In this document: positions 1 to 11,516 of the stretch, in pieces
Position numbering within the stretch: position 1 is the stretch's first letter
Layout: the number at the start of each line of letters is the position of its first letter
Source of the DNA: Candidatus Hydrothermarchaeales archaeon
GTDB lineage: Archaea > Hydrothermarchaeota > Hydrothermarchaeia > Hydrothermarchaeales > JAZGAD01
DNA: 11,516 bases
Direction of reading: 5' to 3'
Assembly: GCA_036444275.1 (NCBI GenBank)
Contig: JAZGAD010000054.1
Span: 1-11,516, forward strand
Notes under the pieces: model-generated
Databases searched by the model: none
What the model was told of the DNA's origin: nothing
The model's input: the letters and a program-made list of their open reading frames with translations, nothing else
Position numbers and translations under genes: made by a program

Positions 1-271
1 GGATGTTGAGGGTTTTTATGACCTGAGGATAAAGGCGAGGTTCGAGTACAGTGAGGGGTACAAAGCCCTGCTCTTGAACAAGGAGATGACGGAGGGGGTC
101 CTCGGGTTTAATCTCGACGAGGCAAAGGAGATGGGCGAAGATGAGGTGCTCGGGAGAATCGAAAAGCTGGTTGGAAACGTTTATGAAGTGATGGGAACCG
201 AACTGGGTTCTAAGTTCAAGAACTTCCTGGTGAAGGACATAAGGAGAGCTAGTGATGGAGGAGAAGACTGA
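1..271 (+). CDS. Replication protein A (RPA)-like OB-fold protein, C-terminal part (5' end outside window)
   Basis: The frame is open from position 2: DVEGFYDLRIKARFEYSEGYKALLLNKEMTEGVLGFNLDEAKEM..., stop at 269-271. VEG-x-YDLRIK...N-x-E-x-TE...G-x-x-L-x-EAK-x-M resembles the segment following the Zn finger in euryarchaeal RPA proteins. The listed start at 74 is internal. Confidence 0.65.
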   Translation, partial: DVEGFYDLRIKARFEYSEGYKALLLNKEMTEGVLGFNLDEAKEMGEDEVLGRIEKLVGNVYEVMGTELGSKFKNFLVKDIRRASDGGED

Positions 272-315
272 AAAGCTATGCAGTTGCCTTGAGAAATTCG
301 GTAAGGAGTATCTAC

Positions 316-864
316 ATGACTACTAACGAACGCTTGAGATGGATCCTTAAGAAGCTGAAGAGCAGGAATACAGAGGGGGTAAACCAGGGAATAGAACTCG
401 TTCATGAGACATGGCAAGGATATATTGCCGAAAAATGGGGGCAGAAAGAAAGCGGTAGTGCAACAAGGCTCCTCCAAAGACTCCTAGACGAATTATTGAT
501 TCTTGCAAGAGACCCTGACTGGCGCATGCGATACGCTGCCCTACGCGCACTGAGAGTCATCACGTTAAGCGATGCCGCAGTGTTAAAGACAGGCGAAATA
601 GCCCATTTACTATTGGAATCCCTACGCGATAACAACGGCAGGGTACGCTATGCATCTGTACACACATTAAATACCCTCAGAATGAATTTCCCAGGCGACT
701 TCTATGTTGAGTACTATCTCACCCTGCAAGAGCTATATGATCTCGAGGCCGACGCTAAGAAGAGGAGAACCCTTGACCAGGCTCTAGACAGGCTCTACTC
801 TCCCTATCTAGAGGACTTATTCTACGCCATGGGATACCGCCCGATGAAAGAGATAGGCAGCTAG
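316..864 (+). CDS. HEAT-repeat protein
   Basis: Two HEAT-like motifs: LARDPDWRMRYAALRAL and LRDNNGRVRYASVHTL. ATG at 316 is preceded by AGGAG (304-308), so it is preferred over TTG at 289. Confidence 0.75.
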   Translation: MTTNERLRWILKKLKSRNTEGVNQGIELVHETWQGYIAEKWGQKESGSATRLLQRLLDELLILARDPDWRMRYAALRALRVITLSDAAVLKTGEIAHLLLESLRDNNGRVRYASVHTLNTLRMNFPGDFYVEYYLTLQELYDLEADAKKRRTLDQALDRLYSPYLEDLFYAMGYRPMKEIGS

Positions 865-883
865 CTAGAGGGAGTGAAGGTAA

Positions 884-1387
884 TTGGACAGCCAAGCAGT
901 TAAAGTCAGGATAATCCGGAGCAAAAGGAGGAAAAAGACCGTAGGCACCAAGCTGGTGAAAGGCGAACTCTGGATCTATCTACCTAGTACTCTATCAAGG
1001 GGAGAAGAGAAGAAGTGGGTGGATAAGATGGTAACGCGGATGCAGCGCCGTAAGAGGAAGCGTGAACTCAACACCGATGATGCGTTAGCTAAGCGTGCCC
1101 GTGACTTGAACTACAAATACTTCACTGGAAGGCTCAAGATTAACTCTATAAAGTACGTTACCAACCAAAACTCGCGTTTCGGGAGCTGCACCTATAAAAA
1201 AGGCACCATCCGCATCTCTGACAGGCTGATGAAGATGCCAGCATGGGTCAGAGACTATGTCATCATCCACGAGCTTGCGCATCTCCTGCATCCCAATCAC
1301 TCAAAGGCTTTCTGGAATGAGGTCCATCGATACAGGTATACTGAGCGAGCCAGGGGGTACCTCAGGGCTAAGGAGATGGAGGATTAA
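884..1387 (+). CDS. YgjP-like/DUF45 (M48/SprT-related) zinc metalloprotein
   Basis: N-terminal IRSKRRKKT, then [23 protein letters not shown] (HExxH) and NHSKAFW, the typical DUF45/YgjP motif series. TTG start preceded by GGGAGTGA. Confidence 0.85.
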
Positions 1388-1390
1388 TTT

Positions 1391-2344
1391 ATGTTCACAT
1401 CTGCAACGCCAGAGGAGAGGAAGATATACTACAACGAGGAATGGAGCAAAGAAGACATACCGGACTTCATCACTACAGCTATCGAAAATAGAGAGTTCGG
1501 TTTCGACCACGACGGCACAGGACCTAGCGACAGATACAACCAGATCTACAGCCTCGACCAACTGGAGAAGTTCCTAGAGTTGCGCTATCCCTACGCCGCT
1601 TACAGCAGCATCTCCTTCTACGAAAGACCCCACAACAGGGAGGGTTGGCTCAACGCAGAGCTCGTCTTCGACATAGACGCGAAGGACCTGCCCATGAGGC
1701 GCTGCACCTGCGAGGCTGGAAACGTATGCAGCACTTGCTTGGAGGATGCAAAGGAATTCCTCTTCCTGATTACAGATGCATTAGAGGGAGACCTCGGCGT
1801 AAAAGAGATAAGATACGTCTACTCGGGCAGAGGCTACCATGTTCGAATATTTGACGAAGACCTAATGTGTATTGGAAGCACTGAGCGAGGCTATATACTC
1901 GACTATATAAGCGGTAGCGTCATACCCAACGACGATCGCTTGAAACTGAAGAGGGGCTATCCCAAGGTCTTCAAGGATAGACTGCTCAAGTTCCTAGAGC
2001 TTGCCGACGAGAAGAAGTTGAAGGAAATATCGAGCATAGGGGCTAAAAAAGCTGGTGAGATAATAAAGGCGAAGAGGAGGATAGCGAACGAGGTGGAGGA
2101 GGGGAATTTCAAGACTTTGGAGGGGATACTGAAGCAGGAGAGCTATACCAAGTTCATGGAGTATCTGAGAAGTATCAATGCTTCAATGCTCGATGGCAAG
2201 GTGACAGTGGATGTTAAACGCATTCTACGCCTGCCGTCGTCGCTTCACTCAGCTGTGAGCATGAAATGCATGGTGGTAAAAAACTTAGAGAAATTCGATC
2301 CATTTAAGGACGCGGTACCAAAGTTTGTAGGGGAAAGGCAGTAG
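1391..2344 (+). CDS. priS: DNA primase small (catalytic) subunit PriS
   Basis: REFGFD, ELVFDIDAKD (DxD), YSGRGYH, DGKVTVDVKRILRLPSSLH, and a CxC...CxxC Zn site; 317 aa. Confidence 0.96.
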   Translation: MFTSATPEERKIYYNEEWSKEDIPDFITTAIENREFGFDHDGTGPSDRYNQIYSLDQLEKFLELRYPYAAYSSISFYERPHNREGWLNAELVFDIDAKDLPMRRCTCEAGNVCSTCLEDAKEFLFLITDALEGDLGVKEIRYVYSGRGYHVRIFDEDLMCIGSTERGYILDYISGSVIPNDDRLKLKRGYPKVFKDRLLKFLELADEKKLKEISSIGAKKAGEIIKAKRRIANEVEEGNFKTLEGILKQESYTKFMEYLRSINASMLDGKVTVDVKRILRLPSSLHSAVSMKCMVVKNLEKFDPFKDAVPKFVGERQ

Positions 2345-2355
2345 TAATAAGTACC

Positions 2356-2365
2356 TTTTTAATTT
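2356..2365 (+). terminator. Possible archaeal oligo-T terminator after priS
   Basis: TTTTTAATTT begins 12 bp after the priS stop. Confidence 0.35.
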
Positions 2366-2367
2366 GT
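2363..2367 (+). repeat. Left target-site duplication TTTGT
   Basis: Directly abuts the left TIR; identical to 7067-7071. Confidence 0.9.
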
Positions 2368-2387
2368 CAGTAGACCACAATGTAGAT
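2368..2387 (+). repeat. Left terminal inverted repeat CAGTAGACCACAATGTAGAT
   Basis: Exact reverse complement of 7047-7066. The CAGT terminus is typical of ISH3-family ends. Confidence 0.93.
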
Positions 2388-2396
2388 TTATGGTCC

Positions 2397-2594
2397 AAGG
2401 AATTCATGGAGCATTATCACAAGCGGAGCAACGTTGAAACAACCTTCCATATGCTCAAAATGAAATTTGGAGACAAGCTTAAATCCAAGAATCCAGTGGC
2501 ACAGGAGAATGAGTTATTGTGTAAGGTGATAGCTCATAACATAGTGGTCTTGATACATGAGATGCACGAGCTAGGTATAACACCTAGCTTCTAA
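2397..2594 (+). pseudogene. C-terminal fragment of a DDE transposase (IS5/IS4-like, DDE_Tnp_1-type)
   Basis: EFMEHYHKRSNVETTFHMLKMKFG...NELLCKVIAHNI carries the Y-x-x-R-x-x-x-E-x6-K signature around the catalytic Glu. Only ~65 aa remain. The listed ORF start at 2364 runs through the TSD/TIR and is not a real start. Left boundary is approximate. Confidence 0.85.
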
Positions 2595-3065
2595 TTTCTT
2601 TATTTTTTCTTTTGTTATAAAAGGTAAGGGTTCAGTCGTCTCTATAACATTCATTATTATTTCATAGTTCTCTATTTCAGTAGGTGGGATTATTAAAAAA
2701 GATATTGGTATTGTTTGGTCTTTCTCAAAGTCACACCATTTACTATTAGGAAAGGTTGGAGGGATATAAGGTAGAAGTTGATTAGTCTTTTTATCCTTTA
2801 GTCTCCATTCTATGTGTGCTCTCCCTTCTGCCCCATTGTTAGTAGCTGCGGTACTAACTCTATATTGAGTGGGTTCTTGCGGTATTTCAATATTAAAAAA
2901 CTGTTCTTTTAATTTTTCAATTGTACTAGGTGGAGGTGGTTCAATTTTCTCGTGGCTAATGACACCAAAAATTATGATAGGTGTTTTTGGACTACTATCC
3001 CAATCATAAACCCAGTATAAACCGCCAATTAACAGAACAATTACTATTATTGAACTTTTTTTCAT
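2571..3065 (-). CDS. Hypothetical membrane-anchored/secreted protein (164 aa)
   Basis: MKKSSIIVIVLLIGGLYWVY signal anchor, PPPP linker, then a beta-rich Ig/CARDB-like region (VSTAATNNGAEG). ATG start. Overlaps the convergent transposase fragment by 24 bp. Confidence 0.7.
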   Translation of the reverse strand: MKKSSIIVIVLLIGGLYWVYDWDSSPKTPIIIFGVISHEKIEPPPPSTIEKLKEQFFNIEIPQEPTQYRVSTAATNNGAEGRAHIEWRLKDKKTNQLLPYIPPTFPNSKWCDFEKDQTIPISFLIIPPTEIENYEIIMNVIETTEPLPFITKEKIKKLEARCYT

Positions 3066-3088
3066 TGTTTTTAATAAAAGAATACAAT

Positions 3089-3146
3089 TGCTAATAAAGT
3101 CTAGCTTCTGCTAATAAAGTCTGCTAATTAAGTGACTAAATTAGCA
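3089..3146. repeat. Cluster of TGCTAAT(A/T)AAGT direct repeats plus a 25-bp near-palindrome
   Basis: TGCTAATAAAGTCT at 3089-3102 and 3109-3122; TGCTAATTAAGT at 3122-3133; TGCTAATTAAGT-G-ACTAAATTAGCA at 3122-3146 has 11 of 12 arm positions complementary. Confidence 0.85.
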
Positions 3147-3167
3147 AAGCCGAGACAATAGAAACTT

Positions 3168-3176
3168 GTTTATATA
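3168..3176 (+). promoter_or_regulatory. Putative TATA box for the 152-aa membrane gene
   Basis: TTTATATAA about 30-40 bp upstream of the ATG at 3208. Confidence 0.5.
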
Positions 3177-3192
3177 ATAACACTGTGGCTAG

Positions 3193-3651
3193 TTGTTAGG
3201 GAAAAGAATGGTAAATTTAGTCGTTCTCTTGATGGGAGCTGTAATAAGTATCGTATTATGTTTAATATGGCGTTGGCTTCGATATTCACAGATAGCACCT
3301 TCGATTACGTCAGATAAAAAGCTAACAAGAATGGGTCTAAGAGGACCTGCCTCTGTAGAGCATTATCATTGGGGGATACTCTTTGGGTTATCTGGATTTT
3401 TCCTCACCTATTATTGTCATCTTGCCCTAGATTCGTTATTTTGGATTGGTTTGGGGGTAATACTGATTCTTTCGGAATTTGCTCAAGAGAATCCTTTCGG
3501 TGCTGGAAAAGATCATTTTCAAACAACTAATATGATTACTGTTGTTCTGGTTGTGGTATTAATTTTAGCTTGGTTCTTCGGGCATGAAATTCTCTGTGCA
3601 AACTATATGGTGCGATTTTCTAGATTGAGTTTCATACTGGCATCAATATGA
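3193..3651 (+). CDS. Hypothetical integral membrane protein (~4 TM)
   Basis: Four hydrophobic segments; EHYHWGILFG and SEFAQENPFGAGKDHF motifs. ATG at 3208 is an alternative start to TTG at 3193. Confidence 0.7.
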   Translation: MLGKRMVNLVVLLMGAVISIVLCLIWRWLRYSQIAPSITSDKKLTRMGLRGPASVEHYHWGILFGLSGFFLTYYCHLALDSLFWIGLGVILILSEFAQENPFGAGKDHFQTTNMITVVLVVVLILAWFFGHEILCANYMVRFSRLSFILASI

Positions 3652-3659
3652 GAATCGTC

Positions 3660-3668
3660 TTTTAAATA
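3660..3668 (+). promoter_or_regulatory. Putative TATA box for the AlbA_2 gene (leaderless-type spacing)
   Basis: TTTTAAATA 21-29 bp upstream of the ATG at 3689. Confidence 0.5.
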
Positions 3669-3688
3669 ATCGTTAAAAAGAAATTAAG

Positions 3689-5047
3689 ATGGAGGGAAAG
3701 ATAGTGTACAATCCGTTTGATAAAAAAATTGATGATTTAGAATTCGATGACCTAAGGAAGTTGATTGAGGAAGAGGTCAAAGAGGGTTTTTACATCGAAT
3801 ATAAAACCGATTTTCAAAAGAATCAGAAAATTGCAAAATCAATTGCTTCTTTTGCAAATACTCATGGTGGGTGGTATTTTATCGGAGTCGAAGATCATGA
3901 AGATACAAATATTGCGAAGGAGTTAGTTGGATTTGGCATCAAAAAGAATAAACAACCACAAGAGAAGATTCGAGACATTGCTAAAGAACACATTCATCCC
4001 CTTCCTATTTTCCACATGAAATTAATTAAGTTCAAAAGAGATAGAGGGATCTTAGTAGTTTTTATTCCTGAGAGTTTTGAAACACCACATGTATTAAGTA
4101 ATGGAGTTATTTATCGGAGGAATGGAGAGCAATCCAGTCCAATACGAGAAACAGATAGATATGCATTGGATAAACTTTATCAGAAATCATTTAATTTTAA
4201 AGAAAGGGTTCTAAAGTTTTGTAAAGATCCCTTTGGGATTACTACCGGGGAAAGTGAAATTAGCCTTCCTTTCCTTAAAATGTATTTCGTGCCAAAGTGG
4301 TTTGATGATATCCATATAGATACTTTTTTCTCCGATGAATATTTAGAAGAAATAAAAGCTTTGATAAATCAAGAAGAAACTCTTTTCGAGTCGCATAAAG
4401 AAGTAGGGACATTTTCACTGACCTTTGAAAATATTACACGTGGTACTCATTCGATTATTTTCAGAGACATTTCTAGGAATGTTGGATTCTCAAACTTTAC
4501 TATCGAATTCTTCAATAATGGGTCCACTAAAATTAGGATACCAATTTCTTTCACTACTGGAATTAATCCTAAATACCAAACTGATCTTGATGATGAATAC
4601 CTTAATCGAATATATGATGAAATCGGTGATGAGATTGAGTTTTTCAAATTAGTAAATATTTATGATTTATTTTTCACAATAAGGTATGCGATACAAAAGT
4701 ATCAAAAATTCTTCGAGAAAATTGAAACTGATTCTAAGATATTAATGGCAATTGAATTAGAAAATATTTATCGACTTATCCCATTTATACAAAATGAGGT
4801 TTACTTAGATTATTTAAAAAAATATCATGTTCCCGTATGTATGTATAAATCTACGAGAGTTCCAGATGTATACAAACCTGAACCTTGGATTGTATTTGAT
4901 AAATTCCAAGGAAAGGATTTTATCTGGATATTAGTTACCGTCCTTAATGGATTGGGCCTAAGTACAATCAAAATAGGAGAAAAAACCATAATGGATGGTT
5001 TTGGTGATTATATTATAGAACTAAGCAAAAAAAATAAATCACCATAA
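3689..5047 (+). CDS. AlbA_2/Schlafen-domain protein with uncharacterised C-terminal domain (452 aa)
   Basis: EGFYIEYK...IAKSIASFANTHGGWYFIGVED...LVVFIPES..PH...GVIYRRNGEQSSP matches the AlbA_2 (Schlafen core) pattern E-x4-EfK, FAN-x-x-GG-x3-GV-x-D. Intact ORF, very AT-rich. Confidence 0.9.
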   Translation: MEGKIVYNPFDKKIDDLEFDDLRKLIEEEVKEGFYIEYKTDFQKNQKIAKSIASFANTHGGWYFIGVEDHEDTNIAKELVGFGIKKNKQPQEKIRDIAKEHIHPLPIFHMKLIKFKRDRGILVVFIPESFETPHVLSNGVIYRRNGEQSSPIRETDRYALDKLYQKSFNFKERVLKFCKDPFGITTGESEISLPFLKMYFVPKWFDDIHIDTFFSDEYLEEIKALINQEETLFESHKEVGTFSLTFENITRGTHSIIFRDISRNVGFSNFTIEFFNNGSTKIRIPISFTTGINPKYQTDLDDEYLNRIYDEIGDEIEFFKLVNIYDLFFTIRYAIQKYQKFFEKIETDSKILMAIELENIYRLIPFIQNEVYLDYLKKYHVPVCMYKSTRVPDVYKPEPWIVFDKFQGKDFIWILVTVLNGLGLSTIKIGEKTIMDGFGDYIIELSKKNKSP

Positions 5048-5057
5048 ATGTCGTATA

Positions 5058-5064
5058 TTTTTTT
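5058..5064 (+). terminator. Possible oligo-T terminator of the AlbA_2 gene
   Basis: T7 run starting 11 bp after the stop, between convergent genes. Confidence 0.45.
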
Positions 5065-5600
5065 ATTTGATTTCAGAAGCAGACACCAAGTTCCACTTTT
5101 TGATATAATCCCCAGATTGCCTGTCTATCGTTCTCTGTGGCTCGATTTTAATCCACTTCCCACTGGACAAACCCCTATGAGTGAGATCAGAATAATATCT
5201 GTTAGGATATCCTCCAAGATCATCTAACCGAACTAAGACCATTGCATGGCCCTCCGCTTCACCACTTGCTTTGAAGAAGCCCACAGCCGACTCCACACCC
5301 GCCCTCTCAAACAAAGCCCCTGTGAGGATAGAATAGTCATCACAGTCACCACTCTTTAGGCTCAGTGTCTCAACAGGTGCTCTGAAGATATTGTTCAAGT
5401 CACTCTCATAGTGAACATTGGCATTCAACCACCCTAGTATTTTCTTTAGCTTACTTACTTCAGAGCTGGAATCTTGCACTCCAGCGAAGCCTAAGACCGC
5501 ATCCAACATATTTCTAGCTTCATAGTAGCAATATTTGTTCCCCGCCTCAGCGTGGTACAAGTCACATTCATCGTCCCATTCAAGCCCAGCGAAGTCATGG
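5063..5600 (-). pseudogene. Transglutaminase-like (papain-fold) protein, 5'-truncated but catalytic domain intact
   Basis: WLNANVHYESD...PVETL..KSGDCDDYSILTGALF...GHAMVLV...WIKIEP gives a Cys-His-Glu candidate triad. Beyond ~5600 the open frame is the antisense of the ISH3 transposase, so the native N-terminus appears lost. Boundary is approximate. Confidence 0.8.
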
Positions 5601-6467
5601 AGTTGTTTGACGAGATATTTGGGATGACTCATGGGATAGCCAGGGCACTGGGTGAACTCAAGAAGCCTGTTGACGTAGCTATCGATATTACTGATCAACT
5701 CTACTATGGAAATAAGAGTGATTCCATGGTGGGGGGGGGGGGACCAAGCCTCAGAGGGGTACTAGCTATGCCTTTAGGTTTGCTACCATAAACATAGTCG
5801 AGAAGGGGATGAGGTTCACCCTCTTAGCACTGCCAATAGGTGTTTTGACCTCTAAGAAGAAGGTCGTAAGAAGACTAATTGAGTATGCACAGTCAAAATC
5901 AAGACCATATACCTTGACAGAGGTTTCTTCACCACTGAGATCATTAACTTGTTGGACGAATTGAATGTGAAATTCTTGATGCCAGCCATCCAAAACAAGC
6001 GGATCAAGGCGTTAGCAGACCAACATCAATCCCCTACTGTTATAGAGTACAAACTGGGTGTTAGAAGGAAACGAAAGAGTGGCAGGACATGGTACAGGGA
6101 TGATGCCACTTGGTTCAACCTCGTGATCGTGACCAACGAAGACGGGATCAAAAGGACTTTTGCTACCAATCTAGAGGTCAAAGAGGAAGATGCATTCAGC
6201 TTGTTTGATTTTTATGAGAAGCGATGGGGTATAGAAACCAGTTATCGTGTTAAAAACGGTTTCAGGGTCAGGACGACATCCAAGAACTACGTTGTCCGGC
6301 TCTTCTACTTCCTGTTGTCAACCTGCTTGTATAATCTCTGGGTGCTTGCCAACATTGCCGTAGCCCTATTAGTATACGGCAAGATCTTGGGGAAGCCCTT
6401 GATTAGTGCAAAGGTCTTCGGTACTATCCTATGCACGGCTCGTTTCATGATAGATAACGGTGGATAA
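5590..6467 (+). pseudogene. ISH3-family DDE transposase, 5'-truncated with two frameshifts
   Basis: Three frames join: VDVAIDITDQLYYG (D1) up to G12 at 5731-5742; TKPQRGTSYAFRFATINIV...FTLLALP from 5743; IKTIYLDRGFF (D2) from 5898 through FATNL, YEKRWGIETSYR (E), RTTSKNYVVRLFYFLLS...YNLWVL. All are ISH3-type motifs. No N-terminal region is recognisable upstream of ~5590. Confidence 0.88.
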
Positions 6468-6480
6468 ATAGCTTCAGGAA

Positions 6481-6488
6481 TTTATATA
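6481..6488 (+). promoter_or_regulatory. Putative TATA box for the passenger gene
   Basis: TTTATATA 27-34 bp upstream of the ATG at 6515. Confidence 0.55.
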
Positions 6489-6514
6489 TTCTATAAGTTA
6501 TCTAGAGCCTGGTA

Positions 6515-6982
6515 ATGGTTGAACATACGTTTTCTTCGGAAGAAAGAATAAAGAATATCGAGAATTTTTTGTTTTTCGGAGTGATTTTAATCGTTTCTTT
6601 TATTTTCATTAGTGATGAAAGATTTGGACCAATAAGGGATATGGAGTTGTTAGGAGACGTTCTAACTTTATTTGCGTTGTTTCCACTTTTCTTTTCGTAC
6701 TTACTTACCTTCTTCTATTTTTATAAAATAAGTAAAAGTTCAGGTGAATCCACTGCGAATACCGTTATAAATTCGATAGTCTCTTTTGTCGAAAATAATA
6801 AGTCGTGGCTTAGCTATCCTGTCACCTTATTTTTGATTTTAATATTCGTATTCGTTGCAAAATCCTTTCCAGGTGTGGGGTGGGAACATATAATACCACC
6901 AATACTCGGTGCTACGTTGTTTTATGTTTTAAAGATGCATCCAAAAATACACGAGAGGTTCAACAATCTCCGATTCAAATAA
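6515..6982 (+). CDS. Hypothetical integral membrane protein (~4 TM), transposon passenger gene
   Basis: 155 aa with four hydrophobic segments; AT-rich; lies between the transposase stop and the right TIR. Confidence 0.7.
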   Translation: MVEHTFSSEERIKNIENFLFFGVILIVSFIFISDERFGPIRDMELLGDVLTLFALFPLFFSYLLTFFYFYKISKSSGESTANTVINSIVSFVENNKSWLSYPVTLFLILIFVFVAKSFPGVGWEHIIPPILGATLFYVLKMHPKIHERFNNLRFK

Positions 6983-7046
6983 TACCTTTAGGGGGATCAA
7001 GAACAATTAATTAATTCCAACATCTACATTATATAATACCAAAATC

Positions 7047-7066
7047 ATCTACATTGTGGTCTACTG
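7047..7066 (-). repeat. Right terminal inverted repeat (ATCTACATTGTGGTCTACTG on + strand)
   Basis: 20/20 reverse complement of 2368-2387. Confidence 0.93.
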
Positions 7067-7071
7067 TTTGT
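7067..7071 (+). repeat. Right target-site duplication TTTGT
   Basis: Directly abuts the right TIR; identical to 2363-2367. Confidence 0.9.
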
Positions 7072-7159
7072 GCTAAGTGAGGAGAAGTAGCTATCTAATT
7101 ACTAAAACCAGGGTCGACCGAAAGAGATATACTTCTTTTCTTATATTTCTTAAAGAACC

Positions 7160-7657
7160 ATGTTCATCTGCGATATATGCTTAAAAAACGAGATCCTCTG
7201 CCCAGGATGCGAGGATAAATTACAAAAGGGTGACATCACCGAGTTGGAGGTAGCACTCTCCAAGACACTTTACAAGCTAAGTGACACATTTCCGGGTTTA
7301 AGAGCTGTGGAGTTACTAAGGGTGATCGAAGCCGATGAACTCGTGATTGTTCTCACCAAGAAGGGACATGCTAGGAGACTGGTTGGGAAAGGAGGGCGGG
7401 TTATTAAGGAGATTACCAAAGAGATGGGCAGAAAGGTAAAGGCATTGGAAGAAGCTGGGGATAAGGAGCTGGTGGAGGCTCTTCTCTTCCCAGCGCGAGT
7501 ACTAAGGGTAAATATCCTGTATCTACCTGGAGAAGGTGAGAAATTCAAGGTTCTCGTACCGAAAGGGGACGCTTCAAAGCTGCTGACCAGCGTGACCGCG
7601 CTACAAGAAGCCCTAAGGGAGCTCACTGGAAAGAATATGGTCATAGCGTTCGAATAA
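7160..7657 (+). CDS. Archaeal NusA-like KH-domain protein with N-terminal Cys cluster
   Basis: ICDICLKNEILCPGC N-terminus, KH loop LVGKGGRVIK, and LLFPARVLRVN. This is the archaeal NusA-like paralog pattern. Confidence 0.8.
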   Translation: MFICDICLKNEILCPGCEDKLQKGDITELEVALSKTLYKLSDTFPGLRAVELLRVIEADELVIVLTKKGHARRLVGKGGRVIKEITKEMGRKVKALEEAGDKELVEALLFPARVLRVNILYLPGEGEKFKVLVPKGDASKLLTSVTALQEALRELTGKNMVIAFE

Positions 7658-7688
7658 CTTAAATACGTACCGGGAGGATTCTAGAGTA

Positions 7689-8837
7689 ATGCAATTGAAA
7701 AGCTCTAGGCTCAAAGGCATGCGGATAGCGCACTGCGTCACTGGGAGCGTGGCAGCCATCGAGGCACCGAAGATAGCACGGGAACTCAAGAGGCATGGCG
7801 CGCAAGTCCAAGTATACATGAGTAGAGCGGCCCAAAAGATCATCCACCCCTACACCATGCAGTTCGCTGCAGAGACGGTTGTAACAAAGCTAACAGGTGG
7901 GATGGAACACCTGCGAGAATTCGATCTCGTATTGATAGCACCTGCTACAGCAACAACCATGAGCAAGATAGCAGTGGGCATAGCAGACAGCCCGGTAACA
8001 GCACTGGCACTAGCGTCAAGGGCTAAGATGGTAATTGCACCAGCTATGGCTATGAAGATGTACGAGAGCCGTGCCTTAAAAGAGAATATTGAAAAACTTA
8101 AGGCGAGGGGATGTGTCTTTGTAGAGCCTAAATTCGAGGAGGGAAAGGCAAAGCTTGCACAGCTAGATGAGGTGGTAGACGCAGTTATCGCCGGACTTGT
8201 AGAGAAAAACTTAGCAGGTATGAAGGTGGTGGTAACAGCAGGCCCGACCATAGAATACATAGACCCTCTTAGGATAATCACCAATAAGAGTTCAGGCATG
8301 ATGGGCATAGAATTAGCGAAGGAGGCTTACCGCAGGGGGGCAGAGGTAAAGCTCATCTACGCCCCCGGATGTATCGAAGTACCTCGCTATTTGGATGTTG
8401 CTAGGGTTGAGACCTCTGCGGAGATGCTCTCACAAGTAAAAAAAAGTAAGTGCGACGTCTTCGTGTTTGCTGCTGCAGTCGCGGATTTCAGCCCGAAGAA
8501 AGCTAGGGAGAAGATAGACTCTAAAAAAGGCTGTATCGAACTCAATTTGTATCCTACGCCCAAGATCATCGATGAAGTGCAGGATTCAAAGGCAGTAAGA
8601 GTAGCCTTCAAGGCCCTGCATAATGCTTCAGGAAAGGAGTTAAAAACAGCTGCCAAGAATGCACTAGCGGAATATCATGTCGACATAGCTGTGGCAAACG
8701 ATGCATCAAAGGTGATGGGGGCTGAAGATAGCGAGGTCTATATCGCGACTGAGAAGAGCGTTGAGCATGTGCCTCTTGTCTCCAAGGCAGAGGTGGCCAA
8801 GCGCATCTGGGATACCGTTAAGGAATTAAAAAAATGA
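7689..8837 (+). CDS. coaBC: Bifunctional phosphopantothenoylcysteine decarboxylase / phosphopantothenate-cysteine ligase (Dfp)
   Basis: VTGSVAA, MEH, APATATTMSKIAVGIAD, PAM, EEGKAK; then VVVTAGPTIEYIDPLRIITNKSSG.MG, AAAVADF, KI, VAND. Confidence 0.96.
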   Translation: MQLKSSRLKGMRIAHCVTGSVAAIEAPKIARELKRHGAQVQVYMSRAAQKIIHPYTMQFAAETVVTKLTGGMEHLREFDLVLIAPATATTMSKIAVGIADSPVTALALASRAKMVIAPAMAMKMYESRALKENIEKLKARGCVFVEPKFEEGKAKLAQLDEVVDAVIAGLVEKNLAGMKVVVTAGPTIEYIDPLRIITNKSSGMMGIELAKEAYRRGAEVKLIYAPGCIEVPRYLDVARVETSAEMLSQVKKSKCDVFVFAAAVADFSPKKAREKIDSKKGCIELNLYPTPKIIDEVQDSKAVRVAFKALHNASGKELKTAAKNALAEYHVDIAVANDASKVMGAEDSEVYIATEKSVEHVPLVSKAEVAKRIWDTVKELKK

Positions 8838-9706
8838 GGGCCAGTGCTTTCGTACCAGGGCACATAACAGGCTTCTTCAAGCCGGTGAAGCACCGGGAAT
8901 ACCTAAGATACGGCTCCATAGGCTGTGGAGTTGTGATAAGCAAGGGCGTATACACCAATGTCCGTGTGAGAGAAGCCGAGAAGAACGCTCTCCACATTTT
9001 CATCGATGGAGAGGAGAAAACATGCCCAGTCACAGAGGCGGTAGCGAGGGATGTCCTGAAACTGGCAGACGGCAGGTATAAAGCAGAGATATTCCACGAG
9101 GTAGATATACCCATAAGTCAGGGCTTCGGGAGCAGTGCAGCTGGAGCATTGGGCACTGCTTTATGCCTCAGCAAGGCACTGCAGCTCCCTTTGACCCTTA
9201 ATCACTGCGGCGGGATCGCTCATCGAGCAGAGGTGAGGAACAAGACAGGGTTAGGGGATGTCATAGCAGAGTACTACGGCGGCTTAGTCGTGAGGCTAGC
9301 GCCCGGGGCACCAGGAATAGGAGTGATAGATAAAATCCCCTGTGAGGACTACGTTGTGGCTTGGGTGGTTGGGGAGCCGCTGGACACTAAAACAATCCTG
9401 CTGAACAAGAAGAAAAGCAAGAGGATCAGCTCGATGGCTGAGAAGTCCATGGAGTCTTTGTTTAGGTACCCCAACCCAGAGAACTTCCTTCAAGCATCGA
9501 GAAGGTTTGCCTTGGATTCACAGCTCATGAGCAAAGAGGTATACTCAGCCGTAAAGATTTTAGAGGAGAAGAACATACCTGCAAGTATGGTAATGCTTGG
9601 CAACTCAGTATTTACTCTCACCAGAGATCCAGAACGAGTAGAGCATGCTCTGGATTGCCCGAGCATTGTGGCTGAGATAGATTCCTTGGGAGCGAGGACA
9701 GTATGA
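8834..9706 (+). CDS. pok: Pantoate kinase (GHMP kinase family, PoK)
   Basis: AFVPGHITGFF, GSIGCG, PISQGFGSSAAGALG (GHMP loop), AHRAEV...TGLGDV, SMVMLGNSVF. ATGA overlap with coaBC. Confidence 0.93.
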   Translation: MRASAFVPGHITGFFKPVKHREYLRYGSIGCGVVISKGVYTNVRVREAEKNALHIFIDGEEKTCPVTEAVARDVLKLADGRYKAEIFHEVDIPISQGFGSSAAGALGTALCLSKALQLPLTLNHCGGIAHRAEVRNKTGLGDVIAEYYGGLVVRLAPGAPGIGVIDKIPCEDYVVAWVVGEPLDTKTILLNKKKSKRISSMAEKSMESLFRYPNPENFLQASRRFALDSQLMSKEVYSAVKILEEKNIPASMVMLGNSVFTLTRDPERVEHALDCPSIVAEIDSLGARTV

Positions 9707-10302
9707 GGTCCAGGCTTAGAAGTTACTTCATCACTGGGCTATTGATATTTGTGCCCCTAGTGGCTACGATATATATACTCTGGATCGCCTTCCTATTCTT
9801 CGACAGCATCCTCAGGCCGGTGGTAAGCGTTGTTATAGGTCGAGAGATACCGGGTCTGAGCCTCGCCGTAACTGTCCTCATTATACTCCTCATAGGTGTG
9901 ACAACAACTCTTGCCGCTGGGAAGAAGGTTCTAGAAGTCTTCGAGGAAAGCCTGCTGAAGATACCGGTGGTAAGCGGGATATACTCGATAGTAAAACAGG
10001 CTAGCATAGTATTCTTCGTGCAGAATCCGGGTGAATCCAGAAACGTTGTACTGGTAGAATACCCGAGGAAGGGGATGTATGCGATGGGCTTCACAGCGTC
10101 TGCCACCGTGGATACGATCCAGGAGAAGACCGCTCAAAAGACGATAAACGTGTTCATCCCTAGTACACCGAATCCGACGACGGGCTTTCTGATAATGGTT
10201 CCAGAGGAGGAGGTTATACCTCTTGATTTGAGTATGGAAGAAGCCCTCAGGCTGCTCCTATCAGGCGGCCTACTGGACATCCAGGGTGAGAAAAATAAAT
10301 GA
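9703..10302 (+). CDS. DUF502 family membrane protein
   Basis: YFITGLLIFVPLVAT, IPVVSGIYSIVKQ, VVLVEYPRKG, VFIPSTPNPTTGFL. ATGA overlaps at both ends. Confidence 0.9.
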   Translation: MRSRLRSYFITGLLIFVPLVATIYILWIAFLFFDSILRPVVSVVIGREIPGLSLAVTVLIILLIGVTTTLAAGKKVLEVFEESLLKIPVVSGIYSIVKQASIVFFVQNPGESRNVVLVEYPRKGMYAMGFTASATVDTIQEKTAQKTINVFIPSTPNPTTGFLIMVPEEEVIPLDLSMEEALRLLLSGGLLDIQGEKNK

Positions 10303-11042
10303 TACCCAAGGGGCACCCACGATACGAGTCCCTTAAGCAGAGAGAAGCATTAGTAGCAGGCTACGAGAAGGGAGTAACGGTTCTAGAAGGGCTCATTGCA
10401 CATGGGAGGGGCGAAGCCTTCGACTACCTGCTGGACGAGAAGACCATACCACCCGCTAAGAAGGCGATTCTTGCTTCTGCTGCTCTTCTCTGCACTGCGG
10501 AAAACCCGGTAGTATCGGTCAATGGCAATACCGCTGTTTTATGTTCAAGCGCATTAGTAGAGTTGGCTAGGGAAAGCGGAGCAAAGCTAGAAGTCAACCT
10601 CTTCTATCGCTCAAACAAAAGGGTGAAGCTTATAGAGGAGATTCTGCTGGAGCACGGTGCCAAAAAGGTGTATGGTGCTGCCGCTAGCGCAGAGATAGAA
10701 GGCTTATCCAGCGAGCGCAGGAAAGTCGATAAAAACGGGATATACGCTAGCGACGTGGTACTTGTGCCTTTGGAAGATGGCGACCGCACCGAGGCCCTCG
10801 TGAGGGTTGGGAAAAAGGTTATAGCAATAGACCTGAATCCACTCTCAAGGACATCGAGGCACGCTACAATAACCATAGTGGACAACATTGTAAGGGCCAT
10901 ACCAGCGTTGACACAAGAGGTCAGGAAGCTTAAGGATAAGAATCTAAAGGAACTACAGGAGATCGTTATGTTCGACAATCACGAGAACCTGAAGGCATCG
11001 CTGGAAATTGTAAACACAAAGCTCAAGCAGTTGAAGCTTTAA
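10299..11042 (+). CDS. pps: 4-phosphopantoate--beta-alanine ligase (phosphopantothenate synthetase, PPS)
   Basis: HPRYESL, GLIAHGRGEAFDYL, SVNGN, EVNLFYR, VPLEDGDRTEAL, IDLNPLSRT, VDNIVRA. Confidence 0.95.
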   Translation: MIPKGHPRYESLKQREALVAGYEKGVTVLEGLIAHGRGEAFDYLLDEKTIPPAKKAILASAALLCTAENPVVSVNGNTAVLCSSALVELARESGAKLEVNLFYRSNKRVKLIEEILLEHGAKKVYGAAASAEIEGLSSERRKVDKNGIYASDVVLVPLEDGDRTEALVRVGKKVIAIDLNPLSRTSRHATITIVDNIVRAIPALTQEVRKLKDKNLKELQEIVMFDNHENLKASLEIVNTKLKQLKL

Positions 11043-11164
11043 TCTAATTTTATTGGACCTGCATCAGTGTTTCTATCTCAGTCCTAGCTGTATCGCGTAG
11101 TCCTACGAATACGACCTTCGCGGGATGCTTGGAAATGGACTCTCCGAGAAAGCTCGCCATAGTT

Positions 11165-11516
11165 CTACTTCTTAAGTTCCTCGATCTTCTTCCTCAGCTT
11201 CTCCAACTCTGCCTTTACGTCTACCCGGCCCTGCTGGTCCAGAACATAGACTATGCCCGCTAACAGCACGATGAGCACTAACACAATGAACCAAGGCGTC
11301 TCATAAAGGGGCTTGGGTGGTGGTGTTGATGTAGGAGTAGGCGCTGGTGTAGGAGCAGGAGCCGTCGAAATAGGCCCCTCAGTTAGAGGAGGCGGAAGCG
11401 TAGTAGGAGCAGGTGTCGTTGGTGGAGGAGGAGTAGTCGGTGGAAGTGTAGTCGCTAGTGGAAGCGTAGTAGAAGCAGGCGTAGCAGCCGGTGGAGGAAG
11501 AGTTACCGATCCCGAG
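11165..11516 (-). CDS. Pro/Thr-rich membrane-anchored surface protein, C-terminal part (5' end outside window)
   Basis: Manual translation: SGSVTLPPPAATPASTTLPLATTLPPTTPPPPTTPAPTTLPPPLTEGPISTAPAPTPAPTPTSTPPPKPLYETPWFIVLVLIVLLAGIVYVLDQQGRVDVKAELEKLRKKIEELKK*, stop TAG at 11165-11167. Absent from the ORF track because no start lies in the window. Confidence 0.85.
   Translation of the reverse strand, partial: SGSVTLPPPAATPASTTLPLATTLPPTTPPPPTTPAPTTLPPPLTEGPISTAPAPTPAPTPTSTPPPKPLYETPWFIVLVLIVLLAGIVYVLDQQGRVDVKAELEKLRKKIEELKK

Follow-up and report, generated by a model that had tools for sequence, protein, structure and literature searches.

The locus and its insertion site

The window analysed here is a stretch of 11,516 nucleotides, positions 1 to 11,516 of contig JAZGAD010000054.1, from Candidatus Hydrothermarchaeales archaeon (GCA_036444275.1), whose assembly is a metagenome bin of 1.49 Mb that is 81% complete. 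Between priS (1391-2344) and a NusA-like gene (7160-7657), both of which are intact, the window contains an element of 4,699 bp (2368-7066) with one pair of terminal inverted repeats. The left arm, CAGTAGACCACAATGTAGAT, and the right arm, its reverse complement, are complementary in 20 of 20 positions with 4,659 nt between them, and the bases TTTGT abut each arm on its outer side. The longest non-overlapping perfect inverted repeats in shuffled sequences (200 whole-window and 200 block-wise shuffles) measured 11 to 17 nt, and none of the 400 shuffles reached 20 nt. A preliminary description of this DNA had reported perfect repeats, a 5-bp target-site duplication and an insertion that breaks neither neighbour, all of which was confirmed. 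It had also argued that the element is not a composite transposon, in which two IS copies surround the cargo; indeed, there is one pair of ends, a single remnant of an ISH3-type transposase and no repeat that extends past the 20-nt arms. The features of the element are as follows.

2363-2367, no strand: left target-site duplication TTTGT, the same five bases outside both arms
2368-2387, plus strand: left terminal inverted repeat, 20 nt, 100%, CAGT tip outward
2398-2594, plus strand: remnant A, ~66 C-terminal codons of a SWIM and DDE_Tnp_1 'IS5-like' transposase of ~400 aa
2571-3065, minus strand: passenger ORF of 164 aa and no family, with an N-terminal membrane anchor seen by eye and without matches in Pfam or PADLOC
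3193-3651, plus strand: hydrophobic passenger ORF of 152 aa, unmatched in Pfam and PADLOC and of no family
3689-5047, plus strand: Schlafen/AlbA_2 domain protein, 452 aa (Pfam PF04326, 9.2e-19)
5063-5698, minus strand: transglutaminase-like cysteine protease fold, 211 aa as listed (DUF553, 3.8e-8; Transglut_core, 2e-6)
5570-6467, plus strand: dead ISH3-type transposase gene in frames 5570-5737, 5740-5904 and 5889-6464
6515-6982, plus strand: membrane ORF, 155 aa, downstream of the transposase stop and before the right end
7047-7066, minus strand: right terminal inverted repeat, 20-nt arm pair
7067-7071, no strand: right target-site duplication TTTGT

Passenger genes and remnant A

The interior thus holds five open non-transposase frames and two transposase remnants, one of which is spread across three frames. 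The earlier statement that no intact transposase lies inside the element is therefore correct, whereas its count of four intact non-transposase ORFs is too low by one. None of the five passenger proteins was matched by PADLOC, and Rfam and tRNA scans returned nothing for the window. The Schlafen/AlbA_2 protein has 42 homologues of ~430-480 aa, all of which contain PF04326 and the best of which shares 64% identity. In the transglutaminase-like protein, the Pfam matches span residues 72-160; since the first ~43 codons of the listed frame overlap the transposase remnant, the gene probably starts later. Small membrane ORFs are found at the place of the 155-aa ORF in the related loci L107, L118 and L216, without sequence similarity to it. 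The G+C content is 0.28-0.35 across 2600-5000 and 6400-7000, compared with a genome mean of 0.465 (standard deviation 0.035, first percentile 0.348), and follows a mosaic of 0.33, 0.45 and 0.33 along the interior. The low G+C content is counted as a sign of a foreign origin of the element.

Remnant A begins 10 bp inside the left end and matches positions 150-200 of the 200 positions of Pfam DDE_Tnp_1 (2.1e-8). Its full-length homologues consist of 390-415 aa and are 75-86% identical, and contigs of the sequencing run X1 (contigs only, 0.07 of words) that match from 2398 continue upstream into full-length genes of this family, which is unrelated to the element's own enzyme. Remnant A was considered as the cognate enzyme; however, none of 80 loci with full-length relatives of it has an end resembling those of the window, and the identical copies L083 and L085 of one genome have termini of an unrelated GGCTTTGCC type. 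Because the ends of its relatives are unlike those of the window, remnant A is not the cognate enzyme.

The dead ISH3-type transposase

The gene at 5570-6467 has P0173 (400 aa) as its nearest intact relative and aligns with residues 104-400 of that protein, with 45-73% identity across three pieces. It lacks ~103 N-terminal codons, whose place is taken by DNA with the transglutaminase-like gene on the opposite strand, and contains two frameshifts, the first of which sits in a run of 12 G (5731-5742). The last 172 aa match NCBIfam transpos_ISH3 with 4.8e-22, which is under the cut-off, and the motif YEKRWGIETSYR, found in the frame 5949-6467, reads Y-2-R-3-E-3-R. The gene belongs to a clade of short transposases, and the nearest intact transposase found is just 61-63% identical to it. 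The outer end of the right arm lies 599 bp past the transposase stop, compared with 191-559 bp in 67 relatives. Together with the CAGT tip and the 5-bp duplication, this remnant bears out the view that ISH3-type ends enclose cargo and a dead transposase.

In the host genome, the search for this transposase recovered only the dead copy itself and, on contig C14, a fragment of 69 aa. An intact cognate transposase is thus missing from the assembled 1.49 Mb, which is weak evidence given the incomplete bin, and none was found in 38 genomes of the same phylum; viral contigs contained no relative of P0173. Neither the 4.7-kb unit nor its passenger genes turned up a second time in the host genome, in species-representative genomes or in the metagenome contigs carrying the end pattern.

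The preliminary description had proposed to look for an intact ISH3 transposase with the same ends. Six metagenome stretches carry a 19-nt end pattern, and only L107 shares more with the window: its right end agrees with the left arm in 19 of 20 positions and is located 256 bp past the stop codon of an ISH3-like transposase frame that looks intact and is 42% identical to the dead gene. Five stretches with the end pattern were found in 596 Gb of genomes, of which only L003 shares more with the window; five matches are about the chance expectation for 18 fixed bases. The complete relatives, with transposases 42-50% identical, have ends that coincide with those of the window only at the CAGTAG tip and at few positions besides.

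Cargo-carrying relatives

A CAGTAG-type right end follows the gene in 67 of 80 loci encoding relatives of the transposase, at a distance of 191-559 bp (median 200). Nine relatives are complete and flanked by duplications (5 bp in eight, 4 bp in one), and all nine have passenger genes on the left side of the transposase gene:

L159: 2,936 bp, duplication AAACC
L188: 4,059 bp, duplication AAGTT
G041:C59: 8,585 bp, duplication AATAT
G040:C3: 21,059 bp, duplication CTTAA
G040:C4: 22,649 bp, duplication TTTAA
L216, intact: 3,969 bp, duplication TCTTT, ends 18/18 perfect
G101:C7: 7,226 bp, duplication CTTAA
G099:C26: 3,015 bp, duplication TCTTA, transposase with four stops, ends 17 of 17
G045:C1: 10,478 bp, 4-bp duplication TAGA

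In these elements of 2.9 to 22.6 kb, 1.2-20.9 kb of other genes separate the left end from the transposase gene, and the right end is located ~200-560 bp past the transposase stop. A miniature copy of 437 bp, whose ends match in 17/17 positions, is flanked by a duplication of its own, ACTTA. A further candidate pair of ends, G041:C79, is without a matching duplication, and no left end was found in two of five short-clade regions and in most of the long-clade loci for which 3 kb of upstream sequence was available.

A transposase part of ~1.6-1.8 kb is 85-87% identical across L216, G099, G157 and G084, and the remainder does not align; cargo turns over among these elements, which have the same type of end. 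In L216, a small winged-helix gene precedes the transposase gene; a homologue lies upstream in L118, and a stretch 86-87% identical to it occupies the same place in G099, G157 and G084. This gene is absent from the element of the window, and the clade of long transposases has a helix-turn-helix gene at the left end instead. Among the cargo genes of the relatives are those for surface proteins, glycosyltransferases, redox functions and transport, together with defence-like methylase/DUF499 sets, and the carrier MAGs are labelled Woesearchaeota, Nanoarchaeota and Thermoplasmatales, in addition to the phylum of the window.

Comparison with known elements

According to De Palmenaer, Siguier and Mahillon (2008, PMC2266710), ISH3 elements in ISfinder measure 1,225-1,500 bp and contain a transposase only; the family has CRGT tips, A+T-rich duplications of 4-5 bp, Y-(2)-R-(3)-E-(3)-R in place of YREK, and archaeal hosts. 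Additional file 9 of that paper, which holds alignments of ISH3 ends, may be relevant to the comparison of ends. The element of the window resembles ISH3 in its CAGT tips, its 5-bp TTTGT, the spacing of YEKRWGIETSYR and its archaeal host, and ISH3 is the top NCBIfam transposase family for both the dead gene and the intact relatives. However, it differs in length and gene content (4,699 bp with five other frames, 2.9-22.6 kb in the relatives). The preliminary statement that ISH3 elements are transposase-only and ~1.2-1.5 kb long is true of the ISfinder set, but not of this clade, in which nine of nine elements carry cargo. The transposases of the clade reach 78-152 bits (78.5 for the window's remnant; 141-152, as top match, for the transposases of L118 and L167 and the L107 frame) against a cut-off of 225 for NF033541; as all of them score below the cut-off, the clade lies outside the curated ISH3 family.

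Similar arrangements have been described in bacteria. In IS231 elements with extra DNA, the passenger DNA follows the left end and precedes the transposase gene, and the MIC231 cassettes of Bacillus cereus lack the enzyme, have the same ends as full elements and are mobile in trans (references in PMC2266710 and PMC3129680). The window's family shares this position of passenger DNA and the coexistence of enzyme-less cassettes with full elements, whereas the bacterial elements belong to the IS4 family proper and produce 10-12-bp duplications. Like a mobile insertion cassette (MIC), the element has IS-type ends and a duplication around non-transposase genes; unlike a MIC, which has no transposase gene, it keeps its dead cognate gene, and neither the 81%-complete genome nor the 38 genomes of the phylum supplied a helper. 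The term 'transporter IS', used in PMC3129680 for IS copies with passenger genes, describes the arrangement of the window and its nine relatives, one pair of ends around a transposase gene and passengers, as in a unit transposon; the element of the window has no intact transposase of its own, and the known examples are bacterial. A survey from 2019 stated in its Discussion (PMC6563490) that DDE transposons with passenger genes were undetected in archaea, and our literature search, based on article listings and the passages cited here, found no description of ISH3-related cargo transposons in archaea.

Origin and fate of the element

The element is most probably a decayed copy of an ISH3-related DDE cargo transposon that moved in as one piece. 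The normal plan of such a transposon is a left end, passenger genes, the transposase gene, a short tail, often with a small membrane ORF, and a right end. An ISH3-related transposase would have bound both 20-nt ends and shifted everything between them in one step into the spacer of 111 bp that separates priS from the NusA-like gene. A staggered 5-bp cut, filled in afterwards, would have left TTTGT on each side. The bounds and the family plan are observed; this chemistry is modelled on IS4-related DDE families. Because no second copy turned up, transposition as a unit rests on the duplication and the family plan. The G+C mosaic and the piece of an unrelated transposase require at least one later event somewhere in the element's history, and together with the truncation they show internal rearrangements. 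As the assembled genome contains no intact cognate enzyme, the element has become a fixed island of passenger genes that are foreign and mostly low in G+C.

The preliminary description regarded the element as a special non-autonomous ISH3 derivative; however, because nine of nine complete relatives carry cargo, the family plan favours a decayed autonomous cargo transposon. A related proposal, which departs from this explanation in timing only, is that the transposase was lost before landing and that a related enzyme moved the element in trans, as for mobile insertion cassettes. We consider this rather unlikely, even though the 437-bp miniature demonstrates that the family moves enzyme-less derivatives, G099:C26 likewise combines perfect ends and a duplication with a stop-broken transposase, and remnant A, 10 bp from the left end, spares that end, which would be more readily understood if only end-sparing rearrangements were transferable. 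The genomes searched offered neither an enzyme to act in trans nor a second copy of the unit. Mobilisation in trans, as suggested earlier, may occur and has a precedent in the miniature, but the assembled host genome yielded no intact cognate enzyme. Perfect ends had been taken to suggest movement after loss of the enzyme, yet they say nothing on timing: they present a 40-bp target compared with a pseudogene of ~870 bp with two frameshifts, and the intact L216 natively has perfect 18-nt ends. It is improbable that a plain transposase-only IS landed and passenger genes entered afterwards between its ends. The mosaic interior with its piece of a second, unrelated transposase fits such accretion, but several insertions would be needed, all end-sparing and on both sides of the transposase gene. 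Cargo entry in place had been expected if all other copies were simple IS elements; none of the nine complete relatives is transposase-only.

The ends also permit a reading as two right-type ends of a compound structure, in which the left end would be all that remains of an inverted second copy. In the long clade, an A run at positions 17-21 occurs in 10/10 left ends and 0/67 right ends, and left and right ends agree in just 12-17 of 20 positions; both ends of the window lack the run and share GTAGA with 11/67 right ends. However, the dead gene belongs to the short clade, in which perfectly matching ends are native (L216, and 17 of 17 in G099), and nothing further of a second copy is left. This reading, dropped as the main one once these short-clade elements had been found, is very improbable. 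The chance that a foreign low-G+C contig was fused into the host contig is next to negligible. Although the G+C content shifts sharply at both bounds and the window is an entire contig of a metagenome bin, sharing 127 nt with other contigs at its ends, the faulty joining of contigs would not produce a perfect inverted repeat flanked by direct repeats of 5 bp. Moreover, a second NCBI contig of another length (13,963 bp) encodes the same eight tested proteins, drawn from the interior and from each flank, with identical letters or, for three of the eight, under a different called start; a one-off chimera is therefore unlikely.

An empty site was not directly seen: priS was upstream in none of the 11 loci of the order examined, nine of which are syntenic for the NusA-like gene and its downstream neighbour, and these relatives are too distant for the comparison (32-47% identity). 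In run X1, a 95-97% identical relative of both flanks is present and the interior is almost uncovered; one contig stops at 2365, and another runs from 7212 down to exactly 7067 and continues with 27 letters unlike the right end, with no joint reported. The 27 and 3 letters add up to the 30-letter overlap of adjoining 31-mer contigs, which would fit an empty site but was counted as no evidence.

Implications for gene transfer among archaea

Passenger-carrying transposons are central to gene flow in bacteria, and in 2019 none had been detected in archaea according to PMC6563490. The element of the window is a fossil, whose ends and dead enzyme led to nine complete relatives in several archaeal phyla; apparently, this group of cargo-carrying archaeal transposons is widespread and undescribed. 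Tentatively, and short of an even balance in our judgement, these elements may represent a large, so far undescribed archaeal family of ISH3-related cargo transposons (3-23 kb, CAGT, 5-bp duplications) that swap cargo between lineages, keeping the right-hand transposition part and freely exchanging the left-hand cargo part. As members occur in MAGs of distant archaea, they would move genes between distant archaeal lineages. If so, gene exchange would include that between the tiny DPANN cells and other archaea, and the low-G+C cargo of the window would be such an import. The relatives found provide a concrete and testable vehicle of archaeal gene transfer, with ends defined well enough for the design of a transposition assay. 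For annotation, ISH3-like transposase matches in archaeal bins warrant a search for a far left end before they are labelled simple IS elements.

Structure and setting of the element

The window is the entire contig C54 of an archaeal bin (1.49 Mb, 61 contigs, 81% complete) and contains, as by far its best inverted repeat, two arms (2368-2387 and 7047-7066) that pair perfectly over 20 nt. These element ends (CAGTAGACCACAATGTAGAT) carry TTTGT, the target-site duplication, directly outside each arm. The perfect terminal repeats and 5-bp duplication reported in the preliminary description are confirmed, since the longest non-overlapping perfect inverted repeat measured 11-17 nt in 400 shuffled windows (200 shuffled as a whole, 200 within 500-nt blocks). 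Its intergenic placement is likewise borne out: priS upstream (TIGR00335, 1.1e-67) and the NusA-like KH-domain gene downstream (NF005013, 6.6e-42, below the cut-off of that model) are both intact, and their spacer would measure 111 bp without the element. All eight proteins that were looked up, taken from the two flanks and from inside the element, are also encoded on another NCBI contig (13,963 bp), where three have a different called start; thus, the arrangement is not peculiar to one assembly, although both may share reads. At its two ends (1-127 and 11390-11516), the window shares exactly 127 nt with further contigs of the bin (C61 and C43); these are assembly-graph joins. The right contig end falls within a 15-18-nt periodic G/A/T-rich repeat (11319-11503), of which C43 has a ~80% copy.

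Genes and gene remnants within the element
2398-2594, + strand: remnant A, last ~66 codons of a ~400-aa SWIM and DDE_Tnp_1 transposase
2571-3065, - strand: 164-aa ORF, no family
3193-3651, + strand: hydrophobic 152-aa ORF
3689-5047, + strand: 452-aa Schlafen/AlbA_2 protein
5063-5698, - strand: transglutaminase-like protein
5570-6467, + strand: dead ISH3-type transposase gene
6515-6982, + strand: 155-aa membrane ORF

The G+C content of the window is 0.28-0.35 over ~2600-5000 and 6400-7000 and 0.42-0.47 over 5000-6400, compared with a genome mean of 0.465 (sd 0.035, first percentile 0.348). By composition, most of the cargo is thus foreign to the genome, in contrast to the transposase remnant and the transglutaminase-like gene. 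A DPANN-like donor would be plausible for the low-G+C cargo. The most window-like ends come from the metagenome stretch L107 and from MAGs labelled Woesearchaeota or Nanoarchaeota, and the best named homologues of remnant A belong to Micrarchaeota and Altiarchaeia. Homologues of the AlbA_2 protein share 49-64% identity with it. PADLOC assigned none of the five passenger proteins to a defence family, and scans of the window with Rfam and ARAGORN gave no matches.

Ownership of the ends

Sequence comparison identifies the dead ISH3-type gene as the owner of the window's ends. Its last 172 residues match the NCBIfam model transpos_ISH3 (4.8e-22) and carry the Y-2-R-3-E-3-R motif of the ISH3 family. 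Of six metagenome stretches with the 19-nt end pattern, L107 is the only one to encode a relative of the dead gene (42% identity), and the window's end recurs there at 19/20 positions, 256 bp past the transposase stop. The nearest intact proteins in a large protein collection (P0173, P0174 and P0175) have 385-400 aa and are 55-63% identical. Aligned with P0173, the dead gene spans residues 104-400, split over three frames; ~103 N-terminal codons are missing, and the first of its two frameshifts lies at a run of 12 G. This run (5731-5742) coincides exactly with the frameshift and may be either a genuine tract prone to slippage or an error in homopolymer length.

Remnant A was considered as the owner and rejected. 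No window-type ends were seen at 80 loci encoding its full-length relatives (390-415 aa; 'IS5 family' in NCBI's naming; 128 bits against NF033579, below the cut-off), and two identical copies (L083 and L085) fix the bounds of such an element, whose ends are unrelated to those of the window.

A clade of cargo-carrying elements

For the relatives, 80 loci were collected; confirmation succeeded for 135 of 599 candidate stretches. A CAGTAG-type right end follows the transposase gene after 191-559 bp (median 200) in 67 of the 80 loci, and a left end is almost never present within the 3 kb examined upstream. A whole-record search for the end motif, from which pairs were fetched, revealed the reason: the left end is far away.

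Elements delimited by both ends
Short-transposase clade
L216 (MAG labelled Woesearchaeota): 3,969 bp, 18/18 perfect ends, duplication TCTTT
G101:C7: 7,226 bp, duplication CTTAA
G099:C26: 3,015 bp, duplication TCTTA, transposase with four stops
G045:C1: 10,478 bp, Thermoplasmatales-like end, 4-bp duplication TAGA
L217 (miniature copy): 437 bp, 17/17 ends, duplication ACTTA
Long-transposase clade
L159: 2,936 bp, duplication AAACC
L188: 4,059 bp, duplication AAGTT
G041:C59: 8,585 bp, duplication AATAT
G040:C3: 21,059 bp, duplication CTTAA
G040:C4: 22,649 bp, duplication TTTAA
L167: 4,339 bp, duplication unreadable, as the whole contig is bounded by both ends
G041:C79: 6,140 bp, without matching duplication

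The dead gene belongs to the short-transposase clade, in which three elements (L216, G101:C7 and G099:C26) share the CAGTAGATCGCAAAGTAA-type end or nearly so. In L216, the left end is followed by genes for a 458-aa membrane protein, a 228-aa glycosyltransferase (named by eye and by matches to glycosyltransferase-like genes of genome G000, not by Pfam), an 85-aa winged-helix protein, the 383-aa transposase and a 74-aa membrane ORF, and then by the right end. The transposase parts of L216, G099 and two further genomes, G157 and G084, align over ~1.6-1.8 kb with 85-87% identity, and their left-hand cargo shows no alignment; a search over ~10 kb in G157 and G084 gave no left end. The tail between transposase and right end contains an ORF of at least 35 aa in 20 of 67 loci. 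In L125, L128 and L141, a conserved 39-aa four-cysteine (zinc-ribbon-like) ORF occurs on the opposite strand of the ~200-bp tail, and in L107, L118, L216 and the window, a small membrane ORF occupies the same position.

Members of the long-transposase clade encode a transposase of 519-520 aa with DUF772 and DDE_Tnp_1 domains and come from MAGs labelled Thermoplasmatales and similar. In six of seven of these elements, the exception being L159, a helix-turn-helix gene runs into the left end. Their cargo differs and includes two UbiA prenyltransferases, a KaiC-like ATPase, a DsbD/redoxin protein, an ArsP permease, a caspase-RNase HII fusion, a methylase with DUF499 and YaaC-like proteins, and PKD-like secreted proteins (judged by eye). 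Two elements of 21-23 kb with 5-bp duplications (G040:C3:52660-73718 and G040:C4:1022-23670, loci L202-L205) reside in one Thermoplasmatales-labelled MAG; their transposases are 91% identical, and several cargo genes are common to both in rearranged order (DNA methylase with DUF499 and YaaC-like proteins, caspase-RNase HII fusion, NOV_C, ArsP and DsbD/redoxin).

All nine complete elements with 4-5-bp duplications carry passenger genes between the left end and the transposase gene, spanning 1.2-20.9 kb, a range that includes the 3.2 kb of left-hand cargo in the window. The preliminary description had regarded the element as a non-autonomous, gene-carrying derivative of the normally transposase-only ISH3 family. 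The element is no exceptional offshoot of such an IS: in size, it is an ordinary representative of a clade that carries cargo and lies outside the curated ISH3 family, every transposase scoring under NCBI's cut-off. ISH3 elements are described as 1,225-1,500 bp long with CRGT ends and 4-5-bp repeats, and in the part of that source seen here, additional DNA between left end and transposase gene is noted for relatives of IS231 only (PMC2266710). Mobile insertion cassettes (MICs) and transporter IS are defined in PMC3129680; the window element is no strict MIC, since it retains its own dead transposase gene. The Discussion of PMC6563490 states that passenger-gene DDE transposons were undetected in archaea, and in the accessible text of a work on archaeal IS profiles (PMC13343696), 'passenger' is absent and 'cargo' occurs twice, both times in a reference title. 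Our literature search found no description of ISH3-related cargo transposons.

Mobility and timing

It had also been suggested that perfect ends point to movement, or continued mobilisability, after loss of the enzyme. This argument does not hold, as the clade has perfect ends natively and the ends, as a target for mutation, are too small to show when the decay occurred. The left-hand rearrangement placed remnant A 10 bp inside an intact end. Since an immobile copy could lose its end to a random deletion, this slightly favours the idea that the present structure may still have transposed after that rearrangement. Searches for an enzyme able to move the element now were negative: in this genome, tblastn with the L107 and P0173 proteins matched nothing beyond the dead copy and, on C14, a fragment of 69 aa, and it detected no intact close relative in the 38 genomes of the phylum. 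End-like 20-mers with at most two mismatches occur in three of these 38 genomes, including this one (one match for a reversed control pattern). Neither a second copy of the 4.7-kb unit nor a direct empty site was found. The relatives examined in the order are too distant: priS adjoins the NusA-like gene in none of 11 loci. One sequencing run gave a hint of an empty site, which is not counted as evidence here.

End-to-end junctions and remnants elsewhere

In four loci, a right end is followed by exactly 5 bp and then a left end (L159, 1110/1116; L189, 1554/1560; L191, 1593/1599; L130, 4737/4743); in L159, the 5 bp are the element's own duplication. In L126 and L131, which yielded no right end, a forward-facing end stands ~202 bp past the transposase gene. 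These junctions may represent tandem copies, insertions beside an existing end or assembled circle junctions, and would bear on the transposition mechanism.

On contig C6 of G000 (locus L117), end-like copies at 7816-7835 and 8859-8878, with two and four mismatches to the window's end, are direct rather than inverted and 1,043 bp apart. They resemble each other over ~30 nt and flank two ORFs, one of 72 aa that by eye resembles an XRE-type HTH and a membrane ORF of 140 aa, with no matching right end nearby.

Six of 35 genomes of the order, none of which showed a full-length copy, contain remnants of the ~400-aa SWIM-DDE transposase; the sites include 2398-2594 in the window, C33:59368-59484 and C19:17883-18014 in G000, and loci L019-L023. 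With the exception of L020, a longer C-terminal piece at the start of a contig, these remnants are 5'-truncated at differing points (~residues 11, 17, 21, 29, 38, 38, 42 and 61 of the 76-aa piece); every remnant retains the 3' end. An ISH3-type end abuts the remnant in the window and in L023, there in opposite orientation and ~20 nt away, and in L003, from a Bathyarchaeia MAG, such an end lies 1.1 kb from the remnant with an HNH-like gene (by eye) in between.

Follow-up and report, generated by a model that had tools for sequence, protein, structure and literature searches.

An inserted element between a primase and a KH-domain gene

Positions 2368-7066 of the window (the whole 11,516-nt stretch analysed here) hold a 4,699-bp element that is flanked, in an archaeal metagenome-assembled genome (MAG), by a primase gene and a KH-domain gene (Table 1). 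Its two 20-nt terminal inverted repeats (TIRs) are 100% complementary, the end sequence matches the contig at these two outer ends only, and the perfect ends together with the 5-bp target-site duplication (TSD) show that the element was inserted as one unit between the primase and KH genes. Four passenger ORFs and two gene fragments lie inside this one pair of ends, with one TSD. Scanning the window for tRNAs and Rfam families gave no match. Comparison with related loci as candidate empty sites showed that the KH gene adjoins coaBC in eight out of nine, and the primase gene was absent from the ~1,000-1,500 nt upstream of the KH gene in these loci (L117 left out). A sister element, which the sequence-only reading had proposed to align, was searched for with blastn and tblastn; the element's own MAG (81% complete) yielded neither a second copy nor an intact transposase of this kind, and 60 related genomes returned weak matches only.

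Table 1 Features of the element and its insertion site (positions in the window).
Feature	Position	Strand	Remarks
Left TSD copy	2363..2367	.	TTTGT, 5 bp
Left TIR	2368..2387	+	CAGTAGACCACAATGTAGAT; starts with CAGT, a CRGT end of the ISH3 family
IS5-like DDE transposase, C-terminal ~66 codons	2394..2594	+	About 340 codons missing; Pfam, NCBIfam and alignment
Junction repeat copy 1	2395..2411	+	CCAAGGAATTCATGGAG; within the IS5-like fragment, reads S-K-E-F-M-E
164-aa ORF	2571..3065	-	No family; GC3 0.24
147-aa ORF	3208..3651	+	No family; hydrophobic by eye; GC3 0.30
452-aa protein, Schlafen/AlbA_2 domain	3689..5047	+	Pfam PF04326, E 9e-19; GC3 0.27
Transglutaminase-like gene	5063..5602	-	About 115-185 N-terminal codons missing; Pfam PF04473/PF01841
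ISH3-like transposase remnant	5579..6467	+	Corresponds to residues ~107-400 of full-length relatives, split over three frames; retains YEKRWGIETSYR
Junction repeat copy 2	5586..5602	+	CCAGCGAAGTCATGGAG; where transglutaminase and transposase homologies overlap
155-aa ORF between transposase stop and right end	6515..6982	+	Hydrophobic by eye; GC3 0.35
Right TIR	7047..7066	-	20 nt, 100% complementary to the left TIR
Right TSD copy	7067..7071	.	TTTGT, matches the pentamer at 2363-2367

The sequence-only reading had described inverted ends around a broken ISH3-like transposase and a block of foreign DNA that cuts genes at both of its edges, and both descriptions hold. At the left edge, Pfam DDE_Tnp_1 covers ORF 2364-2594 only at profile positions 150-200 of 200, the best NCBIfam family is IS5 (E 3e-11), and alignments to relatives (one of 407 aa) begin at residue 9-12 of this ORF, residue 11-12 corresponding to nt 2394-2397, so that the IS5-like fragment starts 7-10 nt inside of the 20-nt left end. 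Remnants of 117-132 nt of the same IS5-like family lie elsewhere in the own genome on contigs C33 and C19 (73-79% identical in protein, 85% and 75% in DNA), and others are present in related genomes.

At the right edge, homologues of the transglutaminase-like gene are 292-361 aa long, and their alignment to the minus-strand ORF 5063-5698 is confined to its residues ~33-211, with an invariant W at 5576-5578 and a near-invariant H-D at 5594-5599. On the plus strand, transposase homology sets in at 5579-5594 in four out of six queries and at 5570 and 5516 in the other two, which we read as chance extension because of the strong transglutaminase homology there. This places the right breakpoint within 5576-5602, where the minus-strand transglutaminase and the plus-strand transposase homologies overlap. 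Full-length relatives of the transposase measure 374-400 aa, hence about 105 N-terminal codons are missing, and neither the missing N-terminus nor the small core ORF of related elements (see below) was found elsewhere in the window. The remnant carries two frameshifts, at a 12-G run (5731-5742), across which homology continues straight, and near an A-run (5895-5899). A transposase frame of ~290 codons, anticipated upon removal of the block, is thus not open: the frame from 5552 stops at 5791 and the gene occupies three frames. The best full-length match is 61% identical, the closest proteins range from 55 to 61%, and, as calculated from ORF and element coordinates, the tail after the transposase measures 599 nt vs 88-285 nt in relatives.

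The block between these edges is compositionally mosaic, not uniform, with a GC3 of 0.54 in the IS5-like piece, 0.24-0.30 in the middle 2.45 kb and 0.48 in the transglutaminase piece, and GC changing in sharp steps at about 2600, 5050 and 6470. Together with the IS5-like remnants elsewhere in the genome, the GC3 differences make it possible that several separate events built the block. The proposed search for a donor locus was negative, with no close relatives in 38 host-phylum genomes, 401 DPANN genomes, viral contigs and plasmids, and among 5.8 billion proteins the 452-aa cargo protein has no relative closer than 64% identity. The source records call relatives of this protein 'ATP-binding protein', and the five cargo proteins had no match in the PADLOC defence-system library.

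The direct repeat that had been noticed at the two junctions proved to be real, its copies being 14/17 identical (82%) with TCATGGAG exact. Among about 4000 random window pairs within the element, 14/17 was reached by four, two of which also shared an 8-mer, and among 6000 random pairs genome-wide by eight, so that such likeness arises by chance in about 1 in 750-1000 random window pairs, figures that are uncorrected for the likeness measure, which was freely picked in the sequence-only reading. Exact 8-mers by themselves are frequent, occurring in 97 of the roughly 4000 pairs from the element. A chance origin of the junction repeat is therefore unlikely.

Related elements with differing cargo

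A right end like the window's was found in 16 out of 80 related loci, ten of which have both ends on one contig. These two-ended elements measure 1,252, 3,969, 6,622, 6,752, 6,796, 7,138, 7,226, 9,139, 13,056 and 19,012 bp, nine of them thus being transposons of 3.9-19 kb that have the same CAGTAG ends as the window's element and 2.5-17 kb of unrelated cargo between the left end and the transposase. The 5-bp duplication was verified in nine out of ten (eight out of nine with cargo), the tenth beginning at a contig end. The de novo search for inverted repeats in the 80 loci (blastn-short) yielded mostly AT-rich noise and was convincing for L028 and L095 only; the other end pairs came to light when whole genomes were searched for the end pattern. 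Eight out of nine cargo-bearing relatives have a transposase in a single ORF (383-537 aa); that of L172 is split, yet its ends and duplication are intact.

Near-related cores can carry entirely different cargo within the same borders. L028 and L128 match in a 1.8-kb core and in no more than 18-20 nt of left end, and L169, L170 and L172 in a 2.0-kb core (81% identity) and 46-58 nt of left end, everything in between being unrelated. Overall, 68 out of 96 element ORFs are without counterpart in another element. The cargo consists mostly of restriction-modification and other defence genes, and includes methylase/restriction pairs, HerA-type and large helicase-nuclease proteins, a reverse transcriptase, toxin-antitoxin parts and metabolic genes. 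In L169-L172, the best-conserved relatives, the cargo genes are co-oriented with the small core ORF, whereas those of the window are not. The borders of the relatives' cargo showed no flanking direct repeats beyond AT-rich 4-5-mers.

Over the C-terminal 172 aa of the window's transposase, the cargo-bearing relatives share 50-55% identity with it, and their ends differ from the window's at 4-5 of 20 positions. Since cargo lies beside the left end in these elements while the transposase is intact in eight out of nine, carrying cargo does not require replacement of the transposase 5' part, and cargo at this position appears normal for the ISH3-related family, with the window's element as a decayed member. 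The 5' truncation of its transposase may be a later deletion.

Possible origins of the block: decay, capture and others

We consider the element to be a decayed, non-autonomous member of an ISH3-related archaeal family that normally carries passengers between its left end and a right-end core formed by transposase and right end, a reading to which we assign a probability of about 0.5. The ancestor of the window's copy would have carried low-GC cargo in which an IS5-like element landed. A first deletion would then have started 7 nt inside the left end and ended within the IS5-like gene, and a second would have run from the transglutaminase 5' part to transposase codon ~107, probably at a short sequence match, after which the transposase remnant would have gained its two frameshifts, leaving an element unable to move by itself. 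The CAGT ends, TTTGT and the Y-2-R-3-E-3-R motif fit the family definition as given in PMC2266710, and the architecture of the relatives, the truncated and frameshifted transposase, the mosaic composition and the IS5-like remnants elsewhere all argue for stepwise decay. Against it, the cargo-bearing relatives are distant (50-55%, with differing ends), the window's cargo genes lack the co-orientation seen in L169-L172, the small core ORF left no trace in the window, and the 14/17 junction match is not predicted; the likeness of the two 17-mers would be coincidence, or a trace only of the match used at the right junction. The deletions are deduced rather than observed, as the searches turned up no sister that combines this cargo with an intact core.

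The contiguous capture put forward in the sequence-only reading is upheld as far as the foreign DNA and the truncated edge genes are concerned, but neither donor nor sister was found and the block is mosaic. Only one variant of this idea predicts the repeat, namely insertion by copying at one site of an element that was truncated beforehand, and as a one-step, microhomology-guided event we find it somewhat unlikely. The element would have started with the left end plus 7 nt directly joined to ...CCAGCGAAGTCATGGAG TTGTTT..., whereupon the nascent strand switched, copied 3.19 kb of a donor from the transglutaminase match to the IS5-like match and returned to the same site, leaving the block between two imperfect copies of the 17-mer. 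This variant accounts for a repeat that is rare by chance and coincides with the inner edge of both junctions, and for edge genes that are both cut mid-gene. The left copy is IS5-like sequence whose S-K-E-F-M-E is conserved in relatives, and the right copy encodes P-S-E-V-M-E of the transposase and, on the opposite strand, L-H-D-F of the transglutaminase, as expected if a match guided the switch. However, it requires an earlier deletion derivative, which was not seen, and a block-free copy (left end plus 7 nt joined to CCAGCGAAGTCATGGAGTTG) was not found any more than the donor, which the mosaic block would require to be a mosaic island as well. The relatives' cargo borders, being free of longer repeats, do not speak for such a mechanism either, and ectopic 3-kb insertions via double template switching are apparently rare in prokaryotes.

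A wider proposal, which we judge unlikely, is that ISH3-related archaeal modular transposons form a new class with exchangeable, mostly defence-related cargo of 2-17 kb loaded by template switching inside the left end, one such capture being preserved in the window by its 14/17 microhomology. In this class, the left end would span ~50 nt and include a subterminal palindrome, and the right-end core of ~2 kb would consist of a small ORF, the transposase and the right end.

It is improbable that the element is the remnant of a composite transposon, in which two ISH3-like copies surrounded the cargo and inner deletions left only the outer end of the left copy, the right copy having lost its left end and 5' part. 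The outer ends are indeed perfect and correctly oriented, and cuts by IS copies or deletions would leave truncated edge genes, but no internal end sequences are left, the contig holding one transposase remnant and two outer ends, and nine relatives likewise keep a left end alone, whose shared part breaks off after 18-58 nt, a regularity that independent deletions of an entire left copy would not be expected to produce. An assembly chimera, in which one or both junctions would be false joins to low-GC DNA from a different organism, is the most improbable origin: the source is a metagenome-assembled genome with sharp GC steps and a 12-G run within the transposase, but the steps fall on gene borders, homology is uninterrupted across the G-run, host-like sequence resumes on the contig together with the second copy of the 5-bp duplication, relatives share the architecture, and nine proteins of the locus (primase, KH and all cargo; six identical, three differing only in the called start) recur on another public contig (13,963 bp), which is possibly not an independent assembly.

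Relation to known mobile elements

ISH3 family members are described in De Palmenaer, Siguier and Mahillon 2008 (PMC2266710) as elements of 1,225-1,500 bp with CRGT ends, a 4-5-bp TSD, a Y-(2)-R-(3)-E-(3)-R motif and the transposase as sole gene. The window's element shares with them CAGTAG... at 2368 and, reverse-complemented, at 7066, which gives CRGT at both ends, a 5-bp TSD, which nine relatives also have, and the motif as YEKRWGIETSYR in ORF 5949-6467. The best-scoring NCBIfam family for its transposase is the ISH3 transposase model, although the scores of 78.5 bits (172-aa piece) and, for the full-length relative P0001, 171 bits stay below the curated cut-off of 225. It differs further in its truncated and frameshifted transposase and in size, the relatives having lengths of up to 19 kb and as many as some 20 passenger ORFs.

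Plant Pack-MULEs are non-autonomous elements with family-type ends and a TSD that contain fragments of unrelated genes, and junction microhomology has been proposed for their capture. The window's element resembles them in being non-autonomous, with family-type ends, a TSD and fragments of unrelated genes, but its cargo is mostly whole ORFs, a transposase remnant is kept, and its internal DNA was traced to no donor genes in the searches made. Moreover, one copy is known, with no intact autonomous partner in the 81%-complete MAG and no sign of mobilisation in trans.

Bacterial transporter IS and unit transposons, in ISfinder usage, hold passenger genes within one end pair together with one transposase module, and Tn7-like elements are reportedly known to carry defence cargo. 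Passengers within one end pair and one TSD, and relatives with variable, often defence-related cargo, fit this picture, but the window's element is without a functional transposase of its own, unlike a unit transposon, and has an ISH3-like transposase and an archaeal host, unlike the bacterial transporter IS. A 2019 survey states that transposons with passenger genes were not detected in archaea (PMC6563490), and a 2025 preprint on archaeal Tn7-like elements concerns a different transposase system. The sequence-only reading knew of no cargo capture by ISH3-type elements, and we likewise found no description in the literature; large transposons ferrying defence genes within the ISH3-like transposase family apparently have not been described before. 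The data point to ISH3-related elements as a simple vehicle that moves defence genes among small-genome archaea, and because near-related cores carry wholly different cargo at the same borders, cargo loading is directly testable. The window's copy is a dead member, yet it is the sole place with a readable possible capture junction. A scan of metagenome contigs for the end sequence returned nine matches, most of which are chance by a rough estimate from collection size, three lying inside long ORFs; only L011, with a transposase nearby, and L015 look related.

Structure of the 4,699-bp element

The ISH3-like element (2368-7066) is inserted between a primase gene and a KH-domain gene of C54, the contig that makes up the whole window (11,516 bp; one of 61 contigs in a 1.49-Mb MAG of 81% completeness) and also carries a coaBC-like gene, assigned by reading of its product. 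The pentamer TTTGT stands on each side as target duplication, and the element has CAGT ends, the 5-bp duplication and the Y-2-R-3-E-3-R motif, the features by which ISH3 is defined in PMC2266710. GC content changes stepwise at gene borders within the element, and the host genes have 48-49%. None of the 164-, 147- and 452-aa cargo proteins had a PADLOC match.

Features of the element and its flanking genes
Feature	Position	Strand	Remarks
Primase small-subunit gene, archaeal/eukaryotic-type	1391-2344		Pfam PF01896
Left end	2368-2387		perfect 20-nt inverted repeat
IS5-like DDE transposase, last ~66 codons	2394-2594	+	Pfam profile positions 150-200 of 200; best NCBIfam match IS5; GC 0.40
ORFs and spacer	2571-5047		GC 0.30-0.38
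Cargo ORF, 164 aa		-	
Cargo ORF, 147 aa		+	
Cargo ORF, 452 aa		+	Schlafen/AlbA_2 domain
Transglutaminase-like gene, C-terminal ~178 residues	5063-5602	-	homologues 292-361 aa
ISH3-like transposase remnant	~5579-6467	+	residues ~107-400 of 374-400-aa relatives; YEKRWGIETSYR kept
Composition segment	5063-6467		GC 0.44-0.48
155-aa ORF, hydrophobic by eye	6515-6982	+	occupies unusually long tail before right end
Composition segment	6468-7066		GC 0.30-0.33
Right end	7047-7066		perfect 20-nt inverted repeat
KH-domain gene	7160-7657		

The open transposase frame of ~290 codons expected by the sequence-only reading did not hold up, the remnant being split over three frames by two shifts, one in a 12-G run (5731-5742) and one close to 5895-5899. 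The run, at a place where relatives read M-V-V-G-T-K, may be a genuine lengthening of the homopolymer or an error of sequencing or assembly. At the right end (7034-7066) AATGTAGATG occurs twice, in the terminal repeat and again 26 nt inward, compared with a single occurrence at the left end, where part of a subterminal site may thus have been lost.

Cargo-bearing relatives of the element

Among 80 genome loci encoding relatives of the right-hand transposase, 16 had a right end like that of the window (five mismatches or fewer) 80-540 nt downstream of the transposase gene, and the metagenome contig L011 combines a one-mismatch end with a 42%-identical transposase, indicating that the ends belong to the ISH3-like gene and not to the IS5-like fragment. 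Searching for the left end, within 3 kb and then in whole genomes, placed both ends on one contig for ten of the 16 loci; for the other six the contig yielded no partner end. Besides a canonical IS of 1,252 bp from Methanoperedens (L095), these elements measure 3,969 (L028), 6,622 (L044), 6,752 (L020), 6,796 (L053), 7,138 (L029/L128), 7,226 (L019), 9,139 (L023), 13,056 (L031) and 19,012 bp (L050). Identical pentamers flank nine of these ten elements as 5-bp duplications (TTGAA, TCTTT, TAAAA, ATACA, AACAC, CTTAA, TTACA, ATAAA, TCCTC), and the tenth begins at base 2 of its own contig.

The nine large elements all have the transposase beside the right end, with the cargo placed between it and the left end. 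L028 and L128 have in common 18-20 nt of left end and a 1.8-kb core of 78% identity, including an 80-85-aa ORF (84% identical between the two), and L169, L170 and L172 have in common a left end of 46-58 nt with a subterminal palindrome and a 2.0-kb core (81% identity), the intervening 4.7-11 kb being unrelated. Across 11 elements, 68 of 96 ORFs had no counterpart in another element, and only the transposase (11/11) and the small core ORF (five elements by blastp) recurred widely. By Pfam, the cargo includes C5 and N6/N4 DNA methylases, an MjaI-type restriction enzyme, a type III restriction helicase, Vsr, a HerA-type ATPase, a 1,501-aa DUF4011/AAA_11/AAA_12 protein with a nuclease domain, a PD-(D/E)XK nuclease, a reverse transcriptase, an EVE domain, MazE- and VapB-type antitoxin domains, a nucleotidyltransferase and a DUF553 transglutaminase-like protein, as well as asparagine synthase, a PLP enzyme, an aminotransferase and glycosyltransferases. 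The DUF553 protein (397 aa), the second case of this domain as cargo, belongs to L172 (13,056 bp), whose transposase is broken into at least three ORFs, as in the window, with ends and duplication intact.

The window element is thus a decayed member of an ISH3-related archaeal transposon family, whose members combine a short left end and a right-end core with exchangeable cargo that is largely of defence type; this family is a more interesting result than the window copy itself. PMC2266710 gives a size of 1,225-1,500 bp for ISH3, and a statement in PMC6563490 describes passenger-gene transposons as undetected in archaea. Searches of full-text articles outside subscription journals found no account of passenger genes in ISH3-type elements. 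According to a 2025 preprint, archaeal Tn7-like elements carry presumed defence cargo; these use a different transposition system.

In the first 50 nt of the left ends of L169-L172, a conserved palindrome (GTTGATGG..CC/GTCAAC) directly follows the 20-nt end, and the right ends are without it. Nearly all cargo genes of these elements share the strand of the small core ORF, which they follow head to tail in the direction of the left end, resembling an operon under control of the core. Separately, in L011 and L015, metagenome contigs of one sample, a 5S rRNA gene is preceded at a distance of ~45-70 nt by an end-like sequence (1616-1635 in L011); Rfam confirms the 5S gene in L015 (477-593) and not in L011. 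L015:1-432 starts with the inner 9 nt of a left end, so that a miniature element of ~430 bp may be present there.

Junctions and origin of the window copy

Both mid-gene junctions read from the sequence alone were borne out. IS5-like homology starts at 2394-2397, 7-10 nt inside the 20-nt left end, and alignment to a 407-aa relative from another archaeal genome begins at residue 9-12. At the right, the minus strand carries two landmarks of the transglutaminase family, the invariant W (5576-5578) and the near-invariant H-D (5594-5599). Alignments to transposase relatives on the plus strand begin in several cases with the F at 5579 (F-x-P-x-E-[VL]) and in others at 5588-5594. Homology thus puts the breakpoint within 5576-5602, with an overlap of up to 24 nt between the transglutaminase and transposase matches. 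A transposase alignment extending to 5516 was rejected as fortuitous, since this stretch is strongly transglutaminase-like. The direct repeat reported at the junctions (2395-2411 and 5586-5602, 14/17 identical) is real, each copy bordering its junction on the inner side. When windows of 36 and 41 nt were paired at random, 14/17 was reached in 4 of ~4000 cases within the element and 8 of 6000 genome-wide (97 of ~4000 within the element for the shared 8-mer alone), and allowing for free choice of the measure, the chance probability is taken as roughly 0.003-0.01.

Because cargo directly inside the left end is the normal state of the family, no particular connection between the left and right junctions has to be assumed. 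What is abnormal is the loss of the N-terminal ~105 transposase codons and of any small core ORF, no trace of which was found in the window. The simplest reading, to which we give a probability of about 0.5, is stepwise decay, in which an ancestor already bearing cargo would have received an IS5-like element, followed by two deletions and finally frameshifts. Remnants of the IS5-like family elsewhere in the MAG (contigs C33 and C19) and in the order support this reading, whose weakness is that the 14/17 repeat is left as a coincidence.

Microhomology-guided capture of the 3.2-kb block, as first proposed, is partly supported, by the repeat and the truncated edge genes. In its specific form, a truncated element (left end plus 7 nt joined to transposase codon ~107) would have gained 3.19 kb by two template switches, leaving and re-entering at the same site. 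Only this model predicts the repeat, and it accounts for the left copy reading as IS5-like and the right copy as both transposase and transglutaminase. It is nevertheless a tentative alternative, requiring an unseen precursor and a rare type of event. The search for a donor locus found no close relatives in 38 host-phylum and 401 DPANN genomes, viral contigs and plasmids, the best relative of the 452-aa protein being 64% identical, and the block is compositionally mosaic, although a mosaic genomic island could still have been the donor. A composite-transposon remnant appears improbable. An assembly chimera is also highly improbable: beyond the element the contig resumes host sequence and the duplication matches, GC steps coincide with gene borders, and homology is unbroken across the 12-G run. 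In addition, nine of the proteins encoded here, those of the two flanking host genes among them, recur on another public contig (13,963 bp; six identical, three differing in called start codon only), a record that may not be independent.

Related sequences elsewhere in the genome

The IS5-like 3'-terminal remnants at C33:59368-59484 and C19:17883-18014 span 117-132 nt with 73-79% protein identity, and further ones occur in genomes of the same order, including L100 and L103. A small Gly/Lys-rich ORF lies beside those of C19, L100 and L103, as if one old remnant had been retained at a single locus across the order. At 4296-4613, contig C23 of the MAG encodes a homologue (50% identity) of the ~80-aa core ORF product from DPANN transposons, adjoining a stretch of ~35% GC, with neither a transposase nor a CAGTAG end pair nearby. 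On contig C6, a helix-turn-helix gene and a membrane-protein gene, both assigned by reading of the sequence, are enclosed by two direct 20-mer copies resembling the element end (7816-7835 and 8859-8878; 2 and 4 mismatches, 1,043 bp apart).
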